Shown here: in pieces, positions 1-46,660 of the stretch
Layout: each line of letters begins with the position of its first letter
How positions within the stretch are numbered: the first letter of the stretch is position 1
Translations under genes and position numbers: made by a program
The notes under the pieces: generated by a model
Databases searched by the model: none
What the model saw: the letters and a program-made list of their open reading frames with translations, nothing else
Told to the model about the DNA's origin: nothing
Assembly: GCA_022766825.1 (NCBI GenBank)
Contig: JALEQE010000102.1
Span: 1-46,660, forward strand
DNA: 46,660 nucleotides
Source: Oscillospiraceae bacterium
Lineage (GTDB): Bacteria > Bacillota > Clostridia > Oscillospirales > Ruminococcaceae
Direction: 5' to 3'

Positions 1-208
1 CCGTACTTGAACTGCTGATTGCTGTCGAAACGTCAGAACTTGCACTTTCTACGCTTGAAACAGCTGAAGATACAACAGAACTTTCTGCGCTTGTTTCGCT
101 TGTTGAGGTTGACACAGATACCGCGTCTGAGTTTTCGCTTGCTTTACAACCCGAAAGCAAAATTGCAGAAATCAAAAAATTTGTTAAAATTCGTGCTTTT
201 TTCATCAT
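1..208 (-). CDS. 5' part of a Ser/Thr-rich lipoprotein, truncated by the window edge; paralog of 45949..46533
   Basis: Minus strand reads MMKKARILTNFLISAILLSGCKASENSDAVSVSTSTSETSAESS...; lipobox LSGC; RBS AAAGGA; near-identical to the + strand gene at 45949. Missing from the ORF track because it runs off the edge. Confidence 0.85.
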   Translation of the reverse strand, partial: MMKKARILTNFLISAILLSGCKASENSDAVSVSTSTSETSAESSVVSSAVSSVESASSDVSTAISSSST

Positions 209-283
209 TTTCTGTCCTTTTCAGTAAATTTTAAAAAATACGTTTTTTACCCAATTTCCAAAATAACGCTTAATTTAACGAGA

Positions 284-308
284 ATGTTATAACATTTCGT
301 TATAACAT
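284..308. promoter_or_regulatory. 25-bp palindromic operator-like site
   Basis: ATGTTATAAC-ATTTC-GTTATAACAT; identical (inverted) to 45849..45873. Confidence 0.65.
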
Positions 309-323
309 GGTGTTGTTAATCAA

Positions 324-352
324 ATTATACAAATTTCAAGTGATTTTGTCAA
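324..352 (-). promoter_or_regulatory. Sigma70/SigA promoter of the left lipoprotein copy
   Basis: TTGACA-17 nt-TATAAT on the minus strand. Confidence 0.8.
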
Positions 353-379
353 TAGTATAATAACGACAGCCGCCCTATT

Positions 380-1999
380 TTAATAACCCATAGCTTTCAG
401 CTCGTCGCGGGTGATACATTTTTCGTTGTTGTAAGCAAATCTCACAGCGGATTTTTTGTTGTACAGATACGAGATATTTCCGTTGTCATCTATTACATAT
501 TCTCCGCTGTCGGGGGCTATCCACAGCCACATTGCGTTGTCGCGGCTCATAAAGTCTATGTTGGGGAGCGTGTCGCAGGCGGTAACGGCAAGCATTTTTC
601 TGCCGCTTGCGGTATTCGAGGCGATTGCACCAAAACACCCCGCGAATGACGAGTCGGTTTTCTCGAAAAAACTCTGCCCTATCACATCAACATACTTATC
701 GCCGGGGTAATATTCAAAATCGCTGTTGTTCCATACCCAAATAAGATTTTTTATTCCGTTGTATTTTGTCAGCCGCAGAAAAATCAGTTTCCACAGGGAT
801 TTATAGCTTTCGCTGTCCTTTCCCCACCAGAACAGACCCGTATCACCGTCGGGGACAGGTTCAAAAAGAACGGGTATATCCGCGTCCTCAAGCTTTTTAA
901 GGGTTTCGGCGAGCTTGTCGATGTCGTAGAGCAATTCGGCGGCGTCCTGTGTAAGCAGGTCATTTTTAAGCTGAAGTTCTATCGCCGCGTTATCAAGCAG
1001 GGCAATCTCCGCCGCGTCCGCACCATCAAGAGCCGACTGAACGTCAAAGTCATTCGCACCCGTTCCGCGTATTGGATTGGGCGAATACCAATGCCACTTG
1101 TAAGCGCATATTCCACCGTTCTTGTCCCATTCCTCGGCAAGCGCTATGTCATTGTCTATCATTTCGGCGGCATAGGTTTCATCTTTCACCGCGGGCGCAA
1201 GTTCGCTTATCCGTATTGCGGGATAGCGTTGGGTTTCGCTGTAAACCGCGTTTATCTCTGCGTTTGTACCGCAGGAAACGTTCTGTGCGAGGAAAACAGC
1301 CTTGCCGTAATAATCCGACAACATATTGAATAGAGTTACCGTCCTGTTCGAGGCGTTCTCTGCAACAGGAACATTGCCCGTATTGTATACTTCCGTGCCG
1401 ACTTCGTCGGTGTTTTCCACAACGATACAGTCTATGTCCGCCGTTCCGCTTTCAACGGTAAGTTTCAGCGTGTTCATTCCAACGGACATATACAGATTAT
1501 CCACCGCAAACAGCTGATATTCAGAACCGCTCTCGTCGTTTTCGGTAATCGGCACGGAATACGACCCTACAACCGAGTCGCCGACATACAGCTTTATAGC
1601 CGCGCCCGTTGATGAGCGCGCCGATATGATAACGCGGTAAAACTGCGAACTTACAACGGTTGCCACCTGTTTCAGATACTGACCTTTTTTGAGTGTAACA
1701 AAACCGTCGTTGTCGGGGTTTTCAAGTTCGCCTTGTTCGTCTTTTGCCGTTCCGTTGAACGCGCCCTTTTCCGCCTCGTATTTTTTCACATAGCTTTGCT
1801 TTAAGACGGTATAATTGTTCACCGTATTCGTATCTGTGTTTTGCCTGCCGTTATCGCCGCTTGTGCTTTCGGAAGCGGAATTTCCCGTAAGACTGTCTGA
1901 TATATCAACCGCGTCGGGGATTTTTTCGCATCCGCACAGCATTGCCGCCGCAAGTATTATTGCCGTAAATTTAGTGTATTTTTTCATTCGATAAACCAC
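380..1999 (-). CDS. GH26 beta-mannanase-like lipoprotein with CBM35-like domain, probably catalytically inactive
   Basis: Lipobox LCGC; YEAE jelly-roll CBM; GH26 motifs WHW, FWWG, NLIWVWN, YPGDKYVDVIG; both catalytic Glu positions substituted. Start may be at MKKY (1987). Confidence 0.8.
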   Translation of the reverse strand: MVYRMKKYTKFTAIILAAAMLCGCEKIPDAVDISDSLTGNSASESTSGDNGRQNTDTNTVNNYTVLKQSYVKKYEAEKGAFNGTAKDEQGELENPDNDGFVTLKKGQYLKQVATVVSSQFYRVIISARSSTGAAIKLYVGDSVVGSYSVPITENDESGSEYQLFAVDNLYMSVGMNTLKLTVESGTADIDCIVVENTDEVGTEVYNTGNVPVAENASNRTVTLFNMLSDYYGKAVFLAQNVSCGTNAEINAVYSETQRYPAIRISELAPAVKDETYAAEMIDNDIALAEEWDKNGGICAYKWHWYSPNPIRGTGANDFDVQSALDGADAAEIALLDNAAIELQLKNDLLTQDAAELLYDIDKLAETLKKLEDADIPVLFEPVPDGDTGLFWWGKDSESYKSLWKLIFLRLTKYNGIKNLIWVWNNSDFEYYPGDKYVDVIGQSFFEKTDSSFAGCFGAIASNTASGRKMLAVTACDTLPNIDFMSRDNAMWLWIAPDSGEYVIDDNGNISYLYNKKSAVRFAYNNEKCITRDELKAMGY

Positions 2000-2012
2000 C
2001 GTCTGCGTTTTG

Positions 2013-2837
2013 TCATTCTCCGTATGCTATCTTAAGAGTGTTTCCGTCAACGGCAATTCCCGCGCTCAATGTAATCGGAAGTCTTTGCTCCGGCGAAAAG
2101 CCGATTGTTTCGCCGTCGTTTAAGGTAACGTCCTCCGAAAGCACGTAATTCGCCACGTCCGCCAGAAATCCCCGCATATCGTTTAAATCCGTGTTTTGGT
2201 CACGCGGAACATAAGTTTCCATTTCCTCTTTCTCGAAACGGCGCATTCCGTATGTATAAGCTCCGATTTGATTTTCGTCTCCGTATATTCCAAGACACAC
2301 AAGATTGAGTATCGGTATTTCACCGTATTTCATAGGCTCTGCGAAATCACAATACATTTCGGGCGAATAAACTGCGCCCTCGCTATATAAAGCAAGCGCG
2401 TTTTCTTGCTTTAACGCTGTCACTGTCAACTTTACAAACAGTTTTGCTTCTTCGATTATATCGAGACAGTCGCCCCAAATAATACTCACTACAAGCTGCG
2501 CTTTATGTTTCTTGACGATTTCCTCGCCGTCCCGCCACATAAAGTTCGCTTTCGCCCAATATTCCGCCTCGCCGTTAGGAACAGGCGCGTCGATAAATCC
2601 CACCATAACACGCATTCCTTGAACGACAGCATACAGCAGTTTATTTTCGTCTTCGGGATTTTCCGCCTCTTCGTCCTCGGAAATGACAATTCCCCATTCT
2701 TTTTTGAAGTCCTCAACAAACCGTTGTTTATCCCAATTCGGTTCGGACAGTAATACAAACCCCACAAAACTGCCGACTTTATTGTCGGGAATGGGCACAT
2801 TCTTGGTGTGATGCTCTTCTCTTTCGGAAATGCTCAT
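2013..2837 (-). CDS. DUF4261 domain protein
   Basis: SFVGFVLLS, YTYGMxxFxKxEME and YVLxxDVTLxDGETIG motifs; RBS GAGGAG before ATG at 2837. Confidence 0.75.
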   Translation of the reverse strand: MSISEREEHHTKNVPIPDNKVGSFVGFVLLSEPNWDKQRFVEDFKKEWGIVISEDEEAENPEDENKLLYAVVQGMRVMVGFIDAPVPNGEAEYWAKANFMWRDGEEIVKKHKAQLVVSIIWGDCLDIIEEAKLFVKLTVTALKQENALALYSEGAVYSPEMYCDFAEPMKYGEIPILNLVCLGIYGDENQIGAYTYGMRRFEKEEMETYVPRDQNTDLNDMRGFLADVANYVLSEDVTLNDGETIGFSPEQRLPITLSAGIAVDGNTLKIAYGE

Positions 2838-2848
2838 AGCAGTACTCC

Positions 2849-3511
2849 TCAATCCTTGATTTTAAGCGTTTTGCGTAATTCTTTTTCGGCGGAATTCATC
2901 ATAACCGTGAGTAATGTGTCGCCGCTTAAAAGCACGGTATTACCACGCGGGATAATGGTACGTCCGCCGCGGGAAATACAAGCTATGTTGCAGTTGTTCG
3001 GAATGGACAGCTGCGACAGGGGTTTTCCTTCAAGCGGGTAATTCTTCGGCAGTGTGATTTCCATAAGCGACGCTTCCTCGCCGTCAAGCTGCAGCAGGCG
3101 TTTCATAGCGGATAAGTCAACCTCGTGTTCCAACAGCTGAATGATGTTGTCGGTTGCCGAAATTACAATGTCCACGCCCAACTTTTTGAGAGCTTCGGCG
3201 TTTTTGGGATTGTTCACTTTCGCGATAGTCTTTTTCACACCAAATTTATTTTTTGCTATCTGACAGCACACCAGGTTGCTTTCGTCCTGTCCCATAACAG
3301 CGATAACGCAGTCTGCTTTATCTGCGTCGCAAGCCTCCAGCGCCTCAACGGTCGTACCGTTTCCGCAGGATATCTCCGCGTCGAGGTTATTTGCGCAATA
3401 ATGGCTTTGCTCTTTGTCGCGTTCTATCACTGTAACGGAATATCCGTGTTCCAACAATGTTTTCGCAAGATAAAATCCAACCTTGCCGCCGCCCACGATT
3501 ATTGCTCTCAT
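2849..3511 (-). CDS. trkA: TrkA/KtrA-family potassium uptake regulatory subunit (RCK_N + RCK_C)
   Basis: IIVGGGKVG Rossmann motif; IIPRGNTVLLSGD TrkA_C motif. Confidence 0.9.
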   Translation of the reverse strand: MRAIIVGGGKVGFYLAKTLLEHGYSVTVIERDKEQSHYCANNLDAEISCGNGTTVEALEACDADKADCVIAVMGQDESNLVCCQIAKNKFGVKKTIAKVNNPKNAEALKKLGVDIVISATDNIIQLLEHEVDLSAMKRLLQLDGEEASLMEITLPKNYPLEGKPLSQLSIPNNCNIACISRGGRTIIPRGNTVLLSGDTLLTVMMNSAEKELRKTLKIKD

Positions 3512-3528
3512 AATATTCCTCCCGTTAC

Positions 3529-4146
3529 TTACGATTTTTTGGCGAAAATCAGCTTGTCGCCTTCCATAAACGTCAGATCCTGACCACGGTACATAATAAA
3601 GCCTCCGTTTTTGTGCATAACTGCGAAAAGCATTTCTTCTTTTTCATATCTGATATCGTTTGGTGTTTTGGAAATAAATTCTTCCGGAACATCTATTGTA
3701 GAAAAATGCACCGTGTAATTTTCAAAATTGACTTCTATCCCGGTATCGTGTTCGTCGATAGCCGCGCACGCCGCTGTTACGGTAAGCTTTGTCGGGCAGA
3801 TTACGTTTACGCCCAGATTTTCAAATACATCGCCCTTTTTAATATCGGTTATCCGAGCAAATATCTTGGAAATATGGTATGTTTTTTGCGCAAGTTCCGA
3901 TACCATAATGTTCATATCGTCCTGAGAGGTTACTGCGAACAGTGCGTCGCAGGTTTCTATACCCGCGCGTTTAAGCACGTCAACGTCAATCGGCACGCCC
4001 GTTGTCGTAAATCCGCCGAAATCGGGCGACAGAGAGTCGAATTTCTCGGAACTTTTGTCTATTACCGAAACATCGTGTCCGCGCGCGTCAAGCGTATTCG
4101 CCAACGCCGAACCTACCATTCCGCAACCTATAATCAATATATTCAT
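3529..4146 (-). CDS. trkA: Second TrkA-family potassium uptake subunit
   Basis: MNILIIGCGMVG, AVTSQDDMN; start refined to ATG at 4146. Confidence 0.85.
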   Translation of the reverse strand: MNILIIGCGMVGSALANTLDARGHDVSVIDKSSEKFDSLSPDFGGFTTTGVPIDVDVLKRAGIETCDALFAVTSQDDMNIMVSELAQKTYHISKIFARITDIKKGDVFENLGVNVICPTKLTVTAACAAIDEHDTGIEVNFENYTVHFSTIDVPEEFISKTPNDIRYEKEEMLFAVMHKNGGFIMYRGQDLTFMEGDKLIFAKKS

Positions 4147-4174
4147 AACATCATCTCCGAATTTTACAAGATAG

Positions 4175-5542
4175 CTATTTTCCAACGCAAAACCGTTTGA
4201 ACACTTCGTTTATCACTTCGTCCGAGGTGCGTTTGCCCGAAAGCTCGTAAACAGCGTTAAGCGCGCGTTCCAATTCCACGCCGATAACATCGGGAGTAAC
4301 GCCCGTTTGAACAGCCGCAAGAGCGTTGCTTACAGCGTCCGCCGCCTCGATAACGCACGCCCGCTGACGTTCGTTCGCGAGAAATCCCGCGGAAGCGTTC
4401 AGTTTACCCAGATTTAATCGCTCCGAAATCTCTTTTCCCAAATGCTCCGCAAAATTTTCGTCTTTTGCCGATACTACAAGCGGTTCTCCCAATCTGTTCT
4501 TTATTTCGGACACATCGAGTTTTGTTTCAAGGTCGCTTTTGTTGACAATCGGTATGACGGTTTTACCGTTAAGCTGTGTGAACAGTCGTCTGTCCTCTTC
4601 GCCGAGTTCTCTCGAACCGTCGAACACCGCCAACACAATATCCGCGCTTTTCAGCTTTTCAAGCATTATTTCAACGCCGATTTTCTCGACTTCGTCATCG
4701 GTTTCGCGAATACCCGCGCAGTCGGAAAGCAACAACACCGCGCCGTTAAGATTTACGGTTTCCTCAACGACATCTCGCGTTGTTCCCGCAATATCGCTGA
4801 CGATACTTCGGCGAACTCCCGAAAGCGCGTTCATTATCGTGGATTTCCCGACATTCGGTTTGCCCACGATTGCGCACGAAATTCCCTCGCGTATCATTCT
4901 TCCCGTATCATAACCCGCAAGCAGACTGTCAAGCTCCGTTTTCACTTCGCCGATACGTTCATTGAGCCACTCTTCGGTAACAACGGGCGTATCGTCCTCG
5001 GGATAGTCGATCCACGCGGAAATCTGCGCGGAAACGTCCATTATCTTGTCGGCGATTATTTCCGCTCGGCGATAAAGCGCGCCCTCCCGCTGACTGTTGG
5101 AACAAGCGAGTATCTGTTCACCCTGCGCCGAAATTAAATCCGCGACAGCCTCGGCTTGCGTAAGCGACATTTTACCGTTAAGCAAGGCGCGTTTTGTGAA
5201 CTCACCCGCCGCTGCGGGGGACGCTCCCGCTTTGAGACAAGCCGTCATAACGCGCCGTGTAACATATATTCCGCCGTGGCAGGATATTTCGCAAACGTCC
5301 TCGCCCGTGTAAGAGTGCGGTGCTTTGAAAACCAACAGCACGCCGTCGTCAAGCCGCTCGCCGCCGTCATATATCTTGCCGTAAGCCGCCGTGTAGCCTT
5401 TCATATCGCGTATCGATTTCCCCGAAACGGGTTTGAAAACCTTTTCCGCGATTTCAAGCGATTTTTCGCCCGATATTCGCACAACGGAAATCCCCCCGAC
5501 AGCGGCGGGCGTTGCTATTGCGCATATTGTTTCAGAACCCAT
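4175..5542 (-). CDS. mnmE: tRNA modification GTPase MnmE (TrmE)
   Basis: TICAIATP, SYTGEDVCEISCHGG, GKPNVGKS, GTTRD, C-terminal FCVGK. Confidence 0.97.
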   Translation of the reverse strand: MGSETICAIATPAAVGGISVVRISGEKSLEIAEKVFKPVSGKSIRDMKGYTAAYGKIYDGGERLDDGVLLVFKAPHSYTGEDVCEISCHGGIYVTRRVMTACLKAGASPAAAGEFTKRALLNGKMSLTQAEAVADLISAQGEQILACSNSQREGALYRRAEIIADKIMDVSAQISAWIDYPEDDTPVVTEEWLNERIGEVKTELDSLLAGYDTGRMIREGISCAIVGKPNVGKSTIMNALSGVRRSIVSDIAGTTRDVVEETVNLNGAVLLLSDCAGIRETDDEVEKIGVEIMLEKLKSADIVLAVFDGSRELGEEDRRLFTQLNGKTVIPIVNKSDLETKLDVSEIKNRLGEPLVVSAKDENFAEHLGKEISERLNLGKLNASAGFLANERQRACVIEAADAVSNALAAVQTGVTPDVIGVELERALNAVYELSGKRTSDEVINEVFKRFCVGK

Positions 5543-5560
5543 TTCTTCACCTCGCACGAA

Positions 5561-7897
5561 TTATTTCTTTCCGAACAATCTTCCGAAAAAGCCTTTTTTT
5601 GTTGGCTTTGAAGTTTCGGCAACATCTTCGGATTTTTCTGTTTTTTCCTGATTAGTCGGCTCAGAATCCGAAAACTCTTTTTCAGCCGCCTCTTCGTAAT
5701 CGTCGGAAAGGATGCCCATAAGAATAGGCTTTTTCTTAAATTCCTCGCCAATGTCGTTAAGCAAATAAGTATATGTCCGCGACGGTTTTTCGATTTCATA
5801 ATCCGACAGCTTTTCGCATTTCAGAACGTCTTCCAGTTTTTCCGCCATACGTTCCGAAACAGATGCCGCCGCGCCCTCGTAATACTCCTCGCATGCGATA
5901 TTGTATTCCTCGGCGGGATTTTTGCCCGCAATCTGAGTTAAGTGTATTCCCTCACGAAGATAAGTCGTGTAGTCGAGGTAATCGCTCCAAAATTCGTTGA
6001 GCAAAGCCGCCAGAATACGGTTTTGTTCTTCCTGCAAATCCTTTTCGGGGAACTTTTCGAGAGCCTTTTCATACAATTCGGGCGCGTCCTTTTGCCAGAA
6101 CTCGCTGTTATAATTGCCGTCAAGCAGGGAGTTACGCCGCTTAAACGTTACATCACGGTGCTTTTCACCAATCATTGTGTATTTCATAAGCTGAACACGC
6201 TCGTCAAAAGCGTTGTTCTCGACAATACGCTGAACACGTTCCGCTTCACGCAGTAAAACCTTGTCCGCGAGAACGCCCTCTGATTTCTCCGTGGGATAAT
6301 GCCGCCCCGCAAGACCTTTCAAGCCGTTGTTCACAAAAATTGGGTCGTCAAGCGCGGCAAACACGCGGCTTTCGCCGACGTCGCCCTGACGTCCCGCGCG
6401 CCCGCGCAGCTGCATTGTAATACGGGAACTTTCACGCAGAGAAGTCGCAATCACAAGCAGTCCGCCCACGCTCACCACAAAATCCTTGTCGGAGCAGTCC
6501 GCGCCGCCAAGCTTAATGTCAACGCCGCGCCCTGCCATATTCGTTGAAATAGTGACCGCTCCGCGTTCGCCCGCTTTCGCGATAATCTCCGCTTCCTTTG
6601 TGTCGTTTTTCGCGTTCAGAACGGCGCATTTTATTCCAAGCTTTTCGAGGTCGGCGGCAATGCTTTCGCTTTCCTCAATGCTTTCACTTCCGACAAGCAC
6701 GGGGCGTTCAACGTCCGCCGCGTCTTTTATCGCCGCAAGTATGGCGCGGCGTTTTTCCTCGCGGTCATAGTACAGTTCAAGCGGGTGGTCTGTTCTAACG
6801 GTGGGAAGTCTTGTCGGAATAACGGTTGTGGTTATGCCGTAAATCTTCTCGAACTCTTCGCGCGACTGTTCCGCTGTGCCCGTCATTCCCGACAGCTTTG
6901 GATAAAGCCGAACGTAATATTGCAAAGCAATACTGCCCATTATACGTCCGCGGGACGAAATGGAAAGTCCGTGCTTTGCCTCAACCGCCGCCTGCAAATC
7001 GCCCGGGAACACCCGTCCGGGCGCGGCTCTTCCCGTAAACTCGTCAATCAGTACTATATGCCCGTCTTTTACAATATAGTCGTTGTCTTCTTTGAGAATA
7101 TCGCGCGCCTTGATACACGCGCATATTTTCGCGAGCAAGGTTTCGTTTCCCTCGGCGTACAAATCACAGCCGAATATTTCCTCCGCCTTATCCGCGCCCT
7201 CGTCCGTCAGATAAGCGTTGCGAGATTCCTCATCAACGTCAAAGCAGCTCTCATCGAGAGCCGCCGCTTTTTTATAGACTTCCGCCGTATCGCCGCTTTC
7301 GCGCACGGAAACATCACCCGCAATCACAAGCGGGATTCTCGCTTCATCAATAAGAATACTGTCCGCCTCGTCAACAATAGCGAAATTCAGTTTTTCGGGG
7401 AAATACGGCTTTTCATCGAAAAGAACAAAACTCCTCAGATAGTCAAAGCCCGCCTCTTTCGCCGTTGTGTACAAAACCTGACATTTGTATAACTCGCGCC
7501 TTTCCTCTTTGGGAACATTTTCCGTGATACAGCCGACAGACACACCCATTTCATCGTAAATGGGTTTCATCCATTCAAAGTCGCGCCGCGCCAGATAATC
7601 GTTGAACGTGAGAATATGTGTTTGACCGCCGCCGAGAGCTTCGGCGCACGCCGCGAAAACAGCGCATAGCGTTTTTCCTTCGCCCGTCTGCATTTGGACC
7701 ATTTCTCCGCGCGACAGTGCGAAAGCCGCCGCAAGCTGTTCATCAAACGGAATTATACCGAGCGTTTTCTGAACCGCTCGGTATACCCGTGCAAAAATTT
7801 CCTCAGTCGTGTTTCCGTCATATTTTCCGCTTTCCGCAAGCGACTTGACGGCCGCGACAGCCGCTGTGTTGTTCAATATTTCCTCCGTATGGGACAA
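5561..7897 (-). CDS. secA2: Accessory SecA paralog (SecA2-like translocase ATPase)
   Basis: [47 protein letters not shown]; 778 aa; the canonical secA is at 31855; TTG start uncertain. Confidence 0.88.
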   Translation of the reverse strand: MSHTEEILNNTAAVAAVKSLAESGKYDGNTTEEIFARVYRAVQKTLGIIPFDEQLAAAFALSRGEMVQMQTGEGKTLCAVFAACAEALGGGQTHILTFNDYLARRDFEWMKPIYDEMGVSVGCITENVPKEERRELYKCQVLYTTAKEAGFDYLRSFVLFDEKPYFPEKLNFAIVDEADSILIDEARIPLVIAGDVSVRESGDTAEVYKKAAALDESCFDVDEESRNAYLTDEGADKAEEIFGCDLYAEGNETLLAKICACIKARDILKEDNDYIVKDGHIVLIDEFTGRAAPGRVFPGDLQAAVEAKHGLSISSRGRIMGSIALQYYVRLYPKLSGMTGTAEQSREEFEKIYGITTTVIPTRLPTVRTDHPLELYYDREEKRRAILAAIKDAADVERPVLVGSESIEESESIAADLEKLGIKCAVLNAKNDTKEAEIIAKAGERGAVTISTNMAGRGVDIKLGGADCSDKDFVVSVGGLLVIATSLRESSRITMQLRGRAGRQGDVGESRVFAALDDPIFVNNGLKGLAGRHYPTEKSEGVLADKVLLREAERVQRIVENNAFDERVQLMKYTMIGEKHRDVTFKRRNSLLDGNYNSEFWQKDAPELYEKALEKFPEKDLQEEQNRILAALLNEFWSDYLDYTTYLREGIHLTQIAGKNPAEEYNIACEEYYEGAAASVSERMAEKLEDVLKCEKLSDYEIEKPSRTYTYLLNDIGEEFKKKPILMGILSDDYEEAAEKEFSDSEPTNQEKTEKSEDVAETSKPTKKGFFGRLFGKK

Positions 7898-7903
7898 CCC
7901 CGT

Positions 7904-7937
7904 GCAATCGAATCACAATAATTATAAGGTGTTGCCT
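7904..7937 (-). mobile_element. Truncated end of the MITE-like repeat family
   Basis: Reverse complement aggcaacaccttataattattgtgattcgattgc matches the left end of the 15567 copy. Confidence 0.7.
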
Positions 7938-8470
7938 TAGCTTATTTTGCGCACGCTTTTCTTCGCCTTGCTTATTAAATAAAGCAATTCCGAACCTTGA
8001 TTTTCAAGCCACCTTGTTACGGTACGTGTTGTCTGTCCGCTTTTGGACATTTCGCACAACCGCTCAAAGCTGACCCATTTCGCCGCGCACACTTCTATAT
8101 CCTGCAGACGGAGTTCCGACAGCGGAACGTCTTTAATAAGAACGTAAAAATCCCGCAGCATACCGTCTGTTGTAAGCGTCCATTCCAGAGAAAGCTCACT
8201 TTCATCGGCAACTATTCCCGTTTCTTCATACAATTCGCGGCGTGCGGCGTCTTTTCCCGTTTCGCCCGCCACGGCACAGCCGCCCGAACATTCCCACTTG
8301 CCGCCGCTTGTCTTTTCAGGAACGCGTTGAGTAAGAAGTATCTCGCCGCTGTGATTTATTGTCATTACCTGCACTACAATATGATATTCTCCCCGCGGAA
8401 TGGGAACGCCTCTCATAATCTTTTTTCCGAGAGGTTTCCTATTCACGGTGTAGAGATCAAAGAACTCCAT
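7937..8470 (-). CDS. Nudix hydrolase
   Basis: Nudix box GGCAVAGETGKDAARRELYEETGI; ATG overlaps the upstream stop (TAATG). Confidence 0.9.
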   Translation of the reverse strand: MEFFDLYTVNRKPLGKKIMRGVPIPRGEYHIVVQVMTINHSGEILLTQRVPEKTSGGKWECSGGCAVAGETGKDAARRELYEETGIVADESELSLEWTLTTDGMLRDFYVLIKDVPLSELRLQDIEVCAAKWVSFERLCEMSKSGQTTRTVTRWLENQGSELLYLISKAKKSVRKIS

Positions 8471-9663
8471 TATATGCTTTTTGCTCCGTTTTTGAGATTC
8501 TTTTCGATAAGAGCGCAGCGCTGCTTTACGCAATCAACGGAACGGTGCGGATCTTCGGGTGTGTTGAATGTGTAGTCCATCAGCTTTTCGATGGTTGTTG
8601 AAGCAACGTGAAGTCTTGTGTCGGAAGACGCATAGTAGATATAAACATTATCATCTTTAACAATGCAGCCGTTTGTGAACGCAACGTTGGAAACATCGCC
8701 TACGCGCTCATATCCGTGGGGCGCGATAAACAATCCGCTCGGAGAAGCGATAAGCTTGGACGGATCGTTGAGATCGGTCGCAAATACATAAATTACATAA
8801 CGCAAGCCCGCCGCCGTGTTTCTTACGCCGTGCGCGATATGGATCCAACCCTTCGGGGTCTTTATCGGAACTGCGCCCGCGCCGTTCTTGACTTCCGTAA
8901 GAGTGTGATAAACTCTCGGAGAAATAACCTTTTCTTCCGTGCAGAGTACGGGATTTGTAATATCGTCGCAAAGAGCGAAACAAATTCCTCCGCCGCTGCC
9001 CGTTGAAATGAAGTCGTCCTGCGGACGGGTATAGAAAGCGTATTTGCCGTTTACAAATTCGGGGTGCAGGCAAACGTTGCGCTGTTGCGGTGATTTTGAA
9101 ATAAGGTTGGGCAGACGCTCCCAGGTAACAAGGTCTTTTGTGCGAACGATACCAGCCTGCGCAACCGCCGCGGAAAGGTCGTTGGAGGTCGTATCCTTGC
9201 TCTCGGAGCAGAATACGCCGTAAATCCAGCCGTCCTCGTGCTGTGTAACACGCATATCGTATACGTTTGTTTCTTCGGGGCAGGTGTCGGGGAGAACAAT
9301 AGGATAATCGCGGAACTTAAAGCCCTCTGTCGGCTTGTCGCTCTCCGCAACAGCGAAAAAGCTCTTTCTGTCAGAGCCCTCAACACGCGCGATAAGGCAG
9401 TATTTGCCGTTCAAATAAATCGCGCCCGAGTTCATAACAGCATTAACGCCCAAACGCTCCTGCAAATTGGGGTTATCGTCATAGCTCAGATCGTATCTCC
9501 AGAGAAGCGGAGCGTGGGCCGCCGTGAGAACAGGGTGCTCGTAACGGTCATAAACGCCGTTGTAAAAGCTCTCCTTCTTGGGGTTGGGGCGGTTGATCAG
9601 CAACTCCTGCTGACGGGTGAGAACAGCAAGCTGCTCGTTCCATTGTTCTTTTGTGAATGCCAT
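8470..9663 (-). CDS. GH130 4-O-beta-D-mannosyl-D-glucose phosphorylase
   Basis: [13 protein letters not shown], [17 protein letters not shown], [24 protein letters not shown] motifs. Confidence 0.9.
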
Positions 9664-9791
9664 AATAATAAATTCCTTTCATATAAAATAATAAAAAACA
9701 ATATCATAGTATATTATATCATATTATTGAACAAATTTCAAGCACTTTTGTTAATAATGGCACAATTTAATCTTCGATCTGAGTTTTATAA

Positions 9792-9820
9792 TTGACAACG
9801 GAATAAAAACGTTGTATAAT
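9792..9820 (+). promoter_or_regulatory. Sigma70/SigA promoter of the HAD gene
   Basis: TTGACA-17-TATAAT. Confidence 0.75.
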
Positions 9821-9882
9821 TGATTGTGGGAAAAACAGGAAATGTTTTCCCGTAAAACTGCTTTGACAAAGGTGGAAACTTA

Positions 9883-10530
9883 ATGTACAACCCGATTATT
9901 TTTGACTTGGACGGAACATTGCTGAATACGATAGGCGATTTGGCGGCGGCGGGAAATTTCGCGCTTGAAAAATTGGGATTTCCAACGCACTCTGTTGATG
10001 AATTTCGCTATTTTGTCGGAAACGGTATTCCGAAACTGATAGAGAGAATGTGCCCCGCAAACACGGACGACGTTACTTTGAAACGCGCTCACGGAATTTT
10101 CTCCGAATACTATGAATTGCACAAAGCCGACCTCACCCGTCCCTATGACGGAATGACGGAATTGCTTGAGGAGCTGAAGTCCAAAGGAATTACGGCGGTG
10201 TGCAACACCAACAAGGACTATGTTTTCGCGAAAGAGCTTTTACAGTCATTTTACGGAGATACAATTGTTGAAACCGTCGGCGCGGGATTGGGGTACAGCA
10301 CAAAACCCGACCCCGCCGCGGCTCGCTACCTCGCCGAAAAATACAGAAAAGAGGGTGCGAAACCGCTGTATGTAGGTGACAGCAACGTTGATATGAAAAC
10401 CGCGAAAAACGCGGGCTTTGACGCTTGCGGCGTTTTGTGGGGATTTCGCGAACGCAAAGAACTCGAAGAGCAAAATCCCGCTCACATAGCCGCAAACATT
10501 GACGAACTTCGCAAAATTATCCTCGGATAA
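9883..10530 (+). CDS. HAD-family hydrolase (phosphoglycolate phosphatase-like)
   Basis: FDLDGTL, KPDP, YVGDSNVD. Confidence 0.9.
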   Translation: MYNPIIFDLDGTLLNTIGDLAAAGNFALEKLGFPTHSVDEFRYFVGNGIPKLIERMCPANTDDVTLKRAHGIFSEYYELHKADLTRPYDGMTELLEELKSKGITAVCNTNKDYVFAKELLQSFYGDTIVETVGAGLGYSTKPDPAAARYLAEKYRKEGAKPLYVGDSNVDMKTAKNAGFDACGVLWGFRERKELEEQNPAHIAANIDELRKIILG

Positions 10531-10591
10531 AATCATTTTATCGGTTATAATAATATTATCTTCAAAAAATAATCGAAAGGATAATATTATT

Positions 10592-11395
10592 ATGAAGAAG
10601 AAAATATTAACAGCCGTTGTATTGACGGCGGTTTTATCACTTTCCGCGTGCGGCGGAAAACAAACCTCAAATTCCTCGGCGAATAACGCCAATAACGCAA
10701 ACAGTACAAACAGCGCAAACGCTCAAAGTTCATCACAGGCGCAAAGCACTTCCGAAAACAATTCGTCAAGCGTTCTTCAAAGCTCTGTGGAGTCCCCCGC
10801 AAACAATGGTTCGACGGTCAACGTATCCGAATTCAAGTATAAGAACGACGATGGCGGCATTGAGATAACCGACAGCACCAATACGGACGAAAACGTGATT
10901 ATTCCGTCCGAAATCGACGGGAAAACGGTCGTTTCAATTTCTAACGCCAATGGCACAAGCAAGGCTCTTTTCCCGAACGCTAAAAAAATAACACTTCCCG
11001 AAACTCTTACGGAAATAGACGATTACGCTTTCGCGAACTGCGCCGCGCTCACCGAAATAAATATACCATCACGGGTTGACGATATAGGCGACTGTGCTTT
11101 CAAGGGTTGCAAATCGCTTACCGAAATCGTAATCCCCCCAAGCGTTGAGGATATTGGCGACTATGCATTTGAGGGTTGTACGAATTTGTCGGCGGTGACA
11201 TTCTCAAACGGCACAAAGGAACTCGGGAAAGGCGCTTTCGGCGGCTGTACAAGCCTTTTGAACATCAATCTCCCCGATACGCTCAAAGAACTTGAACAAG
11301 ACACTTTCGATAAAAACACTGCGTTTACGGTGACTTACAAAGGCATTTCATACACGCCCGATAATATTTCCGAACTTTACGAGAAATTAAGATAA
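10592..11395 (+). CDS. BspA-like leucine-rich-repeat (LRR_5) surface lipoprotein
   Basis: Lipobox LSAC; S/N-rich linker; repeats of the form IxxxAFxxCxxLxxIxIP. Confidence 0.9.
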   Translation: MKKKILTAVVLTAVLSLSACGGKQTSNSSANNANNANSTNSANAQSSSQAQSTSENNSSSVLQSSVESPANNGSTVNVSEFKYKNDDGGIEITDSTNTDENVIIPSEIDGKTVVSISNANGTSKALFPNAKKITLPETLTEIDDYAFANCAALTEINIPSRVDDIGDCAFKGCKSLTEIVIPPSVEDIGDYAFEGCTNLSAVTFSNGTKELGKGAFGGCTSLLNINLPDTLKELEQDTFDKNTAFTVTYKGISYTPDNISELYEKLR

Positions 11396-11401
11396 CAACA
11401 A

Positions 11402-11436
11402 AATACCCGCTCCGAAACCAAATCGGAACGGGTATT
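11402..11436. terminator. Bidirectional intrinsic terminator
   Basis: aatacccgctccga...tcggaacgggtatt hairpin between convergent genes. Confidence 0.7.
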
Positions 11437-11448
11437 ACTTTAGTTTCG

Positions 11449-11829
11449 TTATTTTTCGTTGATTTTTGAGCCGCTGCTCTTAAACGCAAGAGCCGTAAGC
11501 AATCCGAAGAAAATTGCCGCGGAAATCCCGACTGCCGCGTTTGTAAATCCGCCCATAAACGCGCCGATTATTCCGTATCTGTCAACAGACTGCTTAACGC
11601 CTTTCGCAAGCAGACTTCCAAAACCCGTAAGCGGTACTGTCGCGCCGCCGCCCGCGAGGTCGATAAGCGGCTGATACCACCCAAGCGCGCCCATAACAAC
11701 TCCCGCAACAACATAAGTCGTGAGTATTCGAGCGGGGGTAAGCTTTGTAAGGTCAATAAGCAGCTGACCTATCGCGCAGAGCAGACCGCCGATTACGAAC
11801 GCCCACACATATTCCATTAACATATCCAT
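11449..11829 (-). CDS. spoVAE: Stage V sporulation protein AE (SpoVAEb-type)
   Basis: AFVIGGLLCAIGQLLID, GATVPLTGFG. Confidence 0.92.
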   Translation of the reverse strand: MDMLMEYVWAFVIGGLLCAIGQLLIDLTKLTPARILTTYVVAGVVMGALGWYQPLIDLAGGGATVPLTGFGSLLAKGVKQSVDRYGIIGAFMGGFTNAAVGISAAIFFGLLTALAFKSSGSKINEK

Positions 11830-11841
11830 ATTCTTTCCCCT

Positions 11842-12846
11842 TTATTTGTAGCAGATTTCAACAGCGTGGCTTATTCCGGGAATACTGCCGCCCTGCTGTA
11901 CCATTGTCGGCGACATAAGCGCACCTGTCGCGGCATAAAGTATGCGTTTTAGTTCGCCGCTTTTCACTTGTTTGAGAAAATGCCCGCACATCATAGACGC
12001 AGAACAGCCGCAGCCGCTTCCACCCGCGTGAACGTCCTGGCGTTCACGGTCATAGAGCATAAGTCCGCAGTCTTTGTGGCGGCTTTTCAGTTCAACGCCG
12101 TCACGCTTGAATAAATCGTACAGCATTTCACTTCCCACTTCTCCCAAATCGCCCGTGATAATAAGGTCATAGGTTTCGGGGTGTGTTCCCATATGCTTGA
12201 AGTGACGATTTATCGTATCGTAAGCCGCTCCCGCCATTGCCGCGCCCATATTGTTAAGGTCGGTTATTCCCATATCCTGTATTTTTCCGACTGTCGCCGC
12301 GCGGATATAAGGAGGAGCAAGCGCGGGAGTTACTATTGCCGCGCCCGCCGCCGTTGCCGTCCATTGCGCCGTTGGAGTTCTCACTCCGCCGTAATTCAAC
12401 GGAAAACGGAACTGACGTTCCGCCGACGAAAAGTGAGAGCTTGTCACCGCCGCGCTGTTGTCCACATATCCCGCGTTTACCATTGCCGCCGACAAAAGCA
12501 GTCCCTCCGCAAATGTTGAGCAAGCGCCGTATATTCCCAAAAACGGGATATAGAAATCTTTCAGTCCGTAGCTTGAACCCGTGCATTGATTGAGCAAATC
12601 ACCCGCGATAATCAAATCCGCGTTTTCGGGTGCAAGTCCCGCTTTGTCCATCGCGTGGTGAAGAGCCTTTGTCTGCAAAAGAGCCTCTGCCTGTTCCCAC
12701 GTTTCGGCGGTACCCTTGTTGTCCTCGACAATTTCGTCGAATTCGTCGCCGTACGGCCCTTGACTTTCGATTTTTCCGACAACCGCCGCAAAGCTTGTTA
12801 TTGCGGCATTGCTGAATTTAATTGTTTTTCCTTCACAAACAGCCAT
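11842..12846 (-). CDS. spoVAD: Stage V sporulation protein AD
   Basis: GDLLNQ, YGACST, AERQFRFP, GGSGCGCSA, IPGISHAV. Confidence 0.95.
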   Translation of the reverse strand: MAVCEGKTIKFSNAAITSFAAVVGKIESQGPYGDEFDEIVEDNKGTAETWEQAEALLQTKALHHAMDKAGLAPENADLIIAGDLLNQCTGSSYGLKDFYIPFLGIYGACSTFAEGLLLSAAMVNAGYVDNSAAVTSSHFSSAERQFRFPLNYGGVRTPTAQWTATAAGAAIVTPALAPPYIRAATVGKIQDMGITDLNNMGAAMAGAAYDTINRHFKHMGTHPETYDLIITGDLGEVGSEMLYDLFKRDGVELKSRHKDCGLMLYDRERQDVHAGGSGCGCSASMMCGHFLKQVKSGELKRILYAATGALMSPTMVQQGGSIPGISHAVEICYK

Positions 12847-12867
12847 ATTTTCCCCTTCTTTTTATTT

Positions 12868-12999
12868 TTAAATATCCCAAGGTATATAGAACAGCATACC
12901 GCCGAAATTGATAAGTTCCGCGGAATGCGCCCAGGCCTCTTCGTTTTCGGGGTCGCCCAGCTTTTCCCTTTTTTCCGACTTATCTTGATTTTTATCCAT
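12868..12999 (-). CDS. Small 43-aa protein within the spoVA operon
   Basis: MDKNQDKSEKREKLGDPENEEAWAHSAELINFGGMLFYIPWDI*; RBS-like GAAAGGG; fills the spoVAC-spoVAD gap on the same strand. Confidence 0.6.
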   Translation of the reverse strand: MDKNQDKSEKREKLGDPENEEAWAHSAELINFGGMLFYIPWDI

Positions 13000-13023
13000 A
13001 CGTTTCCCTTTCTGAATATGCGA

Positions 13024-13467
13024 TTAAATCATTTTAATCAGATAGTAAATGATACCGTAAATGATTGACGCGGATATGCCGTAAACGATAACAGGCCCCG
13101 CGATAACAAACATTTTCGCGCCCAGTCCGAGAACGTAACCCTCGCTTTTGAAATCAAGTGCGGGCGATACAACCGAATTGGCGAAACCCGTTATAGGCAC
13201 AAGCGTTCCCGCGCCCGCGTGCTGTGCCATTCTGTCGTAAACTTTCATACCCGTAAGCAAAGCGGAAATGAAAATCAACGTTATCGAAGTCCACATACCC
13301 GCTTGTTCTTCTGCAAGTCCGAACGCGCGGTACATATTAAGAAAACCCTCGCCGATACAGCATATAATTCCACCGATAACAAACGCCATTGGAATGGTTT
13401 TGTACATTGAGGAAGCGGGTGAACGGCGTTTCGCAAGTTCTCCGTATTCTTGATTTGAAATATTCAT
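13024..13467 (-). CDS. spoVAC: Stage V sporulation protein AC
   Basis: AGAGTLVPITGFANS, EGYVLGLGAKMFVIAGPVIVYG. Confidence 0.95.
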   Translation of the reverse strand: MNISNQEYGELAKRRSPASSMYKTIPMAFVIGGIICCIGEGFLNMYRAFGLAEEQAGMWTSITLIFISALLTGMKVYDRMAQHAGAGTLVPITGFANSVVSPALDFKSEGYVLGLGAKMFVIAGPVIVYGISASIIYGIIYYLIKMI

Positions 13468-13563
13468 AATTTTTCCTTTCCCGACACCGAAAAGTATCGT
13501 AAAAAAATGTTTCTCGGTTTATCTTGCGGAAAAATGTCGATTTAATTCGAGGAAAAATATGCA

Positions 13564-13581
13564 AATTATGCGGTGTTGCCT
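13564..13581. mobile_element. Solo terminal repeat of the MITE-like family
   Basis: aattatgcggtgttgcct. Confidence 0.65.
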
Positions 13582-13599
13582 TAAAATTCGGAGTGGAAA

Positions 13600-14304
13600 A
13601 TGGACATACAGAATCAATTTAATTTTATCGCTAACGAATACGACAGCAACCGAAAATATTTTATACCTTGCTTTGATGATTTCTATGAAAAAACGACTGA
13701 TTTTATCGCTTCAAATATTGATAAACCTAATAGAATAATTGATCCCGGAGCGGGAACAGGCTTGCTGTCTTATTTCTGGTATCAGCACTTTCCCGATTCA
13801 GAATATATACTTGCAGATATTGCGGAAGAAATGCTGAACGTTGCCCAAAAAAGATTTTCGGGTATCGACAACTTTTCGTATCGGATATTGAATTATGCCG
13901 AAAGCCTCCCCTCGGACACGTTTGACGCGGTTATATCGGCTCTTTCAATTCATCATCTTGAAAACGACGAAAAAGCACTTCTTTTTTCGAGAATTTACGA
14001 CCGGCTTTCAGACGGAGGATTGTTTGTGAATTATGATCAATTCTGTGCCGGAGACCCCTTATTGAACGAGTGGTATGACTCCTTTTGGCACAATCGGCTG
14101 ATAAATAGTCCTTTGTCCGAAAACGACATTGAATTGTGGAAAGAACGGCGAAAACTTGACAAAGAGTGTTCCGTTGAGCAAGAAACAAATATGCTGAAAC
14201 AAAGCGGATTTAAAATTGTAAAATGTGTTTATTCAAACTTGAAGTTCTCTGTAATCGTTGCAATAAAACAGCCCGAAAAGAACAGTGCTTTTCAGGCTGA
14301 ATAA
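13600..14304 (+). CDS. Class I SAM-dependent methyltransferase
   Basis: DPGAGTG motif I, ISALSIHHL, GGLFVNYDQ; AT-rich. Confidence 0.85.
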   Translation: MDIQNQFNFIANEYDSNRKYFIPCFDDFYEKTTDFIASNIDKPNRIIDPGAGTGLLSYFWYQHFPDSEYILADIAEEMLNVAQKRFSGIDNFSYRILNYAESLPSDTFDAVISALSIHHLENDEKALLFSRIYDRLSDGGLFVNYDQFCAGDPLLNEWYDSFWHNRLINSPLSENDIELWKERRKLDKECSVEQETNMLKQSGFKIVKCVYSNLKFSVIVAIKQPEKNSAFQAE

Positions 14305-14307
14305 ATA

Positions 14308-14742
14308 TTATGACCGTATCATCTCAATGTGTTCTATTCCGTCGTCCATAAACGGTTCAGAGCATTGACGAAACCCCAGCTTTTCGTAAAATCCGCGGGC
14401 GTAAACCTGCGCCTCTATCCTGATTTTATCGGCGGAGAGCTTTTCCTCGGCGAACTTTATTCCCTCGCGGACTATCCGTGCGCCAAGTCCCTCGCCGCGC
14501 CGGGTTGTGAGTATTCTCCCAAGCGCGACTTCGGGGAACGAAACTCCTCTGTCAAGCACCCGCAAATACGCCGCAATGCCGTTTTCGTCACGCAAAAAAA
14601 GATGATATGCCGCCTTGTCTTTGCCGTCGATTTCGGGATAAGGGCATTTTTGCTCCACCACGAAAACGTCCACACGCGCTTTCAGAATATCGTAAAGCTC
14701 GTCATTCGTAAGCTCCGAAAAATGCTTTTTTACAAGTTCCAT
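14308..14742 (-). CDS. ElaA-like GNAT acetyltransferase
   Basis: LYDILKARVDVFVVEQKCPYPEIDG, IEAQVYARGFYEKLGF, DGIEHIEM. Confidence 0.9.
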   Translation of the reverse strand: MELVKKHFSELTNDELYDILKARVDVFVVEQKCPYPEIDGKDKAAYHLFLRDENGIAAYLRVLDRGVSFPEVALGRILTTRRGEGLGARIVREGIKFAEEKLSADKIRIEAQVYARGFYEKLGFRQCSEPFMDDGIEHIEMIRS

Positions 14743-14791
14743 TTTGTTCCTTTCACAATAAAAGCGGAAAGCCGGTACTTTCCGCTTATTA

Positions 14792-15532
14792 TTACACGTT
14801 CGCGCGCGCTTCATTGAGTATTCGCGCGTATTTTTCCATTTGTATTTTTGAAATGACTTCGCCGCGGTCGTAATTCTCCAGAAAATTCAGCAGCTCCTTG
14901 CTACCCAGACAAACATAATCGTTTTCACGGAGATTAAGACGCAGTTTTGCGTTTTTGCTCGAAAAATAAAGCACCGTGTCTATCCAGACTTCCTCGCCCG
15001 CCGCATTAAGGATACTTTTTACAATATCGCGCTGACGTCGCATTTGTTTTATAGGATTGTCCATTTCCTGAGTGGTGTTCTGGCCGTTTTTATAGTATTT
15101 GCGCTGCTGCCATTTGTCGGATTTCCAGTTTCCCTCGATAGTGCCGGAGTGATTTTTAGCCTCGACGATTATTATTCCCTTGTGGCTGATTATCAGCATA
15201 TCAAGTTCTGAACGTCCGCGCTTGTAACGCACGGGAAGATTGCAGAAAACGATATTCGTACCGCTTAAATGCTTTACGGTTTTGTAAAGCTGGCGTTCGC
15301 CGCGCCGCCCGCTGTTAAGTACATTATAACGCCTTGCGACTATGCTATAACCGATGTTGCATGATAAAATAAGTGCAATTGCGATAATCGCCGTAAGCTG
15401 AGTTTCGTACAGATGAAAAAATACGAAAAACACCAACAGCAGTACGGGACATACTCCCAGGAACACCTGTGTTACCAACAGCACGAAAACCTTTCGGTTG
15501 TTGTTGTTCCGGCAGCGAATAACTTTATTCAT
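14792..15532 (-). CDS. Membrane-anchored NERD (nuclease-related domain) protein
   Basis: Two N-terminal TM helices; GxxGE, ELDMLIISHKGIIIVEAKNHSG, NPIKQ. Confidence 0.85.
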   Translation of the reverse strand: MNKVIRCRNNNNRKVFVLLVTQVFLGVCPVLLLVFFVFFHLYETQLTAIIAIALILSCNIGYSIVARRYNVLNSGRRGERQLYKTVKHLSGTNIVFCNLPVRYKRGRSELDMLIISHKGIIIVEAKNHSGTIEGNWKSDKWQQRKYYKNGQNTTQEMDNPIKQMRRQRDIVKSILNAAGEEVWIDTVLYFSSKNAKLRLNLRENDYVCLGSKELLNFLENYDRGEVISKIQMEKYARILNEARANV

Positions 15533-15566
15533 AATATTTTATAACCCCTTAAGGCAATGTGAGTTT

Positions 15567-15859
15567 AGGCAGCACCGCATAATTATTGTCGTTCGATTGC
15601 GTAGCCAGATTTATAGTGCGTTCGCCTTTTGTGCGGCACGTCCTGTGCCGCTTGGGCGAACGCCTTCCGACATCCTGTCGGCGGGAGATTGTACAAATTG
15701 AGCGCAGGCGGGCTGACGCAACGTTTTCCGCCGAAGGCGGATAATGCGGTCAAGCGAAATTTGTGCACGCATTATGCGCTTCGCACAAAACGCTATGACG
15801 GAAAATATGCAAGCAAGCGAATGACAAAGGCGTTAGCCGTTAATTGTGCGGTGTTGCCT
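15567..15859. mobile_element. MITE-like element, full-length copy A (~293 bp)
   Basis: Terminal inverted repeats aggcagcaccgcataatta / taattgtgcggtgttgcct; long shared blocks with 35902..36166; many internal hairpins; no transposase. Confidence 0.8.
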
Positions 15860-16954
15860 TTACACATTAAATCTGAACAGCGTTATATCGCCGTCCTGCA
15901 TAACATAATCCTTGCCTTCCAGACGAACCAGCCCCTTTTCCTTTGCCGCCGCCATAGAACCGCACTTCATCAAATCGTCAAACGACACTATTTCCGCGCG
16001 GATAAAGCCTTTCTCGAAATCGGTGTGGATTTTACCCGCCGCCTGCGGCGCTTTCGTGCCTTTGGTGATAGTCCACGCGCGAACTTCGGGAGTACCCGCC
16101 GTAAGGAACGAAATAAGTCCGAGCAGACGATAACCTGTCTTGATTATACGTGCAAGTCCCGAGCTTTCAAGGTGCATATCGGCAAGGAAGAGTTCCTTGT
16201 CCTCGTCGGACATATCAGCGATATCCGCCTCGATTTTCGCACAAATAGGCAGCACTTCCGCGTGTTCCTCTTTCGCAATACGAACAACCGCTTGATATTC
16301 CTCGTTGTTGTTTATATCGCCCGTAAAATCCGCCTCCGACATATTCGCCGCGTAAATAACGGGCTTGTTGGATAGCAGGGGCGTATCTTTAAGCATTGCG
16401 CGCTGTTCATCGGTATAGTCAAAGCTGCGCGCGGTTTTTCCGCTTTCAAGGTGAGCTTTCAGAGCCTCAAAGAAGTCAACCTCCGCCTGCGCCGACTTGT
16501 CGCCTTTGAGAGCTTTTTTCGCGCGGTCTATGCGGCGTTCCAAAATCTCCAAATCGGAGAAAATAAGTTCAAGATTTATCGTTTCAATATCTCTTGCCGC
16601 ACCGATTGAACCGTCAACGTGGATTATATTGTCGTCCTTGAAACAGCGGACAACGTGAACGATAGCGTCAACCTCGCGGATATTCGACAAGAATTTGTTT
16701 CCCAGACCCTCGCCCTTGGACGCGCCCTTTACAAGACCCGCAATATCGACAAATTCCAGCGTTGCGGGCGTGAATTTTTCGGGGTGATACATTTCCGCCA
16801 GCTTGTCAAGACGTTCATCGGGAACGGAAACGATACCGACATTCGGCTCGATAGTGCAGAAAGGATAGTTCGCGGACTCTGCGCCTGCGTTTGTAAGCGC
16901 GTTGAAAAGGGTACTTTTGCCGACATTCGGCAACCCTACCATACCAAGTTTCAT
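15860..16954 (-). CDS. ychF: Redox-regulated ATPase YchF
   Basis: [53 protein letters not shown]. Confidence 0.98.
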
Positions 16955-17118
16955 TTATTTTACCTCTCAAAAAATAAAAATATATTAAAACATTTATTAT
17001 TATAGCATATCCCGTGGAAAATTTCAAGGGCAATGCTGTACAAAAATACTTATTGAATTTTTTGTATGTGTATGTTATAATATGGATTGACAAATTAACA
17101 CTCAGGGAGGACTATTAT

Positions 17119-17625
17119 ATGGATTTTAAGCTGTTACCCACAACTCCTAATGATATGGCTCAATTCAAAAGCGATATGCAAGAAGCGTTTCAAAATTGAG
17201 CTGCAAAAGAATTTGGAAATATAAATGTTGAAATTTTGCCCGAAAAGGACATTGATGAATCTTTGTCAAAAAAAGGTTCTGTGGCATATAAAGCGTTGAT
17301 TGACGGAAAAATGCTCGGCGGAGCAATAGTTGTGATAGACAACACGACGCAGCATAATCATCTTGATTTCTTATATGTAAGGTATGGAACGCAGAGTAAA
17401 GGTGTAGGACAAAAAATATGGAATGAAATCGAAAAATTATATCCCGAAACAAGAGTGTGGGAAACATACACTCCATATTTCGAGAAAAGAAACATACATT
17501 TTTATATTAACTGTTTGGGGTTTCACGCGGTAGAATTTTTTAACCCTCGTCATAAAGACCCGACAATTCCCGATGAAATGGTAGGGGGAGACTATTTCTT
17601 CCGTTTTGAAAAAATAATGAAATAG
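17119..17625 (+). pseudogene. GNAT acetyltransferase interrupted by an in-frame TGA at 17197..17199
   Basis: RBS GGAGG + ATG at 17119; the frame continues through the TGA into ...GGAIV...LDFLYV...WETYTPYFEKRNIHFYINCLGFH. Confidence 0.8.
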
Positions 17626-17735
17626 AGACCATTTTCAATAAATCAATCCGATAAACCGAATTTGAACAAAAATAGCCTGAGAAGATTGCGGTCTGCTCAG
17701 GCTATATTGTTTATTATACTATGTGACGAAGTATT

Positions 17736-18671
17736 TCAGAATTCCTCATCAACAAGATAAATCGGTCTGTTTTTGCTTTCGAGATATAGCTTGCTTATAT
17801 ACATCGCCACTATTCCCATACAGCCGAGGATAACTCCCGCCGCAAAGGAAATAACGCACGACAGCACAAGCACAAACACGGGAAATCCCAGTGCCGCCCG
17901 CACAATGGAAATAATCAACAGCACAAACGCCGCGATACAGAAAAGTATTCCCATAACAATCGGTATCGCAAGCGGCGCGGTTGAAAACGCCATAATTCCG
18001 TCAAGCGAATACAGGAACAGTTTCCAGAACGACCATTTTGTTTCGCCCGCCACACGGTTGATGTTTTCGTATTCAAGCCACTTTGTCTTAAATCCAACCC
18101 AACCGAAAATACCTTTTGAAAAGCGGTTGTATTCTTTCATTGAGAGAATTGCGTCCACGACTTTCCGCGTCATCATACGATAATCGCGCGCTCCGTCAAC
18201 TATTTCCGTTTTGGAAATCTTGCGCATAAGTCCGTAAAATCTCCGCGCGAACCACGAACGAATAGGCGGCTCGCCTGCTCTGTTCACGCGGCGAGAGCCG
18301 ACCGCGTCATATCCCTCTTCGGCTATGTGCGTGTACATCTGCGGCAAAAGCGCGGGCGGGTCCTGTAAATCCGCGTCCATAAGGACAACAAGTTCGCCTT
18401 TTGCTTTTTCAAGTCCCGCGTAAATCGCCGCCTCTTTGCCGAAATTCCTTGAAAAGGAAATAAGGTGAACGCGCTCGTCTTTTTCGTGAAGAGCTTTGAC
18501 AACTTCTACCGTCTTATCGCGTGAACCGTCGTTTACGAAAATAAACTCCAATTCCACGTTTTTCGATTTGAAAAACTCGTCCTGCTTTATCGTTTCGGCA
18601 TAAAATAGCGGAACGCTTTCTTCCTCATTGAAACACGGTACTACAATGCTTAGTTTACTGAATTTATTCAA
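17736..18671 (-). CDS. GT2 polyprenol-phosphate glycosyltransferase (GtrB/YkoT-like)
   Basis: IVVPCFNEE, FVNDGSRD, FSRNFGKEAA, DADLQDPP; two C-terminal TM helices. Confidence 0.92.
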   Translation of the reverse strand: MNKFSKLSIVVPCFNEEESVPLFYAETIKQDEFFKSKNVELEFIFVNDGSRDKTVEVVKALHEKDERVHLISFSRNFGKEAAIYAGLEKAKGELVVLMDADLQDPPALLPQMYTHIAEEGYDAVGSRRVNRAGEPPIRSWFARRFYGLMRKISKTEIVDGARDYRMMTRKVVDAILSMKEYNRFSKGIFGWVGFKTKWLEYENINRVAGETKWSFWKLFLYSLDGIMAFSTAPLAIPIVMGILFCIAAFVLLIISIVRAALGFPVFVLVLSCVISFAAGVILGCMGIVAMYISKLYLESKNRPIYLVDEEF

Positions 18672-18693
18672 AATATTATCTCCGATTTAACGC

Positions 18694-19185
18694 TTAATTC
18701 TCGCCCTTGCTTTCGGTATTGGGCAACGGCGGTACTTTATCCTCGTTTTCTGCGGCGAGGACTTTCATCTCAAACGGCGTAAACACTTTCGCGTATTCCG
18801 ACATCGGGTTCATCACGCAGGGCTTACCTGCGATTGACTGAAAGAACCGTACAACGTTTACTTTCATAATGTCAAACTGATTGTTTTGCGGATTCGCGAG
18901 AACTCCCACTCTTGACGGATTTGTGAAAAACGGAACGATAACGTGTCCGTCTTTCTGCATCATCAGAATATTGAGCTGCTGATTTCCGTTCGCGTCCGCT
19001 TTATCGGAAAATTGTCCCACCATAAGAATATCGGCGGTCATAAGATCGGGCAACAGCTTGTTCCACTTTACCTTTGTCTTGTCTTTATTCGCTTCAAGGA
19101 TACGTTCTTCAAGATCCTTGTTGAGGTCTTTCAAATCTTCAAGCCAATCAAGCTCGGATTTTTCGTTGGTCTTAGTTTCCGACAT
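18694..19185 (-). CDS. SseB-family protein
   Basis: VPFFT and VMNPMS motifs typical of the SseB N-domain. Confidence 0.55.
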   Translation of the reverse strand: MSETKTNEKSELDWLEDLKDLNKDLEERILEANKDKTKVKWNKLLPDLMTADILMVGQFSDKADANGNQQLNILMMQKDGHVIVPFFTNPSRVGVLANPQNNQFDIMKVNVVRFFQSIAGKPCVMNPMSEYAKVFTPFEMKVLAAENEDKVPPLPNTESKGEN

Positions 19186-19215
19186 AATACCTGCCTTTCA
19201 TTGCATAGCTATCTT

Positions 19216-21153
19216 TTATCTTACTTTATCCGCGTTTTCTTTAACGATTTTAGCGATTATTTCATCAACGGGTGACGCGCCCAGATCGCCGTCCTTGCGC
19301 GAACGCAAAGAAACGGTGTTATCCTCGACTTCCTTGTCGCCGACAATAAAGAAGTACGGGATTTTTTCAAGCTGAGCCTGACGGATCTTGTAACCGATTT
19401 TTTCGTTGCGGTTGTCAACAGTCGTGCGAATACCGTACTTGTCAAGCTCTTCGGAAATCTTTTCGCCGTATTCTTTCGCTCTGTCCGTAACGGGAAGTAT
19501 TCTTACCTGTTCGGGCGACAGCCACAGCGGCAGCGCACCCGCGTATTTCTCGATAAGGTAAGCAAGCGTTCTTTCATAGCAGCCCAAAGACGTGCGGTGA
19601 ATAATGTAGGGGTGTTTCTTTGTGCCGTCCACATCAACATACTCCATACCAAATCTTTCCGCAAGCAGCATATCTATCTGAATGGTGACGATAGTGTCCT
19701 CCTTGCCAAATACGTTCTTGTACTGGATATCAAGTTTAGGACCGTAGAACGCCGCCTCGTCGATACCTATTGTGTAGTTTACTCCAAGGTCATCGAGTAT
19801 GGTTTTCATTGTCGATTGTGCGGTTTCCCATTGCTCCGCAGTTCCCTCGTACTTATTTTTGGGGTTTGCGGGATCCCACTGGGAGAAACGGAAGGTGCAG
19901 TCATCCAATAGTCCCACGGTGTCGAGAATATACTTCGCAAGCTCCAAACAGCCTTTGAACTCCTCTTCAAGCTGCTCGGGACGCAAAATATAGTGTCCCT
20001 CGGAAATCGTGAACTGACGAACACGGATAAGTCCGTGCATTTCGCCGCTGTCCTCGTTGCGGAAAAGCGTTGATGTTTCGGGAAGGCGCATGGGCAGGTC
20101 GCGGTAGCTGCGCTGTCTGTTCAAAAATACCTGATACTGGAACGGGCAGGTCATCGGACGAAGAGCGAAACATTCTTTTGTTTCGTCATCGGGATCGCCC
20201 AGAACGAACATTCCGTCAAGATAGTGATCCCAGTGTCCCGAGATTTTGTAAAGCTCACGCTTTGCCATATACGGTGTTTTGGTAAGCTGACAACCGTGTT
20301 TTGCCTCAACGTCCTCAACCCAGCGCTGAAGTATCTGAATTACCTTCGCGCCCTTCGGAAGAAGTATGGGCAGACCCTGACCGATATAATCAACGGTTGT
20401 GAAATATTCAAGTTCGCGTCCGAGCTTGTTGTGATCGCGCTTTTTCGCCTCTTCGATTTGTGTTAGATATTCGTTCAGCACGTCTTTGTTCGGGAACGCC
20501 GTTCCGTAAATTCTTGTGAGCATTTTGTTCTTTTCACTTCCGCGCCAGTAAGCACCCGTAACGGAAGTCAGCTTGAACGCCTTGATTGATGAAGTCGACA
20601 TCAGATGCGGACCTGCGCAAAGGTCTGTGAAATCGCCCTGCTTGTAGAATGAAATCGGTTCGCCCTTGTCTACGTGTTCCTTGCAGAGTTCGACTTTGTA
20701 AGGCTCGCCCTGTTCTTCGAGATACTTTACAGCCTCGTCGGGAGACAATGTAAACTGTTCGAGTTTAATGCTCTCCTTGACGATTTTCTTCATTTCTGCT
20801 TCTATTTTTGTGAGAGTTTCCGAGGTGAATGGCTCTTCCGTATCGAAATCATAGTAAAATCCGTTTTCTATAGCAGGGCCGATTGCCAATTTTGTCTTCG
20901 GGAACAGACGCTTTACCGCTTGTGCCAAAACGTGCGACGCTGTGTGGTTAAACGCGCGTCTGCCCTGTTCGTCCTCGAAAGTGAGAATATTCAATGTGCT
21001 GTCCTTGTCAAGGCAAGTTCGCATATCGCAAACCTTGCCGTCAATTTCCGCCGCACAAGCGACTTTGGCAAGTCCAAGCTCCCGCGCGATGTCAAACGCC
21101 GACATACCCGCTTCAAATTCCCGTACTTCTCCGTTTTTCAATGTAATCTTCAT
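19216..21153 (-). CDS. thrS: Threonine--tRNA ligase
   Basis: TGS domain, HTASHVLAQAV, DLCAGPH, RDHNKLG, LRPMTCP, AAFYGPKLD, IIHR. Confidence 0.98.
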   Translation of the reverse strand: MKITLKNGEVREFEAGMSAFDIARELGLAKVACAAEIDGKVCDMRTCLDKDSTLNILTFEDEQGRRAFNHTASHVLAQAVKRLFPKTKLAIGPAIENGFYYDFDTEEPFTSETLTKIEAEMKKIVKESIKLEQFTLSPDEAVKYLEEQGEPYKVELCKEHVDKGEPISFYKQGDFTDLCAGPHLMSTSSIKAFKLTSVTGAYWRGSEKNKMLTRIYGTAFPNKDVLNEYLTQIEEAKKRDHNKLGRELEYFTTVDYIGQGLPILLPKGAKVIQILQRWVEDVEAKHGCQLTKTPYMAKRELYKISGHWDHYLDGMFVLGDPDDETKECFALRPMTCPFQYQVFLNRQRSYRDLPMRLPETSTLFRNEDSGEMHGLIRVRQFTISEGHYILRPEQLEEEFKGCLELAKYILDTVGLLDDCTFRFSQWDPANPKNKYEGTAEQWETAQSTMKTILDDLGVNYTIGIDEAAFYGPKLDIQYKNVFGKEDTIVTIQIDMLLAERFGMEYVDVDGTKKHPYIIHRTSLGCYERTLAYLIEKYAGALPLWLSPEQVRILPVTDRAKEYGEKISEELDKYGIRTTVDNRNEKIGYKIRQAQLEKIPYFFIVGDKEVEDNTVSLRSRKDGDLGASPVDEIIAKIVKENADKVR

Positions 21154-21166
21154 AGTAAATCCTTTC

Positions 21167-21240
21167 CGGCAGGCTCTACGAATGCCTGACCGATAAATAT
21201 TGGCGGTCTTGCGGAATAACACCTTATATATTCCGACCGC
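21167..21240 (-). promoter_or_regulatory. thrS 5' leader with two hairpins; putative ThrRS autoregulatory operator
   Basis: CAGGC-A-UUCGUAG-A-GCCUG directly upstream of the RBS; second hairpin GCGGUC...GACCGC. Confidence 0.6.
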
Positions 21241-21249
21241 TCAATTATT

Positions 21250-21278
21250 ATTTTACACCCTTTTTTAAAAAATGTCAA
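21250..21278 (-). promoter_or_regulatory. thrS promoter
   Basis: TTGACA-17-TAAAAT on the minus strand. Confidence 0.8.
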
Positions 21279-21473
21279 GGGCTGAACCGCATATTTATTA
21301 TCGTACAATCATCTCGGAGGGCATTTTAGAGGGATTGTGGGAAATTCGTTATCTGCGCGGAGCGTTGACGTATTTCACAAAACGGTATTGCTCAGGCATT
21401 CTGCACAACATTGTAAGCGCTGACCGATAAACCGGATTTTTGCCGCCGTCGGATAAAAAATCAAAAAAACCCC

Positions 21474-21502
21474 TTGACAAGCGGAATTTGATATTGTATA
21501 AT
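21474..21502 (+). promoter_or_regulatory. rpmH operon promoter
   Basis: TTGACA-17-TATAAT. Confidence 0.85.
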
Positions 21503-21583
21503 AATATGGTATGAGTATCTGCGCGGGTTAATTATATCCTGAAGCAGAAAGCATTTTATTTTATTGTGTAGGAGGAAAACAGA

Positions 21584-21718
21584 ATGAAAAGAACATACCA
21601 GCCCAAGAAGCTCCAGAGAAAGCACGAGCACGGCTTTATGAAGAGAATGGCTACAAAGAACGGCAGAAAGGTTCTTGCACGCCGCCGCGCAAAGGGCAGA
21701 AAAAGACTCACTCACTGA
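21584..21718 (+). CDS. rpmH: 50S ribosomal protein L34
   Basis: [44 protein letters not shown]; RBS AGGAGG; below the ORF-track length cutoff. Confidence 0.98.
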
Positions 21719-21721
21719 TCA

Positions 21722-22084
21722 ATGACGGAATCGGGCAAATTCAGAAAACGATACGTTGTGATCAAAAGCAACCGTGATTTTTCATACCTTTTTAAAAAAG
21801 GAGATTCCACGGTAAACTATGCGTTTGTGTGCTATATGAAGCCGCGAAGAGCAGGGAAGAACCGGCTTGGCATAGTCACCGGGAAAAAAGTGGGAAACGC
21901 GGTGAAGAGAAATCGGTCAAGGCGGATAATAAGAGAAGCGTTCCGCCTTTTTGAACCGATATTAAAAGAGAATACTGACAGGCGTTTTGATTTTGTGTTT
22001 GTTGCAAGGGCAAAAACGCCTATGCTTAAAACGCAGCAAATATTAAGTCTTATGAAAAAGAATATTTTGCCAAAACTGCAATGA
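21722..22084 (+). CDS. rnpA: Ribonuclease P protein component
   Basis: RLGIVTGKKVGNAVKRNRSRRIIRE. Confidence 0.95.
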   Translation: MTESGKFRKRYVVIKSNRDFSYLFKKGDSTVNYAFVCYMKPRRAGKNRLGIVTGKKVGNAVKRNRSRRIIREAFRLFEPILKENTDRRFDFVFVARAKTPMLKTQQILSLMKKNILPKLQ

Positions 22085-22425
22085 AATATATTTTTTTGGG
22101 GATTATTAAGCTGTACAAGCTAACGCTGTCAAAGATACTGCCGCCGTGCTGCCGCTTTTACCCAACGTGTTCCGAGTATGGTATGACTGCCATTCGGAGA
22201 TTTGGGGCGGTTAGAGGCGGTTATTTGACATTATGGAGGATTTTTCGCTGTAACCCGTTCTGCAACGGGGGAATCGATCCCGTACCCGAAAAGTTTTGCT
22301 TCCGTCCCGAAAAGTACACCGTAGACAGACCGATCGACAGGGCGGTGAACTGCGCGGAATGTTATCGAAAACGAAGATCCAGAAAGAGGTATCTGCGCAA
22401 ATGGTGTTCAAAATACGCGGCGTGA
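22081..22425 (+). CDS. yidD: Membrane protein insertion efficiency factor YidD
   Basis: CRFYPTCSEY, RCNPFCNGGIDPVP. Confidence 0.95.
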   Translation: MKYIFLGIIKLYKLTLSKILPPCCRFYPTCSEYGMTAIRRFGAVRGGYLTLWRIFRCNPFCNGGIDPVPEKFCFRPEKYTVDRPIDRAVNCAECYRKRRSRKRYLRKWCSKYAA

Positions 22426-22467
22426 TTTCCGTTGCTATACCATCGCAGAACAATAAACCGAAAGGAC

Positions 22468-24027
22468 GTGAACATTATTCAGTTCCTGTATACAATTCCG
22501 GGTATCCCGTTGGGTTATCTCCTGTATTTTATATACAATTTCATTTGCTCGAATGTCGGAGTTGCTATTCTGATTTTTACGTTTGTAGTAAAGCTGGCAA
22601 TGCTGCCTATTTATATCAAACAGCAGAAAAATCAGGCTAAATCCGCTGTATTCGCGCCGAAAGTACAGGAAATACAGAAAAAATATGCGAACAATAAGGA
22701 AAAACAGCAGGAAGAATTGATGAAGCTTCAGCAGCAGGGTTATAAACCCATGGGGGGCTGTGGCTCAATGCTGTTGTCATTCCTGATACTGTTCGGAGTT
22801 ATCGACGTTGTTTATAAACCGCTCACTCATATAGTACATATGAACTCTACAAAAATAAACGACATTGTGGAAGAATCATATAACGTCGAACTTACATCGT
22901 TTTTTGTTGATGAAGTCGCAAAAAACGACAGCGAAGTGCTTTCGCTTGATGAAAGTGGCTTGAAAAAGCACGAAAGCATTATGTATGACGCACAGAAAAT
23001 AGTTGATTATTACAATGAACATTGTCTGGAAGACGGCGACAGCAAAATTGATGTTACCGTGTTTAAGGAACTCAATTCCGACAGTGTTAAAGTGCTGAAA
23101 GACGCAATGCAGAAAGTAATGCTTAACGAGTATGCAGATAATGATAAAATATCTACGTTCGCCAACACCGATTTTTATTGTATTACATCTGATGAAAAGA
23201 AAGAGCTTGAAGCTCTTGAATCAGATGAGGAAAAGGACGAATATCGCAGAGAACATTCGTTGAGCACATATACAACAAGCGCGCTGTCCACTGCTGTTGC
23301 ACATTACGGCGCTTATAAAGTATCGGACGAGGATAATGCGGACTTCCAAGCTACCTCCTCAATGCAGAAAGAACTGTATTCACTTGAACGTTACGGTACG
23401 GTAACAGATAAATATAATTGTGCCGACGCTTACAGAGAGTCTGTTATCCGTCCCGAAGTCAAGGAAGAGCTGAACGAACTTTACGGCAACCTCAACTTCC
23501 TCGGAATCAAGCTCGGACAGGTACCGAAAGACCATATGGGATTCCCGATGATACTTGTTCCGATAATCTCGTTCCTTATGGCATTGGCGCAGACATTTAT
23601 CAGCAACAGAATCAATGCGAAGAACAACCCCGAACAGGCGTCTATGCCCGGTATGGGGCCGATGAAGATAATGATGTTCATTATGCCTTTGTTCTCGCTG
23701 TGGATTGCGTTTACAGTACCTGCCGGCGCGGGTTTCTACTGGGCGATAAACTATGTATTCGGTATTATCCAAACCATAGTGCTCGATAAGCTGTACAACC
23801 CCGCGAAGCTCAGAGAACAGGCAGCGGCAGAGTGGGAAGCTCAGCATAAAAACAGCAAAAAAGAAAAAACCGTTAATGTCGATGCCGTAAAAGTGACAGA
23901 TGAAAACGGGAACGAAGAAACGATTTCACAGAAAGAGCTTAACCGCCGTAAATTAGCCGCGGCAAGAAAAGCACAGGCTGAAAAATACGGCGAGGAATAT
24001 CACGAAGATGACGATGATAAAAAATGA
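22468..24027 (+). CDS. yidC: YidC/Oxa1 membrane protein insertase with a large internal insertion
   Basis: GVAILIFTFVVKLAMLP, PKVQEIQKKY, PAGAGFYW; synteny; exact start uncertain. Confidence 0.92.
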   Translation: MNIIQFLYTIPGIPLGYLLYFIYNFICSNVGVAILIFTFVVKLAMLPIYIKQQKNQAKSAVFAPKVQEIQKKYANNKEKQQEELMKLQQQGYKPMGGCGSMLLSFLILFGVIDVVYKPLTHIVHMNSTKINDIVEESYNVELTSFFVDEVAKNDSEVLSLDESGLKKHESIMYDAQKIVDYYNEHCLEDGDSKIDVTVFKELNSDSVKVLKDAMQKVMLNEYADNDKISTFANTDFYCITSDEKKELEALESDEEKDEYRREHSLSTYTTSALSTAVAHYGAYKVSDEDNADFQATSSMQKELYSLERYGTVTDKYNCADAYRESVIRPEVKEELNELYGNLNFLGIKLGQVPKDHMGFPMILVPIISFLMALAQTFISNRINAKNNPEQASMPGMGPMKIMMFIMPLFSLWIAFTVPAGAGFYWAINYVFGIIQTIVLDKLYNPAKLREQAAAEWEAQHKNSKKEKTVNVDAVKVTDENGNEETISQKELNRRKLAAARKAQAEKYGEEYHEDDDDKK

Positions 24028-24050
24028 TCGTTGTCGGAAAGGGGATCAGT

Positions 24051-25028
24051 ATGGAAAAAGAATTCAGCGCGAAAACCGTTGACGAAGCGAAAGCACTTGC
24101 AGCGCAGGAATTCGGCGTCAGTGCCGACGAGATAGACTTTGATATTCTCGAACAGCCGAGGAAAACACTTTTCGGTGGATTGAAAGGTGAAGCGCGCGTT
24201 CGTGCGATATACGAAGCTCCTGTTCGGACGGAAACCCCCAAGCTTTTCGCCAATGAACCAGAAGATGAGGAAGAAACGGCGGCAGTTCCGGCTGAAGCGG
24301 CGGAAGATCAGGAAGCGGCAGATTATGAGAATGAGGAAAAGTTGCCCGATGATTTTGATGTGGATAAGAGCGTCAAAGTTCAGACAGCGATAAAATACCT
24401 CACAGATGTAATGCACGCTCTCGGACTGGAAAACTTCACCATTACGCCTATCAAGAAAAACGGAAACGTTGTTCTTGACATCAGCGGTGAAAAACTCGGC
24501 GTTGTTATCGGAAAACGAGGAGAAACGCTTGACAGCCTGCAATATCTGACAATTCTGGCATCTAACCGTTCGGAGGAAAGCTATTGCAGAATTTCGCTTG
24601 ACTGCAACGGTTATCGTGATAAGAGGAACGAAGCTCTTGAAGCTCTTGCGAGAAAGACAAGCGCAAAGGTAATAAAACAGGGCAGAAAAATCGCTCTTGA
24701 ACCGATGAACCCTTACGAGCGCCGCATTATTCACAGCTGTGTAGCGGAAATCGAGGGCGTTTCAAGCCGTTCAACGGGAACGGAGCCTTACAGAAAAGTT
24801 GTAATTTACGCGGATAAGCCCAAATTCGACAACCGCCGTCGCCGTTCATCGGGAGATGGTTCGGGTGCGAGAAACTACCGTCAGAGCGGTGGATTTTCCA
24901 CGAGCTTTGAACGCGAATACAAGCGCAGTCAATATAAGCCCGATGATAACGCGGACGCTGGCGAGTTCTCAAAGGAAACCGTTGAAACGGAGAAGAACGC
25001 TACGCTTTACGGCAAAATCGACTTATAA
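24051..25028 (+). CDS. jag: Jag/EloR (KhpB) RNA-binding protein
   Basis: Jag_N; KH motif IGKRGETLDSLQYL; R3H motif LEPMNPYERRIIH. Confidence 0.95.
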   Translation: MEKEFSAKTVDEAKALAAQEFGVSADEIDFDILEQPRKTLFGGLKGEARVRAIYEAPVRTETPKLFANEPEDEEETAAVPAEAAEDQEAADYENEEKLPDDFDVDKSVKVQTAIKYLTDVMHALGLENFTITPIKKNGNVVLDISGEKLGVVIGKRGETLDSLQYLTILASNRSEESYCRISLDCNGYRDKRNEALEALARKTSAKVIKQGRKIALEPMNPYERRIIHSCVAEIEGVSSRSTGTEPYRKVVIYADKPKFDNRRRRSSGDGSGARNYRQSGGFSTSFEREYKRSQYKPDDNADAGEFSKETVETEKNATLYGKIDL

Positions 25029-25138
25029 TATCAAGTATAAATCAATGCGGCACGTAAAAACGAGCCGCATTATTTTTGCAAAAAGTAATCCGCGGGCGAA
25101 CCGCGGATTTTCGTTTTTAAAAAATTATCACAGTGACA

Positions 25139-25744
25139 TTACGCGAGCTGTTTTCTTCCCACTTGAACTATACGGACAATCGCCGTGCTGAGAATTAGAT
25201 TAACGCCAAGTTCTACAGGGAAATTAAGTCCCGTCATACCGAACAGCATATATGTTACCACATTGCCGTATCCGTTGTCGACCGACCAACCTCTTATCGT
25301 ATCGAGGAAGAACACGGAACAACCGAGCAGGAACACCAGCTTGTTTACCAGCGGAACGACAATTCCGCAAACAACAGCGGCAAGCGTATCGCTTTTCTTT
25401 GACAGCGGCTTAAACAGCAGACCCGCCGCAAGTCCCGCAAGCATTCCTTTCAGCATAACCGTAACAATTGTTCCAAACGGATTTATCGCCATAAAAAACG
25501 CCGTATCCGTGAACATTACGACCATACCGAACGCAAACCCAAGCCACACTCCCGCAAGCCACCCGTAAAGAGCCGCGCCGACCGCAATCGGGGCAAGACA
25601 GAGCGTAATTGTGAACATTCCAAGACGAATGTTCGATGCCAGAATTTGCAGTACCACAACAATCGCCGTCAGAAGTCCCATTCCGACAATCATACGAATG
25701 TTGGCTTTTTTGCCCTTGTTGGGCTTTTGTTTTACGTTTTCCAT
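25139..25744 (-). CDS. ECF transporter S component, probably PanT-like (pantothenate)
   Basis: Hydrophobic ~200 aa; TLCLAPIAVGAALYG; directly downstream of coaX. Confidence 0.75.
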   Translation of the reverse strand: MENVKQKPNKGKKANIRMIVGMGLLTAIVVVLQILASNIRLGMFTITLCLAPIAVGAALYGWLAGVWLGFAFGMVVMFTDTAFFMAINPFGTIVTVMLKGMLAGLAAGLLFKPLSKKSDTLAAVVCGIVVPLVNKLVFLLGCSVFFLDTIRGWSVDNGYGNVVTYMLFGMTGLNFPVELGVNLILSTAIVRIVQVGRKQLA

Positions 25745-25846
25745 AGAAAACTCCTTTGCTGGCACTCGGCTCTCAAAACCGATGTACCGCGGGTATATAT
25801 TTACGGCAATATTACAATAAGTAATTCACCGCAGACCCCAGAATTA

Positions 25847-25894
25847 AGGCAATACCGTACAAAGCCGTAAGGCGTTCTTTGTGCGGTGTTGCCT
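25847..25894. mobile_element. Minimal MITE-like copy C (two TIRs plus a short spacer)
   Basis: aggcaataccgtacaaag...ctttgtgcggtgttgcct. Confidence 0.75.
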
Positions 25895-25897
25895 AAA

Positions 25898-26671
25898 CTA
25901 CTTGTTTTTCTTATAGATTGCAAGCAATCCTTTAAGTATAAGATTTTCGTCGAGAACAAAATCCGTTTTGCAAAGCGGTTTAATAACGCTTGAAAAACCG
26001 CCCGTCGCAATAACTGTACACTTCTCGCCGATTTCGCTTTCAAAACTCTCAATCATTCCGTCAAGCATAAACGCCGTGCCGTTCAGCAATCCCGAACGCA
26101 TACAGTCAATGGTGTTTGTGCCGATTACTTTTTTAATCGGCTCGCCCGAAATGCCAATAAGTGGCAGACACGCCGTTTTCGCGGCGAGAGCCTCTGCGGA
26201 GATTTTCACTCCCGGAGCGATTATTCCGCCGATAAACGCTCCCGATTTGTCCACAGCGAGTATTTTTGTCGCCGTGCCCAAGTCGATAACGATTACGGGC
26301 AATTGGTAGTTTTCCTTTGCGCCGACCGCGACAGCCGCCATATCCGCACCGAGCGAGGCGGGCTCGTCGATTTTAATGTTAAGCCCCGTTTTAAGTCCGG
26401 GCCCTATCGTTTTAACCCGACATCCGCAAATTTTCTCTACGGCGGGCTTTAACTGCACGGTAACGGGCGGTACAACGGACGACAAAATCGCACCGTCAAT
26501 TTGTTTCGGGTCAACGTTGTACAAACCGAGTATATCGTAAAGCGTAATCGCGTATTCGTCCTCCATACGGAATTGATTTGTGGCAATTCGTGACTCAAAA
26601 ACAAGTCTGTCATTTTCATCAAACCCGCCAAATTGGGTGTTTGTGTTTCCGACGTCAATTGCAAGTATCAT
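25898..26671 (-). CDS. coaX: Type III pantothenate kinase
   Basis: LAIDVGNTN, SSVVP, LGAD, IDLGTAT, GGIIAPG, IATGG. Confidence 0.93.
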   Translation of the reverse strand: MILAIDVGNTNTQFGGFDENDRLVFESRIATNQFRMEDEYAITLYDILGLYNVDPKQIDGAILSSVVPPVTVQLKPAVEKICGCRVKTIGPGLKTGLNIKIDEPASLGADMAAVAVGAKENYQLPVIVIDLGTATKILAVDKSGAFIGGIIAPGVKISAEALAAKTACLPLIGISGEPIKKVIGTNTIDCMRSGLLNGTAFMLDGMIESFESEIGEKCTVIATGGFSSVIKPLCKTDFVLDENLILKGLLAIYKKNK

Positions 26672-26693
26672 ATACGCTCCTTATTGTCACCGT

Positions 26694-27740
26694 TTATTCA
26701 AGGTTTTTCAAAGCCTTTATTTCGTCACGGTTTACCTGTATCTTGCCATCCTTGATAACGGTAACTTCCTCTTTATTCACCACAAAAGGAACATCGGGCT
26801 TTTTGTCTAGTTTGATTTTCAAAATACCCGTAAGCAGGTTTACTTCCTGAACGGTACCCTTGCCCTCCGAAGTCTCTACATACGCGCCGACTTTGGGCGT
26901 GGTACGCAGAAAATCATCATAGCAGTTCTGCTCGTATTTCAGACAGCACATAAGTCTGCCGCACGTTCCCGAAATCTTTGTGGGGTTAAGCGACAGCGAC
27001 TGTTCCTTTGCCATTTTAATAGATACTGGCTGAAATTCGCCCAGAAACGATGCGCAGCAGAACGGTCTGCCGCAGATGCCCAAACCTCCGAGCATTTTCG
27101 CCTCGTCGCGGACGCCGATTTGCCGCAATTCTATTCTCGTTCGGTAAATAAACGCCAGATCCTTTACAAGGTCGCGGAAATCCACTCTGCCGTCCGACGT
27201 AAAGTAAAAAAGTATCTTGCTACCGTCAAACGTACATTCAACCTCGATTGGTTTCATATCAAGATTATGCTCGCGTATTTTCTCCACGAACGTTTTCATA
27301 ATCTCTTCTTCTTTTTTGGCGGTCAGTTCCAGCTGTTTCAAGTCGTTTTCGTCAGCTTTGCGGATAATTTCTTTCAAAGGGGAAACAAGTTCGCTTTTGG
27401 GAAATTCACGGTTGGTAAGAACAACTTCGCCGCATTCCACGCCGCGCGCCGTTTCAACAATTGCCCTGTCGCCGTGTCTGAACTTCTCGCCTTTTGGAGA
27501 AAAATAGTAAACCTTTCCCACATCCTTGAAACGAACACCGATTATCTCCACACGGGGAGAGTTTTCATCGGCTTTCATCGTAAGATCAATCGGTGGATTA
27601 TCTGTGACCATCTGCGAGGGTTTGCGCGAAAAATCTTTGCGGTGCGGTTTATCCTGCCGTTCGGCGCGTTTTTCGGGAGGGCGGTTTTCATTATGTTTTT
27701 TCGGAGCGATTTTCTCCGTAAAATAATCGTTGTTTTCCAT
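26694..27740 (-). CDS. ricT: PSP1/YaaT (RicT) stage 0 sporulation family protein
   Basis: RVDFRDLVKDLA, RIELRQIGVRDEAK, GICGRPFCC, GTCGRLMCCLKYE. Confidence 0.92.
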   Translation of the reverse strand: MENNDYFTEKIAPKKHNENRPPEKRAERQDKPHRKDFSRKPSQMVTDNPPIDLTMKADENSPRVEIIGVRFKDVGKVYYFSPKGEKFRHGDRAIVETARGVECGEVVLTNREFPKSELVSPLKEIIRKADENDLKQLELTAKKEEEIMKTFVEKIREHNLDMKPIEVECTFDGSKILFYFTSDGRVDFRDLVKDLAFIYRTRIELRQIGVRDEAKMLGGLGICGRPFCCASFLGEFQPVSIKMAKEQSLSLNPTKISGTCGRLMCCLKYEQNCYDDFLRTTPKVGAYVETSEGKGTVQEVNLLTGILKIKLDKKPDVPFVVNKEEVTVIKDGKIQVNRDEIKALKNLE

Positions 27741-27816
27741 AATACTCCTTTGTTTTGCGTGTTCTATCTGTATTATATCACGAATTTACTCATTTGTAAA
27801 CCGTTGTTGCGTTCAT

Positions 27817-28758
27817 TTATAAAATCCTTGATGTAAAATAAGCCGCCGTAAGCGACAAATTAAGATTATATATCTCGTTTTGAGCAACTTCAAACGCCGC
27901 GTCAAGCATATTCATTATTTCATCCTCGGAGAAATTGTCGGCTATTTTTTTCGACTCGTTCTTTCCGAAAAATTCCGCCTCACCGCCGCATTTTATCGCA
28001 AGCGCATCACGAATTATCCTTGACAGATACTCCATAACCTGTCCGAACTCCGCTCTTCCCGTCTGTTCGGACAAAGCCGCCGACACGCCGAAACCGTCGC
28101 GCCGACCCAAAGCCGCCGCGGCTTTTCGAGCTGTTTCGATAAGGTTTGCCTCATCGCCGCCGTCAAGAACCGCCTTACATTTTCCGATATTTCCCGCGAA
28201 CATCTCCGAAAGTTCCCGCGCCTTTTGCTTGTCAATGCCGCCGTCCGTGAGAGCCTGTTCGCAGTCCCTGACGGGCGTGTCGGGAACTTCAAACTCGGTA
28301 ACGCGCGACAGAACCGTTTCGGGAACAACACTTGTGTTTTCACAGGTGAACACGAATCGCAGATGTTCTTCCGGTTCTTCAATCAGTTTAAGCAAAGCGT
28401 TCTGGTGTTCGGGACGCATTGTGTCGCAGTCCTCGAAAACATACACTTTTGCGTCGCCGTTGTTGGGTTTTATAACCGTATCGCTCAACACCTCGCGGAA
28501 CGGCTCCATTGCGTACTTTCCGCCGCATTTTTCCTTTACGAAAATCACGTCGGGGTGTGTGCTATTCTCAATATTGCGGCAGGTGGGGCATACGCCGCAA
28601 GCGCTGTTTTTACACAGAAACAGTTCCGCCGTGTAGCGTGCAAGAGTTTTTTTACCGACGCCCGAATGTCCCGAAAACAGAATAGCGTGAGAAAGGCGGC
28701 CTTTTGCGGCAATTTTGTCAAGCCGCTGTTTCAGACCGTTTTTTCCGTACAGAATCAT
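27817..28758 (-). CDS. holB: DNA polymerase III delta' subunit
   Basis: SHAILFSGHSGVGKKT, CGVCPTC, HPD, QNALLKLIEEP, TVLSR. Confidence 0.9.
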   Translation of the reverse strand: MILYGKNGLKQRLDKIAAKGRLSHAILFSGHSGVGKKTLARYTAELFLCKNSACGVCPTCRNIENSTHPDVIFVKEKCGGKYAMEPFREVLSDTVIKPNNGDAKVYVFEDCDTMRPEHQNALLKLIEEPEEHLRFVFTCENTSVVPETVLSRVTEFEVPDTPVRDCEQALTDGGIDKQKARELSEMFAGNIGKCKAVLDGGDEANLIETARKAAAALGRRDGFGVSAALSEQTGRAEFGQVMEYLSRIIRDALAIKCGGEAEFFGKNESKKIADNFSEDEIMNMLDAAFEVAQNEIYNLNLSLTAAYFTSRIL

Positions 28759-29078
28759 ACTTTTTCAAATCTTTCAATATTGGTGACGAATACGGTAGCA
28801 CCGCCGACCGTTACCTCAACGGGGAAACTTGTGTAAGCTCCTCCGATGTACGCCGAGGAGTTCGGTACGAACTGCTGGCGTTTATGTGAGTGTACTCTGA
28901 TGACATCGATTATTTCATCGACTTTATCATCCTCCGAGCAAATCATAAACGTGGTGTTGCCTGCCATAAGAAATCCGCCCGAAGATGCGAGCTTTGTCGC
29001 CTGAAAACCGCTTTTGGTAAGCGAGGACTGTACTGCGTGGCTATCGTCGTTATTTATTATCGCGAAAACAAGCTTCAT
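28755..29078 (-). CDS. darA: PII-like cyclic-di-AMP receptor DarA/PstA (YaaQ)
   Basis: MKLVFAII, TKLASSGGFLMAGNTT, VGGATVFV. Confidence 0.92.
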   Translation of the reverse strand: MKLVFAIINNDDSHAVQSSLTKSGFQATKLASSGGFLMAGNTTFMICSEDDKVDEIIDVIRVHSHKRQQFVPNSSAYIGGAYTSFPVEVTVGGATVFVTNIERFEKV

Positions 29079-29243
29079 ATAATTTCCTCCTTTTACTATC
29101 CTTATTATACTACAAAATGTCATAAAATGCAAGGGTTTTCGGAAAATGCGATATTTTTTTGAAAATAACAAAAATATATTGCTCTGTTCGTTACTTTATG
29201 ATATAATAGTAACTACAATATTTTTACACAAAAGCAGTTTTCT

Positions 29244-29621
29244 ATGAAAATAGAATTGGGAATTGCAAGGTGAGGACTTGCCTGCTGCCTTTGCTCGGAA
29301 AATCAGAACTGCGATGGCTGTCATTCGGACAGCTGCAAAGACAAGGATTGGTGCGAGGTCAGAAAATGCGTGATTGAAAAGGGCATTGCTCATTGTTACG
29401 AATGTGAAGACGCCGAAAACTGCACCAAAGGTATCCTGTCCAAACAAAAGCCGAAAGCGTTCACGGTTTTCGCAAAGCGTTTCGGAGAATGACATCTGCT
29501 CGATTGCCTTGAGCGCAACGAAAAGAACGGCATTGTATATCACCGCGGCGGAATTGAGGGCGATTACGACGGATTTGCCAATATTGACGAGCTATTGAAT
29601 TTCATCGAAAGGGGAAAATAA
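29244..29621 (+). pseudogene. Cys-rich DUF3795-like gene with two in-frame TGA codons (29271, 29490)
   Basis: MKIELGIAR*GLACCLCSENQNCDGC...CYECE...RFGE*HLLDCLERNEKNGIVYHRGGIEGDYD...; weak RBS; not in the ORF track. Confidence 0.75.
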
Positions 29622-29622
29622 G

Positions 29623-30195
29623 TTGCCAAGACCTGTCACAAAAGCAGAACTTATCAAAGCCGCGTCCGAAGGCTATGATAAATTAAATCGGTTTATCTCA
29701 GAAATGACCGAAGAACAGCTTCAAACGCCGTTTGATTTTTCAGACGATGAAAAAAAGAAAGAGGCGCACTGGAAACGCGACAAAAATCTGCGAGATGTTC
29801 TTGTACATCTCTATGAATGGCATATGTTGCTGATAAACTGGGTATCCGCAAATGAAAGCGGCGAAACAAAGCCTTTTTTGCCGCAACCGTACAACTGGAA
29901 AACTTACGGTGATATGAACGTTGAATTTTGGAAGAAACATCAGAATACAAGTTTGGATAAAGCGAAATTATTGCTGGAAAAATCGCACAAAGACGTAATG
30001 ACGCTTGCGGAGAAGTTCACAAACGAACAGCTCTTTACAAAAGGCGTTTTCAAATGGGTTGGCGGAAGCACGCTCGGCTCATATTTCATAAGTACCACTT
30101 CAAGCCATTATGACTGGGCTTTAAAGAAACTGAAAGCTCATGTGAAAAATTGCCTTCATAATGACAGTGTACAAATTGCACAAAAAGCAAAATAA
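29623..30195 (+). CDS. ClbS/DfsB-family (DUF1706) four-helix bundle protein
   Basis: PRPxTKxEL, RDKNLRDVLVHLYEWH, YNWKTY, SSHYDWA. Confidence 0.85.
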   Translation: MPRPVTKAELIKAASEGYDKLNRFISEMTEEQLQTPFDFSDDEKKKEAHWKRDKNLRDVLVHLYEWHMLLINWVSANESGETKPFLPQPYNWKTYGDMNVEFWKKHQNTSLDKAKLLLEKSHKDVMTLAEKFTNEQLFTKGVFKWVGGSTLGSYFISTTSSHYDWALKKLKAHVKNCLHNDSVQIAQKAK

Positions 30196-30286
30196 ATTTT
30201 GTCCTCTTTTGTACTTGATTTTTTCTGAAAATATGGTACAATAGTTATAGGACGCTTGTCTGAATTTTTCAAGGAGGTAACTTACT

Positions 30287-30457
30287 ATGGCATATCAGAT
30301 TTCCGACGATTGCATCGCTTGCGGTTCCTGCGCAGCAGGCTGCCCCGTTGGCGCTATTTCAGAAGGTGACGGCAAATACGTTATCGATGCCGATGCTTGC
30401 ATCGACTGCGGTTCTTGCCAGGGTGCTTGCCCTGTTGGCGCTCCTCAACCGCAATAA
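30287..30457 (+). CDS. fdx: Clostridial-type 2[4Fe-4S] ferredoxin (56 aa)
   Basis: MAYQISDDCIACGSCAAGCPVGAISEGDGKYVIDADACIDCGSCQGACPVGAPQPQ*; RBS AAGGAGG. Confidence 0.96.
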   Translation: MAYQISDDCIACGSCAAGCPVGAISEGDGKYVIDADACIDCGSCQGACPVGAPQPQ

Positions 30458-30477
30458 TTCGTACATACGAATAAACA

Positions 30478-30513
30478 CAAACACCCGCGATGTTAAAATT
30501 CGCGGGTGTTTTT
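30478..30513. terminator. Intrinsic terminator (bidirectional)
   Basis: aaacacccgcga...tcgcgggtgttttt. Confidence 0.8.
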
Positions 30514-31118
30514 TATGCGATAATTCTTCCCACAATAGCAAGGAAAACAATAAACGCGAAAAAAGCCGCCCAAGGAATAAGCGCCGCTAACAAATAGGCT
30601 TTTCCTGCGCGCTTTTTACCATCCGTCAAACTGACAATTCCGAGAATGATACCGACAATGTTTATAAATACGGAAAGTACAACTAGACCTACATTCGCGG
30701 GTTCGTCTTTGCCGGGACCGTTGGTTTGAACAATTTGAATGTTACTTGCCTGGCAACCGCAGAAAATACATACAACGGCATTTTCGGGAATGACTTTTCC
30801 GCAATGACTGCAATATTTGTATCCATTACCAATCGGATAAAAGTTCGGAACGTTATTGGCAGGAGGAATTTGCGTGTTGTTTTGATATTCGTTCTGTAAA
30901 TTGTTGTTCGAAATGTTATTATTCAACTGTTCCTTGTTCGGATAGCCGCAGGAGGCACAGCGCGAGTTTATTTCCCAACATTCTTTATGATGAGGCGCGC
31001 CGCATTCGGGACAATAAATAAATTGTTCGCCGCTTATCATATTTTTGTGACAAAACGAGCAATATTTGCTCTCATACGTTGGGTTGAACACTCCGTTATT
31101 TTCTGTGTTTATTTCCAT
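30513..31118 (-). CDS. Membrane protein with RING-like and zinc-ribbon domains
   Basis: CxxC...CPECGAPHHKECW...CxxC; CSHCG...CIFCG; two C-terminal TM helices. Confidence 0.75.
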   Translation of the reverse strand: MEINTENNGVFNPTYESKYCSFCHKNMISGEQFIYCPECGAPHHKECWEINSRCASCGYPNKEQLNNNISNNNLQNEYQNNTQIPPANNVPNFYPIGNGYKYCSHCGKVIPENAVVCIFCGCQASNIQIVQTNGPGKDEPANVGLVVLSVFINIVGIILGIVSLTDGKKRAGKAYLLAALIPWAAFFAFIVFLAIVGRIIA

Positions 31119-31140
31119 AAATCTGCCCCCTTTATTGTAT

Positions 31141-31170
31141 ATTATACAACATTAAAATAGATTTTGTCAA
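31141..31170 (-). promoter_or_regulatory. Promoter of the zinc-ribbon gene
   Basis: TTGACA-18-TATAAT. Confidence 0.7.
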
Positions 31171-31174
31171 TATA

Positions 31175-31192
31175 AGGGAACACCGCATAATA
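31175..31192. mobile_element. Solo terminal repeat of the MITE-like family
   Basis: agggaacaccgcataata. Confidence 0.55.
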
Positions 31193-31226
31193 AAACGCTC
31201 GGAAAATCAATAGATTAACCGAGCGT
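31191..31226 (-). terminator. Putative terminator downstream of the ncRNA
   Basis: ACGCUCGG...CCGAGCGU followed by UUU on the minus strand. Confidence 0.5.
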
Positions 31227-31296
31227 CTGAATATCCAAAATTATCGATAATTTCGCATAAGCGAATAAAAACACAATTTACATAAAGCAACGCTTT

Positions 31297-31673
31297 TATC
31301 GGCAGTTTTACCCGATCGGCACGGTGAACCTGAACGTGTTCCCGCTCGGCTTACCATTTCGTATCACGCTGGATACCGATTCCCGCGTTATTTTCCGCAC
31401 GCAGAACAGCGCAAACCCGCTTATTCGCATTTCCCGTCTGTGCGGTGACGGGGCTTGTCGTTAAAACATCACGTTGATACGTTCTCGGTCTGCCCAACGC
31501 CTGACCTTGTCCGCGGGACTTCGCGGCAAGGGTGTGACAGCTGAAAATCGTCGGGATCGGCGATCCCTGATTTTCGGCGTTTATAGGGCAACCGCCGAAA
31601 GCGGCGTACCCCGACTCTGAATTTTTCTTCGATCCGTTTTACTGACTCGCGTTCAGGGATGATTTCCCTTGCC
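31297..31673 (-). ncRNA. Unassigned large structured non-coding RNA (~370 nt)
   Basis: GC-rich island with no ORF >=60 aa; own TTGACA-17-TAAAAT promoter; 5'/3' end pairing; several hairpins and tandem pseudoknot candidates. Confidence 0.7.
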
Positions 31674-31676
31674 TAT

Positions 31677-31705
31677 ATTTTAACTCTTTTCCCAGGGTTT
31701 GTCAA
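31677..31705 (-). promoter_or_regulatory. Promoter of the ncRNA
   Basis: TTGACA (31705..31700)-17-TAAAAT (31682..31677). Confidence 0.8.
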
Positions 31706-31784
31706 GTGAATTTTGAATAAAAGTTACACCTTTTTTGTCTTGCGTTTGTTGTACATAACAAGAGAATTTTCGAGGTAAAATATG

Positions 31785-31813
31785 TTGACAAACACGGATA
31801 ATTGATGTATAAT
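31785..31813 (+). promoter_or_regulatory. secA promoter
   Basis: TTGACA-17-TATAAT. Confidence 0.8.
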
Positions 31814-31854
31814 AAATATGTATATTTGTAATTTGCGACAGAAAGGTTTAAATT

Positions 31855-34542
31855 ATGGGAATTATCAAATCGATTTTCGGAACATATTCATCAAGAGAAT
31901 TGAAACGCATTGAGCCTATAAAGCAAAAAGTTCTTGATCTTGAGACGAAATATCACGCAATGAGCGATAAGGAGCTTAAAGGTCAGACTCCTATACTTAA
32001 AGAAAGACTTGCCAACGGTGAAACGCTTGACGATATTCTGCCCGACGCTTTTGCCGTATGCCGTGAGGCGTCAAGCCGTGTTATCGGTATCAAGCACTAT
32101 CCTGTACAGATAATCGGCGGTATCGTTTTACATCAGGGACGTATCGCCGAAATGAAAACAGGTGAAGGTAAAACATTTGTTGCAACGCTTCCCGCGTATC
32201 TGAACGCGCTGACCGGCAAGGGTGTTCATATAGTAACCTGCAACGACTACCTCGCGAAGCGCGACAGCGAGTGGATGAGCAAGGTTCACCGCTTTTTGGG
32301 GCTTACCGTCGGACTTATCACGCACGATTTGGATAACGACCAGCGCCGCGCAGCGTATAACTGCGATATTACTTATGCGACAAACAACGAACTCGGTTTC
32401 GACTATTTGCGCGATAATATGTGCATTTATAAGAGCGACCTTGTTCAGCGCGAGCCGAATTTTGCTATTGTCGATGAGGTTGACTCCATTTTGATTGACG
32501 AGGCAAGAACACCGCTCATCATTTCTGGCCCCGGAGATAAATCCACCGATTTGTACGAGAGAGCGGACAGATTTGCGAAATCGCTGAAAATGGACAAGGT
32601 TGTTGAGATAGATACAAAAGAAGAGTACGACAAGAACTTTACCGGCGATTATCTGGTTGACGAAAAGGAAAAGACCTGCAACCTGCTTCCTGCCGGCGTT
32701 GAGAAGGCGGAGAAATATTTCCATGTTGAAAACCTTATGGATCCCGAAAATATGACACTGCTTCACCATATCAATCAGGCAATACGCGCGAACGGCGTTA
32801 TGAAACGCGATGTGGATTATGTTATCAAGGACGGCGAAATCGTTATTGTTGACGAGTTCACGGGACGACTGATGTTCGGACGCCGCTATAATCAGGGTCT
32901 GCACCAGGCTATTGAGGCGAAAGAGGGCGTAAAGGTAAACCGCGAAAGCAAAACTCTCGCCACAATAACGTTCCAGAATTTCTTCAGACTGTATAAAAAG
33001 CTCTCCGGTATGACGGGTACGGCAATGACCGAAGAGGATGAGTTCAGGCAGATTTATTCGCTTGATGTTATCGAAATTCCCACAAATAAACCGGTTATCA
33101 GAACGGATTATCACGATAAAATCTATAAAAACGTCAAGGGCAAGCTGAACGCGGTTTGCGATCAGGTTGAGGAATGTCATAAAAAGGGACAGCCGGTGCT
33201 TGTCGGCACGGTTACTATCGAAAAGTCCGAGCAGCTTTCAAAGCTGCTGAAAGCGCGCGGAATCAAGCACGAGGTTCTTAATGCAAAGAATCACGAGCGC
33301 GAGGCGGAAATTGTTGCCCAGGCAGGTAAGAAAGGCGCGGTTACGATCGCCACGAATATGGCGGGACGCGGTACCGATATTAAACTCGGCGGTAACTCCG
33401 AGTATCTCGCGATTGCCGAGATGAAAAAGCTGGAATATTCCGAAGAGCTTATCCAGGAGGCAACGGGCTTTGCGGAAACAGATAACGAGGAAATAATCGC
33501 GGCTCGTGAGAAATATCAGGAGCTTATGAAGAAATATGACGAGCAGATCGCTCCCGAGGCGGACGAAGTCAGAGCGGCGGGCGGCTTGTTCATAATCGGC
33601 ACGGAACGTCACGAATCCCGCCGTATCGATAATCAGCTCCGCGGACGTTCGGGACGTCAGGGCGACCCCGGTGAAAGCTGCTTCTACATTTCGCTTGAAG
33701 ATGACCTTATGAGATTGTTCGGCGGCGACAGAGTGCGTTTGATAATGGAGAAAATGAACTTTGAGGAGGATATTCCGCTTGAAGTCGGTTTCCTCTCGAA
33801 GGCTATTGAAAGCGCTCAGAGAAAGATTGAGGGTAACAACTTCGCAATAAGAAAGCACGTCCTCGATTTCGACGATGTTATGTCGCAGATGCGTGAAACG
33901 ATTTATACGCAGAGAAGAAAGGTTCTTGACGGCGAGGATATTCACGACAACATTGTCGCTATGATGAAAGAGGATATCGAGGAGACCGTTAAAACGTACT
34001 GCTCCGATCCGATTGCCGAAAACTGGAACCTCGACGGTTTGCGTTCACAGTATATGAACGTTTACCTTATGGATACCGATTTGCGTTATTCCACTGAGGA
34101 TCTGAACGAAATAACTCAAAAGGACGTTATCGACTTTATTCAGAAGCGTGGTGATCTGATTTACGGTTTGCGCGAGAAAGAGTTCGGTCCGGAGTCGATG
34201 CGCGAGCTTGAACGCGTCTGCCTGCTGAAGACGGTTGACCGTTACTGGATGGATCACATTGACGCAATGGACGAACTGAAAAACGGTATCGGACTTCGCG
34301 GATATGCCCAAAGAAACCCTGTCGAGGAATATCGTTTTGAGGGCTTTAAAATGTTTGACGAGATGATTGCGGCTATTCGTTCGGATACGGTTAAGCTGGT
34401 TCTTACAATGCCGGTACGGGTTTCTGCACCCATTCAGCGCGAACAGGTAATGCACCCCGACGCTCCGAACGCGGGCGGAAAGCAAACTCCTTACAAGAGC
34501 GCAAAACGCGCCGAAAAGAAGGCTAAAAAAGCGAAGAAATAA
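31855..34542 (+). CDS. secA: Preprotein translocase ATPase SecA (canonical)
   Basis: [68 protein letters not shown]. Confidence 0.98.
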
Positions 34543-34608
34543 TCGGCATCACATTCCGACCCGACAACGGGCAGAGTGAATATAATATTGAAAGGATCTT
34601 TATCTGTT

Positions 34609-35793
34609 ATGATGAAAGATGAAATCAAAAACGAGCTTTTAAATGACATAATTCCGTTCTGGAACAATTTGCGTGATGATGAGTTCGGCGGTTGGTACGG
34701 TCTGGTTGACAGCAACCTGAAACTCGACAAAAAAGGCGAAAAGGGCGTTATTCTCCATTCGAGAATATTGTGGTTCTATTCCAACGCTTATATGGCGTTG
34801 AAAGACCCCAAGCTCCTTGATAACGCAAAGCACGCTTATGAGTTCCTCACCGAAAAGTGCTATGACAAGGAATACGGCGGCGTTTATTGGTCAATGAACT
34901 ATGACGGCACGGTACTTGACGATATGAAACACAGCTACTGTCAGGCGTTCTTTATTTACGCGCTGTCAAGCTACTATCGCGCAAGCGGCGACAAGAATGC
35001 GCTGAAAATTGCATACGAGGTTATGGACCTTGTTGAAAAGCATCACGCGGATAATGTCGCTTACAAGGAAAAGCTGTCGCGCGACTGGACAAAGGAACTT
35101 GCCAACGATGAACTTTCCGAAAACGGTCTTATGGCAGACAAGACAATGAACACCACGCTTCACCTTATGGAAGCGTACACCGAGCTTTACCTCGCGGACC
35201 ACAACCCCAAAGTGCTTGAACGCTTGAAATTCCAGCTTGATGTTTCTTACGACAAGATTTACGATAAGAAAAATCACAAGCTGTTTGTATTCTTTGACAA
35301 GGACTTGAACGAAATCGGAAATGTTCACAGCTATGGTCACGATATCGAGGCAACGTGGCTTACAGACCGCGCTCTTGACGTTATCGGTGACGAGGAATAC
35401 GCGAAAAAGTTCCGTGAAATGGACAAGGACATCGTTGCGAATATCGCAAAGGTTGCTTACGACAAGGAAAGCGGTTCGCTTCTCAACGAAGTTGACAAGG
35501 GTATCGTGAACCGTCAGCGTGTATGGTGGGTTCAGGCGGAAAGCGTTGTCGGTTTCCTGAACGCTTATCAGCGCAAGTACGGCGGAAAAGAATATCTCGA
35601 AATCGCCGAAAACATCTGGAACTACATCAAGAACAACATTGTCGATAAACGCGAGGGCGGCGAGTGGATCTGGGATCTGAACGACAAGGGCGAACTTGAT
35701 CCCGCACGCAATGTTGTCGATCCGTGGAAATGTCCGTATCACAACGGCAGAATGTGTTTGGAAGCAATCAGACGTCTTGAAGAAATAGGTTAA
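34609..35793 (+). CDS. Cellobiose 2-epimerase (AGE family)
   Basis: ILHSRILWFYS, KTMNTTLHLMEAYT, SYGHDIEATWL, WWVQAE, WKCPYHNGR. Confidence 0.92.
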   Translation: MMKDEIKNELLNDIIPFWNNLRDDEFGGWYGLVDSNLKLDKKGEKGVILHSRILWFYSNAYMALKDPKLLDNAKHAYEFLTEKCYDKEYGGVYWSMNYDGTVLDDMKHSYCQAFFIYALSSYYRASGDKNALKIAYEVMDLVEKHHADNVAYKEKLSRDWTKELANDELSENGLMADKTMNTTLHLMEAYTELYLADHNPKVLERLKFQLDVSYDKIYDKKNHKLFVFFDKDLNEIGNVHSYGHDIEATWLTDRALDVIGDEEYAKKFREMDKDIVANIAKVAYDKESGSLLNEVDKGIVNRQRVWWVQAESVVGFLNAYQRKYGGKEYLEIAENIWNYIKNNIVDKREGGEWIWDLNDKGELDPARNVVDPWKCPYHNGRMCLEAIRRLEEIG

Positions 35794-35798
35794 GGTTA

Positions 35799-35833
35799 TC
35801 CGGGAAGAACTTAAAAATCTTCCCGGATTTTTT
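35799..35833 (+). terminator. Intrinsic terminator
   Basis: tccgggaaga...tcttcccgga followed by a T-run. Confidence 0.85.
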
Positions 35834-35901
35834 GTCAATTTTTTCCCAATACAAATCTAACAGGATATAAAGCAAAATTCAGGAGAAACTATTTTTGTTA
35901 C

Positions 35902-36166
35902 GGCAGCACCGCACGATTATTGTCGTTCGATTGCGCAGACAGATTTATAGTGCGTTCGCCTTTTTTGCGGCACGTCCTGTGCCGCTTGGGCGAACGCCTT
36001 CCGACTTCGTGTCGGCGTCAGATTGTACAATGAGGACGACGCAAGGCTGTATGCAGCGTTTTGCGCGAAGCGCATAATGCGTGCTAGGACGAATTGGGCA
36101 ATATGACGGAAAATATGAAAGCAAGCGAATGACAAAGGCGTTAGCCGTTAATTGTGCGGTGTTGCC
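35902..36166. mobile_element. MITE-like element, full-length copy B (~265 bp)
   Basis: Same TIRs and shared blocks as 15567..15859. Confidence 0.8.
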
Positions 36167-36192
36167 ATAATTTATTTGTCAGAGGTGACTTT

Positions 36193-37338
36193 ATGAAAAA
36201 GCCGTTTTATCTGTTGTGTTGCGTGGCATTTATAATATCCGTAACGATGTTTCCGATACGGACGGCAAACGCCGTAAATGCGGTTACTCCGAAAGCGAAA
36301 ATTCTTATGGAGGCGACAACGGGACAAGTGATTTATTCGCAGAACTCCGACCAGAAACTTCCAATGGCGTCCGTGACAAAAGAGATGTGCCTGCTGTTGT
36401 GGGCGGAGGACATAGACAGCGGAAAACTCAGCCTTGAAGAAAAGGTTAAGGCGAGCGCGTATGCGTCAAGCGCGGAGGGTTCGGTTATATGGCTTAACGC
36501 GGGCGAGGAAATGACTGCCGCAGAACTGTTGGAGGCGGTTATCGTATCGTCGGCGAACGACGCTTGCATTGCGCTTGCGGAACATTCGGCGGGGAGCGAG
36601 GCGCAGTTTGTCAAGCGTATGAATGAACGAGCGCGCGAGCTTGAAATGAACGATACACGCTATACCAACTGCGTGGGATTTGACGACAGCGGACATTATT
36701 CAACGGCGCACGATATTGCGATTGTGACAGCGGAGCTGATGAAACACGATGTATACCGCGGTTGGATGCTCACTTGGCTTGACTATTTGCGCGACGGGGA
36801 AACTCAGCTTGTAAATACCAATAAGTTGGTACGAACTTACAACGGCATTCTCGGCGGGAAAACAGGTACTACCGACAACGCGGGGTGTTGCCTTTCGGTT
36901 TGCGCAGAACGCGGCGATATGCGGCTTGTGGCGGTAACTCTCGGCTGCAAAGACGATGACGAACGTTTTTCCACGGCAAAAGAGCTTTTGGATTACGGGT
37001 TCAATTCGTTTGAGAAATTCACGCCCGAAACAGATTTGACTAAGCTGAAAGAAATACCGATAACACACGGAGTTGTTGAAACAACAAAGCCGATAATCAA
37101 GAACCAAGGAATAGAATGTGTTATAAAAAAAGGAAGAGCGGCAGATGTCAAGTATGAGTACACTTTTGTTGAGGAATGTGAGGCACCTGTGGAAAAAGGT
37201 CAGTTTATGGGTGAATATCTGGTTACACTGGACGGCGCGGAGGTTTTTCGTTCTGAAATAGTGTCGAAGGAAGAAATACCGCGGCTGAACTTCTGGCGGT
37301 GTATGCAGATGATATTCAAAGAGATTTTTTCGTTTTAG
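36193..37338 (+). CDS. dacF: D-alanyl-D-alanine carboxypeptidase (S11, DacF-like)
   Basis: SVTK, SAN and KTG motifs; LVNTNKLVR; PBP5_C domain. Confidence 0.85.
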   Translation: MKKPFYLLCCVAFIISVTMFPIRTANAVNAVTPKAKILMEATTGQVIYSQNSDQKLPMASVTKEMCLLLWAEDIDSGKLSLEEKVKASAYASSAEGSVIWLNAGEEMTAAELLEAVIVSSANDACIALAEHSAGSEAQFVKRMNERARELEMNDTRYTNCVGFDDSGHYSTAHDIAIVTAELMKHDVYRGWMLTWLDYLRDGETQLVNTNKLVRTYNGILGGKTGTTDNAGCCLSVCAERGDMRLVAVTLGCKDDDERFSTAKELLDYGFNSFEKFTPETDLTKLKEIPITHGVVETTKPIIKNQGIECVIKKGRAADVKYEYTFVEECEAPVEKGQFMGEYLVTLDGAEVFRSEIVSKEEIPRLNFWRCMQMIFKEIFSF

Positions 37339-37412
37339 TTTTCAAAATATGGAATAATCCCCGCCGATACAGCAAAAATAGAAATGGATTTTAACTGAAA
37401 GGATTTGATAAT

Positions 37413-38360
37413 TTGAGAAAAAGAGCGGTGATTATTTCGGCGGCAGCGGTAGTCGTTGCGTTGAGCGCTGTGGCGGTTGTTCCGAAAGCGGTGGAAAACT
37501 CCGTGCCCGTTACCGAAACTTTGCGCGCCTCGGTTCGGGAATACAGCGAAACTGTGTGCGGGAGCGGCTCGGTGTCGTTTGTGGGACAGAACGAAATAAC
37601 ATCTTCTTTGCCGCTTGTTTTGGATAAATTCCTCGTGAATATCGGTGATGAAATAAATGTCGGGGAAGAAATCGCCGTTGTTGACAAAAAATCTTCCGAG
37701 GCGCTTATAAAAAGCTTGGGACAGGTAAAAGCCCTTGCAATCCCTGCCGCAAGTCTGGAAACGGCAGTTGCTATGATACCCGAAAGTATATCCTCGGACT
37801 GTAACGGAAAAGTCGTGGCGACAGTTCCGTGCGGTACGGCGATACAAAGCGGGAGCAGTATCGCGAGTGTTTCTCAAAGCGAACAGTTAAGCGTGTCGGC
37901 GGCGATAAGCGAGCTTGAAATCGCGAAAATCTCACTCGGTCAGAAAGCGCGTATAACGCTGTCGGCATATCCCGAAAGCGTATTCACGGGTACTGTGTCG
38001 GAAATCGCACAAACGGCGAGAAAACGGTACAGCGGCTCAGTTTTGGAAACCGTAGTCGATGTTTCGATAATATTTGACAGAGCGGACGAGCGGCTGAAAT
38101 CGGGGCTTTCCGCCGATGTCGAGATAGAACTCGGAGAACCGCGCAAAATATGCGTTGTTCCATATGCGGCGGTAGGTCAGGACGATAACGGCGAGTATGT
38201 ATGCGTTTATGAGGACGGGAAAGCTGTTCGGCGAGATATAAAAACGGGAGCGGAATTTTCCGATGGTACTGAGGTAGTGTCTGGTATTGACGGAAACGAA
38301 ATTCTGCTGAAAGAACCCGACAAAATAACCAATAAAAGCAATATACGCATTGACGAATGA
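37413..38360 (+). CDS. Efflux/ABC membrane-fusion (HlyD/RND MFP) adaptor protein
   Basis: N-terminal anchor, ISELEIAKISLGQKA, LKSGLSADV, VPYAAV. Confidence 0.8.
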   Translation: MRKRAVIISAAAVVVALSAVAVVPKAVENSVPVTETLRASVREYSETVCGSGSVSFVGQNEITSSLPLVLDKFLVNIGDEINVGEEIAVVDKKSSEALIKSLGQVKALAIPAASLETAVAMIPESISSDCNGKVVATVPCGTAIQSGSSIASVSQSEQLSVSAAISELEIAKISLGQKARITLSAYPESVFTGTVSEIAQTARKRYSGSVLETVVDVSIIFDRADERLKSGLSADVEIELGEPRKICVVPYAAVGQDDNGEYVCVYEDGKAVRRDIKTGAEFSDGTEVVSGIDGNEILLKEPDKITNKSNIRIDE

Positions 38361-38367
38361 GGTAAAT

Positions 38368-39546
38368 ATGAGTTTAAGAACGACATTTGTAAACATATTC
38401 CGAAGTAAAACGCGTTCTCTGCTTACAATGGCGGGAATTGCGGTGGGAGTTTTTTCGGTGGTGCTGATTTCAACGGTGGGGGCGGCAGGAAAAGAGGAAG
38501 TAAGCAGTACGCTGCTTACAATGGGCGTCGATACTTTATTGGTTCAGCCGGCGGAAAATGCCGTTTCCGCGTCGCTCACCGACAGCGACGCCCGCGAAAC
38601 CGCGAAAATCGACGGCGTAAGTGATGTTATGCCGCTTATGGCAAGCGTTACCGAAGCGCACATAATAGACAGGCGGCTCGGCTCGTATGTGTGGGGCGTG
38701 GACAAATCCGCGGACACGCTAATCGCTCTTGAAGCAGAACACGGTCGGCTTATCAACAATTCCGACACCGCCGAAAGGGCGAAAGTGTGCGTTATTGACG
38801 AGGCTTTCGCTTTGCAAAGTTACGGCAGGAGCAATATTGTCGGGAAAAAGCTGAAAATGTGCCTCGGCGGAAAATACCACGAGTTTGAGATAGTCGGAAT
38901 TGCGAAATCGGGGCTTTCCTCTTTACAGAATATGCTGGCGAATATAATGCCGAATTTTATGTATATTCCGATAACGACGATGCAAAGTTTGTGCGGGCGG
39001 TCAACTTATGACAGGCTGGCTGTAAAGCTGTCAGACGCGACTTCCGACGACGCTATCGTAAAATGCGTGACGGGCAGACTTGACGAACTTCACGATTGCA
39101 AGGACGGTTACGAATGTAATAATCTTTTGGCGCAAAAGGGACAGCTTGACGATATTATGACGATTGTAACGACGGCATTGTCGCTTGTCGCGGGAATTTC
39201 GCTTGTCGTGTCGGGAATATCCGTTATGACAACAATGATGATGAGCGTTGGAGAGCGCACCCGCGAAATAGGTATCAAAAAGGCTATCGGAGCGAAACGG
39301 CGCGATATTTTGGCGGAATTTCTTTCCGAAAGCATAATAATGACGCTTTTGGGCTCGGCGGCGGGAACGGCTTTGGGTTTGCTTGTGGCATATATCGGCT
39401 GTATGATCGTGAATGTACCGTTTTCGGTAAACGTAAGCTCTCTGTTGATTTCAGCGGGAGCGGCGGCTTTGATAGGAGCGGTTTTCGGCGCGTTTCCTGC
39501 AGCAAAGGCGGCAAAAATGAAACCCGCCGACGCACTGAGAACGTAA
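38368..39546 (+). CDS. MacB/FtsX-like ABC permease
   Basis: RSLLTMAGIAVGV, SVGERTREIGIKKAIGA, PAAKAAKMKPADALR. Confidence 0.92.
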   Translation: MSLRTTFVNIFRSKTRSLLTMAGIAVGVFSVVLISTVGAAGKEEVSSTLLTMGVDTLLVQPAENAVSASLTDSDARETAKIDGVSDVMPLMASVTEAHIIDRRLGSYVWGVDKSADTLIALEAEHGRLINNSDTAERAKVCVIDEAFALQSYGRSNIVGKKLKMCLGGKYHEFEIVGIAKSGLSSLQNMLANIMPNFMYIPITTMQSLCGRSTYDRLAVKLSDATSDDAIVKCVTGRLDELHDCKDGYECNNLLAQKGQLDDIMTIVTTALSLVAGISLVVSGISVMTTMMMSVGERTREIGIKKAIGAKRRDILAEFLSESIIMTLLGSAAGTALGLLVAYIGCMIVNVPFSVNVSSLLISAGAAALIGAVFGAFPAAKAAKMKPADALRT

Positions 39547-39559
39547 AGGCGATTTTCGT

Positions 39560-39904
39560 ATGAGGAAAACACGGCTCGGTTTCTGGATAATTACGATTTT
39601 GTTCGCAATTGCGGCAGTGGTTTCGGTGTTTATATCGCCGCCGTTGGGTGTGTTTGGCGCGGTGGCGGTTGTTCTGGGGTGGAGTGCTTTTTTCGTTCAT
39701 TTCCGCACGATTGAATATGTCGCCGAGAAAGAGCGGATAATCATTCGTGAGGGCTTTTTTATTAAGTCCGAAACAATTATCCGAAAATCCGATATTTTGT
39801 GGGAAAACACGGTGAAAATCGGCTCTTGCGTGGTGGTTTCGGCAATTCACACTGCGGCGGGAAGAGCATTCTTGTTTTGCGATTTACACCAAGAAGTTTT
39901 TTAA
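39560..39904 (+). CDS. Small membrane protein, bPH_2-like
   Basis: Two TM helices followed by YxxxxxRIIIREGFF. Confidence 0.55.
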   Translation: MRKTRLGFWIITILFAIAAVVSVFISPPLGVFGAVAVVLGWSAFFVHFRTIEYVAEKERIIIREGFFIKSETIIRKSDILWENTVKIGSCVVVSAIHTAAGRAFLFCDLHQEVF

Positions 39905-39979
39905 CTTTTTGAACAGAGTTTTCAACAATCTGTAATTTGATTGAAAACGAAAAAGCGTTTTATTATCGGATTTATTAAA

Positions 39980-40017
39980 AAAACGGTTCTTTGCTTTGAA
40001 AAGTAAAGAACCGTTTT
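39980..40017. terminator. Bidirectional terminator
   Basis: aaaacggttctttgcttt...aaagtaaagaaccgtttt. Confidence 0.75.
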
Positions 40018-40045
40018 AATTATTTTAGTTTCGCTGTGTTTTCAT

Positions 40046-40216
40046 TTAACAACCGTCATTTTTGCCGTCGCTTACCGCTTTTGGCAAAAAATCGTATAAC
40101 TCATTGTAATTTTCTTCTCCTGTTCCGCTTGGCGTTGCGGGAATCAGTCCTGTGCAGTCGGTATCGGAAGAAACATTCATTTCACTATCGTGCGGGTCGG
40201 GATAAGGATAACCCAT
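40046..40216 (-). CDS. Small 56-aa acidic protein with a TDCTGLIP motif
   Basis: RBS GAAAGGAG; MGYPYPDPHDSEMNVSSDTDCTGLIPATPSGTGEENYNELYDFLPKAVSDGKNDGC*; followed by a terminator. Confidence 0.75.
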   Translation of the reverse strand: MGYPYPDPHDSEMNVSSDTDCTGLIPATPSGTGEENYNELYDFLPKAVSDGKNDGC

Positions 40217-40336
40217 AAAATCAGCTCCTTTCGGAAGTAGTATTTAACGTTCGGTTGGGTTTTATTCGGCAAATATCGACGCACCGTCATTTTGAATATA
40301 TTCTCCGAAAAAAGTTTGTTAAATATGTACAAGTTG

Positions 40337-40383
40337 TGTAACCGTTTTCAGACCTTGTAATTTTCCCGTTATTGTTGTATACT
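40337..40383 (+). promoter_or_regulatory. LacI/cre-type operator plus promoter of the GH94 gene
   Basis: TGTAACCGTTTTCA (40337..40350) fits TGWAANCGNTNWCA; then TTGTAA-17-TATACT. Confidence 0.6.
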
Positions 40384-40431
40384 TAAATTACGGTACACAA
40401 TACAGAAATTGTTTCGGAAAGGAATAAAACT

Positions 40432-42954
40432 ATGAAATTCGGACATTTTGACGACAACGCAAAAGAGTATGTGATAACATCTCCGCGAACTCCCTATCCG
40501 TGGATAAACTATCTCGGAACGCAGGGGTTCTTTTCACTGATTTCCAACACGGCGGGCGGCTATTGTTTTTACAAGGACGCGCGTCTGCGCCGCATTACGC
40601 GTTATCGTTACAACAACGTTCCCGTTGATATGGGCGGGCGGTATTTCTACATCAAGGACGGCGATACCGTATGGAATCCCGGTTGGAGTCCCGTAAAAAC
40701 CGAGCTTGACGAATACGAATGCCGTCACGGTCTGGGCTACACGATAATCACGGGCAAAAAGAACGGCGTTAAAGCGACGGTTAAGTTCTTTGTTCCGCAG
40801 GATTTCAACGGCGAAATTCAGAAAGTGACAATCACCAACGAGAGCGGTGAGAAAAAGTCGCTGAAACTCACAAGCTTTGTCGAATGGTGCTTGTGGGACG
40901 CAAACGACGACTCCACAAACTTCCAGCGCAACTTCAACACTGGCGAAGTCGAGATACAAGGCTCAACAATTTATCACAAGACCGAATACAAGGAACGCCG
41001 CGACCATTTTGCGTTCTATACCGTAAACACGGATATTCAAGGCTTTGATACCGACCGCGAGAGTTTCCTCGGACTTTACAATGGATTTGAGCGTCCCGAC
41101 GCCGTTTTCGAGGGCAAGCCGCACAATTCCGTCGCGGAGGGTTGGTCGCCCGTTGCATCGCATTACATAGAGCTTGAACTTGCTCCGGGCGAAAGCAAGG
41201 ACTTGGTATTCTGTCTGGGCTATGTGGAAATGCCCGTTGACGAAAAGTTCGACAAGAGCGGAAACTATGACGGAATAATCGCTTCCTATACAACCGACGG
41301 TTTGGGCAATAAAAAGCCGCTGAAAAACGTTATCAACAAGAAAAAAGCTCACGAAATGATGAGTATGTGCGATACTCCCGAAAAAGCGGATAAACTGTTC
41401 GATGAGCTTAAAGAGTACTGGAATAAGCTCCTCACGCAATACACGGTTAATTCTCCCGATGAGAAAGTCAACCGTATGGTAAATATCTGGAACCAGTATC
41501 AGTGTATGGTAACGTTCAATATGTCGCGCTCGGCGTCATATTTTGAAAGCGGTATTGGCAGAGGAATGGGCTTCCGCGACAGTAACCAGGATTTGCTCGG
41601 ATTTGTTCATCAGATACCCGAAAGAGCGCGCGAACGTCTTATCGACCTCGCCGCGACAATGCTCGAAGACGGCGGCGCGTATCATCAGTATCAGCCGCTT
41701 ACCAAAATGGGCAACCACGAACTCGGCTCGAACTTCAACGATGACCCGCTGTGGATGATACTTGCCGTTGCACAGTACATTAAGGAAACAGGCGATGTGT
41801 CCATTCTTAACGAGAAAGTGCCGTATGAAAACAAGACGGAGCTTGCCGATACAATGCTTGACCACTGCAAGCGCGCGTTCAATCACGTTTGCACGAAAAT
41901 CGGCCCGCACGGACTTCCGCTTTCGGGCCGCGCCGACTGGAACGACTGTCTTAACCTTTCGTGTTTCTCCGACAAGCCGGGCGAGAGTTTCCAAACCTAC
42001 AACAACAAGGAAGTATTCCCGAATCCGCCTTACTATTCACAAACCGCCGAATCCGTAATGATTGCGGGTATGTTCTGCTTTATAGGCCCCGAATACGCCG
42101 CAATGTGCAGACTGAAAGGCGACGAGAACGAGGCAAAGCGCGCCGACGCCGAAATCGACAAAATGCGCAAAGCAACCGTTGAATACGGCTATGACGGCGA
42201 ATGGTTCCTCCGCGCTTACGACCATAACGGCAACAAAGTCGGTTCTCACGAATGTGAAGAAGGCAAGATATTCATTGAGCCGCAGGGTTGGTGCGTTCTC
42301 GCGGGTCTTGGCAAAGACAAGGGCTATGACCTCAAAACGCTTGAAAGCGTTGACAAATATCTCAACACGGAACACGGTCTTGTACTTAACAATCCCGCTT
42401 TCACCACTTATAAAATCGAATACGGCGAGATTTCCACATATCCGGGCGGTTATAAGGAAAACGCGGGCGTGTTCTGCCACAACAACGCATGGGTTATCTG
42501 CGCTGAGGCGGCTGTCGGACACGGCGACAAAGCGTTTGAGTATTACAGCAAAATAGCTCCCGCGTTCCGTGAGGAAAAAAGCGATTTGCACCGTACAGAG
42601 CCGTATGTTTACGCACAGATGATAGCAGGCAAGGACGGCGCACGTCACGGCGAGGCAAAGAACTCGTGGCTGACGGGTACGGCGGCGTGGAATTTCGTGG
42701 CGATTTCGCAGTACATACTCGGTGTAAAACCGCAGTACAACGGCTTGCAGATAGACCCGTCAATTTCTCACGAATGGGACGGCTACACGGTTTCACGTCA
42801 ATTCCGCGGCGCAACGTACAATATCAAGGTAAACAATCCATCTCACGTTTGCGCGGGTGTAAAGTCTATGACGGTTGACGGAAAAGCCGTTGACGGCAAT
42901 ATTATTCCCGTGTTTGACGGCGGAGAACACACCGTTGAGGTTGTTCTCGGATAA
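40432..42954 (+). CDS. cbp: GH94 cellobiose phosphorylase
   Basis: [70 protein letters not shown]. Confidence 0.92.
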
Positions 42955-42980
42955 GTAACCGAACAATATACAGCATTATA

Positions 42981-43015
42981 AAACCGCTTTTGACGAATTG
43001 GTCAAAGGCGGTTTT
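42981..43015 (+). terminator. Intrinsic terminator
   Basis: aaaccgcttttgac...gtcaaaggcggtttt. Confidence 0.8.
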
Positions 43016-43075
43016 GTTGACAATAAAAGAAGTTTGTGCTATAATAAATTAAGATAAAAGCAAGGAGAAAGTAAA

Positions 43076-44251
43076 ATGTATCTCAAAGAAAAATTGCTGA
43101 AAATCCTTAAAATCAAAAACGTTATTTTTATTTGTCTGGCGATATTTGGTATTGTTGTATCGGTATTCAATATAATTTCTTTGATGTCGCATTACGGGAA
43201 TGATTGGGAAACTATTTTGAGTGCGCGTTCTATGCCCGCGAATATTACTTCTTTGATTGTTGACGCCGTACTTATAACCGAATCGTTGGTTTCGCGCCGT
43301 TTTATCGGCAACGCGTCGTTGTTTTCGGGTTATTTTGAAACCGACCTTGACGGTTATGTGTCTTTTGCCGACCTTGCCGCCGTTACGGGTAAAAGTGAAA
43401 AATCGGTAAACAGGCAATTGCGTTTATTCCGTAAACTGTATATGAAAGGTTTTGAACTACGGGAAAATCAAGCGGTTCTTGACAGCAAAACCTGCCTTTG
43501 TGAGTGTCAGAGTTGCGGCGGTGTTATCGAAAAGCGTGTTTATTTCACGGGCGTTTGTCCGTATTGCGGAAGTTCGGACTTGTTTGCCGCCGTCCTAACG
43601 GGAAACAGGTTTTACAGTATCACCAAAAATGTTTCCGAAGAAACAAAACAGCCGCAATACTATGCGGCAAAAAATCTCACGGCAAGAAAAGTGTTATTCT
43701 GCGTGCTTTTGTGTGTAATGCTTTCGCTGGCGGTAATATTGACAATGTATGGAATTTCCTGTATTGCAAATTATAACGATAAAGAATATCTCAAAAAAAT
43801 ATTACTGTCGGGCAAGAGCTATTCTTCTTTTGATCTGATAAAAAAGAGTATAGCGGACGATATTATAATGAGTTCGATTATTGTGGCGGCATGTGTTCCC
43901 GTAATAATCAACTGCGTTAAAAAAATCAAACGCAACATAACGGCAAATGAATGTTCGGGTTATTTCGCGAAAAGCAGAACGCCGTTCGTTTATGCCAACA
44001 AACTGCCGACCGTGAACAGAAGCAAAAACAAAGCCACCGCGATGAAATCCGTGAGAGGCGCAATGAGATTGCGTTATCTGAAAAACTGCGCTTTTGATTA
44101 TCATGCCAAATCCTTGAGGATTGCGCTCGGCGCAAAGGTCGTCAAAGACCGCTGTCCGTACTGCAACGGAGCGATTACGGGAGCTGTTGATGTAAATTAC
44201 ACCTGTCAATACTGCGGCAGAGTTATTATGAATGTTTTGGACAAAAAATAA
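43076..44251 (+). CDS. Hypothetical membrane protein made of two (2TM + zinc ribbon) modules
   Basis: CQSCG...CPYCG and CPYCN...CQYCG, each after a TM pair; promoter TTGACA-17-TATAAT at ~43017. Confidence 0.75.
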   Translation: MYLKEKLLKILKIKNVIFICLAIFGIVVSVFNIISLMSHYGNDWETILSARSMPANITSLIVDAVLITESLVSRRFIGNASLFSGYFETDLDGYVSFADLAAVTGKSEKSVNRQLRLFRKLYMKGFELRENQAVLDSKTCLCECQSCGGVIEKRVYFTGVCPYCGSSDLFAAVLTGNRFYSITKNVSEETKQPQYYAAKNLTARKVLFCVLLCVMLSLAVILTMYGISCIANYNDKEYLKKILLSGKSYSSFDLIKKSIADDIIMSSIIVAACVPVIINCVKKIKRNITANECSGYFAKSRTPFVYANKLPTVNRSKNKATAMKSVRGAMRLRYLKNCAFDYHAKSLRIALGAKVVKDRCPYCNGAITGAVDVNYTCQYCGRVIMNVLDKK

Positions 44252-44253
44252 AA

Positions 44254-44280
44254 GAGCTGCCACGGCAGCTCCTTTATTTT
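44254..44280. terminator. Terminator between convergent genes
   Basis: gagctgcc-ac-ggcagctc flanked by A/T runs. Confidence 0.65.
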
Positions 44281-44283
44281 TTG

Positions 44284-45630
44284 TCAGTCCGCGGCGTATC
44301 CTTTTTCGCGGACAACTTTTTCTATATCGTCAATGTGTTTACTGCAAATTTCCTTTGTTTGCGCCTCAACCATAATACGGAGCAACGGCTCTGTGCCGGA
44401 CGGACGAACAAGCACTCTTCCGTCCGTTCCGAGAGCGTTTTCGGCGGCATTTACGGCGGAGAGAACGTCCTCGTCATTCAAAACGATTTTCTTGTCGGTT
44501 ACGCGAACGTTTTTGAGTATCTGCGGGTAGGTTTTCATATCCTTTGCGAGTTCGGACAGTTTGCATTTTTTACCGCACATAGCCTGCATTATTTTCAGCG
44601 CGGTGACAATTCCGTCGCCCGTGTTTTCGTATTTTGAGAAAGTGATGTGTCCCGAATTTTCGCCGCCGAGAATAAATCCCTTTTCGCTCATACGTTCATA
44701 AACGTATTTGTCGCCGACATCGGTTTTTTCGTAATTTATTCCGAGTTCGTCAAACGCTTTGTATAAGCCGAGATTGGACATTACCGTTGTAACAACCGTG
44801 TTGCCTTCAAGCTTGCCGCGTTCTTTCAGATAACTGCCGTAAATGTACATAATTTTGTCGCCGTCAACGAGATTTCCGTTTTCGTCAACCGCAAGACATC
44901 TGTCAGCGTCACCGTCAAACGCGAAACCGCAGTCGAGCTGTTCTTCACGGACAAGCGCCATCAAGCCGTCAATGTGCGTAGAGCCGCAGTTGGTGTTGAT
45001 GTTGAAACCGTCGGGTTTGTTGTTTATGACGTATGTTTTCGCGCCGAGAGCGTCAAAAACGCTTTTCGCGATTGTAAACGCCGAACCGTTCGCGCAGTCA
45101 AGCCCTATGCGCTTTCCCTTGAATGAATACATCGCGAGCGAAATAAGGTATCCTATGTAGCGGTTACGTCCCGCAGAGTAGTCGGAGGCTCTGCCTATGT
45201 CGTGGTCCTGTGCGAGCGGGAGTTCGGGGATTTCGCCGTCAATATACTTTTCGATTTCGTCGATAACGTCCTCGTCCATTTTTTCGCCTTTGGAGTTGAA
45301 CAGCTTAATTCCGTTGTCGTAAAAGGGATTGTGACTTGCGCTTATCATAATTCCGCAGTCGAAGTCGTCCGTTCTCACAACACAAGATACGGACGGCGTT
45401 GTGGTGACGTGCATAAGATAAGCGTCCGCGCCCGAGGCGGTAAGTCCTGCAGTCAACGCGTATTCAAACATATACGAACTGCGGCGGGTGTCTTTGCCGA
45501 TAACCACCTGACAGCGGTGTTCCTTGCCGTAATACCAGCCGATAAACCTGCCTATTTTATAAGCGTGCTGAACGGTGAGTGTTTTGTTTGCCACTCCGCG
45601 AAAACCGTCCGTGCCGAAATATTTCGCCAT
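44284..45630 (-). CDS. glmM: Phosphoglucosamine mutase
   Basis: YFGTDGFRG, GKDTRRSS, ISASHNP, FDGDADR, VGDKYV, RPSGTEP. Confidence 0.96.
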   Translation of the reverse strand: MAKYFGTDGFRGVANKTLTVQHAYKIGRFIGWYYGKEHRCQVVIGKDTRRSSYMFEYALTAGLTASGADAYLMHVTTTPSVSCVVRTDDFDCGIMISASHNPFYDNGIKLFNSKGEKMDEDVIDEIEKYIDGEIPELPLAQDHDIGRASDYSAGRNRYIGYLISLAMYSFKGKRIGLDCANGSAFTIAKSVFDALGAKTYVINNKPDGFNINTNCGSTHIDGLMALVREEQLDCGFAFDGDADRCLAVDENGNLVDGDKIMYIYGSYLKERGKLEGNTVVTTVMSNLGLYKAFDELGINYEKTDVGDKYVYERMSEKGFILGGENSGHITFSKYENTGDGIVTALKIMQAMCGKKCKLSELAKDMKTYPQILKNVRVTDKKIVLNDEDVLSAVNAAENALGTDGRVLVRPSGTEPLLRIMVEAQTKEICSKHIDDIEKVVREKGYAAD

Positions 45631-45726
45631 AATTTTTCCTCTTTTCGTGAAATTCAGTTATCAAATCATATTTTAAAACCTTTTGTATTATATCATATTC
45701 GCGGCGAGGTTGTCAATATGTTTTTA

Positions 45727-45802
45727 AGGCAACACCGCACAAAGAACGCTTTAGTAAATTCCACTGTGGAATTTACTCGACAATAATTATGCGGTGTAGC
45801 CT
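45727..45802. mobile_element. Short MITE-like copy D with an internal perfect hairpin
   Basis: aggcaacaccgcacaa...agtaaattccac-t-gtggaatttact...ttatgcggtgtagcct. Confidence 0.78.
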
Positions 45803-46165
45803 ATTGACAAAATTGCGCGAAAGTTGTATAATTTGATTAGCAAATGCTATGTTATAACGAAATGTTATAACATTATCGTTAAATTAAGCGTTATATTGAA
45901 AATTGGGTAAAAAATGTATTTTTTAAAATTTACTGAAAAGGACAGAAAATGATGAAAAAAGCACGAATTTTAACAATTTTTTTAATTTCTGCAATTTTGC
46001 TTTCGGGTTGTAAAGCAAGCGAAACAAGCGAAAATTCAGACGCGGTATCTGTGTCAACCTCAACAAGCGAAACAAGCGCAGAAAGTTCTGTTGTATCTTC
46101 AGCTGTTTCAAGCGTAGAAAGTGCAAGTTCTGACGTTTCGACAGCAATCAGCAGTTCAAGTACGG
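45801..46165. repeat. Right arm of the long inverted repeat (partner 1..355)
   Basis: Direct comparison with the reverse complement of 1..355. Confidence 0.97.
45804..45873 (+). promoter_or_regulatory. Promoter plus 25-bp palindromic operator of the right lipoprotein copy
   Basis: TTGACA-17-TATAAT (45804..45832); ATGTTATAAC-GAAAT-GTTATAACAT (45849..45873). Confidence 0.78.
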
Positions 46166-46660
46166 TAATTTCTAGCGTTGAAAGTACGTCAACTGCCCCC
46201 ACCGAAACCACGACAAGCGAACCAACAAGCAAACCCGAACCGACAACCAGTACCACCACTGAAACCAGCACCCCCGCCCCCCAACCCGCCCCCCAATGGA
46301 CGGAAACACCCACAAGCGGCACGATGTACGTCAACATGTCCTGCTTTAGCAGGGCAAAGGCGGTGCTTGGTGCGGAAAAGGTGAAACAGTATTTCCTGAA
46401 TGACGCAGTGACCGTGACAGCAAGAGCAACATCAGCATCAACGGGCGACATATACTACAAAGTTGCAGAGGGCGAATTTATCCACAGCGACTACCTCTCT
46501 AGCAGCAAAATAGTAATACAATCAGCAACCTAGCGGTAACGAAAGCCAGCCGAGCCAACAGCCGACAACTCCGTCTAGCAGCAACAACAACCAACCATCT
46601 AGCAACGGCACCCCCAATGCATTAGATACCAAGGTTGAGAATGGCAAGTCATATGTGTAT
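45949..46660 (+). CDS. Ser/Thr/Pro-rich surface lipoprotein with SH3-like domain; stop at 46533 with apparent +1-frame continuation
   Basis: Lipobox LSGC; S/T/P linker; WTE...MYVN...YYKV...FIHSDYLS; the +1 frame from 46517 reads NQQPSGNESQPSQQPTTPSSSNNNQPSSNGTPNALDTKVENGKSYVY to the window end. Confidence 0.75.

Follow-up and report, generated by a model that had tools for sequence, protein, structure and literature searches.

As far as the available sections of PMC5419742 describe them, RoxS of Bacillus subtilis shields the yflS mRNA from RNase J1, and FasX of Streptococcus pyogenes stabilizes ska. Flagellin mRNA is the target of FlaX of Vibrio cholerae, which, according to the accessible part of PMC11879080, is cut from the flaA 3′ UTR, associates with ProQ, and blocks ribosome binding. 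The Hag-FliW-CsrA partner switch of B. subtilis appears in the accessible text of PMC7652899 as a protein-only loop. The locus compared with these systems here lies on the minus strand of a 46,660-nt window (the whole stretch of DNA that was analyzed, from an Oscillospiraceae genome, G000) and is a genuine, stand-alone, large, and structured non-coding RNA gene at about 31670-31290, ~380 nt in length. No earlier description of this RNA was found in the literature searched. What is new here is that one of its junction strands is complementary to nucleotides +1 to +11 (or +14) of the predicted sigma-28 flagellin leader in 48 of the 48 genomes in which both parts are present. The parts of the gene, and the RNA contigs that cover it, are as follows.

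31677..31705, minus strand: sigma-A-type promoter TTGACA-17-TAAAAT (promoter scan, 11 of 12 matches; predicted +1 near 31670)
31585..31668, minus strand: variable 5′ region with two hairpins, 31668-31656 and 31612-31585 (from the fold; differs between lineages)
31492..31581, minus strand: middle domain, a three-way junction with a pseudoknot (alignment of 63 sequences)
31534..31547, minus strand: seed UUUUCAGCUGUCAC, comprising the junction strand and the end of P2; complement of the predicted +1..+14 of flagellin mRNA
31395..31452, minus strand: sub-clade module, a hairpin at 31452-31433 whose loop CCGCAC can pair with GUGCGG at 31400-31395 (7 of 79 RNAs)
31290..31388, minus strand: 3′ rod, an irregular hairpin of ~100 nt with internal loops (model R1; in every homologue, homologues having been found by the rod)
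31190..31254, minus strand: tail, an AU-rich hairpin at 31254-31237 and a terminator-like hairpin at 31228-31190 (from the fold)
31300..31656, strand not shown: span of metatranscriptome contigs (6 RNA runs, 5 studies)

The promoter TTGACA-17-TAAAAT, which a preliminary description of this region had placed on the minus strand, was recovered by the scan at 31705-31677, and we infer that the minus strand is transcribed from it. That description had also noted a GC-rich island in AT-rich surroundings, and GC content is indeed 53-59% over 31300-31650 versus 25-36% in the flanks. Relative to shuffled sequences, the minus strand folds with a z-score of -3.04 and the plus strand with one of -1.21; the G.U pairs conserved in the rod and the promoter-terminator orientation likewise favor the minus strand. 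The internal hairpins that it had named, together with the AACGCC/GGCGUU helix, are present in the sequence and in the minimum free energy fold. Its terminator-like hairpin exists and is followed by a short U run at 31228-31190, but does not appear on the list returned by the terminator scan. No ORF of at least 80 aa from a start codon lies inside the element in an ORF listing made at that cut-off; there is one 95-codon stop-to-stop frame, with no ATG within its first 60 codons, and AGGAGG occurs in only 2 of the 79 homologous RNAs. The locus has its own promoter and terminator and reads as a trans-encoded, non-coding RNA gene, as expected of the kind of sRNA that pairs with 5′ ends.

Among 23 sequencing runs listed as containing this stretch, 13 were recorded as RNA, and six RNA runs, gut metatranscriptomes from five studies, were mapped. 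Each yielded one contig with at most two differences from the window (31300-31651, 31311-31649, 31318-31651, 31325-31656, 31391-31640, and 31312-31618), the runs having been chosen for containing the stretch and the contigs revealing neither strand nor ends. The six RNA runs gave no long contig over the flanks, and a short identical piece at 30400-30480 was seen in two of them; two runs of unrecorded kind covered 30400-33000 (2.6 kb) nearly completely. The pattern fits an abundant discrete RNA, such as had been proposed, with the RNA contigs confined to 31300-31656 and silent as to strand. Because contigs show neither strand nor ends, the bare flanks are only a weak hint of where the transcript begins and stops, and the 3′ ends of the RNA contigs, at 31300-31391, fall short of the tail hairpins. 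A one-base insertion at 31390, just before the rod, was seen in four of the six RNA runs, as well as in a run of unrecorded kind, and represents strain variation.

Searches of Rfam with the window, with the element at E<=10, and with 19 and 13 related loci gave no match over the element, in keeping with the earlier view of it as an unassigned large RNA that is not tmRNA, RNase P RNA, SRP RNA, or the raiA motif. For tmRNA, neither ARAGORN nor RF00023 made a call in the window, and a canonical tmRNA lies on contig C28 of the same genome (164 bits). RNase P RNA (RF00010) does not match the element and has a canonical copy on C146 (270 bits), and the SRP RNA (RF01854) is likewise on C146 (77.9 bits). 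The RNase P RNA and SRP RNA genes there (1298-1899; L026, L029) stand head to head, ~60 bases apart. For 6S RNA, the closing helix on which a faint resemblance had been based occurs in 1 of 79 homologues, and the best RF00013 match in the genome, on C27, scores 45.2 bits against a cut-off of 46.4. With tmRNA, RNase P RNA, SRP RNA, and a 6S candidate all on other contigs, the element is an additional RNA and not a replacement. No RF03072 (raiA motif) match was found on the element or its homologues; a family-wide search was blank, as was its control. We rejected an HDV-like ribozyme: such ribozymes have a 7-bp P1 and a nested double pseudoknot in which the partner of P2 is conserved, whereas here P1 is 5 bp and no consistent partner for the junction strand occurs inside the RNA. 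Also rejected was a terminator/antiterminator switch involving the rod, as the complementarity is not kept across lineages. In a comparison of the seed with 23S rRNA, the 23S anchor was found in 0 of 101 assemblies, and the five assemblies checked all lacked 23S. Taken together, conservation, covariation, the RNA contigs, and the presence elsewhere in the genome of tmRNA, RNase P RNA, SRP RNA, and a 6S candidate support the element as an unassigned, stand-alone, large structured non-coding RNA.

Promoter, pseudoknotted junction, and terminator stand in series, as they would in a cis-acting leader, riboswitch, or attenuator for the downstream gene. This reading, which the preliminary description had already thought unlikely, is largely refuted, and we give it hardly any credence. 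The gene downstream in the window (31118), which encodes a RING/zinc-ribbon protein, was found as claimed to have its own promoter (12 of 12 matches at 31170-31141), and the RNA contigs do not continue into the downstream region. Elsewhere the neighbors, identified by reading translations, vary (secA, thrS, ylxM-ffh, and others), and in 21 of 51 loci the longest frame downstream runs on the other strand; on both grounds the RNA is not a leader. The divergent gene in the window is secA, as had been stated, but the association is incidental, since neighbors differ between genomes. None of the neighbors examined is flagellar, and the promoter is of sigma-A type in 77 of 81 distinct homologues, which places the RNA outside the sigma-28-dependent sRNAs. 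At L019:685-790, a drum RNA (RF02958, 50 bits) lies close to the homologue in G028.

Homologues, which the preliminary description had suggested seeking for covariation, were found throughout one genus, which we take to be the Eubacterium siraeum group. BLAST detected pieces of the RNA in 19 of 36 genomes of the genus and in 0 of 24 from other families, and a sequence pattern run over GTDB genomes identified 53 loci, most of them in records named Oscillospiraceae, Ruminococcaceae, or Clostridia and one in Eubacterium sp. CAG:786. When we searched with R1, a covariance model of the 3′ part (the rod), 94 of 101 genus genomes were matched; in 93 the match was full-length at E<=6e-8 and a single strong copy was found. 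Among near-complete genomes, 48 of 52 had the RNA. R1 matched 0 of 149 genomes from other genera of the family and 0 of 150 from the order, where 25 of several hundred candidates per genome were scored; three viral pattern matches did not fit the model. A metagenome scan gave six loci. One match, in a record titled Escherichia coli (L066), lies at a contig end with a full promoter and middle domain and probably represents a mis-binned contig.

The same promoter lies within 560 nt in 77 of the 81 distinct homologues, further upstream in three, and was not found in one, and a hairpin with a U tract follows the rod in 69 of 79. The distance from promoter to rod end is 215-481 nt, extending to 713 nt with hairpin expansions. 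In the longest homologues (L082, L139, and L141; 651-713 nt), many short hairpins are inserted between the middle domain and the rod, often of the form CCGCA-GGG/GGA-UGCGG in L082 and L139. Most homologues carry a terminator hairpin motif, GUAUCACG...CGYGAUAC (for example L006:1620-1670), whose 5′ arm is found in 71 of 79 and which shares UAUCAC with the seed; it is absent from the copy in the window, whose sub-clade has the AU-rich hairpin 31254-31237 instead. Positions 16-18 of the promoter spacer (31690-31688 in the window) are AAA in 76 of 77 homologues, versus 62 of 245 promoter-like sites in G000. When the spacer was compared with the CodY box consensus, 15 of 76 promoters came within four mismatches versus 16 of 245 controls, and no CodY-like motif was found in G000.

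The alignments define two conserved, covarying domains, a middle junction-pseudoknot and the 3′ rod, predicted from sequence comparison. In the middle domain, P1 (31580-31576/31501-31497), P2, and P3 (31531-31505) form the junction, and the loop GUCC (31519-31516) pairs with GGGC (31495-31492) as a pseudoknot. Across 63 sequences, 92.2% of the cells of this structure, which was drawn by hand from the alignment, are paired, with double changes in 21 of 24 pairs, whereas slid controls reach 36-48%. The domain was found in 79 of 91 genomes with the RNA locus and is missing in the other 12. Its junction strand, AGCURUCACA, is nearly invariant and unpaired, with no consistent partner inside the RNA. 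In the rod, 2404 of 2579 cells are paired in 81 distinct rows, and 13 of 32 pairs have two or more double changes; an earlier alignment, fitted to the model and including five weak or antisense rows since excluded, gave 92.8% paired versus 31-36% in slid controls.

The structural model of the preliminary description, in which an end-to-end helix and tandem pseudoknots suggested a likeness to 6S RNA, is not conserved in these alignments. The 5′ strand of its closing helix, CCUGAACG/CGUUCAGG, was found in only 1 of 79 homologues, that of the window itself, and the 3′ strand pairs locally within the rod; with the helix falls the faint resemblance to 6S RNA. Of the three tandem H-type pseudoknots, only the hairpin at 31452-31433 recurs, in the 7 of 79 RNAs noted above, and for its loop CCGCAC the sequence GUGCGG at 31400-31395 is a better partner than the UGCG at 31426 that had been proposed. 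The conserved pseudoknot, GUCC/GGGC, differs from all of those.

In G000, the complement of the seed lies on the minus strand of contig C42 from 34592, where GUGACAGCUGAAAA stands against UUUUCAGCUGUCAC. The site is 8 nt 3′ of the promoter TAAAG-N15-CCGATA, which we take to match the sigma-28 consensus, and 115 nt before a flagellin start; the predicted +1 of the flagellin mRNA is the G 8 nt after CCGATA. For a 17-nt window around the seed, this is the sole genomic complement of at least 13 nt. Since the RNA as a whole has 65 genomic complements of at least 13 nt, including another 14-mer overlapping the seed on C57, a 14-nt match proves nothing by its length, and the weight rests on conservation. 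We tabulated 93 genomes, of which 79 have the seed, 59 a promoter-bearing flagellin leader, and 48 both, the remainder having no assembled leader or not having been retrieved. Sixty of 63 leaders start with the motif at the same spacing, exactly 8 nt past CCGATA in 60 of 60 and 97-165 nt upstream of the Shine-Dalgarno sequence; the other three belong to second flagellins. These second flagellins, in G032, G351, and G352 (L228, L234, L236), have a sigma-28-like promoter and a different leader without the seed site. Other flagellin copies (L216, L221, L235, and others) have neither promoter nor leader and adjoin other sequence, often as opposed pairs on one contig; they are possibly silent or invertible cassettes.

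Positions +1..+11 are paired with the seed in 49 of 49 leaders from the 48 genomes, under search patterns that at some seed positions admitted pyrimidine or purine variants only. At position 5, 35 leaders give A-U and 14 give G-C, with no mixed case. The other changes are G.U wobbles (three at +6, three at +7, one at +12, and five at +14) and, in G021 at +14, a G-C swap. At position -1, 38 of the 49 leaders are mismatched. In the 15 genomes in which the pairing is 11-12 bp, a GUACAC loop complementary to GUGUAC in the leader is always present (15 of 15), and in those with 14 bp it never is (0 of 33); the loop probably marks one clade. In G363 and G377, the 5′ region just before P1 adds a 21-nt complement to leader positions +12..+32, and in G365 one of 16 nt. 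Second sites in the 5′ region exceed shuffled sequences in only 8 of 47 genomes. Among 395 genomes of other genera, 24 contained the combined pattern of promoter and leader versus 28 for a reversed control, and none of the 24 loci is near flagellin, so that the motif there is at chance level.

These counts come from related genomes that are not independent, and each co-change represents one evolutionary event; the position-5 change, for instance, maps to one branch of a 41-taxon SecA tree. This leaves room for a reading in which no RNA-RNA pairing takes place, the RNA gene and the flagellin promoter have a DNA site or an ancestry in common, and the RNA does something else. Where the RNA has no seed and a leader was recovered (n = 9), +1..+11 is changed in three and unchanged in six, the six counting in favor of this reading; in genomes with the seed it is changed in 0 of 48. 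In the 8 of 12 seed-less RNAs inspected by eye, the whole domain is missing or degraded. Leader position 5 also covaries with leader position 18 in a hairpin of its own, so that conservation of the leader start has in part a local cause. Against a shared DNA site, where the two copies differ the change still allows a wobble pair when they are set RNA against RNA, the covarying fold leaves the seed unpaired, and extra complements of 21 nt and 6 nt are specific to lineages. We regard the absence of pairing as quite improbable. The seed is accessible in the predicted fold, conserved, and complementary to the first nucleotides of its target, whose +1 is predicted from the promoter; and several single events agree, namely the co-change at position 5, variants in separate lineages that are wobbles only, the loop that compensates for shorter pairing, the extension by 21 nt, and the joint loss described below. 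On these grounds, we consider it very likely that the seed base-pairs, RNA to RNA, with the start of the flagellin leader.

The leaders have a further feature. In 58 of 60 (L211, G000:C42 minus strand 34592-34540, and L213-L308), a self-complementary hexamer occurs, UGUACA in 35, GUCGAC in 18, and GUGCAC in five, and it is predicted to be unpaired in 53 of the 58. A 6-nt palindrome is present in 56 of 60 leaders versus 42% in shuffled sequences and is kept while its letters change, as in kissing-loop dimerization signals. This self-complementary loop suggests that the flagellin message may also dimerize.

In one clade, the RNA was lost together with flagellar genes. CsrA and FliW are each encoded in 96 of 101 genus genomes and are missing from G003, G008, G011, and G015 (96-99% complete) and from G333 (75%). 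Flagellin, too, is missing from the first four, and no other near-complete genome is without the RNA. A SecA tree of 41 genomes groups the four in a single clade (99/97) that branches from within relatives carrying the RNA. Two genomes of the wider clade, G010 and G021, have the RNA gene divergent from thrS, and at that place it is absent in G008 and G011; the contigs of G003 and G015 end 254 nt upstream. We conclude that the RNA, flagellin, fliW, and csrA, at unlinked loci, were lost jointly once, and other genes may have gone too.

Loss together with csrA is also what a CsrB/RsmZ-like sponge for CsrA would show, and two homologues contain runs of short hairpins with AGG, GGA, or GGG loops. 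GGA falls in 78 of 579 predicted hairpin loops versus 48.5 of 581 in shuffled sequences. Over the 79 RNAs, however, GGA occurs 535 times against 506 expected, ANGGA 107 against 117, and AGGA 77 against 110, so that only loop-located GGA is raised; FliW accompanies CsrA everywhere, and CsrA is found in 60 of 150 family genomes outside the genus with no RNA match there. A sponge is accordingly a very remote prospect.

The two domains invite a different reading, that of a two-armed adaptor or scaffold, in which the pseudoknot-presented seed would clamp the 5′ end of the flagellin mRNA while the rod binds some protein machinery (the export apparatus, FliW/CsrA, the ribosome, or a nuclease), positioning, storing, or licensing one mRNA much as SRP RNA serves nascent proteins. 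The domains are separable, each conserved, and joined by linkers of widely differing length (215-713 nt overall); RNAs that have lost the seed keep the rod, whereas loss of the flagellum took the entire gene; and no conserved RNA target for the rod was found in the flagellin leader. The rod would serve either to bind protein or to stabilize the RNA. Stabilization may be all that it does, and the protein partner of an adaptor is hypothetical. We consider such an adaptor doubtful.

We favor a reading in which the RNA pairs with the predicted start of flagellin mRNA, shields it from exonucleolytic decay, and raises flagellin output, and we give this full account an even chance of being right. The pseudoknotted middle domain would present the unpaired seed for the predicted first 11-14 nt of the message. 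The first four nucleotides of the leader are predicted to be unpaired ahead of a small hairpin, and the junction strand would dock on them and then open that hairpin (+5..+18) and the end of P2; the predicted gain on co-folding is about -6.5 kcal/mol, the pseudoknot not counted. The resulting duplex at the 5′ end would block RNase J, a gene for which is present in G000, and the rod would bind protein or stabilize the RNA.

All of the pairing evidence applies equally to the opposite, translational outcome, in which pairing refolds or marks the leader, flagellin falls, and the RNA acts as a brake on the Hag-FliW-CsrA loop, by RNase III or RNase Y cleavage, by easier access for CsrA, or by sequestration. 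Pairing must open the first hairpin of the leader, 51 of 60 leaders have a GGAA..UUCC hairpin before the AGGAGG Shine-Dalgarno sequence, and csrA and fliW are present. Repression also has a precedent in FlaX, which in the available part of PMC11879080 represses flagellin mRNA. The site, however, is 97-165 nt away from the Shine-Dalgarno sequence, and the complementary stretch ends at the predicted +1, an arrangement shared with RoxS and FasX, which are protective in the accessible text of PMC5419742. For these reasons, and with RNase J encoded in the genome, we prefer protection with higher flagellin output; granted that pairing occurs, analogy makes protection somewhat the likelier direction, and a brake is possible and on the whole unlikely.

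Most large orphan bacterial non-coding RNAs have no assigned target. For this one a specific target, open to testing, is predicted, and it is backed by changes that RNA and mRNA share and by the loss of the RNA along with the flagellum. Gut commensals of this genus are common, and flagellin is a major immune stimulus, which gives its regulation wider interest; the range is narrow, one genus in the searches made. If the proposal holds, an RNA layer is added to flagellin control in Firmicutes, beside the FliW-CsrA protein loop, and 5′-end protection extends to a large, multi-domain RNA. Among published RNA motifs, no match was found in six supplementary files of Fremin and Bhatt 2021 (PMC8040213), and a fragment could be among the remaining candidates of that collection.

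The likeness to RoxS and FasX lies in the geometry of pairing at the 5′ end of the target, and protection is proposed here by analogy with them. Those RNAs, as the available sections of PMC5419742 present them, use C-rich motifs against G runs, whereas this RNA displays a mixed seed of 11-14 nt in a pseudoknotted three-way junction; it is also 215-713 nt long, has a second conserved domain in the rod, is predicted to target flagellin, and has no Rfam similarity. FlaX resembles it as an abundant sRNA that, in the accessible part of PMC11879080, pairs with flagellin mRNA at more than one site, the pairing here being predicted; unlike FlaX, this RNA is encoded apart from flagellar genes behind a sigma-A promoter of its own, and its match is to the predicted +1. 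A post-transcriptional RNA layer over the flagellar cascade, here proposed, is shared with the sigma-28 sRNAs of E. coli (UhpU, MotR, FliX, and FlgO; PMC10578931) and with FlmE and FlmR of Campylobacter jejuni (PMC11187230), which in the parts of those articles available belong to Gram-negative bacteria and either depend on flagellar sigma factors or come from UTRs; this RNA is large and structured, has a housekeeping-type promoter, and occurs in a clostridial genus. The raiA motif, or ModT RNA, is similarly an abundant, stand-alone, pseudoknotted Firmicute RNA with variable peripheral stems, but, according to the accessible text of PMC12968392, its closing P1 joins both ends and it has two pseudoknots, whereas the domains here are arranged in series. 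As for the Hag-FliW-CsrA switch, the genus has fliW-csrA in its flagellar locus and GGA-bearing flagellin leaders, and an RNA acting antisense to the start of the leader would come on top of the protein loop. The RNA constitutes a new family, which resembles RoxS and FasX in its predicted geometry and FlaX in its predicted target class but belongs neither with these nor with the sigma-28 sRNAs.
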